Positions 1 to 64,000 of a DNA stretch of 64,000 nt are shown one piece after another. The position numbers and the translations under genes were made by a program. Numbering within the stretch: the stretch's first letter is position 1; each line of letters begins with the position of its first letter. Source of the DNA: Alphaproteobacteria bacterium (GTDB taxonomy: Bacteria; Pseudomonadota; Alphaproteobacteria; UBA7887); contig CBDCGL010000011.1 of the NCBI GenBank assembly GCA_965216755.1, positions 4,128,001 through 4,192,000 on the forward strand. The letters run 5' to 3'. Below the pieces are notes generated by a model. That model saw nothing but the letters and a program-made list of their open reading frames with translations, made no database searches and was not told the DNA's origin.

Positions 1-730
1 TGATGGCCGATGAGAACCCGATCACGCCGAGCAAGAGCCCCATAGAGAAATTGATCTCGGCGTAATAGAGGCCGTTCATGACGCCCGCGAATGCCGCCGC
101 GCCCGATCCGATCGCGAAGGTCACGAGAACGATGGCGGTGAAGTCGATGCCCATCGTGCGCGCGGTTTCCTCATCTTGCGCGACAGCGCGGATCGCGAGC
201 CCGAGCTTGGTTCGGTTGATGACGTAGTGGATCGCCGCAATCACTGCCGCGCCACCCGCGAACAAGAGAACGCTGTCATGGCGCAGGGTAAAGTTTCCGA
301 CCTCGTGCGCCGTGTCGGGTAGCAAGGCAGGAAAGTTCTTCGGGTTCGACCCGTCAGGATAGAACAGACGCACGCATTCGCGCAGCACCGTGCCGAGCAT
401 CAGCGTGATGAGCAGGGTATTGAGGGGCGGCGCACCCTTCAGCGGTAGAACGAGAAACTTGGCGATTAGAGCGCCCAGCAACGCCATTGCCGTGATTGCC
501 GCCAGGAACACCAGCACAACCTGCAGCCAGCGCGCATCGGTGCCCAGTTGCTCGAGACCCAGATATGTCGCCAGGCCGGCGAATGCGCCGACCATAAGCA
601 CGTCGCCGTGCGAGAATTTTATCACGTCGAGCACGCCGAAAAACAGGGTGAAGCCGACCGCGACAAGCGCATACATCATGCCGAGCATGAGCCCGTTGAC
701 GAGATGTTGCGCCAGCAATCCGATGTCCAT
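1..730 (-). CDS. Branched-chain amino acid ABC transporter permease (LivH-like); 3' end runs off the window
   Basis: Manual translation from the ATG at 730: MDIGLLAQHLVNGLMLGMMYALVAVGFTLFFGVLDVIKFSHGD, the typical LivH N-terminus. It lies directly downstream of a LivJ-type binding protein. Not in the ORF track. Confidence 0.85.
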   Translation of the reverse strand, partial: MDIGLLAQHLVNGLMLGMMYALVAVGFTLFFGVLDVIKFSHGDVLMVGAFAGLATYLGLEQLGTDARWLQVVLVFLAAITAMALLGALIAKFLVLPLKGAPPLNTLLITLMLGTVLRECVRLFYPDGSNPKNFPALLPDTAHEVGNFTLRHDSVLLFAGGAAVIAAIHYVINRTKLGLAIRAVAQDEETARTMGIDFTAIVLVTFAIGSGAAAFAGVMNGLYYAEINFSMGLLLGVIGFSSAI

Positions 731-758
731 GATTAGACGTCCACGCGAGCCAAGTCAG

Positions 759-1922
759 TCAACGTCCGATCAGCTGCCTGGCGCCAGTCGCGTAATCGCT
801 GTCCTGCCACAACGTCCAGGCCCCGTCCTGAACGACATATGTGGTGATCAGCGACACCGTGTTTTGGCCGTGGTCATCGAAGGAAATGCGGCCGATTATT
901 GTGTCACGATCGCGCACGGCGTTCAAATAGTCGCGGACGTCACGCCGATCGGGCCCAACCGCCTCGATCGCATCAAGCACCAGGTTCATTGCGGCGAAGG
1001 CGAAGGGGCCGTAAGCCTCCGGAGCCTGGTCGTAACCCTGGCTCTCGTACTGCTCCATGAAGTATTGGCCGCCGGGCAGGGTTTCGATTGCTGCGCCCTC
1101 GCGGAATGCCAGCGCGCCTTCGGCAAGCGGCCCGAGACCGTCGATAAACGCATCCGATACGATGCCTGACGTGCCTTCGAACTGGGCGTCGACGCCAAGC
1201 TTGTCCATCTGCGCGCGCAGGCGCACACCGATTGGCGTCAGGCCGCCAAAATAGATCACATCCGGACCGAGAGCCTTGGCGCTAGTAAGTTCAGCGGTGA
1301 AGTCTTGCTGATCGGCGGTCACCCCGAAAACTTCGAGAATTTCGCCCCCGTTCTCGGTAAGAAACTGGCTGAAATAGTCCTTGTGGCCTTTTCCGTAATC
1401 CGTCGTGTCATGAATGATTACCCAAGTCTTGTAACTGAGCTTGCGCATGAACTCGGCTGCGACTTGGTTCTGGTTGATCATCGTGCCGTTGACCCGGTGA
1501 ACCTCCTTGTGCTCGTTGCCGTAGGTGATGTCCGGCAGCACCGCGCCCCACACCACCACCGGCAGTCGAAAGCGATGATAGACATCGACAGTGCTTATCG
1601 CGACGGCCGAGCAATAATGAGTCACCGCAGCGATCACCGAGCGATCAGATGCCATTTTGGTCGCCACCTGGACACCGATATTGGTCTTGCACTCGTCGTC
1701 CAAAACGACGAGTTCGTATTCGTACTTGGCCTCCGAATCCGCGTTACGCAGCCTTACCGCGAGGTCGGCGGAGTTGCGTCCACCGAGCCCGTTCACGGAT
1801 ACCCCGCCGGTTAGCGGCCCTATGAAACCGACCTGAACAAGCTCCTTCGCCGACACCGTTGTCGATTGCGCAAAGAGCGTTGCAAACGTAGCAACCACAA
1901 TTGCCGAAATGGTTCGTGTCAT
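759..1922 (-). CDS. Branched-chain amino acid ABC transporter substrate-binding protein (LivJ/LivK family)
   Basis: Signal peptide, then VGFIGPLTG, LDDEC, HDTTDYGKG and DFTAELT motifs. Start trimmed to MTRTIS. Confidence 0.85.
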   Translation of the reverse strand: MTRTISAIVVATFATLFAQSTTVSAKELVQVGFIGPLTGGVSVNGLGGRNSADLAVRLRNADSEAKYEYELVVLDDECKTNIGVQVATKMASDRSVIAAVTHYCSAVAISTVDVYHRFRLPVVVWGAVLPDITYGNEHKEVHRVNGTMINQNQVAAEFMRKLSYKTWVIIHDTTDYGKGHKDYFSQFLTENGGEILEVFGVTADQQDFTAELTSAKALGPDVIYFGGLTPIGVRLRAQMDKLGVDAQFEGTSGIVSDAFIDGLGPLAEGALAFREGAAIETLPGGQYFMEQYESQGYDQAPEAYGPFAFAAMNLVLDAIEAVGPDRRDVRDYLNAVRDRDTIIGRISFDDHGQNTVSLITTYVVQDGAWTLWQDSDYATGARQLIGR

Positions 1923-2060
1923 GATCTTCGTCCCATGGCATCGCGAGCGACCACCGCCGGCTGACCCCGCTGCAAACGCCCGCGTTTCTGGTTTGCGGCG
2001 CGCGGCCGGCGGCCTTCGAGCGCGGCCCGTGCTTTGGTGGCAATCGCCTGAGCGCAACTG

Positions 2061-2480
2061 CTACCAGATGATTTTTGCCGGATCGCCTTCGTAGAGCGAG
2101 CGGATAAAGGCGATCAGCTGCCAGATCTGGTCGTTGTTGAGGTCTTTCGACCAGCCGACCATGTTGGTGCCCGGCCGCCCTTGGGCAATGGCCTTGTACA
2201 ATGCCTTGTCGGTCGGTTTGTAGACCCATTCGTCGTCGGTCAAGCTGGGGCCGACGCCGCCCTCGGCCTTGCCGCCGTGGCAGGCATAGCATCCGGTGCT
2301 GCTCCAAAGCGCCTTGCCTTCGGCGATGGCCTCCGCGTCGTCCACCGTGTAGGGGTTCTTATCCACCACCGTCTCGCTGCTGGCGTCCTCGCTGTTACCG
2401 CCGGCCCCCGCCCGGAGTATGGTGTTGTCAAAAACCAGGACGGCTGCCAAGGCGGCAGCCGAAAGGAGTGTTAGTCGCAT
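2061..2480 (-). CDS. Periplasmic monoheme cytochrome c (cytochrome cL/c550-like partner of the PQQ dehydrogenase)
   Basis: Signal peptide; NPY...GKALW..GCYACHG..AEGGVGPSLTDDEW; axial Met in GTNM; adjacent to the PQQ dehydrogenase. Confidence 0.85.
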   Translation of the reverse strand: MRLTLLSAAALAAVLVFDNTILRAGAGGNSEDASSETVVDKNPYTVDDAEAIAEGKALWSSTGCYACHGGKAEGGVGPSLTDDEWVYKPTDKALYKAIAQGRPGTNMVGWSKDLNNDQIWQLIAFIRSLYEGDPAKIIW

Positions 2481-2505
2481 GCTCGTCCCTTCGGCGGAAG
2501 TACCG

Positions 2506-2528
2506 CCCCGGGGCACGAGGCCCCGGGG
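2506..2528. terminator. GC hairpin between the dehydrogenase and cytochrome c genes (attenuator or mRNA stabiliser)
   Basis: CCCCGGGGC-ACGAG-GCCCCGGGG, a perfect 9-bp inverted repeat with no U-tract. Confidence 0.4.
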
Positions 2529-2542
2529 GGTGCTCGATAGGC

Positions 2543-4243
2543 CTACTGTAGCGCGAAGCCGATGATAATGCCGCCCTTGCGGCTATCCTTCAGCCATGGC
2601 GCGCCGCCCTCGCCGAAATGAGCCCAGCCGACCCAGCCGCCGAAGCCCGACGGCACGGCAACATACTGGGTACCGTCGACCGTGTAGGTGGACGGACTGC
2701 CGAAGATGCCCGAGCCCGTCTGAAACGACCAGAGCTCTTCGCCGGTGTCCTGATGATAGGCCCGGAACTCACCCTCCGGCGTGCCCGCGAACACCAGGCC
2801 GCCGCGCGTCGACAGCAGGCCGCTGGTAAATGGCGAGCGGTCCTTGACCACCCACTTCTTCTCACCCGTATTGCCGTCGAAGGCGACGAGCTGGCCATGA
2901 CCGGTTTTCCAGCCGATCGTGCCGATGCCCCAATAGGGCTTGCCGATGGTGCGCTCGGGCGGGTTCAGCCCGGCGCCGATCGGCGCGCTCTGGATATCGA
3001 CGCAGATCTCGCGGCTCGGCACGAAGACCCAGCCGGTGTCCGGATTCACGGTCATCGGGTTCCACCACTTGCCGCCCTCCGAGGCCGGGCAGATGTTCTT
3101 GGCCTCGTGGTCGTAGGTCGGAACCTTCTCCATGTTCCAGATCGGCCGGCCCTCGGGCGTGAAGCCGGTGGCCCAATTCACGAGCGAGATCGGCACGCCG
3201 TATTTGAACTTCCCGTTGGTGCGGTCGATCTTGTAGAGGAAGCCGTTGCGATCCCCATGCAGCCACACTTTCTCGTCTCCGTAGTCGACAAGGATCGGCT
3301 CATTATTGCCATCGTAATCCCAGACATCGGCAGGCGTGTACTGGAAGTAGAACTGAATCTCACCGGTGTCCGCGTTCAGGGCCAGCGTGGAATTGGAGTA
3401 GAGGTTGTCGCCAGGCCGGACGGCGCCGTCCCAATCTGGATTGGGATTGCCAACGCCCCAATATAGCAAATCGAGCTCGGGGTCGTAGGAACCCGTTATC
3501 CAGGTCGAGGCACCGCCATGCATGGCAGCATCCGTCGAGCCCCAGGTATCGTGACCGGGCTCGCCTGGGCCGGGAATCGTATAGGTGCGCCAGACCTGCT
3601 CGCCGGTCTCGGAGTCGAGAGCGTCGATATAAAGGCGCGTCGGATATTCGGCGCCCGACATGCCGACGATGACCTTGCCTTTGACCACCAACGGCGCCAC
3701 CGTCATGGTGATCGCCTGCTCCCAGTCGCCCACCGTGACGTCCCAAACCACTTCGCCGGTCGCCTTGTCGAGGGCGACGACATGGCTATCGGGGGTGGCC
3801 ACATAGACCTTGTCGCCGTAAAGGGCGACGCCGCGATTGCCGATATCGCAGCACATATTGCCGGCAACACCTTCCGGCAACTGGTGAGCATAGCCCCAGA
3901 TCTCGTCGCCGCTTTCCGCATCGAGCGCATAGGTCCGGCCATGAGACGCGGTGGCGTACATGACGCCGTTATGCACCACTGGCGTGGTGTTCTGCGCGTC
4001 GAGCGTGCCGAGCGAGAATATCCATTTCGGCACCAGACTGCCGACATTGTCCGTATTGATCTGTCCCAAAGTGCTGTAGCGGTTGCCCGTGTAGTTGCCG
4101 GGCGCCATCAGCCAATTGTTCGGATCGCCTGCCGCAGAGCGCAGCATCTCATCAGTGACGATCTCCTGGGCCTGGAGAGCAGGCGCAGCCAACAATGCCG
4201 CGCCAGCCAATAACGCGCAAAGCGCACTTTTCGTTGTTCTCAT
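2543..4243 (-). CDS. PQQ-dependent alcohol dehydrogenase (methanol/ethanol family), probably lanthanide-dependent
   Basis: Signal peptide, RYSTLGQIN, vicinal cysteines (MCCD..NRG), SGAE, GNPNP, WDYDGNNE, DRNGFLY and Trp-docking beta-propeller repeats. Confidence 0.9.
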   Translation of the reverse strand: MRTTKSALCALLAGAALLAAPALQAQEIVTDEMLRSAAGDPNNWLMAPGNYTGNRYSTLGQINTDNVGSLVPKWIFSLGTLDAQNTTPVVHNGVMYATASHGRTYALDAESGDEIWGYAHQLPEGVAGNMCCDIGNRGVALYGDKVYVATPDSHVVALDKATGEVVWDVTVGDWEQAITMTVAPLVVKGKVIVGMSGAEYPTRLYIDALDSETGEQVWRTYTIPGPGEPGHDTWGSTDAAMHGGASTWITGSYDPELDLLYWGVGNPNPDWDGAVRPGDNLYSNSTLALNADTGEIQFYFQYTPADVWDYDGNNEPILVDYGDEKVWLHGDRNGFLYKIDRTNGKFKYGVPISLVNWATGFTPEGRPIWNMEKVPTYDHEAKNICPASEGGKWWNPMTVNPDTGWVFVPSREICVDIQSAPIGAGLNPPERTIGKPYWGIGTIGWKTGHGQLVAFDGNTGEKKWVVKDRSPFTSGLLSTRGGLVFAGTPEGEFRAYHQDTGEELWSFQTGSGIFGSPSTYTVDGTQYVAVPSGFGGWVGWAHFGEGGAPWLKDSRKGGIIIGFALQ

Positions 4244-5285
4244 GATAGCAGCTCCTCCCTCATGCATTGCCTCGTAAGCCCCAGGACTATGTTCGCCCCT
4301 CCCGCTTGAAGTCGGACGCTGACATCACCTCCAGCTCAGCCGTCCCACTACGCAGGGAGCAGCACTTAGAATGATTTAGTAACCGCGCGTGAGGTCGAGT
4401 AAAGCGCAAAAATGAAGCGACGGCGTTCTCATATTGAGAACACTTTGGGCTATTTGCCCATTTCTGAAACTGCAAGTTGGTCCAGACGAGGCGCGGATCC
4501 TAGGAGACTTCGCACTTGTCCCATGCGCTGGACCATGTTGAGGCGGAATTCCTCGCTCTTCGGATTGTCAGGCGCTGGCGGTGACCGGCACCCGCGATGA
4601 AGATCTGTAGATCGTCGTGAAGCAAAGCCTGCGTCGCTTCGCCACGGCAATCCCACCGCTGGAGCATCGTCGGACCGATTGGCTTGAATGGCCGCGCAAG
4701 AAACCGGGAACGGCGAACCGGTAAGTGGCTCAAATTCGACGAAACGATGGGCCCAACGACAATGGAAATGAATACCAATTCGGCTCAGTCCAACTTTTGA
4801 GATTGGCTCGGCGTTCCCGTGCCAAGAAAGGGCCATGATCCACCTTAAGGAGAGATCAGATGCAGGATGTCAGGCAGTTTCGGGTTATCGCCCGCCGACG
4901 TGGTCCGTTCTCGGCGTCCCTGTCCTTGGCCGTATTCCCGATACGTCCCGGGGACAGCACAGCGACTTGATCTTGGCGAAAATGCGCGCCGGCAGAATGG
5001 TTCAATATTGTTGGACACTGCTCTAGTGTCAAAGTAGCCAGCGGCCGACCATGAGCGGCCGCACGAATCCCGTGTCCGCAAGGACGATTGGCGCGTTATT
5101 CTGCGGAGCCTTGTTCTAATCCTCGATACGGCGCGCAAGCTGGTTAATCTGCCTTCGCAGCAACATGATTTGCCTGCTTAGGCGCGCCTCTATATCGATC
5201 ATGCTGTTGTCAACCGTGGTGCGGTCGGTTTCCGCCAGCGACGTGGTAAGCTGGCTGCGATGTCAGTGATCCACGGGAGGCAGCA

Positions 5286-5720
5286 TTGACGGAGTACATC
5301 CCACCGGCGCTCGATTGGGTACGTCAGCAGGTCGAGCTGTACGAGAGCAGCGGCGGCACCGAAGGCACGACGTTGCGGGACTCGGGCCTGCGCTGCATCA
5401 TTGTCACCCACAAGGGCAACAAGACCGGGGCGATCCGCAAGATTCCGGTCATGCGGGTCAAGGTCGACGACGGTTACGTTCTCGTCGGCTCCTATGGCGG
5501 GCGCGAGAAGAACCCTGTGTGGGTCTATAATCTCAGGGCCAATGCGGATGTCGAAATCCGTGACGGGACGGAGGTTTTCAAGATGCGGGTGCACGAGGTG
5601 ACGGCCGATCCGGAACGCCAACGCCTGTGGGATGCCAGCGCGAAGGGCTATCCGCCCTACGACGACTATCAGGCAAGAACGTCGCGCAAGATCCCGGTTT
5701 TCTTCGCTGAGCCCGTTTGA
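5286..5720 (+). CDS. Deazaflavin (F420H2)-dependent nitroreductase/quinone reductase, Ddn family
   Basis: G.KTG..RK.P, GSYGG..KNP.W.YNL.AN and YQARTSRKIPVF motifs; GGGAGG RBS before a TTG start; next to F420 genes. Confidence 0.88.
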   Translation: MTEYIPPALDWVRQQVELYESSGGTEGTTLRDSGLRCIIVTHKGNKTGAIRKIPVMRVKVDDGYVLVGSYGGREKNPVWVYNLRANADVEIRDGTEVFKMRVHEVTADPERQRLWDASAKGYPPYDDYQARTSRKIPVFFAEPV

Positions 5721-5727
5721 CGCAGAG

Positions 5728-6867
5728 CTAATTGGGCCTGTAGATGCACGCCTCGTCGAACATCGCCGCGATATTTTCCGGCGGCACGTCGGCCTGGATG
5801 TTGTGAACGGAGTTCAGAACGTAGCCCCCGCCGCGACCGAGGATATCAATGACCCGGCGCACCTCGGCGCGCACCTCGTCCGGCGTGCCGAAGGGCAGAA
5901 CTCGCTGGGTATCGATCGCGCCCCAGAACGTGAGATGGTCGCCATATTCGGCCTTGAGCCGCTCCGGCGCCATGCCTTTGGCGCGCACCTGGACCGGGTT
6001 CACCGCGTCGATGCCGACTTCGATGAAGTCGTCGAACAGTGCCGAGACCGCGCCACAGCTGTGGAGTAGGGCCTTGGCGCCGCTGCGGTCCTTTATCGTG
6101 GTGAACATGCGCGCATGATGCGGCTTGACCAGCTCGCGATAGAGGCGCGGGTCGAATATTGTCGATTGCTGGGTCCCGAGGTCGTCGCCGAAATTCGCGA
6201 CGTCGATATACTCGCCGGCGTCATCGAGCGCGTTCTCGACCACGCGGACCCACCAATCGGTGATCAGCTCCATCAAGCGGCAGGCAAAGTCGCGGTTCTT
6301 GTAGAGGTCAATGAGCCAGGTCTCATAGCCACGCAACCATTGCGCAGTGTGAACTACGCCTGACGGGATGTTGAGGATGATTGCGTAGTCGGTCGTCTCT
6401 CTCAGCGCCCGCGCTCTCTCGCGCAAGCCGCGGTAATAGCCGGGATCGTCAGGGTCTGGCCAGACATGACTCTCGAGTTCGCGGATCGACACGTCATCGC
6501 CATAGAAGGGGCCGTCGATGTTAAGATAGGGCCCGTCGCCGGTCTTGCGCCACACCGCCCCCAATTCATCGGCATAGGTGTCTTCGTCGATCTCGCGCTG
6601 ATGGCCCTCGCCTTCATAGGCGCCCAGGGTGAGGATGCGCGTATCGACATCGAAGCGCCGCAAGACGCTTTCGTGAATTTTGGCCGCGCGCGTCATTCGC
6701 CGTCCGATCACGGTCCCATGCTCGAGCCCCAGGAATTGCTTGAGCTTGTCGTAGGCGGTGAAGTAGATGCCGGTCGAGTGACAGCCGCCGAAGTCGATCG
6801 GCACGCGGTCGGTTTCCTCGTGGCGCAAGGCTGCCAATACCCGCTCTCGGCCAGTCATGGATGCCAT
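5728..6867 (-). CDS. Uroporphyrinogen decarboxylase superfamily protein (MtaA/CmuA-like)
   Basis: MTGRERVLAAL.HEETDRVP.DFGG, GDDLGTQ, HSCG, FWGAIDTQ..LPFGT and HNIQADVPPENI motifs. Confidence 0.8.
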   Translation of the reverse strand: MASMTGRERVLAALRHEETDRVPIDFGGCHSTGIYFTAYDKLKQFLGLEHGTVIGRRMTRAAKIHESVLRRFDVDTRILTLGAYEGEGHQREIDEDTYADELGAVWRKTGDGPYLNIDGPFYGDDVSIRELESHVWPDPDDPGYYRGLRERARALRETTDYAIILNIPSGVVHTAQWLRGYETWLIDLYKNRDFACRLMELITDWWVRVVENALDDAGEYIDVANFGDDLGTQQSTIFDPRLYRELVKPHHARMFTTIKDRSGAKALLHSCGAVSALFDDFIEVGIDAVNPVQVRAKGMAPERLKAEYGDHLTFWGAIDTQRVLPFGTPDEVRAEVRRVIDILGRGGGYVLNSVHNIQADVPPENIAAMFDEACIYRPN

Positions 6868-6887
6868 GATCTGAGCCCCTCCCGTCG

Positions 6888-8087
6888 TTATCGCCGTTCG
6901 CCGCCGACCCGGACCACGCCCGCGTCCGTGAGGGCGGCGATCTCGGTCGCGTCATAGCCTAGCTCGGCAAGTATCTCCTCGGTCTGAGCGCCGAGCGGTT
7001 GCGGCGGACGGCAGATGCCGGGCCGCTCACCGTCATAGCGCGCCGGATGGGCAAGCAGTGTGATCGGCGTGCCGTCGGGCCCATGGGTCTTGACGAACGA
7101 GCCATTGTGCTTCACTTGCGGGTCTTCCAGGACACCGGCGTAATCGTTGACTCGGCCGTACCACAGCTTCTGCGATTCGAGCTTGGACTCGAGCTCGGCC
7201 ACGCACATCTCGCGCACCGCATCCTGCACCAGCGCCGCTATCTCGCCGTTGCGCGCATAGGCATCGTCCGTGTCGAAATCGGCCAGCGCCGGCCGGTCGA
7301 GCGCCTGGCCCAGCGCCGCGAGCGATCCCAACGAGATCGCCAGGTAGCCGTCACGAGCTTCGTAAATGCCGTAGGGCGCCGAAAAATACCAACCCGCGAT
7401 ATTGCGTGGCGAACGCTGCGATACCGGTTCGCCATTCAAATAGCAAACCAACGATTCCATTTGCATGTCGAGCGCTGCCGACAGCAGATCGACATCGATG
7501 CGGCAGCCTTGGCCGCTGCGCTCGCGCCGCAGCAGCGCCGCCAGGATCGCCATCGCCAGAATCTGGGCGCCGTGATGATCGGCCGCCGAGACACCGACCG
7601 GAGTCGGTGGCTGGTCGGAAGAGCCGGTGATGTTGGCCAATCCCGACAGTGCCTGGATCACCAGATCTTGGCCAGGTCGGTCGCGATAGGGCCCGTCGGA
7701 GCCGAAGCCGGACGCCGCCGCATAGACGATGCTCGGATTGATTGCGCGCGCCGCCTGGTAGCCGAAGCCGAGCTTGTCCATGACGCCGGGGCGGAAGTTT
7801 TCGCCGATCACGTCGGCCGTGGCGATCAATTTCTCGATCAGCGCGCGACCCTCTGGAGCTTTCAGGTCCACCGCCAGGGAGCGCTTGTTGCGGTTACCGC
7901 AAAGGTGCAGCATGGTTTCCCCGTCGATCCGGCGATTGGCCCCGCCCCATTTGCGCTGGAAGGCGCCGTCGGTCAGCTCGATGCCGATCACGTCGGCGCC
8001 GAGGTCGGCCAAGACCTGGGTGCCGACGGGACCAAGCAGGAAGTGGTTGAAGCTCAGCACGCGAATTCCGTCGAGCATGGCGGTCAT
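6888..8087 (-). CDS. Family III CoA transferase (CaiB/BaiF)
   Basis: LDGIRVL, GP...Q.LADLGADVI, NRNKRS, ENFRPG and SGFG.DGP motifs. Confidence 0.9.
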   Translation of the reverse strand: MTAMLDGIRVLSFNHFLLGPVGTQVLADLGADVIGIELTDGAFQRKWGGANRRIDGETMLHLCGNRNKRSLAVDLKAPEGRALIEKLIATADVIGENFRPGVMDKLGFGYQAARAINPSIVYAAASGFGSDGPYRDRPGQDLVIQALSGLANITGSSDQPPTPVGVSAADHHGAQILAMAILAALLRRERSGQGCRIDVDLLSAALDMQMESLVCYLNGEPVSQRSPRNIAGWYFSAPYGIYEARDGYLAISLGSLAALGQALDRPALADFDTDDAYARNGEIAALVQDAVREMCVAELESKLESQKLWYGRVNDYAGVLEDPQVKHNGSFVKTHGPDGTPITLLAHPARYDGERPGICRPPQPLGAQTEEILAELGYDATEIAALTDAGVVRVGGERR

Positions 8088-8131
8088 GAGGCGGGTCCCG
8101 TTGTCGCTGTGGCTCCGATGTGGGTACCGGC

Positions 8132-9091
8132 TCAGCCGCCGACCAGTGGAGCCACCTCGGACATGAACCGCTCCATCTTCTCGATCTGCTCCTGCACTGT
8201 CGGGCTGGCGTAGCCGAGCATGATTGTGGTCACGCCGACATCGCGCAGCGCCGCGATATCGCTCGCCACGTCGTCGTCGCTACCGGTAAACAGCATGCGA
8301 TTGCCGTCGTCCGTGGTACGCGGCTCGGGCGAGGGGTACCAAAGCGCCCAGAAGGCCAGATCGATCGCCGACGGATCGCGCCCATAGCCTTCGGCGAGAG
8401 CCCCCAACTCTTTTGCCTTGGCGGCGTAGCGCGCGGCGGTGTCGAGCGGCTCGGCCTTGTTGGCGCCGACCGGATACCAACCATCGCCGAGCTTGGCGGC
8501 GCGACGCATGGCTGGCTTGCTTTCGCCACCGATCCAGATCGGCGGATGCGGCTTTTGGACCGGCTTGGGCAGGAAGATGATGTCTTTGAACTTCACGAAT
8601 TCGCCGTCGAACGATGGATCGTCTTTCGTCCACAGCTCACGAAACGCTGCCAGATACTCGTTGGTCACCTTGCCGCGCCTGTCGAACGGCGGCGCGTCGA
8701 TGGCCTCGAACTCCTCGCGCAACCAGCCGGCGCCACAGCCGACGGTCATGCGCCCGTTTGACAATAGGTCGATGGTCGCCAGAATTTTCGCGGTCAGGAT
8801 CGCCGGTCGATGCGGTACCACCATGACCGATGTGAGAAAGCGTATCTTCGTTGTTGCTGCGGCCAGAAACGCCATCAGGCTGAGCGGCTCCATATAATCG
8901 CCTGTGGCACTACCCGGAAAGATGCCGGATTCTGTGTACGGGTAGCGCGTCTCGATGTCGCTCGGCACGACGATGTGGTCGGTCGCCGCGGCGTAGCCGT
9001 AACCCAGCTCTTCGGCACGGCGGGCGACGGCAAGGATGGTGTCGCGGTTGCTGAAGACGCCTCTGGTTGGCACGACGAAACCATAGTTCAT
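8132..9091 (-). CDS. LLM-class F420-dependent oxidoreductase (Rv2161c-like)
   Basis: AEELGY, DHIVVP, DLLSNGR..VG.GAGW.REEF and PKPVQKPHPPIWIGG motifs; co-oriented with the cof genes. Start trimmed to MNYG after a GAGGAGG RBS. Confidence 0.85.
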   Translation of the reverse strand: MNYGFVVPTRGVFSNRDTILAVARRAEELGYGYAAATDHIVVPSDIETRYPYTESGIFPGSATGDYMEPLSLMAFLAAATTKIRFLTSVMVVPHRPAILTAKILATIDLLSNGRMTVGCGAGWLREEFEAIDAPPFDRRGKVTNEYLAAFRELWTKDDPSFDGEFVKFKDIIFLPKPVQKPHPPIWIGGESKPAMRRAAKLGDGWYPVGANKAEPLDTAARYAAKAKELGALAEGYGRDPSAIDLAFWALWYPSPEPRTTDDGNRMLFTGSDDDVASDIAALRDVGVTTIMLGYASPTVQEQIEKMERFMSEVAPLVGG

Positions 9092-9110
9092 TGTGCTTCC
9101 TCCTCGGTTG

Positions 9111-9758
9111 TCACTCGCTCGCATCCGTCGCACGGTCAAGGGTATTGCAGTTGCCAATGCTTGGGAACCGGTTTGACAGCGCAGCGAAGTCGGCCGGCGT
9201 ATCGATATCGAAGCCGATACCGGCAAGATCCAGCATCGCCGCCCTAAGCCCGCAGCGCAGCGCCTCTTCGCGATTTGCTTCAGCGCTACACTCGCCGAAG
9301 GCGAAGCGGAAGCCGCGTGGGCGCGTGAGATACAGGGCGTTGGTACCTCTGCCATGGCGGTCGCGGCAGATCACGGCTTCAGCATCGCCGCGCGCGCACT
9401 CGCGAACCTGGCGAAGCTCCTCGGCGGTGACCAATGGCAAGTCGGCGGAGACGACCAGGAGCGGTCCGCCGCCCCGCCCCAGAGCATGGTCGCGCGCGGC
9501 CGCAAGCGCTTGGTTGAGCCCGCCGCCCTGCGGTTCGCACATCGCCGTCGCGCCGAGCGCACGGGCAAAGCTCTGAGTTTGCTCGCAGCCGCTGACGACC
9601 AGCAGCCGTCCGCCTTCGGCAATGTCGCGCGCTGCCTCGAGGACATGGACAAGAAGCGCCTCGTTGAGCTGCCGGCGCCGCGTCGGCGACAGTACCCCGG
9701 CAAGCCGCGACTTGCCCTCGACGAGCGATTTGACCGGAATGATCAGCCAGTCCGACAT
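9111..9758 (-). CDS. cofC: 2-phospho-L-lactate/PEP guanylyltransferase
   Basis: IPVKSL..GKSRL, GLN.AL, ADLP, GTNAL, F.FG..S and DIDTP.D motifs. Confidence 0.9.
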   Translation of the reverse strand: MSDWLIIPVKSLVEGKSRLAGVLSPTRRRQLNEALLVHVLEAARDIAEGGRLLVVSGCEQTQSFARALGATAMCEPQGGGLNQALAAARDHALGRGGGPLLVVSADLPLVTAEELRQVRECARGDAEAVICRDRHGRGTNALYLTRPRGFRFAFGECSAEANREEALRCGLRAAMLDLAGIGFDIDTPADFAALSNRFPSIGNCNTLDRATDASE

Positions 9759-10720
9759 GTCGCGCTCCGGGCAAGGTCGGTGGCGAACGACAGCACTTCG
9801 CCCGCCAGCCTGGCGCTGTCTTGGGCATCGCGCATCATCACGTCGGTAACAAGCACTACGGTGCCGGCGGCTTCAATCGTTTGCGCCGCCTCGGTGTCGG
9901 TGTTGTCGATCACCAGGCCGTCGAGCGCGAGGTCGCGGTAGAAGCCGGCGACGCCTGCCGCCGAGGGCTCGTGGCCGAGGCTGCGCATCACCGCCGCCGC
10001 CGGTCCCTTGACGGCCTTGCCGCCGATGATCGGCGATACTGCGACCAAGGGCGCGCGGCGCTCTGCGATGCTGGCACGAACGCCCGGTATATCGAGGATC
10101 GGCTGGATGCTGAGGATCGGGTTCGACGGGCAAAGGATGATCGCGGCCAGCGTGTCGTCGGCCAGTGCCGCGGCGAACGCGGCGCTCGGCCTCGCGCCAT
10201 CGAGACCGGCGAAGTCTATGCCGCTGACCACGGGTGCCGCGCGGCGGCGGACGAAATAGTCCTGAAATTCCAGACGGCCTTGGTCGGTGTCGAGCATCGT
10301 ACGCACCGGGTCGTCGCTCATCGGCACGATCGCATGGCGGACCCCGAAACGCGCCGTCAGCGCCTCGGTCACCGCGCTCAAGCTCATCCCTTGCGCCAAC
10401 AGGCGCGTGCGTTCGACATGGGTCGCGAGATCCTGATCGCCGAGCCGAAACCAGGTCTCACTGCCCAGCGCCTCAAGCGCCTCCATGAAGCGCCAGGTCT
10501 CGCCGGCAAGCCCCCAGCCGGTCTGCGGATTGTCGCGCCCGGCGAGGGTGTACATGACAGTATCGAGGTCGGGTGAAACATGGAGGCCGAAATGCGCGAA
10601 ATCGTCTCCGGTGTTGACCGCCACGGTCAGTGTCTCGGGCGCCAGCTTGAAGGCCAGGCCGCGCGCGAGTTTGGCGCCGCCGACACCGCCGGCAAGGGCG
10701 AGAACCATCCCCGCGCTCAT
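9743..10720 (-). CDS. cofD: 2-phospho-L-lactate transferase (FbiA)
   Basis: LAGGVGGAKL, NTGDD, SPDLDTVMY, WFRLGDQDLATH, FQDYFV, PSNP..SI and SPIIGGKAVKGPA motifs. Confidence 0.95.
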   Translation of the reverse strand: MSAGMVLALAGGVGGAKLARGLAFKLAPETLTVAVNTGDDFAHFGLHVSPDLDTVMYTLAGRDNPQTGWGLAGETWRFMEALEALGSETWFRLGDQDLATHVERTRLLAQGMSLSAVTEALTARFGVRHAIVPMSDDPVRTMLDTDQGRLEFQDYFVRRRAAPVVSGIDFAGLDGARPSAAFAAALADDTLAAIILCPSNPILSIQPILDIPGVRASIAERRAPLVAVSPIIGGKAVKGPAAAVMRSLGHEPSAAGVAGFYRDLALDGLVIDNTDTEAAQTIEAAGTVVLVTDVMMRDAQDSARLAGEVLSFATDLARSATCRTG

Positions 10721-11502
10721 CGGAATAGGTCGATCTCGGCCGGGCGCAGCAGATCGCTGGCGCTGCCGTCGGCGCGCCCGTAGGGAACGCCGCGGGCGAG
10801 CACGACCGGCCGGCCCTCGTCGCCTTGCCCCATCATCAGCGATGCCGCGGCGGCAAGTTCGTCGGCCACGGCCACCTCGCTGACCCGCAGTGGGCGCCCC
10901 TGCCGGTCGGGCCGGCCGCGCAGGTCGACCAATGCCGGCAGGCCGCTGACGCCGAGCGCGATGCCGCTGGTGCCGAGTCGCCAGGCACGGCCGACGCTGT
11001 CGTTGATGATTACGCCGACATCGACGCCGGCGCGCGTTGCCAGCGCGTGGCGCAACGCGGCGCAGGATCGGTCCGGATCTAAGGGCAGCAACAAGACGCG
11101 CTCGCGCTCGCCGTCGGGCGGCACGTTCGAGAGGTCGATGCCGGCGTTGGCGAGCACGAAGCCGAGCCGATGCTCAACGATCAGCACGCCCGGACGGTAA
11201 CGCAGTACCCGGATTGACTCCGAAAGAATGAGCTCGACCTGGCGCGCATCCTTCCCGACCTTGGCGGCGAGCGCCCGCGCCTCGGCAGAGGGCATGATCT
11301 CGTCGAGAAATACCATGCGCGCTTCCGACTTGGAGACGATTTTCTGGGCCACCACCAGCACATCCTGGTCGCGTAACGCACAGCCGCTTGCCTGCGCCGC
11401 GTTCAGCACGACCGCGGCAAGATCGTCGCCCGCTCGCACCTCAGGCACGCCATCCAGCGGCTGCAACGTTAGCGACGACGGCGGCGACACCAGCGTCCTC
11501 AC
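10717..11502 (-). CDS. cofE: Coenzyme F420-0:L-glutamate ligase
   Basis: P.V..GDDL, QKIVSKSE, ANAGID.SN, DSVGRAWRLG and ADELAAAA motifs. Confidence 0.93.
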   Translation of the reverse strand: MRTLVSPPSSLTLQPLDGVPEVRAGDDLAAVVLNAAQASGCALRDQDVLVVAQKIVSKSEARMVFLDEIMPSAEARALAAKVGKDARQVELILSESIRVLRYRPGVLIVEHRLGFVLANAGIDLSNVPPDGERERVLLLPLDPDRSCAALRHALATRAGVDVGVIINDSVGRAWRLGTSGIALGVSGLPALVDLRGRPDRQGRPLRVSEVAVADELAAAASLMMGQGDEGRPVVLARGVPYGRADGSASDLLRPAEIDLFR

Positions 11503-12188
11503 GGCTCCGGCGGCCGCGGGACGCCGCTGATGCGAATGCCGGCAGCCGCGGCCTTGTAGCGCCTGTTGATCGAAATCAGCACCGAGGTCAGCGCCTCAGC
11601 GACCACCGAGTTGGCGAGCGGGCCGGCTTGCCAGGCGCGCAGGCCGATCGCGGTCGCGAGCCCGACCACGGTCTCGCGCGCATCCTGGTCGTCGCCGCAG
11701 ACCAGCACGTCGCAGTCGATCTCGCGGTCGAGCTCGGCCAAGAGGTGCGCGGCCACATTCTGGAACGCTGAGACCACGCGCACCTGCGGACCCAGCGCTT
11801 GTTGCAGTGCGACGACCGCCGAGCCACCCTTGGGGAGCTGCACGCGCGCGACCTTGGGCGGCACCAGCGGCACTGTCGCATCGATCAGTATCTTGCCATC
11901 GAGAGCCGGCGCCACGTGGCGGGCAGTTTGAGCTTGAGCCGCGTAGGGCACGGTCAGCAGCACGATGTCCGCGCGCTCGGCGACCTCGCTGTTGCTGCCG
12001 TGACCGATGCGGTTGCCGCCAAGCTTTGTGTTGAGCGCTGCCGCCGCGGCGCTTGCCCGCGCCGCCGAGCGCGAGCCGATGCTGACCGGGTATCCGGCAT
12101 GGGCCAGCCTGAGCGCCAGCCCGCCGCCCTCGGCACCAGTCCCGCCCAGCACGCCGACGCCCGAAAGTGGCTGCGCGATATCGCTCAT
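11499..12188 (-). CDS. npdG: F420H2:NADP+ oxidoreductase (Fno)
   Basis: GGTG.EG.GLA.R, IGSR, DATVPL, VSAFQNV, DCDVLVCGD and EALT.VLI.IN..YK motifs. Confidence 0.92.
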   Translation of the reverse strand: MSDIAQPLSGVGVLGGTGAEGGGLALRLAHAGYPVSIGSRSAARASAAAAALNTKLGGNRIGHGSNSEVAERADIVLLTVPYAAQAQTARHVAPALDGKILIDATVPLVPPKVARVQLPKGGSAVVALQQALGPQVRVVSAFQNVAAHLLAELDREIDCDVLVCGDDQDARETVVGLATAIGLRAWQAGPLANSVVAEALTSVLISINRRYKAAAAGIRISGVPRPPEP

Positions 12189-14581
12189 TGTGCTGGCTGC
12201 CCGACCAAGACGGTCGACGGTTCGCGACGATCGGCCGCGATCGGCTGGTAGAGCGTGGTGCGCCGGGCGGGCACGCGGCCACACGACTCGATCAGTGCGT
12301 CCAGGCGGGCCGGTGTCATTTCCTGGCCATGCACCGAGCCTGCCGCACGCGAGATGCTCTCGTCCATCAGCGTACCACCGAGATCGTTGGCACCGGCGCG
12401 GAGGCAGGCGCGCGCGCCGTCCTCGCCGAGCTTGACCCAAGAGGCCTGGATGTTCGCGATGTGCGGATGCAACACCAGTCGCGACACCGCATGCATCAGC
12501 GCGACTTCGCGGAAGGTTGGGCCCTTACGCGCCCGACCGGCGCGATAGATCGGCGCCTCCATGTGGATGAAAGGCAGCGGCACGAATTCGGTAAAGCCCC
12601 CGGTGCGCGCTTGCAGGGTACGGATATGAACGAGATGGCGCGCCCATGCGCGCATCGGTTCCATGTGGCCGAACATGATGGTCGCGGTTGAGCGCAGCCC
12701 AAGCTCGTGCGCCGCCTCCATCACCTCGAGCCATTGGCCGGTGCGGATCTTGTCGGGGCAGAGTTCGGCGCGAACCTCGTCGTCGAGGCTCTCCGCCGCT
12801 GTGCCCGGCAGTGACCCTAGTCCTGCATCTTTCAGCCTGGCAAGGAAATCTGGCACGGTTTCGCACAGGCTGTCGGCGCCTTGCCACACTTCGAGCGGCG
12901 AAAAGGCGTGAATGTGCAGCTCCGGCAACGCGGCCTTGATCGCGCGACAGAGGGCGAGGTAGGTCTCGCCCGTATAGTCCGGATGGATGCCGCCCTGCAT
13001 GCAAACTTCCGTTGCGCCCCGCTGCCATGCCTCATTCGCGCGACGCACCACCTCCTCGACGGTCAAATTGTAAGGCGGGCCGCGCAAGCTGGTGGCGCCG
13101 GCACTCTTGGCAAAGGCGCAGAAGCGGCACTTGAACGCACAAATATTGGTGTAGTTGATGTTGCGGTTGACGACGTAGCTCACGGCGTCGCCGACAACCG
13201 CCTTGCGAAGCGTATCGGCGGCCGCGCAGACGGCGTCATAGTCCGGGCCGCGAACCCTGAACAGACGAACGATTTCGTCCTCGCTCAAGGGCTCTCCGGC
13301 GCTGGCCTTGTCGATCAGCCGGCCTATGTCGGAATCGAGGCGGCCAGGCGCCGGCGCGCGCGGCATGTCCGCGAGCGGCGGTGGCGCGGAGCCGCCGGGC
13401 GACCACGGGTGCGCGCGCGCGAAGCCGCTGGTCTCGGTGACGCGTAGCAGTTGTGCGGCGAGCGCCGGATCAACCCATCGCTTTGCCGTGGCGACGTAGG
13501 CCGGATAGATCGCCAGCCGCTCGATCAAGCGATGCCCAGCGGCCTCGGTTCGCGCCCCCAGCGCGTCGAGATGGGGCCACGGCGCCTCGGGATTGACGTG
13601 GTCTGGGGTGACAGGGGAAATCCCACCCCAGTCATTGAGTCCGGCCGCGAGCAGGCGCGGATAGTCGTCGGCGCTCAAATTGGGCGGCGCCTGAATGTTC
13701 GCGTCGGCGCCGAAGACGAGACGCGCCGCGGCGATGCTCCAGGCAAGCTCGTCATGGTCGGGCTCGGGGGCCTCCGCCATGGGCGAGTCTGGCTTGGCCC
13801 GGAAATTCTGCACGATGATTTCCTGGATGTGACCATATTGACGATGCAGCTCGCGCAGCGCCAATAGGGCGTCGACGCGCTCGGAGCGGGTCTCGCCAAT
13901 GCCGATCAGCAGCCCGGAGGTCAGTGGCACGCGTGCCTCGCCGGCCCGGCGTATGGTTTCGAGACGCGCTGCGGGATGTTTGTCGGGCGAGCCGAAATGC
14001 GGCCCGCCACGCCGGCACAGCCGTTCGCTGGCGCTTTCGAGCATGATGCCTTGCGAGACCGCGACTTCGCGCAAGGCGCCGAGCTGGTCGCTGTCGAGCA
14101 CCCCCGGATTGACGTGCGGCAGCAGCGAGGTCTCGCGCAGCACCAGGGCGCACATTTCGACGAGATAGTCGACCGTCGTGTGGTGGCCGAGCTCTGCCAG
14201 TGCCTGGCGCGCCGCGGCATAGCGCAGCTCCGGCTTGTCACCGAGTGTAAACAGAACTTCCTTGCAGCCCCGCAGCTCGCCGGCGCGGGCGATCGCCAGG
14301 ACCTCGTCAGGCGACAGATAGGCGCTCTCGCCCCGGCGCGACGGCCGCGCGAAGGTGCAGTAGTGGCAGACATTCCGGCATAGGTGAGTGAGCGGCACGA
14401 ATACCTTGCGGGAATAGGACACCAGCCGACCGTGCCCTTGGTCGCGCAGCGCTGCCGCGGCGTCGAGCAACGCGCCCCACTCGGCGTTTGCGAACAGCTC
14501 TTTCACCGCCGGCCCGACAAGCCCCGTGACCGCTCCCGGATCGTCGCGCAACAGCGCAAGCGTCTGTTTCCCGTTCATCAT
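12185..14581 (-). CDS. fbiC: Bifunctional FO synthase (CofG-CofH fusion)
   Basis: Two radical SAM motifs (CRNVCHYC and CAFKCRFC), plus SYSRKVF, GISPVTPDHVNPE, YVVNRNINYTN and NIQASWVKLG. Confidence 0.95.
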   Translation of the reverse strand: MMNGKQTLALLRDDPGAVTGLVGPAVKELFANAEWGALLDAAAALRDQGHGRLVSYSRKVFVPLTHLCRNVCHYCTFARPSRRGESAYLSPDEVLAIARAGELRGCKEVLFTLGDKPELRYAAARQALAELGHHTTVDYLVEMCALVLRETSLLPHVNPGVLDSDQLGALREVAVSQGIMLESASERLCRRGGPHFGSPDKHPAARLETIRRAGEARVPLTSGLLIGIGETRSERVDALLALRELHRQYGHIQEIIVQNFRAKPDSPMAEAPEPDHDELAWSIAAARLVFGADANIQAPPNLSADDYPRLLAAGLNDWGGISPVTPDHVNPEAPWPHLDALGARTEAAGHRLIERLAIYPAYVATAKRWVDPALAAQLLRVTETSGFARAHPWSPGGSAPPPLADMPRAPAPGRLDSDIGRLIDKASAGEPLSEDEIVRLFRVRGPDYDAVCAAADTLRKAVVGDAVSYVVNRNINYTNICAFKCRFCAFAKSAGATSLRGPPYNLTVEEVVRRANEAWQRGATEVCMQGGIHPDYTGETYLALCRAIKAALPELHIHAFSPLEVWQGADSLCETVPDFLARLKDAGLGSLPGTAAESLDDEVRAELCPDKIRTGQWLEVMEAAHELGLRSTATIMFGHMEPMRAWARHLVHIRTLQARTGGFTEFVPLPFIHMEAPIYRAGRARKGPTFREVALMHAVSRLVLHPHIANIQASWVKLGEDGARACLRAGANDLGGTLMDESISRAAGSVHGQEMTPARLDALIESCGRVPARRTTLYQPIAADRREPSTVLVGQPAQ

Positions 14582-15010
14582 CCCCGCCAACACAGCCCGG
14601 TCGCCGACAATCAGCATATCCCAAGGCAGCCCGGTCGGAAACGCCCGACTCGCGACCACCGCCCGGCCCGGTCCTGACAGCCGCATGAACAATCCACGGT
14701 CACATCGCGCAACAACGAGATGTACTGCTGGCGTCGCTAAGACCATCAGGGAATAGCGCCATTGACACCACATTGGCACATCTCGTGGCGTCGCGGCCGC
14801 AGCGGTTTCCGATCCGCTATCGACGACGCAGCGGTGGGTTCGGCCTAGGAAGTCCGATTGACTCCTGACTCCCGACGAAATCCATGGATCGGTATGAGCC
14901 GAAGGTTTGGCCATGAGCGGCCATGCTAGGCCAAGTCAATCGCGAGGCCTGAAAGGTTCAATCCCGCCATGTAAGCTGTCCACGGGAGTACAGCGATGTC
15001 GGACTGGAGT

Positions 15011-15125
15011 TGGAATTTCCCCGTATTCGTGGACAGGTGCGGGCTTGCAGACACTAGCCGTTTGGTGACGCTCTTTTCGTAATTGATGGGCGACTTGTAT
15101 CCAAGGGCTACGTGGCGTCGACCGG
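15011..15125 (-). mobile_element. IS3-family remnant: transposase C-terminus plus terminal inverted repeat
   Basis: The minus strand reads GRRHVALGYKSPINYEK, matching the IS3 integrase-core tail RRHS.LGY.SP..YE. It ends in a TG-initiated terminus, TGGAATTTCCCCGTATTCGTGGACAG (15011-15036). Confidence 0.7.
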
Positions 15126-15351
15126 CAGGTTCGGCACGCCGCAGTCAGCCTAAGCACGACCGCCGGCACGAAGGTGTTTTTCAGCCGCAACAGCTTTCTA
15201 CGCCGCGCCAGAGCAAGCCTGGAAACGTGCGCCGGGCAACAGGTGCAGCGAACACAAGCATCTTGTTCGATCGATCTATTTGATTGCTTAATCAGGTCAG
15301 CTGTATTAACGGCTGCGTTGCGTCTTAAGACATGTAGAAGGAAAACGTTCC

Positions 15352-16863
15352 ATGCGCGCCATGGCTGTTTCTCTGGTCCTAGTTGCCGCCATTGGGGTTG
15401 GTCCGGCGTTTGCCGAACCGCCCACTAAAGCGCTGATCCCTTTGCTGGATCTGGAAGCCGAGGACGCCTGGGAGACCGGCGAGGTTAACTTTGTCGCCGA
15501 GTACAATATGTGGGCGTGGACCAATTTCGGGACCCCCGTTGACCAAGGTAAGGTGGTACCGGCGGCGTTTGCCGCCGAAACAGCCACGGTGTTCTCCAAC
15601 ACCGACCAGGCCTTCTCCGCGCCGCTGTTTACCCTCGATCCGGTGGCGTTGCGCGCGTTCGCGTTCGGTCGTCACCTGTTCCGCCGGCAGTGGGTCGCGG
15701 CCCCCGCCGAGGCGGCAACCTTCGACGGCCTTGGCCCGACTTTCAACCGCGTCTCTTGCGACGGCTGTCACTTCAATGATGGTCGCGGTCGCCCGCCTGG
15801 CAAGCCGGATGAGCCTATGCGTTCGATGCTCGTTCGACTTAGCGTTCCTGGCGTGGCTGACAACGGCGGGCCCGTGCCGCACCCGGTGTATGGCCTGCAA
15901 TTGCAGGACAAGAGCATCGACGGCGTTCCTGCCGAGGGACATGTCTCGGTGCGCCAACGCGTCATCGAGGGCAACTTCGCCGATGGCATGCCCTATACGC
16001 TGAGTGAGCCGGTCTACACATTTTCCGACATGGCCCATGGTGCGCTGGGGGCGGAGGCGCTGTTCTCCCCGCGGGTGGCGCCAGTAACCTACGGACTCGG
16101 CTTGCTCGAGGCGGTACCGGACTCGGTCGTTGTCGCGGCGGCCGATCCCGATGACGCCGATGGCGACGGCATCTCGGGCAGGGCAAATTACGTTTGGAAC
16201 CCGGCGACTGGTAAGACCGAGCTGGGCCGCTTCGGTTGGAAGGCCAATACCGCCAGCCTCTATGTCCAGGTTGCTGCCGCGGCCCATGGCGACATGGGCA
16301 TCACCACAAGTCTGTTTCCGGACAACAACTGCCCCGCCGCGCAAGGCGATTGCGAGGCGGCGCCAGACGGCGGCTTGCCCGAGATGGATGATGCGAGCCT
16401 GGATATGCTGACCATTTATGTGCGTGCGCTTTCGGTGCCGGCGCGCCGTGACCCGCACAACCCAGCGGTCGAGAGGGGTGAGGACTTGTTCGAGGCCGCA
16501 GGCTGCGCCGCCTGTCACACGCCGAGCCTGTCCACCGCTCAGGACGCTGCCTTGCCGCAGCTCGCCGGGCTGGAGATTCGCCCCTACACGGACATGCTGC
16601 TGCACGACATGGGCGAGGGGCTCGCCGACGGTCGCTCCGACTTCGCGGCCTCGGGCCGGGAGTGGCGAACGCCGCCCCTTTGGGGCATCGGCCTGGTTCA
16701 GCGGGTGAATCTACATCGCCAGTTCCTGCATGACGGCCGCGCACGCGGCTTCATGGAGGCGATCCTTTGGCATGGCGGCGAAGCCGAGGCGGCGCGCCAA
16801 GCGGTGGTTGCCATGGCCAAGGAGGATCGTGACGCCTTGCTCGCCTTTCTGCGCTCGCTTTGA
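15352..16863 (+). CDS. Secreted di-heme oxidoreductase (DHOR/DUF1111, thiol oxidoreductase family)
   Basis: Signal peptide; two CxxCH motifs (CDGCH, CAACH); GLGP.FN..SC, GRFGWKA, WRTPPLWGIG and LHDGRAR motifs. Confidence 0.88.
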   Translation: MRAMAVSLVLVAAIGVGPAFAEPPTKALIPLLDLEAEDAWETGEVNFVAEYNMWAWTNFGTPVDQGKVVPAAFAAETATVFSNTDQAFSAPLFTLDPVALRAFAFGRHLFRRQWVAAPAEAATFDGLGPTFNRVSCDGCHFNDGRGRPPGKPDEPMRSMLVRLSVPGVADNGGPVPHPVYGLQLQDKSIDGVPAEGHVSVRQRVIEGNFADGMPYTLSEPVYTFSDMAHGALGAEALFSPRVAPVTYGLGLLEAVPDSVVVAAADPDDADGDGISGRANYVWNPATGKTELGRFGWKANTASLYVQVAAAAHGDMGITTSLFPDNNCPAAQGDCEAAPDGGLPEMDDASLDMLTIYVRALSVPARRDPHNPAVERGEDLFEAAGCAACHTPSLSTAQDAALPQLAGLEIRPYTDMLLHDMGEGLADGRSDFAASGREWRTPPLWGIGLVQRVNLHRQFLHDGRARGFMEAILWHGGEAEAARQAVVAMAKEDRDALLAFLRSL

Positions 16864-16988
16864 GGCTGGAACTGCCAGTTCCGTGGCGTAGCCACCACGT
16901 CACCTCCATTTGGTCGGACTGACCTGGGTTAAAGCTCGTTTGGTGCCAATGTCCAGGATTCAGCTCGGCTTGGCCGGAGGATGTGGCG

Positions 16989-17687
16989 ATGAAGTACCAA
17001 GAACCGGGATGCGCGTATTGCCCACCCAACGTTCGTGCTTGCCGCGTGGGTGAATCGGATGCCCGGGGGCCCGGCTTCTGCCCAAGCAAAGTCGACGCGG
17101 ACACGCAAGACGATGCTTGGGCGGCCTACCGAGACCCCGAGGTGATGCGGGTCGCACAGGTCTCGGCCGAGGTTGAGGCGGAGGGATACTGCAAATGGAC
17201 ACGGGTCGAGGAGATCTGCCATTTCGCGCACAAGATGGGCTTCACGCGCATCGGTATTGCCACTTGCATCAGCTTTGTTGATCACGCCAAGACTTTAAGC
17301 AGCATCCTGGAAAGTCACGGGTTTGAGGTGGCTTCTGTCGCCTGCAAGAACGGCGGTGTTGACAAGCAGGCGCTCGGCCTGCGGGAGGAGCAGAAAATCC
17401 GCCCCGGCGGCCATGAATCGATGTGTAACCCGATTGGCCAGGCGGCGTTCCTCAATCAGGCCGGCTGTCAGTTCAACATCATCCTGGGGCTGTGTGTCGG
17501 CCATGACAGCTTGTTCTTCAAGCATGCCGACGGCCTGACCACCGTGCTCGTCGCAAAGGACCGCGTGCTGGCGCATAACCCCGTCGGCGCGCTCAATCTG
17601 GCCGACACCTACTACAGCAAGGTCTGGGGCGCCGAGCGTCCGGAGAAACCGCCGAAACTGCCCGCCAGCGGCCGGCGCAAGGCCTGA
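16989..17687 (+). CDS. DUF1847 family Cys-rich metal-binding protein
   Basis: TRVEE...FA.KMG..RIGIATC, MCNPIGQA, GLCVGHD.LF and KDRV.AHNP motifs. Confidence 0.85.
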   Translation: MKYQEPGCAYCPPNVRACRVGESDARGPGFCPSKVDADTQDDAWAAYRDPEVMRVAQVSAEVEAEGYCKWTRVEEICHFAHKMGFTRIGIATCISFVDHAKTLSSILESHGFEVASVACKNGGVDKQALGLREEQKIRPGGHESMCNPIGQAAFLNQAGCQFNIILGLCVGHDSLFFKHADGLTTVLVAKDRVLAHNPVGALNLADTYYSKVWGAERPEKPPKLPASGRRKA

Positions 17688-17771
17688 TCGACGCGGGGCG
17701 CAGCGCATCGTTTTGACCCCTAAAGGATGACACTTCCGTGTCAAAAGGTGGGTACACCTGGATGCGGAGCG

Positions 17772-17960
17772 ATGACGGTATACAACATCAAGAAGGACCG
17801 AAATAGCTGGCGCCTGGAGGAATGCCGGTCCGACGGCGTGCGCGTCGACCATGGTGCGCACGATTCCTTCAACTGTGCCAAGGCCTTCCGAACCACCCTG
17901 GAACTTCGCGCGCTGCATCCCAATCGAAACATTTCACACGCCCTGACACGTGACCAGTAG
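17772..17960 (+). CDS. Small hypothetical protein (62 aa)
   Basis: GGAG RBS, ATG start and plausible composition; no recognisable family. Confidence 0.4.
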   Translation: MTVYNIKKDRNSWRLEECRSDGVRVDHGAHDSFNCAKAFRTTLELRALHPNRNISHALTRDQ

Positions 17961-17970
17961 AACCGAAGAG

Positions 17971-18126
17971 ATGAACCAGGAAGACCTCAATCGGGCAATC
18001 CGGCGCGCTGAGCGGTTCATTCGGCAATCCACCGACAAGCAGGCCGAACCACCGGAAAAACAGGATATTCAGGCCGCCGCCGTCGATTTGTACGCGGCCT
18101 TGTCGAAGCTTCTGCTGCGCCCGTAG
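17971..18126 (+). CDS. Small hypothetical helical protein (51 aa)
   Basis: Manual translation: MNQEDLNRAIRRAERFIRQSTDKQAEPPEKQDIQAAAVDLYAALSKLLLRP; starts 10 nt after the previous ORF. Confidence 0.4.
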   Translation: MNQEDLNRAIRRAERFIRQSTDKQAEPPEKQDIQAAAVDLYAALSKLLLRP

Positions 18127-18136
18127 GTTTCGGTGG

Positions 18137-18226
18137 TTTCGGTGACAGTTTACTAAATACACTATATGTTGTGAATGATGTCTATCAGGTGCAATATTTT
18201 GTGTATTTAGTAAACTGTCACCGAAA
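18137..18226. repeat. Perfect 26-bp inverted repeat with a 38-bp AT-rich spacer (REP/REPIN- or MITE-like)
   Basis: TTTCGGTGACAGTTTACTAAATACAC (18137-18162) and GTGTATTTAGTAAACTGTCACCGAAA (18201-18226). Confidence 0.8.
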
Positions 18227-18241
18227 TAAAGTCAAAGACGA

Positions 18242-20035
18242 TTAGTTTTGCCGGCGAACACAGCGCACAAAATACACGTGCGAATTGTGATTCCCATATA
18301 CGACACCGGATCCGCGGGCGCTGCCGAAACCGACATAAAAGACGTGCTTCTCTTTATTGGGATTGTCGCTTCCGCTCCAGAACGGGAAATAATCGTCGCC
18401 CGAAGGCATGCGAAAGACCGCATTGATTTTCATCGCCTGACCGCGATCCACGAGACCCTTAAGTTCCTCGATAGTCGGTGCACGCCAGTCGTTAAGACCG
18501 GCGAGGGTGAGGTTCCTGCAATAGTCCCCGATCCGATGGCCTTGGCGCGCTTTGCCAAGATTGGTGGTGCCCCAGTAGTCATCGACCATCTCAAATTCCC
18601 GTACCGTGTACGGTTCATTTTGCCACATCAAGTCGGTGGTTAGGTCGATGACGGTCACGTCGCTGTTGGCGATGAAACGTCCATCTGTATCGCGCGGGAC
18701 GTGGAGCGCGTTCTGCCTTGGTGGCTGCACGAGAGCTAACGTGTCATCTGGTGGACTTGGTTGTTCAATGGGCTTCTGGGCGCCGTCGCTCTGCTGTTCG
18801 GCCGTTTCGCGTGCGACCAACAAATCCGCAAAAACATAACCCAACACTTGGTCATGTTGCTCGACCAGGTACCAGTTCTGTCCTTTCACCTGCCCCGCCA
18901 CATACACTTCCGTGCCGATTGGCAACACAGCCAATTTGGCGGCGCGAACTTGCGGCTCCTGGCGGACATTGGCATTTCTGACCGCAACATAGGTGGCCTC
19001 TATGGGATCCAATGCGATCGGCGGCGCCTGCGGCGCGATGGCAGTCTCCTCTTGGCCCTTCGCCGGCGCCAACGTATCTATTTTCAGTTTGGCGAGGCCG
19101 GCAAACGTGCCATTCGGATATTGCTTCAGATATTCCTCAAACATCGCCGGGTTTTCGCTGTCCTCGATCGCGTTCCAATAAGACAACTCAAAGGCCCGAT
19201 CGTCTGTCGCGGGCGCCGCGGCCAGCTCTGTCGCGGTCACGGTTAGCGTGCCATCGAGCTTGAAATAGAATGCACCTTCGATGGGCGAGGATGACAACCA
19301 CGGTTCCTGCTGGCCGCCCGTTGCCTCTGCGACCAGTAAGCCAACTTTGTTGAAAACCCGCAGCACATCCAGATTGGGCGTTTGGATTGCCTCGACCAAC
19401 GCCGAGGTATACGGACTGTTTGCGCCGGTCCCGTCTGCGGCAACGTCGCCCGGCCGGGTCGCGTAGCTAATCAACGTGCCTTTCGGCGCATCGATTCGGG
19501 CGAGGCCGCGGCCGACGGCACGCAGGCCGCGACCGGAGAACGGATTATTGCGGCATGCATCAAGGATCAGCATGTTCAACGGGTTGCCGGCCAATCCCAT
19601 TTGTCTAAGGACCAGATTGACATCGACAAGTTCGAACTCGACGTCTGCTTCAGTCTCCAGACCAGCGTCGATCGGTATCAAATAGTTGCGGCCACGATAC
19701 TCGATCGCATGACCGGCGTAGTAGAAAAGTCCGATGGTTTCAGGACCATTGAGCGCACGGGCGAAGTCCCGAATAGCCGCCTCCAAGCGAACTTTGTCGA
19801 GGTCCAGCAACGGTTCGGCGGCGATCAGTTCGAAGTCAAGCGATTGAAGTGATTTTCCAACCAGGCGCGCGTCATTGATCGGATTTTTGAGGATGCCGAT
19901 CTCCGCATATGTTTCATTGCCGACCACCAGGGCCACCCGACGTTCCGCCCGTGCTTCCACTGCGCTTAGTGAGACGGCAAAGAAAATCGCAAGCTTGGTG
20001 AGCAAGACCGTACGACGTCTCCAACTGTCCATCAT
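18242..20035 (-). CDS. Secreted caspase-family (peptidase C14) protein with SH3-like and C-terminal DUF1566/Lcl domains
   Basis: RRVALVVGN..Y, LKNPINDA, YYAGHA, ILDACRNNPF, ANVRQEP (SH3), V.D..T.LMWQ, DWR.PT.EEL and terminal VRCVR. Confidence 0.85.
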   Translation of the reverse strand: MMDSWRRRTVLLTKLAIFFAVSLSAVEARAERRVALVVGNETYAEIGILKNPINDARLVGKSLQSLDFELIAAEPLLDLDKVRLEAAIRDFARALNGPETIGLFYYAGHAIEYRGRNYLIPIDAGLETEADVEFELVDVNLVLRQMGLAGNPLNMLILDACRNNPFSGRGLRAVGRGLARIDAPKGTLISYATRPGDVAADGTGANSPYTSALVEAIQTPNLDVLRVFNKVGLLVAEATGGQQEPWLSSSPIEGAFYFKLDGTLTVTATELAAAPATDDRAFELSYWNAIEDSENPAMFEEYLKQYPNGTFAGLAKLKIDTLAPAKGQEETAIAPQAPPIALDPIEATYVAVRNANVRQEPQVRAAKLAVLPIGTEVYVAGQVKGQNWYLVEQHDQVLGYVFADLLVARETAEQQSDGAQKPIEQPSPPDDTLALVQPPRQNALHVPRDTDGRFIANSDVTVIDLTTDLMWQNEPYTVREFEMVDDYWGTTNLGKARQGHRIGDYCRNLTLAGLNDWRAPTIEELKGLVDRGQAMKINAVFRMPSGDDYFPFWSGSDNPNKEKHVFYVGFGSARGSGVVYGNHNSHVYFVRCVRRQN

Positions 20036-20233
20036 TTTCCTGCGTGCCCTAGACTGCGGACCTCGCCATTGGCGTGCCTATTTATCGGCCGTCGGGTTTT
20101 GGTAGATCCAAAGTTCGGCTGCCCTGAGATGGTCGAGCAAACTCGCTGTCGGTATCAAGTATTTCTTGCGTGGCCGCGTGAAAACGCCGCGCGCGCAGTG
20201 TCCGAGTTGGTCAATTGCCAGCGGGACGCCGCG

Positions 20234-20644
20234 CTAAGGCATCAAGGCGACGGCCTTGATTTCGATGATCAGGCCGGGACGTGCGAGCGCTTCGACACCG
20301 ATGGCCGTCCATGCGGGGAACGGATCCGGGATGAACCGTGCCTTGACCGCTACGAAATCGCTGAAGTGATCTTGGATGCCCACATGGTAAGTCACCAAAT
20401 CGACGATGTCGGTAAAGTGCGCGCCGCCGGCATTCAGGATCGCGCCGAGCCGCTCGAAGGCGTTGACGAATTGCGCCGTGTCGTGGTCTGGCATGGAGCC
20501 GTCGGGATTAAGCCCGATCTGGCCGGAGACATAAAGTGTGTCGTTGGCGCGGACCGCTGCCGAATAACCAAAGCGATCAAAAACCTGGGCGCCGCCTGCC
20601 GAAAACGGTCCTTCGCTGGGCGTGACGACTGTCTTGACGTTCAT
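20234..20644 (-). CDS. RidA/YjgF family protein
   Basis: YSAAVR...LYVSGQIG, PAWTAIGV..LA and IEIKAVA motifs. Confidence 0.85.
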   Translation of the reverse strand: MNVKTVVTPSEGPFSAGGAQVFDRFGYSAAVRANDTLYVSGQIGLNPDGSMPDHDTAQFVNAFERLGAILNAGGAHFTDIVDLVTYHVGIQDHFSDFVAVKARFIPDPFPAWTAIGVEALARPGLIIEIKAVALMP

Positions 20645-20664
20645 CGTTTTCTCCTTGTGTCACT

Positions 20665-21807
20665 TCATAGCCGTGCCCCGGCCGGCGGCGGCAAGCCGAG
20701 AAGCAAGCGACCGTATGCCTCCGCGCTGGGGTCCAGTTGCAAGAGGAAATGGCTTGCCATGGCGTGGATGTCTCGAAAGCCGCGTTCCAACGGGCCACCT
20801 TGCGGCAACAGACTGCCGCCGACGGCGCCGATGGCTCTGTTGGCGGCCGAAAGCGCGGTTCGCGCCGCCGTGACCGTTTGCACACGGATGCGAGCGCGCT
20901 CATTCAAGTCGATGTCGCCGCCAGCATAGAGGCGCGCCGCATTTTCGTAGAGGCCCATTTCAGCAAGTCCGACTTCGGCCGCACATTGTCCGAGAACGAT
21001 GTGGGCGTGCTGGCTCTCGATCTGGGCCTGTCCCGTACCGGCAGCGACACGGCGCCCAATGGCGTCGACCAGTGCGTCGACAATGGCCCGCGCCGTGCCG
21101 ATCAGCGGCGCCGTCACCGACATCGCGAGCAGGGGGTTGGCGGGCAGCCGATAGAGGGGCGTCGCGCCCTTGCGCCCACTTTCAATTGACGACCAGGCCA
21201 GCGTGCGGCGGTACGGCACGAATCCATTAACCAGAGAGACATCTTTGCTGCCCGTGCCGCGCATTCCGAGAACGTGCCAACTGTCGTTATCAATCTTGAA
21301 CGCGGCTGCTTCGAACACCGCCAGTGTCGGACCTTCGCGTAGCGGCACCAGTGCGGCCACCCAGTCGGCGTGGTCGATGCCAGACGCGTACCGCCAGTGT
21401 CCCGACACCTGGTAGCCGCCGGCGGTTTCGCGCACTTCGATGTTGCGACCGACACCGCCCGTGAGCACCGGGACGAGCACGTCGCAACCGTCGGCGAAGA
21501 TTTCGGCCCGACCGGTGGCATCGAACAGCCCCATGAGCCAAACATTGGCACCGCTCAGGCCGACCAACCAAGCCGTTGACGCGCAGCCGCGCGCCATTTC
21601 GACCGTGACGCGCCAAAGCACCTCGGGCGATAGCTCGCAGCCACCGTTCGCGCGCGGTTGCAATATGCGAAGAAAGCCGGCCTGGCGGATGGCGGCGATG
21701 GTGGCGTCACCAATTTTTCTATCGTGATCGGCAACCGACGCTTGCTGTTGCAACATCGGTATGAGCGCGGCAACCCGTGCGACGAATTCATCCGACTGAC
21801 TGGGCAT
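20665..21807 (-). CDS. Flavin-dependent monooxygenase oxygenase subunit, acyl-CoA dehydrogenase fold (HsaA-like)
   Basis: LQPRANGG.E, CASTAW, SGHW.YASGIDHADW, W.VLGMRGTGS and LERGFRDIH motifs. Confidence 0.8.
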   Translation of the reverse strand: MPSQSDEFVARVAALIPMLQQQASVADHDRKIGDATIAAIRQAGFLRILQPRANGGCELSPEVLWRVTVEMARGCASTAWLVGLSGANVWLMGLFDATGRAEIFADGCDVLVPVLTGGVGRNIEVRETAGGYQVSGHWRYASGIDHADWVAALVPLREGPTLAVFEAAAFKIDNDSWHVLGMRGTGSKDVSLVNGFVPYRRTLAWSSIESGRKGATPLYRLPANPLLAMSVTAPLIGTARAIVDALVDAIGRRVAAGTGQAQIESQHAHIVLGQCAAEVGLAEMGLYENAARLYAGGDIDLNERARIRVQTVTAARTALSAANRAIGAVGGSLLPQGGPLERGFRDIHAMASHFLLQLDPSAEAYGRLLLGLPPPAGARL

Positions 21808-21942
21808 GTTCGGACCTCTTTTTTGGCCAGTATACGCGATTGGTATGGGCCACGCCTGCGCGATGGACTAACTCCGAACAGGAACAAGGTCATGTCAGCG
21901 GATCGACAGACCGATTTCAGGAATTCGCTGAGCATCGATATT

Positions 21943-21975
21943 GATATCGGCGATTGCCCGGAATTCGCCGATATC
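21943..21975. promoter_or_regulatory. 11-bp inverted repeat (operator or hairpin) upstream of the monooxygenase
   Basis: GATATCGGCGA ... TCGCCGATATC. Confidence 0.35.
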
Positions 21976-22033
21976 GGACACTGCTCTAGAGCCGGTGCAA
22001 TCCTGTGGTTGACGCTTGGGCAGCTGCTCTAAA

Positions 22034-23785
22034 TCAGTCCGCCTTTTCGTGCCAATCCTCGCCCGCGATGGTTTGCTCGGCTTGGCGGTGCGTCTCGATG
22101 ATGCGGCGCGCGGATTGATCCGGGATACCGATACCTGTGAGCACCATTTCGCTGAGCTGCAAGCTGGTCTCGACTGTCTCGGGGATGACGCGGCTGGCGC
22201 CCCGGTCGATGAGCCGTTCCGCATGGCTGCGGTCGCGGGCTCGCGCGAGCAAGAGGAGGTCCGGCCAGTGCCGGCGCGCGGTCGCGACCACCCGCTCTGC
22301 GGTTTGCGTATTGTCTATGGTCACAACCAAGGCCGCGGCACGGTCGACGCCGAACTTGCGCAACATGTCCGGACGGCTGGCGTCGCCATAAAAAACGCCG
22401 GCGCCGGCGGAACGATAGCGCGCGACGAGGGTCGCATCGCTGTCGATTCCGACATGTGGCAACGCTTGGCTGTCCAGCACCGAACCCAACATTTGGCCGA
22501 CGCGGCCATAGCCGACAACAATCACATGGCCGGAAAGGCCGACGGCGATATCCGTGTCGCGCTGATCACGGCCTGCTTCGCGCGCTTCAACCGCACGGGC
22601 AATTTTGCGAGCGACATGGGCCACCGGCGGTGTTGCGACCATCGTCATGCCGGCGACAATGAGCATGAACTGCGCGGTGGCGTTTGGCATGAGACCAAGT
22701 CCATAGGCCATACCGACAACAAGCAGCGCGAACTCGCCGCCCTGGCCGAGCAGCAGGCCGGTCTCCAGGGCCACCGGGCGGGGCTCGCCGAACCATCGCG
22801 CCAGGGCGTACACGATTGGGCTTTTGATCAGGTACAGCCCGAATACCGATGCGATCAGCCAGAAAGGTTCGGCAGCCGCCTGGCTGACGTCGATACTCAT
22901 GCCGACAGAGACGAAGAAAAGGCCGAGCAACAGGCCTTTGAACGGCTCGATGTCGACCTCGATTTCGTGACGATATTCCGTCTCAGCCAATAGCAGCCCT
23001 GCGAGAAAGGCGCCCAAGGCCATCGATAAGCCGAACTGTTTGGTGGCCAATGCCGTGCCGACGATGACCAGCAAGACGAGGGCCAAGAACATCTCCCGGC
23101 TGGCCGTGCTGCCAACGAAGCGGAACACCGGTCGGACCACCAGGCGCCCGATGGCCAGAATTGCAGCGACCGCGATCATTGCCTCGGCGATCGCCCATGC
23201 AAACGCGGTCAACACGGGCGCGTCGCTTTGCGCGCCGAAGACGCCAACCAGGAAGAGGATCGGCAACACCGCCAGGTCCTGGCATAACAGGATGGCAAAG
23301 CTGGCACGGCCCGTGGCCGTACCCAGCCGGCGGTTCTCGGCGAGCAATTGCATGACGACAGCGGTCGAGGACAGCGCGAAGCCGGCGCCGAGCACGACCG
23401 CAACGGCAAGGGGATTTTCGAACAACCAGGCGATGAACGCGATCACGGCGCCGGTTATCAGAATTTGCGCGCCGCCGAGCCCAAAAACCCTGCGTCGCAT
23501 CGCCCAAAGCCGGTTGAGCGAAAGCTCCAGCCCGATCATGAACAAAAGGAATACGACGCCCAATTCTGCGAGCGGACGAACGCCATCCAAGTCGGTGATC
23601 AAAACATAGTGCAACCACGGTAAGGCGTCGGCGAAGCGTGCGACGCCATGCGGTCCGATCACCAGACCCACGACCAGAAAGCCGAATACGGGACTGATCC
23701 CAAAGCGACGGGCCAGCGGCACAATGATCCCGGCGGCAAAGAAAAACACCATCGCTTCGCGTAGATCGAGCGTATCGACATGCAT
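22034..23785 (-). CDS. CPA2-family K+/H+ antiporter with TrkA-N domain (KefB/KefC-like)
   Basis: LAELGVVFLLF.IGLEL, LSSTAVV, LGAFLAGLLLAE, FKGLLLGLFF and GYGRVG...GDA motifs. Confidence 0.9.
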   Translation of the reverse strand: MHVDTLDLREAMVFFFAAGIIVPLARRFGISPVFGFLVVGLVIGPHGVARFADALPWLHYVLITDLDGVRPLAELGVVFLLFMIGLELSLNRLWAMRRRVFGLGGAQILITGAVIAFIAWLFENPLAVAVVLGAGFALSSTAVVMQLLAENRRLGTATGRASFAILLCQDLAVLPILFLVGVFGAQSDAPVLTAFAWAIAEAMIAVAAILAIGRLVVRPVFRFVGSTASREMFLALVLLVIVGTALATKQFGLSMALGAFLAGLLLAETEYRHEIEVDIEPFKGLLLGLFFVSVGMSIDVSQAAAEPFWLIASVFGLYLIKSPIVYALARWFGEPRPVALETGLLLGQGGEFALLVVGMAYGLGLMPNATAQFMLIVAGMTMVATPPVAHVARKIARAVEAREAGRDQRDTDIAVGLSGHVIVVGYGRVGQMLGSVLDSQALPHVGIDSDATLVARYRSAGAGVFYGDASRPDMLRKFGVDRAAALVVTIDNTQTAERVVATARRHWPDLLLLARARDRSHAERLIDRGASRVIPETVETSLQLSEMVLTGIGIPDQSARRIIETHRQAEQTIAGEDWHEKAD

Positions 23786-24054
23786 GAGTTTCTCCGATTG
23801 CCTTCGGCACTGTCCCCGCTGGCTCGTTACCCAACACCAAGATCACAGGGCATTTCGTTGTCAGGCCCTGCTAATCGCAAACCAGATACACACGCCGGCA
23901 ATCTTTCGGCCATGTGTCGCCCTTGTTTAGCCAGGCCTCGTCTGCACCGATCATCTTGGTCAACTCGAATATGGGTCGCAACGAAGTCGTGGACATGACG
24001 CCACCACGACAGATCTGGCGTTCGTCGCGCCGGTTTGCACCGGTCATATGGATC

Positions 24055-25404
24055 TTAATTGGCCTCGTCGTTGCCGGCCTGGGCGCGAAACAGCCAAATG
24101 CCACTGTGCTCGTCTCTTTTAAAGGTGCTGTTAACGACCGCCAGCGCGCCGCTCTGATTGACGGCGAGTTTGTTCATCAATAGACCTTGCAGACTGCCAT
24201 TGACGCCAAGGGCCGGATCCATGCTGCCGGGAACCAGCGCCGGCGGTGTAAATGTCGATCCGCGATCGTTCGATACGGCGAACCCCAGACCTGACGAACG
24301 CGTTCTTCGGTCCGCGACCAGTTCCCAGATGACGAATAGATTGTCATCGCCGTCCAGGCGAAGGGCGGGATGATGGGCGCTTTTGGTTTTCCCGATACGA
24401 GGGGCAGAAATTTCTCGTGGCACGTCAAATGAACGTCCACCGTCACCGGAGCGGCTGTACACAATGTGGTAGCGCTCAAAGGGGCCATCCGGACTTTCGG
24501 CATAAACGAGATGTATGGTTCCCTGGCGATCTACTGCGATCTTGGGTGCGTCGGCGTGCCCGTTAGTGCTGAATGCGGCCTGTGGTGGGCTGAAAGAATG
24601 CCCTTGATCGTCCGATCTTGCGATTTGGATATTGGCCGCACGATTTTCGCCGACAGTCCAGGCGATATATATCGTGCCGCGGACGTCGATCGCGATAGAC
24701 GGACCGCGTGCCGGGCCGGAAACATCGCCGTCGACAAGGCGTTTTGGCGGCGAGAAACTGGCGCCTGAGTCGATGGACTCGGCCAACCACAGGGTGCCTT
24801 CATACTCGGTCCACACCGCGTAGAAGTTCCCCTCGGGATCGATGGCGAGGTCCAAGCTGCCATTATGCCAAGAACGGGCGGTCAAACGTCCTTTGCCGTC
24901 GCCGCCGAGAGAGTTGGAAAGGTTGATCGGTGCGGCGAATGTCGCGCCGCCATCGATCGACCGCGCGAACAAAATCTCGCCACCATGTGAACCGCCGGAA
25001 AAGACGATCTCTTGCCAGAGGATATGCACATTGCGCACATCGCTGGGGCCAATCAGCGCACGCGGCAGCCACGAAAGGATGGTCGGGCTGCGCGACACGT
25101 TGACGGGCGTGTCGAGGCGCGTTGTGCCATCGGGCTGGTAGAGCTGGAAGAAAACATCCTTCCGGGCCTGATCGACCCAGCTGACGCCAATGAAACCCTG
25201 TTCATTGATGGCCACGGTCGGATCGTCGACATAGTCATATTCTGACTTGTTCATGCGCCAGGGGCCTTGGACTCCGTTGCCGGAGGCCACCGCGACCTTG
25301 TCCTGCCACGTTACGCCTGAAACTTGCGTTTCCGCTAAGACGGGCACAACCGCCAACCAAAACGCGAACATCGCCAAACTCAGCCAGATTCGGATTCGAA
25401 ACAT
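24055..25404 (-). CDS. Secreted BNR/Asp-box repeat (sialidase-like beta-propeller) protein
   Basis: Signal peptide and five S.D.G..F Asp-boxes (SIDGGATF, SIDSGASF, SDDQGHSF, SGDGGRSF, SNDRGSTF). Confidence 0.75.
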   Translation of the reverse strand: MFRIRIWLSLAMFAFWLAVVPVLAETQVSGVTWQDKVAVASGNGVQGPWRMNKSEYDYVDDPTVAINEQGFIGVSWVDQARKDVFFQLYQPDGTTRLDTPVNVSRSPTILSWLPRALIGPSDVRNVHILWQEIVFSGGSHGGEILFARSIDGGATFAAPINLSNSLGGDGKGRLTARSWHNGSLDLAIDPEGNFYAVWTEYEGTLWLAESIDSGASFSPPKRLVDGDVSGPARGPSIAIDVRGTIYIAWTVGENRAANIQIARSDDQGHSFSPPQAAFSTNGHADAPKIAVDRQGTIHLVYAESPDGPFERYHIVYSRSGDGGRSFDVPREISAPRIGKTKSAHHPALRLDGDDNLFVIWELVADRRTRSSGLGFAVSNDRGSTFTPPALVPGSMDPALGVNGSLQGLLMNKLAVNQSGALAVVNSTFKRDEHSGIWLFRAQAGNDEAN

Positions 25405-25626
25405 GCCCCAAAACTCCACCGCGCATTGTACACGTTGGGCAACGTTGATGCCGCATGAACACGGTGCAGCCGTGTCACTTTATCCGATCGACCACCGTGG
25501 GGATGAGGGGCGGTGTCAGTTTGTGGTCGATGAACGGACCTTTGGCTATGGACGCACTGTTTACGATGATGCGGGTGGCGTGGTTTAAATATCACCCGTC
25601 GGATTGGCGCAGCAACGAGGGCCAAA

Positions 25627-26085
25627 GTGTCAAGTTTTTCCCACGACGACTATGTCAGATTGGTCGAGGACGACTATTTCGGAAGTGTCGCCCGAGAAGA
25701 TGTTGAAGGCGCGCTACGCTGCTTCACGCCTGACGCCCATGTCACGATCTATCATGGCGATGCGCCGGCGCGCCGCTTCGCCGCCGAGCCGCAAACCGGC
25801 GAAAGCCCGCTCAGAGAATTCTACGATCACCTCTTAGCCAACTATGCGCCAAATTTCAGCGGATTTCGCCATTTCGTCGACCCGCCGCAGCAGCGCTGTG
25901 CTGCCTATTTCGATGTCGAACTCTCTCCCAAACCCGGTTCGCCTTATCAGCGCGCCGGTACGCGGCATTTGAAGAATTGCAATTTCTTTCACTGCCGAGA
26001 CGGGAAGATCTTCGACATGACTATCTACTACGCTGATCCGGGCGCCGATCCTGGTGCGCCGACCGGTTTTCCAAAGACCGGTTAG
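25627..26085 (+). CDS. SnoaL/NTF2-like protein
   Basis: YF..V...D......CFTPDA and NCNFF...DGKI pattern typical of SnoaL-like folds. Confidence 0.65.
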   Translation: MSSFSHDDYVRLVEDDYFGSVAREDVEGALRCFTPDAHVTIYHGDAPARRFAAEPQTGESPLREFYDHLLANYAPNFSGFRHFVDPPQQRCAAYFDVELSPKPGSPYQRAGTRHLKNCNFFHCRDGKIFDMTIYYADPGADPGAPTGFPKTG

Positions 26086-26184
26086 CGTTTCTTACGGGCA
26101 GCGCTGGCTTCGCCTGCCGGTGGCCCCGCACTTTGCCCGAAGTCAAGGCGACGACGGCCGGCAGACGCAACAATCCCATCGCCC

Positions 26185-27444
26185 ATGGAAGCCGCAACGT
26201 TTTTCATTCAACTGGCCGCCATTTTGATCGCCGCGCGTGCCGCTGGCGAAATTGCCGCGCGGTTCGGCGCCCCCTCGGTAATTGGCGAACTGGTGGCGGG
26301 GATCATATTGGGCCCCAGCGTGCTCGGCTGGCTGGAACCGACCGAGGTCATACGCTTGCTGGCCGAGATCGGCATCATCCTGCTTCTGTTTGAAGTCGGC
26401 CTCGAGACCGATATCGGGCGCTTGGCCAAGACCGGCGGCCGTTCCGTGACGGTCGCGCTGGGCGGTTTCGTCATCCCGTTTCTGATGGGCTATGCCGCCG
26501 GCCGGATATTGTTCGGGTTTGACACACTGCTGGCGCTGTTCGTGGGCGGCACGCTCACGGCCACCAGCATCGGCGTAACGGTGCGCATCCTGCGCGACGT
26601 GAACCGGCAAAACAGCCGCGAAGGCCAGATTGTTCTGGGGGCGGCGGTCATCGACGATATTCTGGGCGTTCTACTTCTGGCATTGCTTTATGAGTTTTCG
26701 CAAACCGGCGATCTCAGCGCCGCGAACCTGGTGCGGTTGGCGCTGTTCATCGGAATTTTTTTCGCCATCGCGCCGCTTGCCGCGAAGCTGATCTCGACGC
26801 TTATCGGCCACTATCACCGTGCCACCCAAATGCCCGGCTTGGTTGCGACTCTGATCGTGTCGTTGGTGATGGTGTTTGCTTGGCTCGCGCATGCTGTCGG
26901 CGCGCCGGAGCTGTTGGGTGGCTTTACCGCGGGACTGGCCCTCTCGCGGCGCTTCTTCTTGCCGTTTGGCGCCTCGCTCGCGCGCGATCATCAGCTTGCT
27001 GACGAGGTCGAACGCGATATGAAGCCAATCGTGCAGCTGTTTACGCCGATTTTCTTCGTCACAGTCGGCCTTTCGCTGGACCTGCGCGAGGTGGAATGGA
27101 CCTCCGCCTTTATCTGGGTCTTTTCGCTGTCGGTCGGCTTCGTGGCCATTGTGGGAAAGATCGCCGGCGGCTTTTTGCTGGTGCGCGAGCATTGGTTGAT
27201 GCGCAGTGCGATCGGCATGGCCATGGTGCCACGCGGCGAAGTGGGCCTGATTTTCGCCGAGCTTGGTCGTTCGGCGGGTGTTTTCGACGGCCCGACTTAT
27301 GCCGCGATGGTCCTGGTCATCGCCTACACGACTTTGTTTTCGCCGTTTTGGATTAAGCTGTTTTATCGACTGTTCGGATCACAGGCGGCGCTTGTCGAAA
27401 CCAAAGTCGCCGCTGAGCCAGGCTCGCCACCGGCCGAGTTTTGA
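26185..27444 (+). CDS. Cation:proton antiporter (CPA2/NapA-like)
   Basis: GEL.AGIILGPS, TATSIGVT, AAVIDDILG and MVPRGEVGLIF motifs. Confidence 0.9.
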   Translation: MEAATFFIQLAAILIAARAAGEIAARFGAPSVIGELVAGIILGPSVLGWLEPTEVIRLLAEIGIILLLFEVGLETDIGRLAKTGGRSVTVALGGFVIPFLMGYAAGRILFGFDTLLALFVGGTLTATSIGVTVRILRDVNRQNSREGQIVLGAAVIDDILGVLLLALLYEFSQTGDLSAANLVRLALFIGIFFAIAPLAAKLISTLIGHYHRATQMPGLVATLIVSLVMVFAWLAHAVGAPELLGGFTAGLALSRRFFLPFGASLARDHQLADEVERDMKPIVQLFTPIFFVTVGLSLDLREVEWTSAFIWVFSLSVGFVAIVGKIAGGFLLVREHWLMRSAIGMAMVPRGEVGLIFAELGRSAGVFDGPTYAAMVLVIAYTTLFSPFWIKLFYRLFGSQAALVETKVAAEPGSPPAEF

Positions 27445-27536
27445 CCATATAATTAGCCAACTATATTATGTAAAGAAGTATATTATCTAGCGCAGTAACA
27501 CTCTGCGCGCACCGCATTGTAAAATTGCGCGTTGGT

Positions 27537-29288
27537 CTAGGGTCCAACACCACTCCGTCGCAGTCCTTCCAGGTATAGCGCCATACATTGTTGATCCGTG
27601 ATCAAGTGGTGCTTGCGAACAAACTCGATCGAGAACGCTGGAAAGTGCTTGCGGATTTCCTCCAGGATTCGCGGCACTTCGTCAAGCCGTTCCAGATACC
27701 CCAAGGCAACCAACAAATTGGCATGGCGCGACCACTGAAAGTTGGGTTGGCGGATGGCCTTTCGCGCCCATTCGGCGGCGGCTTCGAAATTCTCTTGGAA
27801 CAGATAGGCGTCCGACAAACGCACCATGAACGAACCTATGTGGGTATCGTATGGGCTCAAACGGATCGCCTTCTCCAGATGCGGTACCGCTTCCGCCGGC
27901 CGTCCGATGAAGCTTAAGGACGCGCCAAGCCCGTAATGCGCCCAAGCCATGCTCGGATTGAGCGCCAGCGCAGCCTCAAGTTCCGGAATGGCGGCGTTGT
28001 GATCCAGACGCACCATAAGAGCCTTGCCAAGGGCACACCGTGCCGCGGGATCCTGCGGATCAATGGCGACCGCCCGCCGCGCGCAGTCCAAAGCTTGATC
28101 ACGACAATGCTGTACATCGTCGCCCAGCCCCATGGTGACGTCGTAGTAATAGGCATCGACCAAGGCGGCATGGGCGGCCGGAAAGTTTGGCGCGGCGTCG
28201 ACGACGCGGCCAAGCAACGCCTTCGCGTCCTGGTGGCTTTCGCGGGTCCTTTGGAACAACGCTGACAGGGCTTGCTGGTAGAGCTGCCAGGCGTCCAGGT
28301 CTTGTGGCCTATTGATGGCCGTTTTTTGGCGTTCGGCTTTACCAATCGCGGGCTCAAGCGCGGCGACGATAGTTTCGGTCAGTTCATCTTGCAGATCGAA
28401 TATGTCTTCAAGCCGACGATCATAGCGCTGTGCCCAATCGGCCCGGCCCGTGGCGCAAGAGATCAGTTGCGCCGTGACCCGTACGCGCGGACCCGCCCGC
28501 CGAATGCTGCCTTCGACTATATAGCCAACGTCTAGGTCCCGGGCGAGGCGACGAAAATCTGGGGCTTCGCCTTTAAAGGCAAATGCCGAATTCCGCGCGA
28601 TGACGGGAAAGCTCCGACAAGCCGCCAACGCCGTGATGATGTCGTCCGTCAAGCCATCAGCGAAGTGTTCGTGCTCTGGGTCGTTGCCCAAGTTGGCGAA
28701 CGGCAAGACCACCACGCCCGGCTGAGTCCACATTTCGCCGACCGCGGCATCTTTTGCGGCTGGTTCCCCGTCACCCACGGCGTAGGCATGCAATGGCGCG
28801 GAAATGTTTTTGACTTGGTGCGTGCCAAGGTCGGCGAAATTAAGGTCCAACTTGTTGTGGACCTGCGCGTAGACCGAATCCGAAATGGCAATACGACCAG
28901 GCGCGGCCAACGCTTCCAGGCGCGCCGTCACATTGACGCCATCGCCGTAGACAGTGCCATCGTCTTTCTCAATCACGTCACCAAGATTGATGCCAATACG
29001 AAACTGAAGGTATTGCCGTTCGGGCGTGGGGTTTGCGCGCTCCCTCAAAGCTTTCTGCACGACAATCGCGCATTGGGTTGCTTCCACAACGCTTTCGAAA
29101 ACCGCCAGAATGCTATCGCCCGCGGTATCGACGACGCGACCGTGATGGCGTTCGATCGTTTCGCGAAACACAGTGCGACTGGCGTCGAGCGCATTGATGG
29201 TTCCCTGTTCGTCGGAACCCATGAGACGGCTGTACCCAACCACGTCGGCCGCCAAGATCGCGGCCAATCTCCTTCTCGAATCGGCCAT
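27537..29288 (-). CDS. Class III adenylate/guanylate cyclase with TolB-N and TPR domains
   Basis: RRLAAILAADVVGYSRLM, FRIGINLGDV, GDGVNV.ARL, VLPFANL and TPR repeats. Confidence 0.9.
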   Translation of the reverse strand: MADSRRRLAAILAADVVGYSRLMGSDEQGTINALDASRTVFRETIERHHGRVVDTAGDSILAVFESVVEATQCAIVVQKALRERANPTPERQYLQFRIGINLGDVIEKDDGTVYGDGVNVTARLEALAAPGRIAISDSVYAQVHNKLDLNFADLGTHQVKNISAPLHAYAVGDGEPAAKDAAVGEMWTQPGVVVLPFANLGNDPEHEHFADGLTDDIITALAACRSFPVIARNSAFAFKGEAPDFRRLARDLDVGYIVEGSIRRAGPRVRVTAQLISCATGRADWAQRYDRRLEDIFDLQDELTETIVAALEPAIGKAERQKTAINRPQDLDAWQLYQQALSALFQRTRESHQDAKALLGRVVDAAPNFPAAHAALVDAYYYDVTMGLGDDVQHCRDQALDCARRAVAIDPQDPAARCALGKALMVRLDHNAAIPELEAALALNPSMAWAHYGLGASLSFIGRPAEAVPHLEKAIRLSPYDTHIGSFMVRLSDAYLFQENFEAAAEWARKAIRQPNFQWSRHANLLVALGYLERLDEVPRILEEIRKHFPAFSIEFVRKHHLITDQQCMALYLEGLRRSGVGP

Positions 29289-29421
29289 TTGCGCAGCATA
29301 CTACATGGAACGACAATGGCATTGGTGTTGATGCGCTGACTCAGGGCAGGTCGTTTGCGCCGGCCGCAAGGCGCGGCGTCGATTGTCTAGGGCGCGTGCA
29401 CCGGTGCGTCGTTTTGTCTTC

Positions 29422-29847
29422 ATGGATGGAGAAGCGACAGTGTCATCACATCCGGGCCCATTCAGTCTTGTTGACACCCGCCTTGTGCTTGGTCCCGAAG
29501 GCGTTGCGACGCCGCGGACGGTGTCTTCAACTTTCTACCAAGACCTCGATGCCGCGTTCGATGGATTTGTCGGCCATATGCTGGTCGCTGAGCATAGTTT
29601 CCAAGCTGCCTGGTCCACCTGGGAAATGCACCCAAAGGGCGATGAGTTCGTCTATTTGTTGGAGGGTGATGCGGAATTCGTTCTGTGGACTGACGGTGCC
29701 GAAAATAAGGTCCGCTTACACCAGCCGGGGCAGTATGTGGTGGTGCCGAAAGGGAACTGGCACACGCTACGACCGCAAAGGCCGAGCCGTATGCTGTTCG
29801 TCACGCCAGGTGAAGGGACCCGCAATGCCGCGCGGCCGGAACCCTAA
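29422..29847 (+). CDS. Cupin domain protein
   Basis: WEMHP.GDE..YLLEG and VVPKG.WH motifs. Confidence 0.8.
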   Translation: MDGEATVSSHPGPFSLVDTRLVLGPEGVATPRTVSSTFYQDLDAAFDGFVGHMLVAEHSFQAAWSTWEMHPKGDEFVYLLEGDAEFVLWTDGAENKVRLHQPGQYVVVPKGNWHTLRPQRPSRMLFVTPGEGTRNAARPEP

Positions 29848-29903
29848 AGCGACGTCGATGCGCTTCAGGTCGCCGGCCGAGCCATTGGCGTCTCCTGCCG
29901 GCG

Positions 29904-30824
29904 TCAGCGATTCAAGAAATTCAGCGGTTGGCCGGCACAGTGCCAGTCCATTTCGTAAAGAATGCCAAGACCTGAAGAGGTGATGTAAGCCTGGCGGAGG
30001 TGGGGTCCGCCGAAACAAATGTTGGTGACCATCATATCAAACTCGGACACGGGGACGACCGCTCGCACGTCGCCGTTCGGCGAGATTGCCGTGACGCACC
30101 CAGTGCCCAAAGTCGCAACGACGATATTTCCTTCGCTGTCCAGCGCCAGCGAGTCCAAACGCTCATAACCCGGGCAACGATAATGCAGGCGTCCCGGGAA
30201 CAGTGGATGCGGCGCCGGGCCCAGTTTGCTTGGCGCTACGATGTCCCACGCCCAGATTCGGGCACCGGCCGTCTCCGCGACATAAAGGGTTTTCTCATCG
30301 GCTGACAGGCCGATGCCGTTTGGTGTGTCAATCGGAAACACGATCTCCGCAATGTGACTGCCGTCCGGCCGCGCGTAGTAAACCGCGCCGCGATCGATCT
30401 GCCGCCCCCGGCGCTTGCCGAGATCCGTGAAGTAAAACCCGCCCGTGGCGTCGAAGACGATGTCGTTGGGGCCTTTCAGCGGTTCTCCGTCGCAGTGGGT
30501 GTACAGCGTCTCCACAGCGCCGCTGCCGAGATCCACGGCCTGAATGCTGCCGCCGGTATAGCTATCGGGCGGCACATCGCCAGGGCGCCGGAACGGTCCA
30601 TCCTGCATCCACACGAAACCGCCATTGTTGCACACATAAATGCGCCCATCCGGGCCCACGGCCGCGCCATTCGGCCCGCCGCCACAGGTGGCGACAACCT
30701 CACGCTTGCCGTGCGGGTCGATGCGGGTCAACGTGCCGGCCTCAATTTCGACCAACACAATCGAACCGTCGTTCAGGGCGATAGGCCCTTCTGGAAATTG
30801 GAGGCCACGACAGACTTCTTTCAT
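29904..30824 (-). CDS. SMP-30/gluconolactonase/LRE family protein
   Basis: FPEGP, GPNG.A.GPDG, GPNDIVFD..GG.YFTD, PNGIGLS and TNICFGG motifs. Confidence 0.9.
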   Translation of the reverse strand: MKEVCRGLQFPEGPIALNDGSIVLVEIEAGTLTRIDPHGKREVVATCGGGPNGAAVGPDGRIYVCNNGGFVWMQDGPFRRPGDVPPDSYTGGSIQAVDLGSGAVETLYTHCDGEPLKGPNDIVFDATGGFYFTDLGKRRGRQIDRGAVYYARPDGSHIAEIVFPIDTPNGIGLSADEKTLYVAETAGARIWAWDIVAPSKLGPAPHPLFPGRLHYRCPGYERLDSLALDSEGNIVVATLGTGCVTAISPNGDVRAVVPVSEFDMMVTNICFGGPHLRQAYITSSGLGILYEMDWHCAGQPLNFLNR

Positions 30825-30893
30825 CTTTTCTGTTCCTCACTGATTTTTTGCCCGGGCCGGCCCACAGGGGGCGCGGGGTGAACGGCGTAAGTT

Positions 30894-31901
30894 CTATGGG
30901 TTGGCGAACGGATCGGCGCTGATCCATTCGACGGTCTCGCGCAGCATGGTCGGAACATCGCGGATCGCGACACCCAAACTATCCCTTCGGGTGAAATCAA
31001 ACCCGGTCGCCGCAACCGGCGGTTCCGTTAGCGGCTCGGGCATCTTCATACCCGGCAATAGTTTGTGAAGCGCCGCGTAAATATCCTGCCAGTGCCAGCT
31101 TTCGCACACTCCGAAATAGCGGCCCGTCGCGATTGGATTCTCAAAAGCAGCGAGAAAAAGTTGCGCAAGATCGTGCACATGAATCATCGATGTCGAGTCG
31201 TTTGGGATCTTGCGATGACGCCCTTCCTCACCGTTTATCAAACACTGCAACCAGGCATGTGGGTTGTGCTGCATATGGTGCGGCAACAGAACGGGACCGT
31301 ACATGCCCGTTGGCATGATGATGGCAAGCCGCAAATCGTTTTCCGCGGCAAACGCGATCGCGGCTTTTTCCATGACGGTCTTTGCGGCGGACGTGTATTT
31401 CTTGGCGCGATGTTGTTCGTTCTCGTCAGACCAGTGGTCGACTTCGTTCTTGATCGGCACGGGCGGAACCGGATTGGTACTGCTGGTGCTGCTGCAGATC
31501 ACGACGTTCTTGACGTCCTGGCGCACCGCCGCGCGCAGGATATTCATGCACCCATCAACGGTTGGCTTGACAATTTCTTCGTACCCCTGCTTGTCATCCA
31601 TCTCGCGGGCCGGTTTGCCCGAAACACCGAAGTAGGTTGGGATCAGGCAGGCAATGAAAACACAGGCGGTGCCGGTTATAGCGGCGTCGAACGCCCGGTT
31701 TTCGGCCATGTCGGCGCGGAACAACCGCAGTCGGTCCGAGGCGCCCGGCGGCCTTTGCAAATGGGCGATTTTGTCGGCGGTATCTGTGCCGCGCAGCGTG
31801 CCGTGAACGACATAGCCACGGTCCAGGGCCGCTCTAGCGATATTGGAGCCAACAAGCCCACTGACGCCGGCAACACAAACCGCCTGTTCTTTGGTTGGCA
31901 T
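30894..31901 (-). CDS. NAD-dependent epimerase/dehydratase (dihydroflavonol reductase-like extended SDR)
   Basis: VCVAGVSGLVG, Y.VHGTLR, SS.S, YTSAK (YxxxK) and IHV.DLA motifs. Confidence 0.8.
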   Translation of the reverse strand: MPTKEQAVCVAGVSGLVGSNIARAALDRGYVVHGTLRGTDTADKIAHLQRPPGASDRLRLFRADMAENRAFDAAITGTACVFIACLIPTYFGVSGKPAREMDDKQGYEEIVKPTVDGCMNILRAAVRQDVKNVVICSSTSSTNPVPPVPIKNEVDHWSDENEQHRAKKYTSAAKTVMEKAAIAFAAENDLRLAIIMPTGMYGPVLLPHHMQHNPHAWLQCLINGEEGRHRKIPNDSTSMIHVHDLAQLFLAAFENPIATGRYFGVCESWHWQDIYAALHKLLPGMKMPEPLTEPPVAATGFDFTRRDSLGVAIRDVPTMLRETVEWISADPFANP

Positions 31902-32219
31902 TTCTCCCACCTCATCTAACGTTGGACGTCGTATGCTATGAAGTCTCTCGTCCTTTCACAGCAGATTCGGCAGACTAGAGAGGTTCCCGCCGGGTCGGGA
32001 CCATGCTCTTAGCCGTGCCGCTGCGAGAGGTGCGTTGCGTAATTCGCTTTAGCATACGGGCCAAGTTAACCAGTATCGCGTGATCGTATAACCGGGCAAA
32101 TTCGGTTGGCGTGGACAAGCGCACGGCGTTCGCTGCGATGATACACGTGTCGGGTATGAGCCCTAGGGCCGCATCGCGAACGATCGATTTCGTGCAAATC
32201 AGGAAAGGATACCCATCTG

Positions 32220-33083
32220 ATGGCCATCGACCCGCAGAAGATCATGGATTGGCCGTTCAAAGCGGTTGAACAGTCCTATACGGCCAAGGACACGATCCTC
32301 TATGCCTTGGGCGTTGGGTTGGGTGCCGACCCTTTGGATGAGAGTCAGCTCGACTTCGTCTTCGAAGAGGCGGAGTTCAAGGCCCTACCCACGATGGCGG
32401 CGGTTCTGGCCGGACCCGGTTTTTGGGCCCGCGATCCGAACAGTGGTCTCGATTGGATCAAGATCCTGCACGGTGAACAGGGTCTGCGCATCCACAGACC
32501 GTTGCCGGTTGCAGCGACCGTCGTTGCGACGACCAAGGTGACGGGCCTGATCGACAAGGGTGCCGAGAAGGGCGCGTTGATTTATCTCGAGCGGACTTTG
32601 GCGGACAAAACGACAGGCGTGGCGTTGGCGACTCTCACATCGACCAGCTTCGCGCGTGGTGATGGCGGCTTCGACGGGCCGACCGGCCCGGTGAAACCGG
32701 TGCATTCAATTCCGGATCGAGACGCGGACGAGGTTTGCGATCTTTCGACGATTCCCCAAGCCGCTCTGATCTATCGCCTTTCCGGCGACCCTAACCCACT
32801 CCACGTCAGCCCCAAAGTGGCGCGGGCCGCCAACTTCAAGGCACCGATCCTGCACGGTTTGTGCACCTTGGGTATTGCTGGCCACGCAATCCTGCGGACC
32901 ATGTGCAACTATGATGTCAATCAATTCAAGTCGTTGGACTTGAGGTTTTCAGCCCCGGTCTATCCGGGCGAAACGATCCGGACCCAAATGTGGCGAGACG
33001 GCGCGATCGTGTCGTTCCGTTCGTTGGCGGTCGAACGCGATGTGGTCGTGCTTAACAACGGTCGGGCAGAGGTTGTGCAATGA
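32220..33083 (+). CDS. MaoC-type double hot-dog (R)-enoyl-CoA hydratase
   Basis: [12 protein letters not shown] and YRLSGD.NPLH...A..A.F..PILHGLC motifs. Confidence 0.9.
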
Positions 33084-34231
33084 CGAATCAGTCGAGAACA
33101 GGTCCGTTAGCGGGCGTGCGTGTCGTGGAATTTTCCGGGCTCGGACCGGGGCCATTCTGCGCCATGATGCTCTCAGACATGGGTGCCGAAGTTCTTCGCA
33201 TCGACCGCAAAGGCACGACGATGCGGCGCGAGCCGAAGTATGAAGTGATGAACCGTGGACGGCGGTCCGTCGCCCTGGATCTAAAGTCCCCAGCGGGCGC
33301 AGAGGCCGCCCTGGGCCTGATTGAAAAGGCCGACGCGTTGATCGAAGGGTTCCGACCCGGTGTGATGGAACGGCTGGGTCTTGGCCCCGATGTGGCGCAC
33401 CGGCGGAACGCCAAACTGGTTTATGGCCGTATGACAGGCTGGGGCCAAGATGGCCCGCTAAAGGATGCTGCGGGGCACGACATTAACTATATCGCGCTGG
33501 CCGGCGCCCTTCACGCGATTGGAACAAGAGCCGGCGGGCCGGTGCCGCCGCTCAATCTGGTCGGCGATTTTGGCGGCGGTGGCATGTTCCTCGCCTTTGG
33601 CCTGGTTTGCGGGATCCTGGAAGCGCGATCCTCCGGGAAGGGGCAGGTTGTCGACGCGGCCATGACCGACGGGACCGCCGCGCTGATGGCGATTATCCAC
33701 GGGCTGCGCGCTTGGGATTTCTGGAAGGACGAGCGCGAGAGCAATTGGCTTGACGGTGCTGCGCCGTATTACGGGGCTTACCAGTGCGCCGACGGCAATT
33801 GGATTTGTATCGGCTCGCTCGAACCGCAGTTTTATGCCTTGTTGCGGGAGAAAACCGGTGTGGCCGCCGATCCGGGGTTCGATGATCAGATGCAGCGTAG
33901 CGCGTGGCCTACGCAGAAAGCTCGATTGGCCGAGATTTTCCGATCCAAGACGCGCGCCGAATGGTGCGAGATCATGGAAGGTTCGGATGTGTGTTTCGCG
34001 CCTGTCTTGTCGCTACCCGAGGCCTGGGCACATCCACACAACAAGGCGCGCGGCACTTTTGTTGAAATCGACGGCGTGCCGCAGCCGGCGCCGGCGCCAC
34101 GGTTTTCACGTACGCCACCTGGGATTCCGACTGCGCCGGTTGACCCCGGTCACGACAATCATCAGGCGCTGGCCGATTGGGGCTTCTCTGCTGATGAGAT
34201 TGAGGCACTGAACCAAGCCGGCGCCTTGTAG
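33080..34231 (+). CDS. Alpha-methylacyl-CoA racemase-like CaiB/BaiF protein
   Basis: [19 protein letters not shown] and NLVGDFGGG motifs (Mcr His/Asp region). Confidence 0.88.
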
Positions 34232-34277
34232 GTCCACGTCACATCGCTGAAAGATCCAAATAAGGGAGGCATGATCG

Positions 34278-34685
34278 GTGAGCCGAGATCGCGTGATACC
34301 CAAGCCGACGCCGGAAACCCAACATTACTGGGATGGCGCCCGCGTCGGCGAACTGCGCCTGCAGCGATGCGAAGCCTGCGATCATACCTATTTCCCGCCG
34401 CGGCCATTTTGTCCGGATTGCGGATCGCGCAAAGTGAAGGTGGTCAAGGCATCCGGTCGCGCGAAGTTGCTGAGCTATGTCATCAACCATTTGCCGTCGC
34501 CCGGTTTTGACGACGGCCCGTTTGCGATTGCGGTGGTCGAACTGGAGGAGGGGCCGCATATGATGTCGAACATCCTCGAATGCGACCAGACTCCTGAGGC
34601 CCTGCGCCTGGACATGCTGTTGGAAGTGACGTTCGAGTGGCTTTCCGACGACATCGCCTTGCCGCAATTCCGGCCGGCAAAATAG
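34278..34685 (+). CDS. DUF35 Zn-ribbon/OB-fold protein
   Basis: C..C...FPPR..CP.C and V.LEEGP motifs. Confidence 0.88.
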   Translation: MSRDRVIPKPTPETQHYWDGARVGELRLQRCEACDHTYFPPRPFCPDCGSRKVKVVKASGRAKLLSYVINHLPSPGFDDGPFAIAVVELEEGPHMMSNILECDQTPEALRLDMLLEVTFEWLSDDIALPQFRPAK

Positions 34686-34703
34686 CGGCCAGGGGCGACA
34701 GAC

Positions 34704-35846
34704 ATGAAACCGAAATCCGTTGCCATTGTCGGCGCCGCCGAGACCACGGAAATGGGCAAGATACCCGATGTTTCGCAGATCCAGCTGCACGCGGACGCGG
34801 CGTTGAACGCCTTGGCCGATGCCGGATTGACGAACAAAGACATCGACGGTGTCGCGACCGCCGGACACAATCCCACGGAAGTCGCGCACTATTTGGGGAT
34901 CACGCCGACATGGGTCGATGGGACATCGGTCGGTGGCTGTTCCTTTATGATCCATGTCCGCCACGCCGCAGCGGCCATTGATGCTGGGCTGTGCAGCACC
35001 GTGTTGAACACCCATGGGGAAAGCGGCCGCCATTGGGTCGGCCGTTCCGGCGCGTCGGTTTTTCCGTCTCAGTTTCAAATGCAATTTGAGCAACCCTACG
35101 GCGTCACACGCCCGCCGACCATGTTCACGATTCCCGTGCTCCGCTATATGAAAACCTATGGCGTTACAGAGGAACAGTTGGCCTATGTCGCGGTTGTCCA
35201 ACGCGAGTGGGCTGCGCATCACCCACGCGCCACATTTCGCGAACCGATAACCACGGCCGATGTTCTCGGCTCGAAAATGATCTGTTATCCGTTTCGCCTG
35301 CTCATGTGCTGCTTGGTCACCGATGGCGGCGGCGCGTTGATCTTGACCCGAGCGGACCGCGCCAACGATTTTCCGACCAAGCCGGTCTATGTTCTGGGAA
35401 CCGGTGAAAGCGTGGAGACGCCCTTGGTTAGTCAAATGAAGGATCTGACCAGTTCCGCCGCGTTTCGCGTTTCCGGCAAAAAGGCGTTCGAGGAAGCGGG
35501 TATCGGCCACGCCGACGTGGATCACCTGATGGTCTATGACGCATTTGCGCACCTGCCACTTTACGGCCTTGAGGACTTGGGATTTGTCAGCAAAGGCGAG
35601 GCGGCGGATTTCATTGCCGAACGACATACCGCCCCAGGTGGTAAATTGCCGCTGAACACCAACGGTGGTGGGCTCAGCTATATGCATTCCGGAATGTACG
35701 GCATGTACGCGCTTCAAGAAGGGATGCGTCAGATGCGCGGCACGTCGCCGGCGCAAATTGCCGGTGCCGAAGTTTCCGTAGTGCATGGCGTTGGCGGCAT
35801 GTTTGCCGCCAGCGGCACGGTCATTTTGAGCAACGTCGCACCGTGA
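34704..35846 (+). CDS. SCP2-thiolase superfamily protein (Ltp2-like acyl-CoA aldolase candidate)
   Basis: AIVGAAET, CCLVTDGGGA, YDAF and NTNGGGLSYMH motifs; adjacent to DUF35. Confidence 0.85.
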   Translation: MKPKSVAIVGAAETTEMGKIPDVSQIQLHADAALNALADAGLTNKDIDGVATAGHNPTEVAHYLGITPTWVDGTSVGGCSFMIHVRHAAAAIDAGLCSTVLNTHGESGRHWVGRSGASVFPSQFQMQFEQPYGVTRPPTMFTIPVLRYMKTYGVTEEQLAYVAVVQREWAAHHPRATFREPITTADVLGSKMICYPFRLLMCCLVTDGGGALILTRADRANDFPTKPVYVLGTGESVETPLVSQMKDLTSSAAFRVSGKKAFEEAGIGHADVDHLMVYDAFAHLPLYGLEDLGFVSKGEAADFIAERHTAPGGKLPLNTNGGGLSYMHSGMYGMYALQEGMRQMRGTSPAQIAGAEVSVVHGVGGMFAASGTVILSNVAP

Positions 35847-35903
35847 TTCCTGAGCCTGTTTGACAGGGTCGCGGCTCCGCGGTCGCGGCGCGGTGCCGTG
35901 GTC

Positions 35904-37148
35904 TCAAGAGCCGGATCGCGACAAACGATCCATGCGGTCGCGTAAAGGTGGGTGGGCCAAAAGCAACGCCGCATACAGTGGGTCGGGTGTTAGGCTGGTT
36001 AGATTATTGCGATGCAGTTTCACCAGGGCACGCGACAGCGTGGCGCCTGTTCCGAGGCCTGAGGCAAACGCGTCGGCGTCGTATTCGAATGCCCGTCGGA
36101 TATGGGCGTCTATCGGTCTGGTGATTTGCTTGCCGGCAATGTATAGCGCGACAATCGCGATCAGCATCGCATGCGCGCTCGGTGGGCTCAGCGCCAATCC
36201 GGACAAGAACCAGGGATTTATGGAAAGTAACATAACGAATAGTAATAAAATGAGTCGTGCCGCCGCCGTGATCGCGAAATAGGTGATGACATGACGATGG
36301 CGGAGATGGCCAAGTTCATGTGCGACCACGGCTTCCACCTCTGACGCCGTCAATAGTGTCGTCAAGGTATCATTGAGAACAATCTGGCGGTGTGTGCCAA
36401 TGCCCTGGACCCGTGCATTGGCGTGAAGCGAGCGCCCGGACGTCTCGGCGACCAGAACCGTGTCGACGGGGAGTCCGGCGCGTTTGGCGAGATCAAACAG
36501 ACGGCCCGACAATGTCGAATCCATCGGTGTGTAACGCGAGTCGAGCCACGGCGAAATCGCGATCGGATGCAGCCACAACAAAGCAAGGTCACAGATCGTC
36601 CACGCACCCCAAAGCATGATCCACCAATGCGGCCCGCTGGCGTTGATGATCGCTATCGCGACCGCCGCCCCGCACAGATTCAGTGTTCCGCGCACCGTCG
36701 CGCGTTTCAGACGGTCGGCGGCAAATGAGCCCAGGGTCATTCGGTTGAGGCCGAAAGCTTGGCCAATGCCAAATGTTTCCCACATGTGAAGCGGCAGGCG
36801 GAGGAGATAGGTCGCCACCATCATGGTACCGATCACGGCCAATCCCTTGACCAGCGGCGTCAGCGCCAATTCCGACCACGCACCGTCGACCGCGCGAAAG
36901 CCACCGCCCACGGTCCACGCGAGCAGCAAACACGTGTCCAAGACAGCGGTCGCGTGCGTGAGGTGTTGGCGCGCCAGCGTGTATTGTGCGCCCCGTTGGT
37001 GTGCCGTGAGCTGGATGTTTTCACGGAGGATTGCCGGGAGGCGTGCGTGATTGGCGCGCACATGGGCGCTGTTGCGCGCGCCCAACCAGGTGAACGCGCC
37101 ATAGCTGAGGCAAACAATGCCGACGAAGAGGATCCCGAAATTGTTCAT
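35904..37148 (-). CDS. M48 (Ste24-like) membrane zinc metallopeptidase
   Basis: Multiple TM helices; RS.HANA...G.G, AHELGH, EYDADAFA and HPP...R motifs. Confidence 0.88.
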   Translation of the reverse strand: MNNFGILFVGIVCLSYGAFTWLGARNSAHVRANHARLPAILRENIQLTAHQRGAQYTLARQHLTHATAVLDTCLLLAWTVGGGFRAVDGAWSELALTPLVKGLAVIGTMMVATYLLRLPLHMWETFGIGQAFGLNRMTLGSFAADRLKRATVRGTLNLCGAAVAIAIINASGPHWWIMLWGAWTICDLALLWLHPIAISPWLDSRYTPMDSTLSGRLFDLAKRAGLPVDTVLVAETSGRSLHANARVQGIGTHRQIVLNDTLTTLLTASEVEAVVAHELGHLRHRHVITYFAITAAARLILLLFVMLLSINPWFLSGLALSPPSAHAMLIAIVALYIAGKQITRPIDAHIRRAFEYDADAFASGLGTGATLSRALVKLHRNNLTSLTPDPLYAALLLAHPPLRDRMDRLSRSGS

Positions 37149-37433
37149 CGTCGCAGCGGCGTCCTTCGGCGACTGAGACAGCGCGAATCCGCCCCAGTCT
37201 ATATCCGTTCTAATTATAAGGGCTTTGAATATTGGTCATTGATTGCATCTGCTACAGCAAATTAGTAACAAACGAAACTAGTTCGCAGAGCTTGAGGACC
37301 GGATTTGCCCGGGCGGGATGGCGTCAACCGCTGTGTCCAGATGGGTCGTTCACACTCATGACGGCACTCGCCACCTCAAGCTCAAGCCGAGCACGGTCCC
37401 GCACCTTATCGCGGGAGATAGAGGAGATAAGCC

Positions 37434-37508
37434 ATGAAATGGGTTGATCCTGCCTATTGTGATTTGCGGTTGGGCTTTGAAGTCACCGCATATGTCTACG
37501 TTCGTTAG
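37434..37508 (+). CDS. pqqA: PQQ precursor peptide (24 aa: MKWVDPAYCDLRLGFEVTAYVYVR)
   Basis: W..P.Y.DLRLGFE-x3-Y signature; GAGGAG RBS; lies upstream of pqqD/pqqE. Too short for the ORF track. Confidence 0.93.
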   Translation: MKWVDPAYCDLRLGFEVTAYVYVR

Positions 37509-37519
37509 TAGGCAAATTA

Positions 37520-37544
37520 GGGGGGACGTGTCATGCGTCCCCCC
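37520..37544 (+). terminator. Stem-loop after pqqA (attenuator or transcript stabiliser)
   Basis: GGGGGGACG-tgtcatg-CGTCCCCCC, starting 11 nt after the pqqA stop. Confidence 0.6.
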
Positions 37545-37586
37545 GTTTGCTTAACGTGGTGCATGATGGTGATGAAGGCGGCGCGC

Positions 37587-37871
37587 ATGGCTGATCCTGA
37601 CAAGCTGACACGGCTCGATCACATCGAGATTGATCCCATGTATCTGTTTCGATGGGAAGAATCGCAACAAGCACACGTGCTGCTTTATCCCGAAGGTATC
37701 GTCAAACTCAATCAAACCGCCGGGGAGATCCTGAAGCGCTGTACCGGCCAGAAGTCGGTTGGTGAAATCATCGACGAGTTGGAAGAGGTATTCGTCGATG
37801 GCGATGTTGCCTCTGGCGTACTGAAGTTCTTGGAGGCGTCCAATGCCAAAGGCTGGATCAGACGCAAGTGA
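37587..37871 (+). CDS. pqqD: PqqA-binding chaperone (RRE domain)
   Basis: FRWE..Q.AHVLLYPEG.VKLN.TAGEILKRC.G and FLE....KGWI motifs. Confidence 0.92.
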   Translation: MADPDKLTRLDHIEIDPMYLFRWEESQQAHVLLYPEGIVKLNQTAGEILKRCTGQKSVGEIIDELEEVFVDGDVASGVLKFLEASNAKGWIRRK

Positions 37872-39000
37872 AGTTGGTCTCGACGGGCTCGGTAAACCGC
37901 TTTGGTTATGCCTTGAGCTGACCTATCGGTGCCCGCTGAAATGCCCGTGGTGCAACAACCCGGTCGATTTTGACGAGTACCGCGACGAACTTGACACCGA
38001 TGAGTGGAAGCGCGTGTTGCGCGAAGGGCGGGCATTGGGGTCGCTGCAACTGGGCTTTACCGGCGGTGAACCCGCCATGCGCGATGATCTGGAGGAACTG
38101 GTCGCGGAAGCGGAGTCTCTAGGGTATTACACCAATCTCATCACTTCGGGTATCGGGCTCAGCGCCGAACGGCTACAGGACCTGAAGAACTGCGGCCTGC
38201 ATCAAATCCAACTCAGTCTGCAATCGTCGCGGCGGGATATCACCGACGCCTTGGTCGGCGCGCGCGCCTTTGACAAGAAAATAGAGATCGCCGAGGCGAT
38301 CAAGGCGGCGGGGTTCCCGATGGTCCTCAACGTTCCGGTATGCCGCCAGAATATTGGCGACACCGCGGACATTTTGACGTTGGCCGAGCGCATCGGCGTC
38401 GACTATCTCGAATTTGCCAATATTCAGTATTACAACTGGGCGCTGCTCAATCGGAGTGAACTGTTGCCGAACCGCGCGGAACTGGAATCGGCGGAAGCTG
38501 CCGTGAACGAAGCCCGCGATCGGCTTGGAGATCGGATGACGATCTACTTCGTTATCCCCGACTACTATGATGGCCGCCCAAAGGCGTGCATGAACGGGTG
38601 GGGCAGCATTCATTTGACGATTGCACCGGACGGCACCGCCCTGCCATGCCAAGAAGCACGGGTCATTCCGGGCATGAATTACCCGTCGGTTCGCGACCAG
38701 GGCTTGGCTGAGATTTGGCACGATTCTTTGGCATTCAACAGATTTCGCGGCGACGCGTGGATGACCGAACCATGTCGCGGATGCAATGAAAAGGCCAAGG
38801 ATTTTGGCGGTTGTCGGTGCCAGGCATTCCTGTTAACGGGCGACCCGGCGAACACCGATCCGGCGTGCGCCAAGTCGCCGCAACATGACTTGATCGAGGC
38901 TGCCATTGCCGATGCCGCGAAGCCACGACCGTTTCGCCTGCCGTTGGTCCGGCGCCATGCGAGCGCGGTGACCACGGCATTTGCTGGCAATGCAGTATGA
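37843..39000 (+). CDS. pqqE: PqqA peptide cyclase, radical SAM/SPASM
   Basis: PLWL..ELTYRCPLKCPWC.NP, YYTNLITSG, QYY.WA..NR, PDYY..RPKACMNGWG and DFGGCRCQA motifs. Confidence 0.95.
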   Translation: MPKAGSDASEVGLDGLGKPLWLCLELTYRCPLKCPWCNNPVDFDEYRDELDTDEWKRVLREGRALGSLQLGFTGGEPAMRDDLEELVAEAESLGYYTNLITSGIGLSAERLQDLKNCGLHQIQLSLQSSRRDITDALVGARAFDKKIEIAEAIKAAGFPMVLNVPVCRQNIGDTADILTLAERIGVDYLEFANIQYYNWALLNRSELLPNRAELESAEAAVNEARDRLGDRMTIYFVIPDYYDGRPKACMNGWGSIHLTIAPDGTALPCQEARVIPGMNYPSVRDQGLAEIWHDSLAFNRFRGDAWMTEPCRGCNEKAKDFGGCRCQAFLLTGDPANTDPACAKSPQHDLIEAAIADAAKPRPFRLPLVRRHASAVTTAFAGNAV

Positions 39001-39104
39001 AGACGCCCCTGGACACGCCCGCTGGCACGATCATCTCCGGCGTCGCCTTAACTGTGATTCTAATCATGCTGGTGCGGCTGATCGTGCAAGTCACGGGTGG
39101 ATGA
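38997..39104 (+). CDS. Small single-TM protein (35 aa), resembling the first helix of short PuuD-like proteins
   Basis: Manual translation: MKTPLDTPAGTIISGVALTVILIMLVRLIVQVTGG; its ATG overlaps the pqqE stop (ATGA). Confidence 0.65.
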   Translation: MKTPLDTPAGTIISGVALTVILIMLVRLIVQVTGG

Positions 39105-39142
39105 GGTATCGCTGATTCCAGGCTCAAAAGGATGACGTAGGC

Positions 39143-39652
39143 GTGGAAACGGCCATCATTGACTCCGTTTTGCGTTGGATACATTTCCTCGCAGGGATTA
39201 TCTGGATTGGCCACAACTACGCCGGCATGGTGTTAGTGCCGCGATTTCGCCCCTACGATCCGGCTCAAGACGCGGCCGAAGTGTTGACATCGTCTTACAT
39301 GGGGCGGCAATCACGTGAACACGCCGTTTTTCGCTACAGCGCCATCGTCACTTGGGGCGCAGGGGTCGCGCTGCTGTGGCAACAAGAGCGACTGGTCGAC
39401 GCGCTCATGCTCAGGGCTTATGACGCGCCCATCGGCGTTGGCACTTGGATCGGAACGATTATGTTGCTCAATCTGTGGCTAGTGATGTGGCCACATCAAA
39501 AGAAGGTGCTCGGGTTTGTGCCGGCGCCGGTCGAAGAACGCGTTCGTTGCTCGCGTGTGACTTTTCTCTCCGCACGAATAAACAGTATGCTATCGATTCC
39601 CTTGTTGTTTTTGATGGCAGCCAGCGCACACGCGCCGAATTTGTTTAGCTGA
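39143..39652 (+). CDS. PuuD/DUF989-like (urate oxidase N-terminal) integral membrane protein, without a cytochrome c domain
   Basis: LRWIHFLAGIIWIG, IGVG.WIG.IM..N.W...WP.QKKVLG and R.N.MLSIP motifs. Confidence 0.7.
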   Translation: METAIIDSVLRWIHFLAGIIWIGHNYAGMVLVPRFRPYDPAQDAAEVLTSSYMGRQSREHAVFRYSAIVTWGAGVALLWQQERLVDALMLRAYDAPIGVGTWIGTIMLLNLWLVMWPHQKKVLGFVPAPVEERVRCSRVTFLSARINSMLSIPLLFLMAASAHAPNLFS

Positions 39653-39744
39653 CAGCGATGATGGAAGATGCAAAGACGCGGCTGACACAACGAAACTGCG
39701 CCCACGATATGTCCGCGTCAATGGGTCCAAAGCGGCCACACGGC

Positions 39745-40824
39745 GTGTCGTCAGTCTATAACTTCGCGGCTGGCCCGACGATGATGCCGCATCAGGTGCT
39801 GGCGCGGGCACGCGACGAACTACTGAATTGGCACGGCACCGGTATGTCGGTTTGGGAATTGCCGTTCACCGGAGCGCCGTTTCGCCACCTGGCGGCCGTG
39901 GCACGGCAGCGCCTTCGTGAACTTCTCGATGTGCCTGAGAATTATCGCATTCTGTTTATGCATGGTGGTGCGTCGGCACAATTTTCGTTGGTGCCATTGA
40001 ACTTGGCGCGCGACGCACCGGTCGACTATGTCGAAACCGGTCATTGGGCGCGGAAGGCGATTCGTGAAGGCCGACGTTATGCCCATGTCAACGTTGTCGC
40101 GAGCAACGCTGGCCAAGGGTTCACGTGCATGCCTGCGCCTGAGACTTGGCAACTGACAAAGGGTGCGGCTTATTGCCACGTCACCACCAACGAAACGGCA
40201 AATGGCCTCCAGTTTCATCACACGCTTGATGCCGGCAGCACGCCCCTGGTGGCTGATGCGACGTCCGATTTCTTGGCGCGACCACTCGATGTTGGGAAAT
40301 TCGGGCTTGTCTACGCCGGGGCGCAAAAGAATATCGGCCCCGCCGGGCTGACCATTGTCATCGTCCATCGCGACCTGCTTGGAGCGGCACGTGCCGAAAC
40401 ACCGACAGTGCTCAATTATCAAGTTCAGGCCGACAGCGATTGTATGGTCAATACGCCGTTGACATACGCGATATATTTGGCGGGACTGGTGTTTGCGTGG
40501 CTGGCTGAGCAAGGCGGTGTAACGGCGATGGCGACGATCAATCGTCGGAAGAGTGCGCGCCTCTATGCGGCTATCGACAGCACGGCTTTCTACCAGTGCC
40601 CCAATGCCCCGGCGGACCGATCGCACATGAATGTTTGCTTCGGGCTGGCCGACCAACAGCTGGAAGGCCGGTTTTTGGCCGAAGCCGAGACAGAGGGGTT
40701 GTGCAATCTAAAGGGCCATACCGCGGTCGGTGGTATCCGCGCCAGCCTCTACAACGCGATGCCGGAAGCGGGCGTCAAGGCGCTGATGGATTTTATGGTC
40801 GAGTTCGAACGCCGGTACGGTTGA
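39745..40824 (+). CDS. Phosphoserine aminotransferase (SerC) paralogue, class V PLP enzyme with an altered substrate pocket
   Basis: Collinear with E. coli-type SerC (YNFAAGP, NET, YAGAQKNIGPAG, RASLYNA), but SHR is replaced by PFT and GHR by GHT. Confidence 0.85.
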   Translation: MSSVYNFAAGPTMMPHQVLARARDELLNWHGTGMSVWELPFTGAPFRHLAAVARQRLRELLDVPENYRILFMHGGASAQFSLVPLNLARDAPVDYVETGHWARKAIREGRRYAHVNVVASNAGQGFTCMPAPETWQLTKGAAYCHVTTNETANGLQFHHTLDAGSTPLVADATSDFLARPLDVGKFGLVYAGAQKNIGPAGLTIVIVHRDLLGAARAETPTVLNYQVQADSDCMVNTPLTYAIYLAGLVFAWLAEQGGVTAMATINRRKSARLYAAIDSTAFYQCPNAPADRSHMNVCFGLADQQLEGRFLAEAETEGLCNLKGHTAVGGIRASLYNAMPEAGVKALMDFMVEFERRYG

Positions 40825-40941
40825 CGGCCGCGGCCTGATATCTACGGCCCGCCTCCGCCTCATTAGCTACAACGAATTTAGGGAATTGTAATCTTCTCGA
40901 TGTATGCCGGTTCCTGGCCCTAAAAGCATCAGGAGCTGGCT

Positions 40942-41877
40942 GTGATTACTGAACGTATTGACCACATCACCCGCATTCCCCAGGACTATAAGTCAGCTTG
41001 TCCGCCGTGCCCCAAAAGCGTCAAGATCGAGCTAACAGCTCGTTGTGACTTCAAGTGTTTCTTTTGTGCCACCGGCGCCAAACTGCGAAAAACCGGCGAT
41101 ATGGATTGGGACTTGCTGCGCCGATTGCTGACGGAAATGCGTGACGCCGGCGTCGAAGAGATCGGCTTGTTCTACCTCGGTGAGTCGTTTCTCTACAGCA
41201 AGCTTCCCGACGCGATCGCTTACGCGCGCAAGCTTGGCTACCCATACATCTTCCTGACGACCAACGGCAGGCTCGCAAAACCCGAGCGGGTCCGCGCCTG
41301 TATGGCGGCCGGCCTCGACAGCCTCAAATTTTCGTTTAATTGGGCGGACCAGGCCCAATGCAAAGACATCACCCGGGTCGACGCCTTCGAGACCGTTGTT
41401 GCCAACATCAAAGCTGCGCGAGAGGTCCGCGACGACGTTGAAAAGGCGAGCGGCCATCGCTGCGGTCTGTACGCCTCGTCGATCCAATATGACGGCGCGC
41501 AACAAGAGCGCATGGCGCGGGCCGTGCAAGAGATCGAGCCTTACGTCGATGAACATTATTGGTTGCCGCTCTACGGCCAAGCTGGATTGACGGCGGGCGC
41601 CAACGGCACGACTCCCGTGGCCGGCAATGTCGGTCGGGTCGGTGCCTTGCGTGATCCGCTGCCGTGTTGGGCGGTGTTCACCGAAGGTCACATCACCTTT
41701 GACGGCCATTTGTCAGCATGTTGTTTCGACCATGATGGGCGGTTCAACATGGGCGATCTCAACACCATGTCTTTTATGGAGGCGTGGCATAGCGGAACAT
41801 TCCAAGCGCTCCGAGAGGCCAATTTGGCGCAGGATGTCACCGGCACGCCATGCGAGCAGTGCATCGCCTACGGCTAA
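40942..41877 (+). CDS. Radical SAM protein with C-terminal SPASM/twitch domain, function unknown
   Basis: IELTARCDFKCFFC, GES, TTNG, and C-terminal LPCW...ACCFD...GDL...W...PCEQC; AGGAG RBS. Confidence 0.88.
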   Translation: MITERIDHITRIPQDYKSACPPCPKSVKIELTARCDFKCFFCATGAKLRKTGDMDWDLLRRLLTEMRDAGVEEIGLFYLGESFLYSKLPDAIAYARKLGYPYIFLTTNGRLAKPERVRACMAAGLDSLKFSFNWADQAQCKDITRVDAFETVVANIKAAREVRDDVEKASGHRCGLYASSIQYDGAQQERMARAVQEIEPYVDEHYWLPLYGQAGLTAGANGTTPVAGNVGRVGALRDPLPCWAVFTEGHITFDGHLSACCFDHDGRFNMGDLNTMSFMEAWHSGTFQALREANLAQDVTGTPCEQCIAYG

Positions 41878-42076
41878 TCACCGTATAGCGTAAGACGCGC
41901 ACTATAAAGCGCGCTAAACCACATGTTGTGTCGCCGCACGGCGACGCGTACTCTTTCGCCCGCAGTTGAACTGTCGGCGCTGCGCCAAGGTGCCGCATCC
42001 GGCGGGTGGGCCGGGCCACCGCAGGCATGTGCGCATGCTGTCGTTGCCAGCGTTGTCTACGCGCGGAGCAATGGTC

Positions 42077-42592
42077 ATGACGGCACCGGAAAAGTATTCC
42101 AAAGGTGTGCGGTTTTTGCATTGGCTGATGGCAGCCGTCCTGGTTGGTTCGGTCTATACCGGCTGGCAGTTGGAAGAGCCGGGCAACCGGGTGACGTCGC
42201 TTCATTTCGGGCTCGGGATTTCGATCGCGTTGCTCATCCTATTGCGTATTTGGGCGCGCCTCGGTTCGACCGTACCGCCGTTCCCTGATGGGCTCGCGGC
42301 ATGGGAGGCGCGGGTGGCGCACGCCGCACATATGGCCCTCTATGGCACCTTGGTGATGATGCCTGCGCTTGGTTTTTTGGCAGCGACCACGCGTGCGGAG
42401 GGCGCCACCCTTTGGGGGCTACCGTTGCCGTCCGTACTGGGGCGCGATAAGGTGCTCCACGAGGCCATCGCTGGGGCCCATGGCTTGGTTGCCAACATTT
42501 TGATTTTGGTCACGCTGCTGCATATTGCCGGTGCCCTAAAGCATCGCCTGTTTGATAAACCGGAGAACAACGTGCTGCCGCGGATTCTTTAA
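42077..42592 (+). CDS. Cytochrome b561 (YceJ/CybB-like)
   Basis: RFLHWLMA, LHFGLG, AAHMALY and LLHIAGALKH heme-ligand pattern. Confidence 0.85.
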   Translation: MTAPEKYSKGVRFLHWLMAAVLVGSVYTGWQLEEPGNRVTSLHFGLGISIALLILLRIWARLGSTVPPFPDGLAAWEARVAHAAHMALYGTLVMMPALGFLAATTRAEGATLWGLPLPSVLGRDKVLHEAIAGAHGLVANILILVTLLHIAGALKHRLFDKPENNVLPRIL

Positions 42593-42688
42593 ACCCCATG
42601 GCCGTGTCGCGGATGACAAAGTCCGCGATGACGATGGTGTTTGCGCCTTAACCGTCCTTGGGCGGAAAGACAATAATTGGTATACGAT

Positions 42689-44506
42689 TTATAACTCTTC
42701 GACGATAAATCGATAGATGCTGTCTTGGCCGTTGATCCGTTGTTCGATCTCGGCGTCGGTGTGGGCAGCGGCCGCATGCATCAACGCCGTGTGGCGGCGC
42801 CAATCAAGGATGTTCATGTCGGTCGGCAGGGGTGGCGAAATGACGCGATCATGCGGACCGGGCCGCGCGCCGGCTTGGCGGCTCATCATCATGCTGCGTA
42901 CGATCACGTTGGCCAAGTTGGGTGCGCGAGGTAAGGCCGCAAAAGGTGAGCACATGGCGCGCGCGATGTGCCAACGTCCAGGTAAGCTGTCATAAGTAAC
43001 CTGCGGTCTGTTCAATTTCGGGATAGGCAGGTCGACGACAATGTTGGGACCCGTTTTGAGGCGATGCATGGTCGCGAGCGGGACGTTGTCTGCCAAACTG
43101 CCGTCAACAAGCACGTCGCCTTCGTCGGTCAGAAAGGGAGGCAGAAGCGCTGGAATTGAGCCGGTCGCACGAACCGCTTGCCACACCAATCCGTGCCGAT
43201 GACAACGTTCCTGGCCGGTGGCGAGGTCGGTCGACAGAGCGAAGAATGGGATGGCAAGGTCTTCGATACAGGTGTTGCCATAGTGGGCATTGAGAGCGCG
43301 GTCGAAATAGGTGTGATCAAGGAGGCTGTATCTAGGGATCGTGACATGCTGCAATGCGCCGCGTGTGATGAAAATATCGTGCGTGCGCGCGTCGATTTCT
43401 TGGGGCGTCATCTGAGCAGCGAACGCCGCCGCCATGGCGCCGCCACCACTGGTTCCACCATAGAAGTCAAACCGGATGTCACGGTCATAGAAAGCCTTAT
43501 AGACGCCGATGTGCGCGGCGCAAAATGCACCGCCGCCGCCGGCCACAAAACCCGCCGCTCTACCCGTCAGAAAACGTGCGAGGCGGGTGTAGTCATCCGT
43601 CGCGTCAAGGCCGACATGATGGTGCATGACGACTGCGCGCTGCTTCAGCCAATCCGATGTCCCCGGATATAGCGGCGCTGCTTGATCATGAACCAGGACT
43701 AGTCGTGTGCGTTCGCGGCCGTGCAACGCCAGCGCCATTTGCTCCAATTCGGTCAACACAATTTGCGACCCGACACGGGCCACCAGCAGCAGCTCATCGG
43801 CCTGACGGATGTATTTCTGTGTCCACGCTGGCGAATTTGGGTCCGTCCAGAACACAAGGTGGTCAGTGTCTCGGCCTAAAGCCTCTAGCCAAAGTGCCGC
43901 GTCGAGGGAGTCCGGCGAAAGGCCGCGGCTGAATTCGCGGTCCGGCGTATTGATATCAATATCGCGTAGCGTGCCGTGCCGTCGCAACGCCTTGACGAGT
44001 CGGTTCTTGAAGGTATCGGGAATGGGGCCGCTGCCGGCTTGCACAATGGCGAGCGTGTGCGAGGGCGCGAACGATGCTTCTTGTCCCAGCCGGTCCGAGG
44101 TCTTGACCAGTCGCTCGGACAAGAAACGTATGATGGCGTCTTTAATGTCCGGCACGTCGTGCGCGACTTGCTCAAAATCGTCGCGCGTCAGGGCCAACAC
44201 CACACTGTCGCGTTTGGCCGTGACTTGGGCGCTGCGCGGTGTGCCTGAGAAAAAGCCGATTTCGCCGATGGGTTGGCCGCGGCCAATCTCGATCCCCATC
44301 GGTGCGTCACTGTCGAAGCTCACGTCAAACAGACCGCTGGCGACCAAATACAGCGTCTCGGCGCTTTCGCCCTTCTGAATTAAAATATCGCCGCGCGCAA
44401 TGCGGCGCGTTTGCAAACGCGCGGCGAGCCGGTCGCGGATGTCCGCGGTGAGACGATCAAAGGCCTCGATGGCGGATAGTGGATCAGGCGTTGGCATAGG
44501 GACCAC
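42689..44506 (-). CDS. Cyclic nucleotide-binding patatin-like phospholipase (NTE-like)
   Basis: cNMP domain (GEIGF....PRSA.V) and patatin motifs GGGA, GTSGG and DGS. Confidence 0.85.
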   Translation of the reverse strand: MVPMPTPDPLSAIEAFDRLTADIRDRLAARLQTRRIARGDILIQKGESAETLYLVASGLFDVSFDSDAPMGIEIGRGQPIGEIGFFSGTPRSAQVTAKRDSVVLALTRDDFEQVAHDVPDIKDAIIRFLSERLVKTSDRLGQEASFAPSHTLAIVQAGSGPIPDTFKNRLVKALRRHGTLRDIDINTPDREFSRGLSPDSLDAALWLEALGRDTDHLVFWTDPNSPAWTQKYIRQADELLLVARVGSQIVLTELEQMALALHGRERTRLVLVHDQAAPLYPGTSDWLKQRAVVMHHHVGLDATDDYTRLARFLTGRAAGFVAGGGGAFCAAHIGVYKAFYDRDIRFDFYGGTSGGGAMAAAFAAQMTPQEIDARTHDIFITRGALQHVTIPRYSLLDHTYFDRALNAHYGNTCIEDLAIPFFALSTDLATGQERCHRHGLVWQAVRATGSIPALLPPFLTDEGDVLVDGSLADNVPLATMHRLKTGPNIVVDLPIPKLNRPQVTYDSLPGRWHIARAMCSPFAALPRAPNLANVIVRSMMMSRQAGARPGPHDRVISPPLPTDMNILDWRRHTALMHAAAAHTDAEIEQRINGQDSIYRFIVEEL

Positions 44507-44669
44507 ACTTCAAAGCCGGGAAAACTGGCCGTAAGCTATCGTGACTCTGGCCGGTTTGTCTTGGCAGTCCGGCGTGTGCATGCTGCGACCGAAGAGGTAC
44601 GGCATGCCAATGGCGTCAAAACGAAACGCGTGCCGCATAACCGATGCACGGCGACGGATGGAACAGGAC

Positions 44670-45479
44670 ATGGATATCGAGCAGCTTTATCGCGTTGACG
44701 GCGCGCGCAAGGTGCGTTTGGCGGACATTGATCCGCGCCAAAAAACGGGATTTGACAGCCGTAAGGACGCCGAACGGCAAACGGCCGAGGATATCGAAGC
44801 CATCGACAGCCTACAGGATCGTCTCTACGCGGAAAGCGATCAGGCCTTGTTGGTCGTGCTGCAAGCGATGGATGCCGGCGGCAAGGACGGCACCGTGCGC
44901 CGCATTTTTGGCCCGGTCGATCCGCTTGGTGTCCACACGGTCAATTTTCGCCGGCCGACAACGCTGGAGCTGTCACACGATTTCCTGTGGCGTGTGCACC
45001 AAAAGGTGCCAGCCCATGGTGAAATCGGGTTGTTTAATCGCTCGCACTATGAAGACGTTCTGGTCGTACGTGTGCGCGAATTGGCGCCGCCCGCGGTTGT
45101 CGAAAAGCGCTATGCGCACATCAATGCCTTTGAGCAGCTGTTGGCCGACAACAAAGTCACGATTGTCAAGATATTCCTGCATATATCCAAAGAAGAACAG
45201 CGCGAGCGTTTGCAGGAACGGGTCGACATGCCGCACAAGCGTTGGAAATTCAATGCCGGCGATTTGGAGGAACGAAAATTCTGGGACGCTTATATGGAGG
45301 CCTATGAAATCGCCGTCAATCGCTGTGCGGCGCCCCATGCGCCATGGTATGTCGTGCCCGCCGATCGCAACTGGTATCGCAACGCCGTTGTCGCGCGTAT
45401 TATTCGCACGGCACTGGAGCGCATGGATCCGCGATATCCGGAGCCTGATTTCGATCCCACGTCGATTCGCGTGGAGTGA
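44670..45479 (+). CDS. ppk2: Polyphosphate kinase 2 family protein
   Basis: LQAMDAGGKDG, HDFLWR, FNRSHYEDVL, FLHISKEEQ and APWYVVPAD motifs. Confidence 0.88.
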   Translation: MDIEQLYRVDGARKVRLADIDPRQKTGFDSRKDAERQTAEDIEAIDSLQDRLYAESDQALLVVLQAMDAGGKDGTVRRIFGPVDPLGVHTVNFRRPTTLELSHDFLWRVHQKVPAHGEIGLFNRSHYEDVLVVRVRELAPPAVVEKRYAHINAFEQLLADNKVTIVKIFLHISKEEQRERLQERVDMPHKRWKFNAGDLEERKFWDAYMEAYEIAVNRCAAPHAPWYVVPADRNWYRNAVVARIIRTALERMDPRYPEPDFDPTSIRVE

Positions 45480-45533
45480 GGAAATGGATCAGGACTGGTC
45501 GGCGCGTGCCGGAGTCAGTCGTACCCGGTTGGT

Positions 45534-46640
45534 TTAGGCAGTGGCGTCGTTGGAACCGGTAATGGCGCGGGTCACCGCCGGCAGCACCTGGGTTGCCATA
45601 AGCTCCATAGAGCGTCGCATCTTGGCTTTGTCGGTCCAATCGTGGGCGGTCATGACCAGGTGGCCAAAGGGGCCGACGTCATCGCGAAACGCCAGCAATT
45701 GTTCGGTGACTGATTTGGGGCTGCCGCGTATCACCAAACGGTCGACCAATTCGCCATGGCTGAGCGCGTGCGGGTCATCGCCGGGGTTGGTGACAAATGC
45801 CGCCTTCATCTCGGCGCGTTCGAAGATCGTGAAAAGGTATTTGTAGTAGTAATCGAACGTCCCGCCTGGTTGCTTGACGAACGCTTCGGCGTCGTCGTTG
45901 GTGTCGGCAACAAATATGCTTCGCGCCACCCGCCATCGTGCCGGGTCCGGATGCTTGTTCTGTTTGTCGCATTCGTCCAGATAAGTCTCCCAATGCGACT
46001 TGACTGACCAGTTTGCGATGAAGTTTGCTGAAATCGGCTCAAAGTCGCGCACAGCCGCCAGGCGCATCATGCCCGAATAGGGACTCATCGCCGAGACCGC
46101 GATCGGTGGATGGGGTTTTTGATACGGTTTGACCATGTGCCCCAGGCCAATGTCGTCGTGAACCCAATCCTTGATTTTGGTCGACCAATATTTGCCTTTG
46201 ATGTCGTAAGGCGGGTCGGACTGCCAGATCTTCAGGATCATATCGATGGACTCGACCATCATCTCGCCGCGATCATTGTCCATCACACCGAACAGTTCAA
46301 AATCCGGCGGCAGGCCACCTGGTCCGATGCCCATGACGAAGCGACCTTGGGCCAGATGGTCGAACATCGCCGCGTGCCCCGCGATCAATGCCGGATGGTA
46401 TTGCGACATGCAGATCACGCCGGTCGCCAGTTTGATTTGCCGGGTGCGCGCGATCAGGTTGGCCATGAACATCAGCGGCGACGTAATCGGCTCGACAGCG
46501 GAGCAGTGGTGCTCGCCGACCCAGGCCTCAGCAAAACCCAGCTTGTCGGCAAACTCGATGGCCTCAATATCTTCTGCCAAAGAGGTGTGATAGTCCTTGT
46601 CCTTATGATGAATGGGCATCATGAAATAGGACAGCTCCAT
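45534..46640 (-). CDS. LLM-class flavin-dependent monooxygenase/oxidoreductase
   Basis: FMMP.H, ADKLGF.EAWVGEHH, IKLATGV, GPGGL..D and PYQKPHPPI motifs. Confidence 0.85.
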   Translation of the reverse strand: MELSYFMMPIHHKDKDYHTSLAEDIEAIEFADKLGFAEAWVGEHHCSAVEPITSPLMFMANLIARTRQIKLATGVICMSQYHPALIAGHAAMFDHLAQGRFVMGIGPGGLPPDFELFGVMDNDRGEMMVESIDMILKIWQSDPPYDIKGKYWSTKIKDWVHDDIGLGHMVKPYQKPHPPIAVSAMSPYSGMMRLAAVRDFEPISANFIANWSVKSHWETYLDECDKQNKHPDPARWRVARSIFVADTNDDAEAFVKQPGGTFDYYYKYLFTIFERAEMKAAFVTNPGDDPHALSHGELVDRLVIRGSPKSVTEQLLAFRDDVGPFGHLVMTAHDWTDKAKMRRSMELMATQVLPAVTRAITGSNDATA

Positions 46641-46879
46641 CGCGCCACTCCCGAGCCTGGTATGAGTTGATTGGCAAAGCGTAGCGCGTACGGCCCTTTG
46701 GCAAAAGCTGAATGCGCAAATTGTTGTGACCCAGAGATCTCCGTTGATGCCCCCTTGGACGGGCAACGTAGGTAACGGGTGAATTCTTTTGGCGAATGGA
46801 ACAAAATACGCGGCTGTCGCGGGGCACGGCGCAATTGGCGCCGAGTCGAATGAAAGAGCAAAAAATAGGGACAATGGAG

Positions 46880-48127
46880 ATGAACTCGCGAGAATTGGTT
46901 TTTGGAATGGTGTTGGCCGGATTTGCGGCGCACGCGGCAATGGCCGCAGACGAAGTTGAAGTGCTGCATTGGTGGACATCGGGCGGTGAGGCCGCGGCTC
47001 TGAACGTTTTGAAAGAAGACCTGGAGTCAAAGGGCGTCACTTGGCAGGATATGCCGGTCGCCGGTGGCGGCGGTGAGCAGGCGATGACGGTTTTGCGCGC
47101 GCGGGTCACCGCAGGCAATCCGCCAACAGCCGTGCAGATGCTTGGGTTTGATATTTTGGATTGGGCGGATCAGGGCGCTCTCGCCGACCTGAACGACGTT
47201 GCTGCGAATGAAGATTGGGGCGCTGTCGTGCCCGGCGCTTTGCAAGGCTTCTCAAAGTTCGACGGTCAGTGGATCGCGGCGCCGGTTAACGTTCACTCGA
47301 CCAACTGGGTGTGGGCGAACAAGAAAATCTTCGATGAGCTTGGTTTGTCGGTACCGACCAATTGGGACGAGTTGGTCGCCGCACTGGATGCGATCCAGGG
47401 CGCTGGCTATACGGCTTTGGCCCATGGTGGCCAAGCATGGCAAGACGCGACGATCTTTGATGCTGTCTTGATGGCAACGGGCGGGCCAGAATTCTACCAG
47501 CAAGCGGCAATTGAATTGGATCCCGCGGCGTTGGGTTCGGACACGATGAAAACTGTGTTTGACCGGATGGCTGTTTTGCGCAGTTATGTCGACGATAATT
47601 TCTCAGGCCGTGATTGGAATCTGGCGACCGCGATGGTGATCGAGGGCCAAGCCGGCATGCAAATGATGGGCGATTGGGCCAAGGGCGAATTTCTGAATGC
47701 CGGTCAGACGCCGGATCAGGATTTCTTGTGCTTCCGCTTTCCGGGCACCCAAGGCACGGTGACGTTCAATTCCGATCAGTTCGCCATGTTTGCGGTCGGC
47801 TCGGATCGCCAAGCGGCGCAAGTTGAACTTGCGAGCGCGATCATGAGCCCGAGCTTCCAATCCGCGTTTAACGTCGTCAAAGGGTCGGTTCCGGCGCGTA
47901 CCGACGTGTCCGACGAAGCCTTTGAAGCCTGCGGAAAAAAGGGCATGAAGGACCTTGCGGAAGCCAGTGCCAACGGCACATTGTTTGGATCGTTGGCCCA
48001 CGGTCACGCGGCGCCCGCGGCGGTTAAGAACGCCTTCTATGACGTCGTGACGGCCCATTTCAACGGCGAATTCGATTCGTCCGAAGCGGTCGAGGAACTG
48101 GTTCTCGCGATTGAGTCCGCCCAATAG
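46880..48127 (+). CDS. Sugar (glucose/mannose-type) ABC transporter substrate-binding protein
   Basis: [32 protein letters not shown] and KGS.PAR motifs (GtsA-like). Confidence 0.9.
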
Positions 48128-48239
48128 GGCATGGGCATTGAAAGGCTTGGTAGCAAGCCGCGGCGGCGCGATGCATTCGGGTGCGCGTCGGATGTTCGCG
48201 TCGCCGCACGCGGATTGATTTGGCCGGTGGGCGACTGAA

Positions 48240-49166
48240 ATGAGCCCATCCGCCATGGCTGAGACACCGGCCCCCGGGGTAAATGTTGGGCGTGCTTGGT
48301 TGCAGGCGGCGCTGCCGCGCCTGGTTTTGGCGCCCAGTTTCGCGCTGGTGGTCATTTTCGTTTATGGCTTTATCGCTTTCACCGGGATCTTGTCGTTTAC
48401 CGATTCCAAAATCCTGCCGAGCTTCGACTGGGTCGGGCTTGCCAACTATGTCAAGCTTTGGAAGCTCCGACATTGGTCGACCGCGCTCCAGAACTTGGCC
48501 ATTTTTGGTGGGTTGTACATCGGTATTTGCACCGTAATCGGCCTTGGTCTGGCGATCTTGCTGGACCAGAAGATCCGCGGTGAAGGGGTGCTGCGCCCCA
48601 TCTATCTGTATCCGATGGCGTTGTCGTTCATCGTGACCGGCACCGCGTGGAAGTGGTTTTTGGATCCCGGCATCGGACTGGAGAACACCGTGCGGGGTTG
48701 GGGCTGGGAAAGCTTCGACTTCGATTGGATCAAGGACCGCACAATGGCGATCTATTGCATTGTCATTGCGGCGGTTTGGCAAACTTCGGGCTTCGTCATG
48801 GCCATGTTTCTGGCCGGTCTGCGTGGTATCGATAATGAAATCATCAAAGCCGCGCAGATCGACGGTGCCAGCAGCTTCAAGCTCTATCGCCGCATTATCA
48901 TTCCCATGCTGCGGCCAGCCTTTCTATCGGCATTTGTGATCTTGGCCCATATGGCGATCAAGTCCTACGATTTGGTCATTGCGCTGACCAATGGCGGCCC
49001 CGGGCGGGCGACCGAAATGCCGGCGACATTCATGTACTCCTATACATTCACCCGCAATCAAATGGGCGTCGGTGCCAGCTCAGCGGTAATTATGCTGATG
49101 ATGGTTGCCGCGATCATCGTCCCCTATTTGTACGCGGAGTTGCGTGGCGGTGACCGTGAGCGCTGA
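48240..49166 (+). CDS. Carbohydrate ABC transporter permease
   Basis: LYPMALSFIVTG..W and EAA-like loop AAQIDGA. Confidence 0.9.
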   Translation: MSPSAMAETPAPGVNVGRAWLQAALPRLVLAPSFALVVIFVYGFIAFTGILSFTDSKILPSFDWVGLANYVKLWKLRHWSTALQNLAIFGGLYIGICTVIGLGLAILLDQKIRGEGVLRPIYLYPMALSFIVTGTAWKWFLDPGIGLENTVRGWGWESFDFDWIKDRTMAIYCIVIAAVWQTSGFVMAMFLAGLRGIDNEIIKAAQIDGASSFKLYRRIIIPMLRPAFLSAFVILAHMAIKSYDLVIALTNGGPGRATEMPATFMYSYTFTRNQMGVGASSAVIMLMMVAAIIVPYLYAELRGGDRER

Positions 49167-50037
49167 GGCGCAGCAAACGGCCATTCGCACCGCACGTCTG
49201 ACGCGCGCCGTGATCTATGCGGTCCTGCTGGTATTGCTCGTCTTTTACCTGCTGCCGCTTTTTGTGATGGTGGTCAATTCAGTCAAACCGCTCGACGAGA
49301 TTCGCGGCGGTTCGATGCTGGCGTTGCCGGTTGTGTTCACCGTCGAGCCTTGGCTGAACGCATGGCACACGGCGCAAATCGGCGTCGCACCGACGGGCCT
49401 TAAGCCGTATTTTTGGAATTCGATCAAGATGGTCGTGCCCGCAGTCGCAATTTCAACGCTCCTCGGCGCGCTCAACGGCTATGTGCTGACCAAGTGGCGG
49501 TTTCGCGGCGACACGCTGTTGTTCGGTTTGATGCTGTTTGCCTGCTTTATACCGTTTCAGATCGTCTTGATTCCGATGGCGCGGATTTTGGGCATGATTG
49601 GCTTGGCGGGCACCACTTGGGGCCTGGTGCTTGTTCACGTGGTCTATGGCTTGGGCTTCACAACGCTGTTTTTCCGTAACTATTACGCGGCATTTCCAAC
49701 AGAGCTGGTGCGCGCGGCGCAAATCGATGGTGCGCGGTTTTTTCAGATTTTTTGGCGCATATTGCTGCCCAGTTCGGGGCCGATCATTGTGGTCACAGTG
49801 ATCTGGCAATTCACCAATGTGTGGAACGACTTTCTGTTTGGCGCGTCGTTCGCCGATTTCGACTCTATGCCGATGACGGCAGCGCTCAACAATCTGGTCA
49901 GTTCGTCGACCGGCGTGAAGGAATACAATGTCCATTTCGCCGGTGCGATCTTGGCGGCACTGCCGACTTTGATTGTGTATATCGTTTCCGGCCGCTATTT
50001 CGTGCGTGGCCTGATGGCCGGCGCCGTAAAGGGATGA
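49156..50037 (+). CDS. Carbohydrate ABC transporter permease
   Basis: ELVRAAQIDGA, WQFT..WNDF and FVRGL.AGAVKG motifs. Confidence 0.9.
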   Translation: MSAEAQQTAIRTARLTRAVIYAVLLVLLVFYLLPLFVMVVNSVKPLDEIRGGSMLALPVVFTVEPWLNAWHTAQIGVAPTGLKPYFWNSIKMVVPAVAISTLLGALNGYVLTKWRFRGDTLLFGLMLFACFIPFQIVLIPMARILGMIGLAGTTWGLVLVHVVYGLGFTTLFFRNYYAAFPTELVRAAQIDGARFFQIFWRILLPSSGPIIVVTVIWQFTNVWNDFLFGASFADFDSMPMTAALNNLVSSSTGVKEYNVHFAGAILAALPTLIVYIVSGRYFVRGLMAGAVKG

Positions 50038-50041
50038 CCAC

Positions 50042-51157
50042 ATGCCGTTTCTTGAGATCGATAATCTGGACAAACAATTTGGGTCGGTCGCGGTTCTCAA
50101 AGACATCAATATCGCGGTCGAAGAAGGGGCTTTTTTGGTATTGGTGGGCCCGTCGGGTTGCGGCAAGTCGACCTTGTTGAACACCATCGCCGGACTGGAA
50201 GCGGTCAGCGCAGGCGAAGTTCGTATCGCCGGCCGACGAGTCAACGAACTGCACCCGTCGGAGCGCGATATCGCGATGGTTTTCCAATCCTATGCCCTTT
50301 ATCCGAACATGACCGTGGCGCAGAACATTGCTTTCGGCATGGAAATGCGCGGTGTGCCGAAAGCTGAGCGGACGGTTGCGATTCAAAAAGTCGCGCGCCT
50401 GCTGCAGATTGAGCCGTTGCTCAATCGTCGGCCCAGCCAATTGTCGGGTGGCCAACGTCAGCGCGTTGCCATGGGGCGTGCGTTGGTTCGCGAACCATTG
50501 GTCTTTTTGTTCGACGAACCCTTGTCGAATCTTGATGCCAAGCTACGGGTTGATATGCGTACGGAAATCAAGCGGCTGCATCAAAACATGGCGACGACGA
50601 TCGTCTATGTCACGCACGACCAGATTGAGGCCATGACGTTGGCAACTCAAATTGCTGTTCTCAAAGATGGCAAAGTGCAACAGCTTGGGACGCCCGCCGA
50701 GATCTACAATGATCCTGCAAACATTTTCGTCGCTGATTTCATGGGATCGCCGGCCATGAATCTGATACCGGCACGCGTCGAAATTCGGGGCGATCAAGCG
50801 ATTTTGGCCATGGAGCGTGAAGGTGATGGGCCGTTGGCTTTGTCGATGGGGGCCGAAAAGGATGGATTGCATCAGATCAACGGGCGGGAAATTATCTTCG
50901 GCATACGGCCGGAAGCCATTACCGATCCAGACGGCGCGGATCGCAATAGCCAACATGTCGCACAGGCCGATTGCCTTGTCGATGTCGTTGAGCCCGCCGG
51001 ATCCGACACCTTCATCGTGACGCGACTGGGCGGTAAGGAAGTCATTGCGCGCATGCGCGCCGACAGTGCCGTTGTGGCGGGGGATCGCGCACCGCTGGCA
51101 TTCAATCTAGACAAGGCCGTATTCTTTGATCGCGATACCGAGCGACGCATTGCCTGA
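50042..51157 (+). CDS. Carbohydrate ABC transporter ATP-binding protein (MalK/UgpC family)
   Basis: GPSGCGKST, FQSYALYP, LSGGQRQR and DEPLSNLDAKLR motifs. Confidence 0.95.
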   Translation: MPFLEIDNLDKQFGSVAVLKDINIAVEEGAFLVLVGPSGCGKSTLLNTIAGLEAVSAGEVRIAGRRVNELHPSERDIAMVFQSYALYPNMTVAQNIAFGMEMRGVPKAERTVAIQKVARLLQIEPLLNRRPSQLSGGQRQRVAMGRALVREPLVFLFDEPLSNLDAKLRVDMRTEIKRLHQNMATTIVYVTHDQIEAMTLATQIAVLKDGKVQQLGTPAEIYNDPANIFVADFMGSPAMNLIPARVEIRGDQAILAMEREGDGPLALSMGAEKDGLHQINGREIIFGIRPEAITDPDGADRNSQHVAQADCLVDVVEPAGSDTFIVTRLGGKEVIARMRADSAVVAGDRAPLAFNLDKAVFFDRDTERRIA

Positions 51158-51195
51158 TTGTGCACTGTCTATGGACGGTAGCGCCAGCGACGCGC

Positions 51196-52647
51196 CTATT
51201 CGGCCATGACCAGTGCCTTGCTATCTTCCGTGGCCGCGGCGGTTGCGTCAGCGGGTAAAGATACGGGGAGCCGCGCGCGGAAGGTGCTGCCTTGACCAAG
51301 GGCGCTGGTCAAATCCATCTCACCGTCCATCAATTTGATGATCTCTTGGCAAATAGCCAGCCCGAGCCCTGAGCCGCCATGTCGACGGCTGATGGACGCG
51401 TCTGCTTGGGTGAAAGCTTGAAATAGAGATTCCTGAACGTCGGGTGCAATGCCCTCGCCGGTATCGCGTACTTCGCAGAAAAGTGCCGGTTGCTTTCCGT
51501 GCAGTGCGCCATAGGAGATGCGCAGTTCGACCTCTCCCACGTCGGTGAATTTGATGGCATTTCCCACCAAATTATTGAGCACCTGGCGGATTCTCGTCGG
51601 GTCGCCATTTACGATAGCCGGCACATCGGGCGCGACTTCAGCAGACAGCCGCACCTTCTTTTCTTGCGCAAGCGGTTCAAACATGCGCAGCACCCGATTC
51701 ACGATATCATCGACGCTGAAATCAATTCTTTCCAGTTGCATCAACCCCGCGGACAAACGTGAAAAATCGAGAATATCGTTGATCACACCCAAAAGGTCGT
51801 GGGATGCGTCTTTCATGTTTACGCAGTAGCTTTTTTGCGTTGGATCCAGGTCCGTGTTGGCGAGCAATTCGTTCATGCCAATGATGCTGTTCATGGGCGA
51901 GCGCATCTCGTGGGTCATTGTTGCGAGAAATCGCTCTTTAGCTTTGACCGCGTCATTTGCGTTCTCGAGCGCGTCGCGTAGCTGCATCGCCAAATCTTCG
52001 GAAGAAATGCGATAGGCAATCGACCGCTTAAGCGCGACATGGAACTCATTTGATGCATTGATCAGGAATCCCAAATACGCCAGCACCAAGACCCCGAGTA
52101 CGATCGCCATCTCTTGACCGCTGGACAGCATGGTCACGGCCAATGGCCCCAACATTGTAATGCCGAACCAAATCGACGATGCCAGAAAGCCGGTGAATAG
52201 CACCAGGGCGCCGGCCGCGACCCCGTTACATGTCATGACGAGAAACGCCTGATGTTCGGGCCCGACGTGATGAAAACAGGTCGCCGCCAACAGCGCGGTC
52301 GGAAGTGCTTGGCAGATTGCGGCGACCAGGTGGAATCGTCGCCACTTCGCGGCACCCTGGTCCGCCGGCGAGGCGCCACGAAACGCATGAACAAGTAACA
52401 AGGGCACGCCGCTGACCAACAGATATGCGACCGCCCACGAGACCAAAGTCTCCAGCGGCACCTCGTGCCAGAGTACGTACAAGACGGCGCTGATAATCAG
52501 CGGCACGGCCAGAACGCCGGTGGCGTTCTGGCGAAAAACGATGTCGGCGAGCGTGCCATTGATGCGCCGGTCATCAACGAGCCTCATGCTCTCTGGCAGT
52601 CCTTCCGCCGATTTCGTCTGTCGCATTGGGGCCTCGCGCGGCGACAT
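51196..52647 (-). CDS. Membrane sensor histidine kinase (about 6 TM, no receiver domain)
   Basis: H-box HEMRSPMN, N-box GNAIKFT, DTGEG, F.Q.D and GGSGLGLAI. Confidence 0.9.
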   Translation of the reverse strand: MSPREAPMRQTKSAEGLPESMRLVDDRRINGTLADIVFRQNATGVLAVPLIISAVLYVLWHEVPLETLVSWAVAYLLVSGVPLLLVHAFRGASPADQGAAKWRRFHLVAAICQALPTALLAATCFHHVGPEHQAFLVMTCNGVAAGALVLFTGFLASSIWFGITMLGPLAVTMLSSGQEMAIVLGVLVLAYLGFLINASNEFHVALKRSIAYRISSEDLAMQLRDALENANDAVKAKERFLATMTHEMRSPMNSIIGMNELLANTDLDPTQKSYCVNMKDASHDLLGVINDILDFSRLSAGLMQLERIDFSVDDIVNRVLRMFEPLAQEKKVRLSAEVAPDVPAIVNGDPTRIRQVLNNLVGNAIKFTDVGEVELRISYGALHGKQPALFCEVRDTGEGIAPDVQESLFQAFTQADASISRRHGGSGLGLAICQEIIKLMDGEMDLTSALGQGSTFRARLPVSLPADATAAATEDSKALVMAE

Positions 52648-52754
52648 CTCTTATGTTTTTTAGTTTGGGCCGAAGGCCAATTACCTGATCGTGTTTAGCA
52701 TCCGGCCGGTTAATAGGGCGTTAGGGCCAAAGTTATTGGGTTGTTATGATTGGT

Positions 52755-52784
52755 ATCTGTCGTATTCGTGCGAATACGATAGAT
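52755..52784. promoter_or_regulatory. Near-perfect 30-bp palindrome in a divergent promoter region
   Basis: ATCTGTCGTATTCG-TG-CGAATACGATAGAT, one mismatch. Confidence 0.45.
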
Positions 52785-52835
52785 CGTTTGAATACGCCGC
52801 GCCGGTTGCGCGTATCAGCTCAATCGCTCCAAATC

Positions 52836-52872
52836 TGAACCTCGGATGAACGCCCTGTTCAGCGCTGATTCA
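52836..52872 (+). promoter_or_regulatory. Tandem/dyad regulator binding site
   Basis: TGAAC-N6-TGAAC-N5-GTTCA-N6-ATTCA with 11-bp periodicity, about 45 bp upstream of the small secreted protein. Confidence 0.5.
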
Positions 52873-52915
52873 GCTTGTCCGTGGCCAACTTGGCCATTGG
52901 TCAAGGAGAACGGCT

Positions 52916-53254
52916 ATGAAGGGAGCAGTCCGCCTGGCTTTCGGCATCGTCATGACGGTGCTGACGATCACCGCCGTGGCGCAGCCCGCGTCCGCCCACG
53001 ATTGGCACAGCGGCCTGGCATTGAAGTGGTATACGCCAGGGCTGGGACTTTGGTTGTATCAACCGCCATGGCCCCGCCATGGCTACGGGCCGCCAGCGAC
53101 CTACTACGACCCGCCGCGGCGGTGGCATGCGCCACCCCGCCCCCACCATCGCTTCAAGCGGTGGCCCGGGCCCTCACCACGCTGGCATCGTCGTCACTTT
53201 CGGCCTTGGCATAAGCCATGGCCCCACCGCTGGCGCCGCTTTCGCCACTATTAG
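52916..53254 (+). CDS. Small secreted Trp/His/Arg/Pro-rich protein
   Basis: AAGGAGA RBS; signal peptide ending ASA-H; low-complexity W/H/R/P C-terminus. Confidence 0.7.
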   Translation: MKGAVRLAFGIVMTVLTITAVAQPASAHDWHSGLALKWYTPGLGLWLYQPPWPRHGYGPPATYYDPPRRWHAPPRPHHRFKRWPGPSPRWHRRHFRPWHKPWPHRWRRFRHY

Positions 53255-53260
53255 CCGGCG

Positions 53261-54028
53261 TTAGTGATCCTCAAGAAGTGATCCAAATCCGACAATTTTG
53301 TCGGCGATGCCAAGTTCGCGCAGGCGGTGCCAATAGGTCGCGGCATTGATCGCGATCACCGGTTTGGCCAACCATTTCTCGGCCTCCGCCGCAAGGCGCA
53401 TCGCCGAAAGGTTGGTGCCGACTTGAACCAGGGCATCGACGTCATCTGAGTCTATGTTCCGCATGGTCTCGCGCAAGTCATCCTCGGAAACTTCGGCGAT
53501 GGCCACGGGGCTTGGACAGCGCAGGCCGATGAGGCGAACCACATTGAATCCACAATCGGAAAAGAAACGAGTCACTTGCGCATCGGCGATCGGTTGGTAC
53601 GGCGAAATCACGGCGATACGCGTCGCCCCATAGAGTCGGAGCGCGGCGGCGGCCGCAAATGAACCGGCCGTGACCGGCACGCCGGCGTGGTCGGCAAGCT
53701 CTTGTCGCCGCTTTGCTGACGCGTCAAGTCCGCCCCAAAACATGTGGGACGACATGCCCATCATCAGATAGTCGGGTGCGCAGGTGAGGCACCGGTCGAC
53801 AGCACCCAGAAGCTCTCGGCCAATGGTATCCATCAGTGCTTTGAAATCATCGTCGTTTCGAATCGGCATGTTCGCGACCATGATGCGGCCGAAATGGTTG
53901 GCCACACCACGTGGCCGCATGTCGTCGAAGTCCGGTTGAACTACCGTATTGGTTGACGGCGCGACGACCGCGATTTTGGCCCGCCAACCCAGCGCATCGG
54001 CGCTGCGTGCAACAGCTTCGGGGTTCAT
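53261..54028 (-). CDS. Asp/Glu racemase superfamily protein (maleate isomerase/arylmalonate decarboxylase-like)
   Basis: PSTNTVV, RIAVISPY, QVGTNL and KPVIAINAA.YW motifs. Confidence 0.8.
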   Translation of the reverse strand: MNPEAVARSADALGWRAKIAVVAPSTNTVVQPDFDDMRPRGVANHFGRIMVANMPIRNDDDFKALMDTIGRELLGAVDRCLTCAPDYLMMGMSSHMFWGGLDASAKRRQELADHAGVPVTAGSFAAAAALRLYGATRIAVISPYQPIADAQVTRFFSDCGFNVVRLIGLRCPSPVAIAEVSEDDLRETMRNIDSDDVDALVQVGTNLSAMRLAAEAEKWLAKPVIAINAATYWHRLRELGIADKIVGFGSLLEDH

Positions 54029-54149
54029 CGCGGTGTCCTTTCCGGTCGTGGCGGCAGGCCTTGGGTGGCGACGGATAAAGCGATAGTCTGGGCATCGTGC
54101 ATATGCCGACAACGATCCTATCGGATCCAGCCGAGGACGGGTTTTTGAA

Positions 54150-54560
54150 ATGGACGACGCGTATCCCGACATTGTCGAATCGTTACGGGCTTATTTTGAT
54201 GGGTTTTACTACAGCGACGTGGCGCAACTGAAAACCATCTTTCATCCGGCTTGCCACCTTTACACGGCGACCGACGGGCCGTTGCAGGATGATGACATGG
54301 ACGCGGTCTATGCCCGCGTCGCCGGGCGTACGGCGCCGGCTGCAAATCGCCAGAAACGGTTGGACCGGATCTTGTCAGTCGATCATTCGGGTCCGGAATC
54401 GGCACTCGCGAAAGTACAGATCGCCATCGGCGAGAAGCTGTTCACCGACTATTTGACGATGTTGAAGATCGGTGGTCGTTGGCAAATCATATCAAAGACC
54501 TACACCTATGTGCCGATTGCGGTCGAGGTCGAAGACGCGGGCAGTGTCGCCGCCGAATAG
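54150..54560 (+). CDS. NTF2-like (lumazine-binding-like) protein
   Basis: YFDG.Y..D...L...FHP and FTDYL..LK..GRWQIISK motifs. Confidence 0.8.
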   Translation: MDDAYPDIVESLRAYFDGFYYSDVAQLKTIFHPACHLYTATDGPLQDDDMDAVYARVAGRTAPAANRQKRLDRILSVDHSGPESALAKVQIAIGEKLFTDYLTMLKIGGRWQIISKTYTYVPIAVEVEDAGSVAAE

Positions 54561-54567
54561 GCCGATT

Positions 54568-55056
54568 TTAGTCGTGTTCGTCCGGCGTTAGCCGATAGCG
54601 AAAATCGCAATGGTCGGCGCCGGACATGATGGTTTGTGTTCGGGTCAGCTTAATGCGGGGATTGTAGCCTGTACAAAAGGCGCCATCGCGGCCGCAGGAT
54701 AGAATGGCGCCGATATCTTCGAGGCCCATGTCACGATACATCTCGGCGTAGCGGCACCGCGTCACGTTAAAGGCGAAGTGCTCGTCGTCTTGTTCGAGGA
54801 TGTCGATGTTAAGTGCATCATCGGCCTGCCATTGGGGCAAAAGGGCGGCAAAGCCCGCCAGATCGTTGGCGACCGTTTGTCGTGCCGCATGCGCGCGGCC
54901 ATGATCGACCGCATTGCGGACGATCGCCCTTTGCAAAATGGCCTGAGCCTGTTCGGGTCCCAATGCGGCGGACATTTCCTCGTAGATCGGCCGAATAACA
55001 TTGGCCTCGATACGGCGCCGCGACAGGATCGGAAGGTCGTCAATGCTGTGGGTCAT
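54568..55056 (-). CDS. L-2-amino-thiazoline-4-carboxylic acid hydrolase-like protein
   Basis: FNVTRCRYAEMY, L.C.RD and RTQTIM.GA.HCDFRY motifs. Confidence 0.8.
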   Translation of the reverse strand: MTHSIDDLPILSRRRIEANVIRPIYEEMSAALGPEQAQAILQRAIVRNAVDHGRAHAARQTVANDLAGFAALLPQWQADDALNIDILEQDDEHFAFNVTRCRYAEMYRDMGLEDIGAILSCGRDGAFCTGYNPRIKLTRTQTIMSGADHCDFRYRLTPDEHD

Positions 55057-55130
55057 GGCAAACTAGATTTGGATTTAGCCCGATGTTCGCACGCCAGAGT
55101 ATGATCGATCGTAGCCAATAGGACCACGCC

Positions 55131-55892
55131 ATGGATCTTGGACTCAACGGCAAACGCGCGATCGTGACAGGTGGATCGCGGGGCATCGGCCGCGCGATCG
55201 CCGAAACATTGGCGCGCGAAGGCTGCGCGGTCGGCCTTTGTGCACGCGGCGCGGACGGCGTCGAAGACGCCGTCCGTGCATGTGAAGCCCTTGGCCAGCA
55301 TGCCCTTGGCGCTGCCGTGAATGTCGCCGATGGTGCGGCGCTGCAAGGCTGGATCGCAGAAACCGCGGAGAGTCTGGGCGGTCTTGACGTACTCGTCTGC
55401 AATGCCAGCGCCTTGGCCACCGCACAAACCGATGCCGCGTGGCAAAAGGGTTTCGCGACCGACATTATGGGCACCGTGCACGCGGTCGAGGCGGCGCTGC
55501 CTTTTCTGAAGCGCGGCGATGGCGGCGCCATCGTCGCGATCGCCAGCACGGCCGCGTTGGAAATCTATTCCGGCTCGCGCCCGTATAGCGCGGTGAAAGC
55601 GGCACTGATCAACTATGTCGCCGGTCTGAGCGCGACGCTTGGGCAAGATCATATTCGTGCCAATAGCGTTTGCCCCGGCGCGACCTATTTCCCGGGCGGC
55701 GTCTGGGCGCGGGCCGAGACCGAGAACCCGGACGCGTACCAGGCGTTGGTCGGTCGCGCTGCCCTTGGCCGAATGGCCGGGCCGGAAGAAATCGCGCGGG
55801 CCGCCGTATTTTTGGCCAGTCCCGCCGCGAGTTTCATCACCGGCGCGAACTTGGTGGTCGACGGCGGTCTGACCCATCGTGTGCAATATTGA
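55131..55892 (+). CDS. Short-chain dehydrogenase/reductase
   Basis: TGGSRGIG, YSAVKAA, RANSVCPG and TGANLVVDGG motifs. Confidence 0.92.
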   Translation: MDLGLNGKRAIVTGGSRGIGRAIAETLAREGCAVGLCARGADGVEDAVRACEALGQHALGAAVNVADGAALQGWIAETAESLGGLDVLVCNASALATAQTDAAWQKGFATDIMGTVHAVEAALPFLKRGDGGAIVAIASTAALEIYSGSRPYSAVKAALINYVAGLSATLGQDHIRANSVCPGATYFPGGVWARAETENPDAYQALVGRAALGRMAGPEEIARAAVFLASPAASFITGANLVVDGGLTHRVQY

Positions 55893-56013
55893 GGGCTTGG
55901 CCAAGCGATCGGTCGCGCGTGACAGCATTGCCGAAGCGACCGAAACGGTGTACCCGCTAGAACCGTCGGCGCCGTCGGGTCGGCGAAGTAGAACGCGCAA
56001 CGGAGCAATCTTT

Positions 56014-56259
56014 ATGGCAGATGACACAAAAAATGACGACGGTCGTGAACGGATTACAGTTCTGGCCAAGGAATTTACGCCTGCTGCAATGGAGTACCAT
56101 CGCCGGCGCATGGGCAATCAAGGCTATTCATTGGCGGCGCCGATTACAGCCCACAAGGTTTTTGTTATTGAAGGGCCGGGCGAGCCGACCCCGTTGCTTG
56201 GCGGCGAAGAGTATTTCGCTGCAACTTTTATTCGCAAATCGCCGGACGATGAAGATTGA
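56014..56259 (+). CDS. Small hypothetical protein (81 aa)
   Basis: GGAG RBS; ordered globular-looking sequence RITVLAKEF...MEYHRRRM...GY...YFAATF; co-oriented with its neighbours. Confidence 0.6.
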   Translation: MADDTKNDDGRERITVLAKEFTPAAMEYHRRRMGNQGYSLAAPITAHKVFVIEGPGEPTPLLGGEEYFAATFIRKSPDDED

Positions 56260-56345
56260 AACGTGTGATTCAGCCGAATTGCCTCCGGCAGACCGTTGAC
56301 GGCGCAGGAATGTGGTCCGCAGCGGTCGTGAGCGTGTGAATTGCG

Positions 56346-57608
56346 ATGGACGGCGCGCAGCCACCAACCGGTTCTGCTGACAAACCGACTCTGCGGCGCA
56401 GCCTGTCTTTGCCGCTGCTCGTCCTGTTTGGACTGGGCACGACCATCGGAGCCGGTATTTATGTGTTGCTGGGCGAGGTCGTCGGGCGCGCTGGGGTCTT
56501 CGCCGCGGTAGCGTTTTTGGTTGCATCGGTACTCGCCGGAATCAGCGGTTTCAGTTTCGCGGAGCTGTCAGCGCGTTTTCCGCGCAGTGCGGGCGAAGCG
56601 CTCTACGTGCGTCATGGCCTAAATTCGCGGACATTGGCATTGGTGGTTGGGCTGATGGTGGTCTTTGCCGGCTCGGTGTCGTCGGCGGCCATCGTCCACG
56701 GGTTTGCCGGTTATGCGCGTGAGGTGGTCGACCTTCCCCGCGACCCCATCGTTGTCGCGGCTATAATCGCGCTGGGCGCCGTGACCGTGTGGGGTATACG
56801 AGAGTCTGTTTCTTTGGCGGCGATCCTGACGGCATTCGAAATCGCCGGATTGGTGCTGGTGATTGGCGCCGGCGCGTGGGCGGTGAGTACTCACGGGCCG
56901 GTTGTCCAGACCGAGACATTCAGCTCCTTAGGCGCGGCGGGGCTGGGCATTGGCAGTGCCGCCGTTTTGGCGTTTTACGCGTTTATTGGGTTCGAGGATC
57001 TGGTCAACGTTGCCGAAGAGGTTCGCGACGTGGAACACGCCATGCCACGGGCCATCCTCTGGACGCTGGCGGCGACCCTGGTCCTGTATGTCGCTGTCGC
57101 GTTGGTGGCTGTCGCGGTGGCGCCGATCGATGGATTGCGCGCCAGTGAGGCCCCGCTTGCCTACGTATTTGTCATGGCCAGCGGGCGTTCCGGCGCGGTG
57201 ATCGTTGCGATCGGGCTGTTTGCGGTGGTCAATGGGGCGCTGATCCAAATGATCATGGCGTCGCGTGTGCTTTATGGGCTGTCGGCTTTGGGTTGGTTAC
57301 CGGGGCCGTTCGGTCGGATTTACCCGCGCACCCGTACGCCTGTCGTTGCGACAGTGTTTGTTGTCGGCGTTATGACAGTGCTCGCGCTGTGGTTGCCGCT
57401 GGTACGGTTGGCTGAATTGACGTCGATCGCGACGTTGATAATTTTCACGCTCGTCAATCTGGCACTTTGGCGACTCAAGCGCCAGGCTGTGCCGGCGGAC
57501 GCCGCAACCGCCCGGCCGCGCTTCACGGTGCCGATTTGGGTGCCGGTTCTGGGCAGCATTGTCAGCGCGGGATTCGTCGTATACGGGGTTTGGGCTTACC
57601 TGTTGTAA
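56346..57608 (+). CDS. APC-family amino acid permease
   Basis: GLGTTIGAGIY, FAELSARFP.SAGE and FYAFIGFEDLVNVAEE motifs. Confidence 0.9.
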   Translation: MDGAQPPTGSADKPTLRRSLSLPLLVLFGLGTTIGAGIYVLLGEVVGRAGVFAAVAFLVASVLAGISGFSFAELSARFPRSAGEALYVRHGLNSRTLALVVGLMVVFAGSVSSAAIVHGFAGYAREVVDLPRDPIVVAAIIALGAVTVWGIRESVSLAAILTAFEIAGLVLVIGAGAWAVSTHGPVVQTETFSSLGAAGLGIGSAAVLAFYAFIGFEDLVNVAEEVRDVEHAMPRAILWTLAATLVLYVAVALVAVAVAPIDGLRASEAPLAYVFVMASGRSGAVIVAIGLFAVVNGALIQMIMASRVLYGLSALGWLPGPFGRIYPRTRTPVVATVFVVGVMTVLALWLPLVRLAELTSIATLIIFTLVNLALWRLKRQAVPADAATARPRFTVPIWVPVLGSIVSAGFVVYGVWAYLL

Positions 57609-58353
57609 GGCAGAAACCGTTGCCAGTGCCATTCCGCTTGCCGGTTCGCGCAATCCGGGTTCGCATTTCGCCAGTCACCTGCCCGCCACGGACGGCAAGC
57701 CGAACATGGCGCGGCAAGCGCTCAGCGGCCCGCGAAAACGCCCGCCGTGCCATATCGCCAACGGTCAAAACCGTTTTGATGTCGGCACGCTGACGAAACA
57801 TCTGGTCGCGCGCCGGCCTGGGCGGACGCGAGTCTATGTCGCAGCGCACGAGTGCCCGGCGCCGGTTGGTGCGCCGAAATCGTACGCCGCTAGGACGCGG
57901 TACCTGGGGCGACCCAGCACGCGTATGATTGTAGGAGCCGGGCGGCAAGCACAACCAGTGCTCCATACGATCTGGCATTTCGTTAGTCTGGTTTCAGTAT
58001 GCATGCGGTGCAAGGGGGGCATCGCGCGGCGACGGAACGTTGACCCAGCGGCTGCTACCCCTGAATGGCAATTGGCGAGAATTTTCGAAAAATACCTATA
58101 ATATTGATGGAGCGGTAACTAGATACTGTATAACATAGACATGATCGTTATAACATTTCTAAATTGGCTTGGTGGGCGCGCCAATTGAGTCCAAAACGGT
58201 GCCGTGACAATTTTGGGGCGACCACGATTTGCAGTGGCAAAGGGCCTGTCCACGCGTGAACAATGCTGGCGATGAAGATTCGGGGCGTCGCTCGCTCGAT
58301 TGCCGAGAATAGCTCGATCGCCGAGAAAAGAAGGTCAGGAAAGCTTTACACCT

Positions 58354-59136
58354 ATGTATGTTCACCCGCTCGGTTGGGACGCAGCGCCCGCCCGGGAAGC
58401 GTATGATCGACAGCAATCTCTGGTGCCGGGATTGTTGCCAGAATATTTTGTTGCCCGGGCCGACACGGAAGACCTGTTGCGGCAATGTTTCGCGCTCCGA
58501 TATCAGGTCTATTGTATTGAGAACCAGTTTGAGGATCCGACCGTAAACGTTGCTGGGTTGGAATCCGATATTTATGACGAGCAAGCGGTTCACGCGCTGG
58601 TTATTCATGTCAAGACTGGCATTCCAGTCGCGACCATAAGGCTTATCCTGCCGGTTGCTGCGGATAATCGGACATTGCCCTTTTTTGACGTGTGCGATCA
58701 CCTGCGATTTGAAGATTTTTGTATCGCGGCGGGCGAACTCGGAGAGATGTCGCGGTTCGCAATCGGCAAGGCTGCGCGACGATTGTCCATGCCGGCCTCA
58801 AACGAGCAAGAGCGGGTCGCGCTGGATCCGTTGGGGCGTCTGCGGACGGATGGTCGAATTGCGCCGACCGTCGGGTTGGCGAGCGCGGTCGTTCGGCTTT
58901 GCGTGGAGAACAATGTTCATTACGTTTGCGGTTTGAGCAGTCGCGGTGTTCTCCGGCGCATGGGAGCCCTGGGGATCAAGTTTGACACCATTGGGCCGGA
59001 GGTCGATCATCATGGTTTGCGGTATCCGACCATGACGAATGTGGCCAAGCTCTTGGATGAGACCGCGCGCCTACAACCGGACGTTTGGCGCCTTATGTCG
59101 TGCGATGGCACGTTACGGAATGTCTTGCATCGGTAA
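58354..59136 (+). CDS. N-acyl amino acid synthase, FeeM/exosortase-associated acyltransferase family (LuxI-like GNAT fold)
   Basis: LRYQVYC.E..FE, LE.D.YD..A.H.L, T.RLILP, E.SRFAI and IGPEVDHHGLR.P motifs. Confidence 0.8.
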   Translation: MYVHPLGWDAAPAREAYDRQQSLVPGLLPEYFVARADTEDLLRQCFALRYQVYCIENQFEDPTVNVAGLESDIYDEQAVHALVIHVKTGIPVATIRLILPVAADNRTLPFFDVCDHLRFEDFCIAAGELGEMSRFAIGKAARRLSMPASNEQERVALDPLGRLRTDGRIAPTVGLASAVVRLCVENNVHYVCGLSSRGVLRRMGALGIKFDTIGPEVDHHGLRYPTMTNVAKLLDETARLQPDVWRLMSCDGTLRNVLHR

Positions 59137-59255
59137 GACATCACGGCTGTGACTCTGGCAATGTTTCGTGTGAGAAGCTTTTCGGTAAGTCTGTACTGTA
59201 AAACGCAGGTTTGTCAGTTGGTAACTTCGCCAGTCGAAACCACTGTGGAAATCCA

Positions 59256-60905
59256 GTGAGTGATCCCATCCCTGCTGCCGCCTTGCCGGAAAGTCCACGG
59301 TTTGTCGACTTGGCTCGTGCCATCGCGCATTGGCGGCGCCGTTTGGGTGACGACGCGGTTCTCGTTGAATCGGCCTGCCGTCCGTATGAGGCCAATTGCA
59401 TAGGCTTGCGGCGCTCGATACCCGTTGTTCTGCGGCCGCGTGATGAAACGCAAGTTCGCGACGTTGTCCGAATTGCCAAGCAATGCAAGGTTTCGATTTA
59501 CCCGATCAGCACCGGAAAGAATTGGGGCTATGGGGCGGCCTTGCCGACGGCCGAGCGCTCGGTCGTGGTCGATTTGTCGCGGATGCGCCGGATAAAGGCG
59601 ATGGAGCCCGAGCTTGGTTTGGTGACTGTTCAACCCGGAGTGACGCAAGGCGACTTGCGGCAATATTTGGATAGGCACAACTTGCCGTTTATGGTTCCCG
59701 TGACCGGTGCGGGGCCGTCCTGCAGCTTGGTTGGGAATGCGCTTGAGCGCGGCTATGGGATTACACCGCACACCGATCATTTTCTGGCGGTTCGGTCATT
59801 GCGTGCGGTCTTACCCGATGGCCGCGTGTACCAGTCGGCACTGACCGAAGCGGGCGGTGCCCTGGTTGATGGCGCCCACAAGTGGGGTGTTGGACCTTAT
59901 CTCGACGGATTGTACAGCCAGGGCGGTTTTGGTGTGGTCACGGAGATGACCATTGCATTGGCATCGGTTCCCGAACGTGTCGATGTGTTCACGATGGCGA
60001 TAGAGAACGACGATGACTTGGGCGAGATTGTCGATGCCGTTCGCGACTTGCTGCAAAGGTCGGGCGGCGCCATCGGTGGCATCAACCTGATGAACCGTTT
60101 AAGGCTCCTGTCGATGCTTCAGCCCTATCCCTGGCAACATGTGCCGCCTGGGGGCGTCATCTCAGACAGGTTGGCCGAACGCCTTGGCCGCGAAGCGCGG
60201 TTGCCCGCTTGGATGGGGCTTGGGGCTATTTACGGCGATCACGAGGTGGTTGCGGGGCTTCGCCAAGCAATGCGGCGGCGGTTCCGCGGGCTCTCGAAAG
60301 ACGTCAGGTTTGTTTCCCGGCGCAGCCTCCAATTGACCCGATGGATTGGCGGCCGCGTTCCAGGTAGGTTCGGGCGGATCCTGCGCCAACGCTTTCTCAT
60401 GGCGTCGGAAATTTTGGGCATTGCGTCCGGCGTCCCGAGTGAAACACCACTTCGGCTTGCATACTGGAAATCGGCGACGCCGATTCCAACCATGGGATCG
60501 TTGGATCCCGCGCGAGACGGATGTGGCATTGTTTGGTTTGCGCCACTGGTGCCGATGCGGTCGCGGGACGTCCGCAAGTACGTCGCGTTGGTCGGCGATG
60601 TGTGTCGGGGCTACGGGGTCGAGCCGCTAATTACCCTGACAACTGTTTCGAACCAGTGTTTCGACAGTACGATTCCGATTTTGTTTCAAGGCGACGATGG
60701 GGGCGAAACAGCGCGCCGCTGCTATGAAGACTTGTTTTCAGCATGTCAAAAGCACGGATATCTGCCCTATCGGATGAATGCGGGCTCGATGCCCTTATAT
60801 ACCGGCAATCGAGAGTCGACATATTGGCATACGGTACAAGAGCTTAAAGCCGCTCTTGATCCGGAGGGCATCTTCTCGCCCGGACGATACGCGCCGACTT
60901 TTTAG
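59256..60905 (+). CDS. FAD-binding oxidoreductase, VAO/p-cresol methylhydroxylase family (FeeG-like)
   Basis: PIST.GKNWGYG, VQPGVTQ, GNALERGYG.TP, GPYLDGL..Q..FGVVT and K.ALDP.GI.SPG motifs. Confidence 0.85.
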   Translation: MSDPIPAAALPESPRFVDLARAIAHWRRRLGDDAVLVESACRPYEANCIGLRRSIPVVLRPRDETQVRDVVRIAKQCKVSIYPISTGKNWGYGAALPTAERSVVVDLSRMRRIKAMEPELGLVTVQPGVTQGDLRQYLDRHNLPFMVPVTGAGPSCSLVGNALERGYGITPHTDHFLAVRSLRAVLPDGRVYQSALTEAGGALVDGAHKWGVGPYLDGLYSQGGFGVVTEMTIALASVPERVDVFTMAIENDDDLGEIVDAVRDLLQRSGGAIGGINLMNRLRLLSMLQPYPWQHVPPGGVISDRLAERLGREARLPAWMGLGAIYGDHEVVAGLRQAMRRRFRGLSKDVRFVSRRSLQLTRWIGGRVPGRFGRILRQRFLMASEILGIASGVPSETPLRLAYWKSATPIPTMGSLDPARDGCGIVWFAPLVPMRSRDVRKYVALVGDVCRGYGVEPLITLTTVSNQCFDSTIPILFQGDDGGETARRCYEDLFSACQKHGYLPYRMNAGSMPLYTGNRESTYWHTVQELKAALDPEGIFSPGRYAPTF

Positions 60906-61302
60906 CCGACACTTGGCGGATGCGGTCTGTACATAGACCACATCGCGCCTGTGTTGGTCGTCCACACTTCGTCGCATTTATCCAAAATTCGAATGACTTG
61001 CGCGCCGTCATATTTTTCGCCGGCACGAACGGCCTTTAGCTCTTATTCACCACTTTTCTCTAGCTTTCTGCGATAGCCGCATAGCCGCGGATGCGGCTGT
61101 GAGGTGCACCACTTTTGGTGCGCCATTGTGAGTCGGGCTGCCAATGACGGACATATTCATCGTGGGGCGATCAAAACGCCAAGGCCAATAGCCTGCTGAA
61201 GCGGAACCCGCCCATTCCGTTTGAGCACGGGCGATTGATCAAGCCGGGCCATGGGGTGCTGAGGCTGGTGCAATTCTTGACAAATTCCCGATCGCGAATG
61301 GC

Positions 61303-63801
61303 GTGTTACTGGGGTTGATGATGCGTTTGCCCGCGGTGGCGAAAATCTTCGAGAGGCAAGGCAAACGGCGCGCGGGCGCGGACGGCTCGGGGTTTGACAG
61401 CGAGATCCGACAAGCGCTGACCCAGCGGCTGTTCAGCGACGTTGCCGGCAATTTCTTCGCCAATTTCCTGAGCGCTGGCGTTATCGCGGCTGTTTTCTGG
61501 AAAACGACCCCGAGTCATTCCCTGGTCGCGTGGTTTGCCTTGTCCCAGGTCATTAATGCCACGGGTGCCCTTGTCGTGATCGCCTTTCACCGTCGGCAAC
61601 ATCTGCTCGAATTGCGGCAATGGGTCGATGTGTTCTCGGTCTATGTCGCGCTTGACGCGATTATGTGGGGTCTCTCAGCATTCATCTTCATAAATGTCGA
61701 TGACCCCATTCGTGCATCTTTTCTGATTATAAATCTGCTCGCAAATGTGGCCGGTGCAACGACCTCGTTTGTTACATTTCGGCAAATGTTCATTATTTTC
61801 AATACTATTGCTGTATTGATGGTAGGTATAACATTATTGTTTTCTGGGAATCTAATATTTGTTGTCTTGGCCCCGCTATCGTTAGTTTATTGGTTTATTA
61901 TGTTTAATCTTGGGACAAGATTTAATAAGAACATTATTACAAGTCTCCGACTTCAATTCGAACTGCAGGAAAGCGAAGCGGAACTCAAGCAAAGCAGGGA
62001 TTTCCTGGAAGAGCGTGTCCAGGAACGTACCCACCAACTGAGCGATCTGAACCAGGAACTCTCGAAACGCGAGGCGCTCTATCGCGCCGTGGTTGAGGTT
62101 CAAAGCGAGCTTCTGTTTCGCTTCACGCCAGCCGGCAACCTGACCTTCGCCAATGAGGCGTTTTGTCGCTTTTTCGGTATTCCGGCGGCAGCGATTGCCG
62201 AATCCAGCCTCGGTCCCGACGGCACGGCCGGTGTTCTGGCAGCCAATACCGCATCACAGCTGAGGGAAATGGCCCAAAACCTAACGCAAGCGACGCCGGC
62301 GGCGACCACCGAATCCCACGGTCCGAGCGCTGATGGCCGCACGCGTTGGTTGTTGTGGACGCTCAAGGGGCTGTTTAACGACAACGGCACGGCGGTCGAG
62401 TGCCAAGGCGTCGCGATCGACATCACCGAACGCAAGGAAGCCGAACGCCACATCGCCTTCATTGCTCATCACGACGCGCTGACCGGCCTGCCCAATCGTC
62501 ACCTGTTCCGCGAGCGTCTTGAACAAGCGACCGGTGCAGACAGCCACGGCCAGGCCGCCGTTGTCATGCTCGATCTGGACGGTTTCAAGGAGATCAACGA
62601 CTCGCTCGGACACGTCAATGGCGACGTCTTGCTGTGCCAGGCCGCCAGCCGCATTCAAAACTATTGCGGCACCGATGCGACGGTGTCGCGACTTGGCGGC
62701 GACGAATTCGGCGTGATCATGCGCAACGTTGAATCCGACGATGCTGTAGCTATCATTGTTGAGCGTATTATTCAACAACTAGAGATGCCGATCGAGATCG
62801 AAGGACATTGGGTCCGCGTTGGCGCCAGCGCCGGCATCGCCATGTATCCCGGTGACGCGACGCTGCCCGACCAACTGATCAAGAATGCTGATTTGTCTTT
62901 GAATCGGGCAAAAGAACGGGGCCGGGCCACATACGTTTTCTACTCCAGCGATTTGGCCATGGAAGCCGAGCGCCGCATCCGCATCATTACAGGCTTGCGC
63001 CACGCGCTGGAAAGTGACGCGCTCGACCTAGCCTTTCAACCGAAGATACGGATCGAAGATGGTAAGGTCGTCGGCAGCGAAGCGCTGGTCCGCTGGACAG
63101 ACAAAATCGAAGGGCCGATTTCGCCTGCCGAGTTCATTCCGATCGCGGAGACCGCCGGGCTCAGCGTTCCGATTGGCGATTGGGTTGTGCGCAATGTGTG
63201 TCGGCAACTGGCCGCGTGGCGCGACGCGGGCCATCCTTTGTTGCCAGTCTCCGTAAATCTCTCGGCCGTTCAGTTTTCGGACCAAAAATTACTTAGTAAA
63301 GTAAATGATGCGCTTTCGGATTATCAGGTCGCGCCACACATCATCGAATTCGAAATCACCGAAACCGCGCTAATGACCGATATGGCGCAGGCGTTGGAAA
63401 CCATGGAGGCTTTGGTCGGCATCGGGTTCAAATTGTCGATCGATGACTTTGGCGTTGGATATTCTTCATTTGGCTATCTGCGTTCCATGCCGGTGTCGGT
63501 CATCAAGATCGATCGAACGTTCGTCAGCGATGTGGTGCAGAACGAGGAAAGCCACGCCATTTTGCGCGCGATGATCGATTTGGGCCACAGTCTGGGCTTG
63601 CGCGTCTTGACAGAAGGCGTTGAGACGCTTGAGCAATACGTGGTTTTGGAAGCCATCGGCTGCGACATGGTGCAAGGATATTTCACCGGACGGCCGGCGC
63701 CGGCCGAACAGTTTATGGCAGCGACGGAGGCACGTGGTTTCAGCGAGCCGGGTCACACCATGGCGGTTGCGTCGACCACCAAATTGTTGATGCACAGCTA
63801 A
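61303..63801 (+). CDS. Membrane-anchored PAS-GGDEF-EAL diguanylate cyclase/phosphodiesterase
   Basis: About 6 TM helices, coiled coil, PAS/PAC (DITERK), HD.LTGLPNR, GGDEF, EALVRW and DDFGVGYSS. Start codon uncertain. Confidence 0.92.
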   Translation: MLLGLMMRLPAVAKIFERQGKRRAGADGSGFDSEIRQALTQRLFSDVAGNFFANFLSAGVIAAVFWKTTPSHSLVAWFALSQVINATGALVVIAFHRRQHLLELRQWVDVFSVYVALDAIMWGLSAFIFINVDDPIRASFLIINLLANVAGATTSFVTFRQMFIIFNTIAVLMVGITLLFSGNLIFVVLAPLSLVYWFIMFNLGTRFNKNIITSLRLQFELQESEAELKQSRDFLEERVQERTHQLSDLNQELSKREALYRAVVEVQSELLFRFTPAGNLTFANEAFCRFFGIPAAAIAESSLGPDGTAGVLAANTASQLREMAQNLTQATPAATTESHGPSADGRTRWLLWTLKGLFNDNGTAVECQGVAIDITERKEAERHIAFIAHHDALTGLPNRHLFRERLEQATGADSHGQAAVVMLDLDGFKEINDSLGHVNGDVLLCQAASRIQNYCGTDATVSRLGGDEFGVIMRNVESDDAVAIIVERIIQQLEMPIEIEGHWVRVGASAGIAMYPGDATLPDQLIKNADLSLNRAKERGRATYVFYSSDLAMEAERRIRIITGLRHALESDALDLAFQPKIRIEDGKVVGSEALVRWTDKIEGPISPAEFIPIAETAGLSVPIGDWVVRNVCRQLAAWRDAGHPLLPVSVNLSAVQFSDQKLLSKVNDALSDYQVAPHIIEFEITETALMTDMAQALETMEALVGIGFKLSIDDFGVGYSSFGYLRSMPVSVIKIDRTFVSDVVQNEESHAILRAMIDLGHSLGLRVLTEGVETLEQYVVLEAIGCDMVQGYFTGRPAPAEQFMAATEARGFSEPGHTMAVASTTKLLMHS

Positions 63802-63812
63802 TTATGTCTCAC

Positions 63813-64000
63813 CTAGGCTGGCTCGCCGACAGTGTCCTCGACGCGGCAGTTCGGTTCGGGTGCGATCTGGCCCAATCGCTCGACAATCTCTAAACCATCG
63901 ACACCACCCCGGGCGGCCACCACGTTCATGGTCACATGTTGGGAGGCTGAGTCGATCGTTGCCGGTCCCGTTGGCGTGTCAAATGTCAGGCCGCGCAGCC
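63813..64000 (-). CDS. C-terminus of an ABC substrate-binding protein (AmiC/UrtA-like); 5' part lies outside the window
   Basis: Manual translation: LRGLTFDTPTGPATIDSASQHVTMNVVAARGGVDGLEIVERLGQIAPEPNC...stop. Confidence 0.6.
   Translation of the reverse strand, partial: LRGLTFDTPTGPATIDSASQHVTMNVVAARGGVDGLEIVERLGQIAPEPNCRVEDTVGEPA

Follow-up and report, generated by a model that had tools for sequence, protein, structure and literature searches.

A second PqqA-processing gene cassette in an alphaproteobacterial genome and its possible role in an oxygen-independent route to PQQ

The window, i.e. the whole stretch of 64 kb that was analysed, harbours at positions 35904-40824 a self-contained second cassette for the processing of PqqA, which exists alongside a canonical pqqABCDE operon of the same genome. 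Every gene named in the original prediction was recovered at the position given for it, and neither pqqB nor pqqC lies within the 64 kb, just as had been claimed (Table 1).

Table 1. Genes and features of the cassette and its 3' neighbours, in window coordinates.
Feature	Position	Strand	Basis or remark
M48 protease (Ste24-like zinc metalloprotease, 414 aa)	35904-37148	-	PF16491 + PF01435; divergent from pqqA
variant pqqA, 24-aa precursor peptide	37434-37508	+	PF08042, TIGR02107
hairpin after pqqA	37509-37553 (inner stem 37520-37544)	+	folding energy, terminator scan
variant pqqD, peptide chaperone	37533-37871	+	TIGR03859
variant pqqE, radical SAM/SPASM enzyme, 385 aa	37843-39000	+	TIGR02109
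35-aa single-helix micro-protein	38997-39104	+	ATGA overlap with pqqE stop; conservation
short DUF989/PuuD-N-like membrane protein, 169 aa	39143-39652	+	partial PF06181 (Urate_ox_N)
SerC-type class-V PLP enzyme, altered pocket	39658-40824	+	NF003764
radical SAM/SPASM protein, 311 aa, neighbour, not core member	40942-41877	+	orthologue context
cytochrome b561, neighbour, not member	41966-42592	+	PF01292

PqqA, PqqD and PqqE of the cassette all exceed the curated equivalog cut-offs for PQQ synthesis (TIGR02107 30.6 bits with a cut-off of 20 for PqqA, which also matches PF08042 with 39.2 bits against 21.1; TIGR03859 88.1 bits against 46 for PqqD; TIGR02109 488.4 bits against 381.35 for PqqE). The precursor peptide contains the motif E16-x3-Y20 (EVTAY) with a second tyrosine at +2; it is nearly identical in nine out of nine cassette loci and distinct from the hosts' own canonical PqqA. 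Directly 3' of pqqA follows a hairpin (dG -30.3 kcal/mol, z -5.64, equalled by none of 200 shuffles), which was also reported by the terminator scan, with GTTTGCTT after it, and is probably an attenuator or an mRNA-stabilising stem. The family match of PqqD begins at residue 29-33 and the true start of pqqD probably lies near 37587, in agreement with the gap of 78 bp between pqqA and pqqD described in the original prediction. PqqE comprises the domains PF04055 and PF13186, is 45% identical to the canonical PqqE of the genome and belongs to a clade apart from the operon-linked PqqE proteins (SH-aLRT 95).

By its sequence the Ste24-like protease is intact, having an N-terminal five-helix domain and an M48 domain with the HExxH motif (PF16491 119.3 bits, cut-off 27; PF01435 84.7 bits, cut-off 20.3). 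The residues H277, E278 and H281 of this motif as well as E355 are invariant in all seven cassette M48 proteins compared, and the gene adjoins the cassette in all nine alphaproteobacterial loci with a readable flank. In its alphaproteobacterial form, the cassette includes the protease among its core genes.

The 35-residue peptide proved to be a real conserved gene, present in 12 out of 12 full cassettes. Its ATG overlaps the TGA of pqqE as ATGA, an arrangement by which it is translationally coupled to pqqE. We also considered that it might be a remnant of the second, tandem PqqE paralogue (50% identity) found in genus g8, but rejected this because a tblastn search with the g8 protein matched only the two pqqE genes of the genome. 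In G019 the micro-protein and the DUF989 protein form a single in-frame fusion (L150:8776-9399), and a similar micro-protein precedes the paralogous short DUF989 protein of the window genome. A model of the complex of micro-protein and DUF989 protein reached an ipSAE of 0.73 (best of three controls 0.00), a mark attained by 116 of the 157 solved complexes and by 2 of the 215 mismatched pairs; the partner pLDDT was at least 85 and at least 98% of the contacts agreed between runs. The model supports binding of the two proteins, and the micro-protein is predicted to be a small subunit of the DUF989 protein.

The DUF989 protein itself matches PF06181 with 37.6 bits over the profile positions 172-244 of 295, and its AF2 model (mean pLDDT 79.9) shows four long helices. 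H14 and the WP.QKK core (W116, P117, Q119-K121) are invariant; H24, H60 and H118 are kept in all nine cassette copies and are not conserved in the paralogue. When the model was compared with 48,161 PDB chains only generic helical bundles were found, and their best Z of 11.9 is too low to be informative for this kind of fold.

The SerC-type enzyme (NF003764, 480.6 bits, cut-off 253) is the second SerC of the genome and of the E. coli type, a housekeeping SerC of the alpha type being encoded elsewhere (TIGR01365, 622 bits). It is 52-64% identical to bacterial PSATs and keeps the PLP lysine motif AQKN, the NET and Asp motifs and the carboxylate-binding arginine (GG.RAS). The changed pocket that had been predicted is real: the loop S-H-R is replaced by P-F-T/S in all 12 cassette SerC proteins (P-F-T in the window), and G-H-R reads G-H-T in the window protein, the arginine after G-H being retained in one of the 12. 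In AtPSAT1 the pairs H110/R111 and H396/R397 bind the phosphate of phosphoserine, according to passages of PMC6043687. As judged from these motifs the cassette enzyme is an aminotransferase that has lost the phosphate-binding residues and retained the catalytic and carboxylate-binding ones, which shows that it should not be able to act as the phosphoserine enzyme, the equivalence of the phosphate sites being inferred by motif position. A literature search for the PSAT residue numbers His328/Arg329/Arg42 found no paper.

The same order of pqqA-pqqD-pqqE-micro-protein-DUF989-SerC is found in 14 genomes from eight families and two classes, and the M48 protease, the PuuD-like protein and the altered SerC travel together with this pqqADE clade, as the original prediction had anticipated. 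The genes flanking the cassette are unrelated between the families. Because the core order is kept while the flanks differ, a chance arrangement is refuted for the core genes; the explanation that the genes 3' of pqqE are unrelated and stand there by accident is very improbable, since six or seven core genes hold their order across the eight families. It does apply to the last two genes in Table 1. Orthologues of the second radical SAM/SPASM gene (52-80% identity) occur in 80 loci, in only two of which they adjoin a cassette, and five of 11 cassette carriers possess the gene. Thus, the proposal that this enzyme is a pathway member was not borne out and it was rejected as a widespread unrelated gene; the protein exceeds no NCBIfam cut-off. 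Cytochrome b561 (PF01292, 75 bits, matching from residue 44, with a true start probably near 42080) had also been counted as a member, which does not hold: it stands beside the radical SAM gene in none of the 80 loci and is absent from the other cassette loci. A terminator-like hairpin was reported by the terminator scan at 41927-41948. The cassette is thereby redefined as six or seven genes, without the radical SAM and cytochrome b561 genes and with the micro-protein added.

In their own surroundings the orthologues of the radical SAM gene have a further radical SAM gene, MoaB-like, FixG-like and NarK/NarG genes and, in 29 of 80 loci, a regulator of the Crp/FNR type. This neighbourhood suggests an anaerobic or nitrate context but points to no particular function.

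At the level of the genome the idea of a system devoid of pqqB and pqqC is false, and the caveat that both could lie elsewhere was justified. In the whole-genome search the sole matches above the cut-offs lie at C11:2119992-2121706, within a full canonical pqqABCDE operon (C11:2119840-2123135) 2 Mb away from the cassette. The genome also encodes 12 homologues of PQQ dehydrogenases. All 14 carrier genomes possess pqqC, and pqqB was found in all ten tested (G000 and nine others). This raises the possibility that the cassette is an auxiliary, separately regulated second source of the cross-linked and excised Glu-Tyr, made by its own PqqA, PqqD and PqqE and a dedicated protease, which feeds the O2-dependent PqqB and PqqC, the membrane pair and the PLP enzyme serving in trimming, transport or salvage. 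Canonical pqq genes lie no more than roughly 2-13 kb from the cassette in G444, G039 and G1011, and the first two also have a PQQ dehydrogenase nearby, as would be expected of such a supply. Furthermore, the canonical operon of the host contains no protease gene, so that the M48 protease could serve as the missing one. However, an auxiliary supply leaves unexplained why the DUF989/micro-protein pair and the re-tooled SerC are so strictly conserved (12 of 12), why other forms of the cassette include a flavoprotein (PyrD-like or ACAD-like), and why the cassette is linked to nitrite reductase within the host family. We consider it unlikely, although a serious candidate.

As to this link, the host genome has NarG (1330 bits) and cd1 nitrite reductase genes; by its gene content the host would be capable of denitrification. 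Among the 11 carriers tested first, NarG was found in four, NirS in eight and NirK in two, and ten encode one or more of these; G019 has only NarG, and none of the three was detected in G391 (92% complete). NirS is also present in two of three further carriers and was not found in G1011. By gene content the carriers are thus mostly respirers of nitrate or nitrite, as predicted. Five genomes of the host family without the cassette have neither NirS nor NirK (0/5 each). The association between cassette and nitrite reductase is statistically weak because the carriers and controls are few and related. Upstream regions were scanned with the FNR-type box consensus, which we take to be TTGAT-N4-ATCAA: no FNR/Dnr-type box with up to two mismatches lies between the M48 gene and pqqA or between serC and the radical SAM gene, and the best upstream matches in nine cassette loci have four mismatches in the window and two to four in the other eight.

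PqqB and PqqC need O2, yet PQQ enzymes also operate without air in denitrifying methylotrophs and alcohol oxidisers. The cassette is the best genetic candidate for supplying them with the cofactor, and our leading reading, to which we give somewhat less than an even chance, is an oxygen-independent route to PQQ. PqqD and PqqE would form the Glu-Tyr cross-link of PqqA without O2, and the membrane-bound M48 protease would excise the product from the peptide. By analogy with PuuD, the DUF989/micro-protein pair might then oxidise or hydroxylate the ring with water and pass the electrons to the respiratory chain, and this chemistry would replace the O2-consuming steps of PqqB and PqqC during nitrate respiration; the PLP enzyme may act on a non-phosphorylated amino-acid intermediate. 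Anaerobic maturation as predicted from the window is thus plausible in view of the conserved accessory genes and the denitrifying hosts, but the predicted absence of pqqB and pqqC from the genome did not stand. Their retention in the carriers speaks against an oxygen-independent route. The want of a close FNR-type box, the carriers in which nitrite reductase genes were not found and the statistical weakness of the host association also weigh against it. PQQ retains both alpha-amino nitrogens and we know of no route to PQQ that needs a transaminase; an enzyme of this type counts against a PQQ route, too. In addition, the M48 form has no PyrD-like flavoprotein, which leaves the ring-desaturating step without a candidate except in G039, whose cassette has an acyl-CoA-dehydrogenase-like (ACAD-like) insert.

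Two further readings concern the product. According to the first, the Glu-Tyr cross-link is matured to something other than PQQ, be it a cofactor or a metabolite, e.g. a transaminated (alpha-keto) derivative, whose formation would parallel the oxidative deamination in mycofactocin maturation. The PLP enzyme, for which PQQ chemistry offers no step, the invariant tail EVTAY[VA]Y.R of the variant PqqA with its second tyrosine, the separate clade of PqqE and the tandem PqqE of genus g8, which hints at a further radical step, would fit such a product. However, the variant PqqA is close to the ordinary canonical PqqA of G444, which belongs to another class, the three PQQ-type proteins score as PQQ equivalogs, and the cassette is only found in genomes which also make PQQ, often beside PQQ enzymes; we regard a different product as unlikely, though still a serious rival. 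The second is a full extension of the oxygen-independent reading, possible but on balance rather doubtful: the cassette would be a complete finishing line for a PqqA-derived quinone, in which a hitherto unrecognised membrane dehydrogenase with two subunits, the micro-protein and the short DUF989 protein, introduces the oxygens of the ring from water and delivers the electrons to the respiratory chain, and the re-tooled SerC carries out a PLP step new to PQQ chemistry. Such a line would end either in PQQ, reached by a novel route, or in a novel cofactor that quinoproteins use during nitrate respiration. If the oxygen-independent route is confirmed, a first function could be assigned to short DUF989 proteins and anaerobic production of PQQ would become possible.

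Mycofactocin maturation employs the radical SAM protein MftC, the peptidase MftE and the deaminating MftD and includes an oxidative deamination step. The logic of the cassette presumably parallels it (a radical SAM enzyme cross-links a small peptide, a protease releases the product and an amine is converted), though we take the peptidase and the amine-converting enzyme to be unrelated in the two systems, and to our knowledge no membrane module belongs to mycofactocin. With the canonical pqqABCDE(F) genes the cassette shares the equivalog scores of PqqA, PqqD and PqqE, the E-x3-Y motif and the hairpin after pqqA; it differs in that pqqB and pqqC are missing from the locus, in its PqqE, divergent from the host copy and in a separate clade, and in accessory genes that the canonical pathway lacks. 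The SerC protein resembles PSAT in its family score, PLP lysine and carboxylate-binding arginine and departs from it in the phosphate-binding His/Arg pairs.

The likeness to PuuD, the membrane-bound cytochrome c urate oxidase, consists of a sequence match to the DUF989 core. According to passages of PMC4562309, PuuD combines an eight-helix DUF989 domain, which oxidises urate without an H2O2 signature, with a cytochrome c domain containing CXXCH, and short four-helix DUF989 proteins without the cytochrome have been described in other contexts. Full-length PuuD appears to oxidise urate via cytochrome c, not O2. The window protein has four helices and no cytochrome c domain, and unlike PuuD it has a micro-protein partner and another gene context. 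No paper joining DUF989 with PQQ was found in the literature search.

A search for literature on pqqADE likewise found no paper on this cassette. The closest known systems are the pqqAED-puuD-serC-pyrD clusters of denitrifiers such as Hyphomicrobium denitrificans (Hden_0548-0553), for which passages of PMC12423496 propose O2-independent PQQ synthesis as a speculation, reached independently on the ground that the genes are co-regulated with those for denitrification in H. denitrificans. The oxygen-independent reading is therefore not new. As far as those passages go, the clusters resemble the window in having a second set of pqqA, pqqD and pqqE besides pqqABCDE, followed by PuuD-N-like and SerC-like genes, and their hosts respire nitrate, as does the window host according to its genes. 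We recovered the published architecture in G444 (full), G1011, G864 and G884. Unlike these clusters, the window and all nine alphaproteobacterial loci with a readable flank have an M48 gene and no PyrD-like gene; in the window serC is followed by the radical SAM gene instead of a PyrD-like (DHO_dh) one. The PyrD-like protein of G444 finds a sole match with 30% identity in the window genome (C11:3540872) and only 27-33% identity in nine other alphaproteobacterial carriers, these matches probably being housekeeping enzymes. In the available text of PMC12423496 the terms M48 and CAAX do not occur, and in its passages we noticed neither the micro-protein nor the change in the SerC pocket. What is new here in comparison with the published clusters is an alphaproteobacterial form with an M48 protease in place of the PyrD-like gene, the conserved micro-protein partner of the DUF989 protein, the invariant change from S-H-R to P-F-T/S in the SerC pocket and, within the host family, a cassette that tracks nitrite reductase.

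All genes named in the original prediction are present according to ORF listing and family scans, and a strong hairpin follows pqqA on its 3' side (-30.3 kcal/mol, z -5.64). The proposed PQQ system without pqqB and pqqC was not borne out at the level of the genome. As the prediction's own caveat had foreseen, a whole-genome search found both genes, in a complete canonical pqqA-B-C-D-E operon on the same contig (C11; PqqB 401, PqqC 357 and PqqE 558 bits). The pqqADE set of the window is therefore a second, paralogous one, its PqqE being 45% identical to the canonical PqqE of the host. The host genome encodes 12 homologues of PQQ dehydrogenases, one of them inside the window and another about 25 kb past the window end. 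Far from both pqq loci there is also a third pqqA, an orphan gene of canonical alpha type.

Positions of features in the window, which spans C11:4128001-4192000, and, with the prefix C11, elsewhere on the host contig
Feature	Position	Strand	Basis or remark
PQQ-dehydrogenase homologue	2549-4159	minus	
Ste24-like M48 protease	35904-37148	minus	family scan
pqqA	37434-37508	plus	score above curated equivalog cut-off
pqqD	37533-37871	plus	score above curated equivalog cut-off
pqqE	37843-39000	plus	score above curated equivalog cut-off
35-codon ORF (micro-protein)	38997-39104	plus	its ATG overlaps the pqqE stop codon
169-aa protein	39143-39652	plus	partial Urate_ox_N/DUF989 match
SerC-type class-V aminotransferase	39658-40824	plus	family scan
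Radical SAM/SPASM protein	40942-41877	plus	family scan
Cytochrome b561	41966-42592	plus	family scan
605-aa protein	42689-44506	minus	cyclic-nucleotide-binding, NTE-type P-loop-like and patatin phospholipase domains; convergent with cytochrome b561
Canonical pqqABCDE operon	C11:2119840-2123135		genome search
Orphan pqqA	C11:2790301-2790357		
Paralogous short DUF989 gene	C11:3710581-3711042	minus	together with its upstream small ORF at L024:1486-1983 and L024:2027-2146 in the locus cut-out L024
PQQ-dependent dehydrogenase homologue	C11:4216670-4218451		

Genomes carrying the cassette were sought by searching whole genomes with the window PqqE. In the host order, represented by 23 genomes, members of the variant PqqE clade (63-72% identity) occur in the host and in one other genus (4/4 genomes). 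Among 401 genomes sampled evenly across the class, 8 from 4 families carry it, the remaining four matches at that threshold being ordinary operon copies. A maximum-likelihood tree separates the cassette PqqE from the PqqE of the canonical operons (SH-aLRT 95). The gene order is pqqA-pqqD-pqqE-(small ORF)-DUF989-serC-M48 in all alphaproteobacterial loci whose flanks extend far enough, the protease gene being downstream and co-oriented in three families and upstream and divergent in the host family. The genes flanking this block are wholly different between families (queuosine genes, glycosyltransferases, sugar-acid dehydratases). HExxH and the downstream Glu are invariant in the M48 proteases (7/7), and the cassette is a conserved seven-gene unit with intact catalytic motifs.

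Searches of the phylum, and afterwards of a second class, with the DUF989 protein as query revealed four more carriers (G444, G1011, G864 and G884). Their clusters consist of pqqA-D-E, the small ORF, DUF989 and serC, followed by a DHO_dh (PyrD-like) gene, and lack M48; no orthologue of this PyrD-like gene was found in the alphaproteobacterial carriers. In the carrier G039 the inserted gene encodes an acyl-CoA-dehydrogenase-like flavoprotein instead of a PyrD-like one. This insert (L145:7669-8991) separates pqqE from the DUF989 gene and is flanked by a full micro-protein gene and a truncated duplicate of it (25 aa, L145:9113-9190).

In the genus g8 a tandem second PqqE paralogue is encoded between pqqE and the micro-protein gene (L149:8699-9793 in G020, L150:9396-10490 in G019, and L106 in G021). 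It groups with the cassette PqqE in the tree, is 50% identical to the window PqqE and reaches 388 bits with TIGR02109, just above the cut-off; it might add another radical SAM reaction to the processing of that one peptide.

The original prediction had also counted the second radical SAM enzyme and cytochrome b561 among the pathway components. We fetched 80 loci around orthologues of the radical SAM/SPASM protein (52-80% identity). Only two of them, both from the host's family, have pqqADE, the DUF989 gene and serC next to it, and these seem to be identical with contigs G020:C49 and G021:C263 of two carriers; cytochrome b561 adjoins the radical SAM gene in 0/80. Moreover, the radical SAM gene occurs in 5/11 carriers and is unlinked to the cassette in one of these (G090). 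Based on these neighbourhood counts, both genes were therefore rejected as members and are regarded as bystanders. Other neighbours of the radical SAM gene across the 80 loci include a Crp/FNR-type regulator (29/80, often downstream), MoaB-like genes and NarK/NarG. The family is highly conserved across Alpha-, Beta- and Gammaproteobacteria, matches no NCBIfam model above cut-off and, judged by these neighbours, may have an uncharacterised function tied to anaerobic or nitrate respiration.

The 35-aa transmembrane peptide coupled to the pqqE stop proved to be a genuine member: 12/12 full cassettes have, between pqqE and the DUF989 gene, an ORF of 30-36 aa with a single helix (consensus MKLPHDS..GT...G..LT; MKTPLDTPAGT in the window), and G019 encodes it as an in-frame fusion with the DUF989 protein, 207 aa in total. 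For the complex of micro-protein and DUF989 protein we obtained a prediction score of 0.73, the best of three controls reaching 0.00, with a pLDDT of at least 85 for the partner and agreement between runs in at least 98% of contacts. Of 157 solved complexes 116 attain this mark, as do 2 of 215 mismatched pairs; these counts are only a rough guide here as the alignments were self-made. In our reading the two form a single membrane module, the complex model supporting their binding. A similar small ORF also precedes the short DUF989 paralogue of the host (36% identity), which has no pqq context and neighbours without a Pfam match, and the pair may be a general module. A fold search with the DUF989 model (mean pLDDT 79.9) returned generic helical bundles only. 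According to the available text of PMC4562309, the DUF989 domain of PuuD oxidises urate without the H2O2 signature of the O2-dependent uricase.

Besides the cassette copy the host has an alpha-type housekeeping SerC (TIGR01365, 622 bits), and the E. coli-type SerC of the window is thus an extra copy; it shows 52% identity to two housekeeping SerCs. We aligned nine cassette SerCs with these two, and looked at three further cassette copies at the motif sites only (tblastn). The AQKN lysine, the NET and Asp motifs and the GG.RAS arginine are kept in 9/9 aligned sequences, AQKN also in the three further copies. The changed pocket noticed in the original prediction is a general trait: the S-H-R loop is replaced by P-F-T (P-F-S in one) in 12/12, and the Arg following G-H is retained in just 1/12. 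In Arabidopsis PSAT two His-Arg pairs hold the phosphate of phosphoserine and a later Arg holds the carboxylate, as stated in the accessible part of PMC6043687. Mapped by motif position, the altered S-H-R and G-H-R sites would correspond to these pairs. With the phosphate-holding residues lost and the carboxylate Arg retained, the likely substrate of the enzyme is still an alpha-amino or alpha-keto acid, though a non-phosphorylated one.

The cassette PqqA is nearly invariant (M.W[VI][DN]P.[YF][CY]DLRLGFEVTAY[VA]Y.R, 9/9). It resembles the canonical PqqA of G444, which belongs to another class, and not the alpha-type canonical PqqA of its own hosts. This resemblance and the E. coli type of the SerC suggest an origin of the cassette outside the Alphaproteobacteria, followed by transfer into them. 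Upstream of the cassette pqqA, G391 has a degenerate second pqqA-like ORF (L144:2270-2341) which lacks the cross-link Tyr (EVTSK versus EVTAY).

The cassette co-occurs with the canonical pathway and with genes for nitrogen-oxide respiration. Of the 11 carriers first tested, 4 have NarG, 8 have a cd1 nitrite reductase and 2 a copper nitrite reductase; 10/11 have at least one of the three, and none was found in G391 (92% complete). Among further carriers cd1 was present in 2/3. Neither cd1 (0/5) nor copper nitrite reductase (0/5) occurs in five genomes of the host family that lack the cassette; they represent four other genera, and each has a canonical pqqE. Within the host family the cassette thus tracks nitrite reductase, a link which is only suggestive because the genomes are few and related. 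The FNR-box-like motif TTGAT-N4-ATCAA has 33 matches with at most two mismatches in the whole window (17.8 expected; 0/100 shuffles reach 33); none falls into the intergenic regions of the cassette, and no FNR-type box was found upstream, the best matches at the nine cassette loci having 2-4 mismatches (4 in the window).

Canonical pqqE was found in 8/9 other carriers tested, the exception being G021 (91% complete, 640 contigs), and pqqB in 10/10 tested. The idea of an O2-independent PQQ pathway is supported in part by the neighbourhoods of this PqqE clade: M48, PuuD-like and SerC-like genes travel with pqqADE, but pqqC is kept in 14/14 carriers, and the radical SAM and b561 genes are not members. 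An auxiliary supply that still depends on PqqB and PqqC is one reading of a cassette in such genomes; we consider it rather unlikely.

The cassette as an O2-independent PQQ route is a reading to which we give somewhat less than an even chance. The cross-linking of Glu and Tyr by PqqD and PqqE needs no O2; here the two proteins would join Glu16 and Tyr20 of the dedicated PqqA, and the M48 protease would free the product at the membrane. By analogy with PuuD, the DUF989/micro-protein module could then oxidise the ring and pass electrons to the respiratory chain, while in the other cassette forms a flavoprotein (PyrD-like or ACAD-like) might help to aromatise it. The PLP enzyme would act on an intermediate, at its amino or keto group, a step without counterpart in known PQQ chemistry. 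Mainly for this reason we retain the alternative that the cassette makes a different product, which we consider rather unlikely as well. With the cassette, the long-standing question of how PQQ is supplied anaerobically becomes open to direct tests.

A cluster of this kind has been described for Hyphomicrobium denitrificans (PMC12423496, Mol Microbiol 2025). The available text of that paper reports a second pqqA, pqqD and pqqE beside a PuuD-N-like gene, serC and a pyrD-like gene, all co-regulated with genes of denitrification, and it raises the idea that PQQ could be made without O2; the hypothesis of the original prediction is therefore already in print, as speculation. It also cites work according to which Klebsiella pneumoniae and Pseudomonas aeruginosa, having the canonical genes only, make no PQQ anaerobically. 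Its main text, as available, does not mention 'M48' or 'CAAX', and our literature search returned nothing further on the cassette. New are the protease-bearing variant and the micro-protein member of a cluster whose kind is already known but uncharacterised. As far as the available text allows the comparison, both clusters combine a second pqqA/D/E with PuuD-N-like and serC genes, whereas the pyrD-like gene is specific to the published form and M48 to the alphaproteobacterial one.
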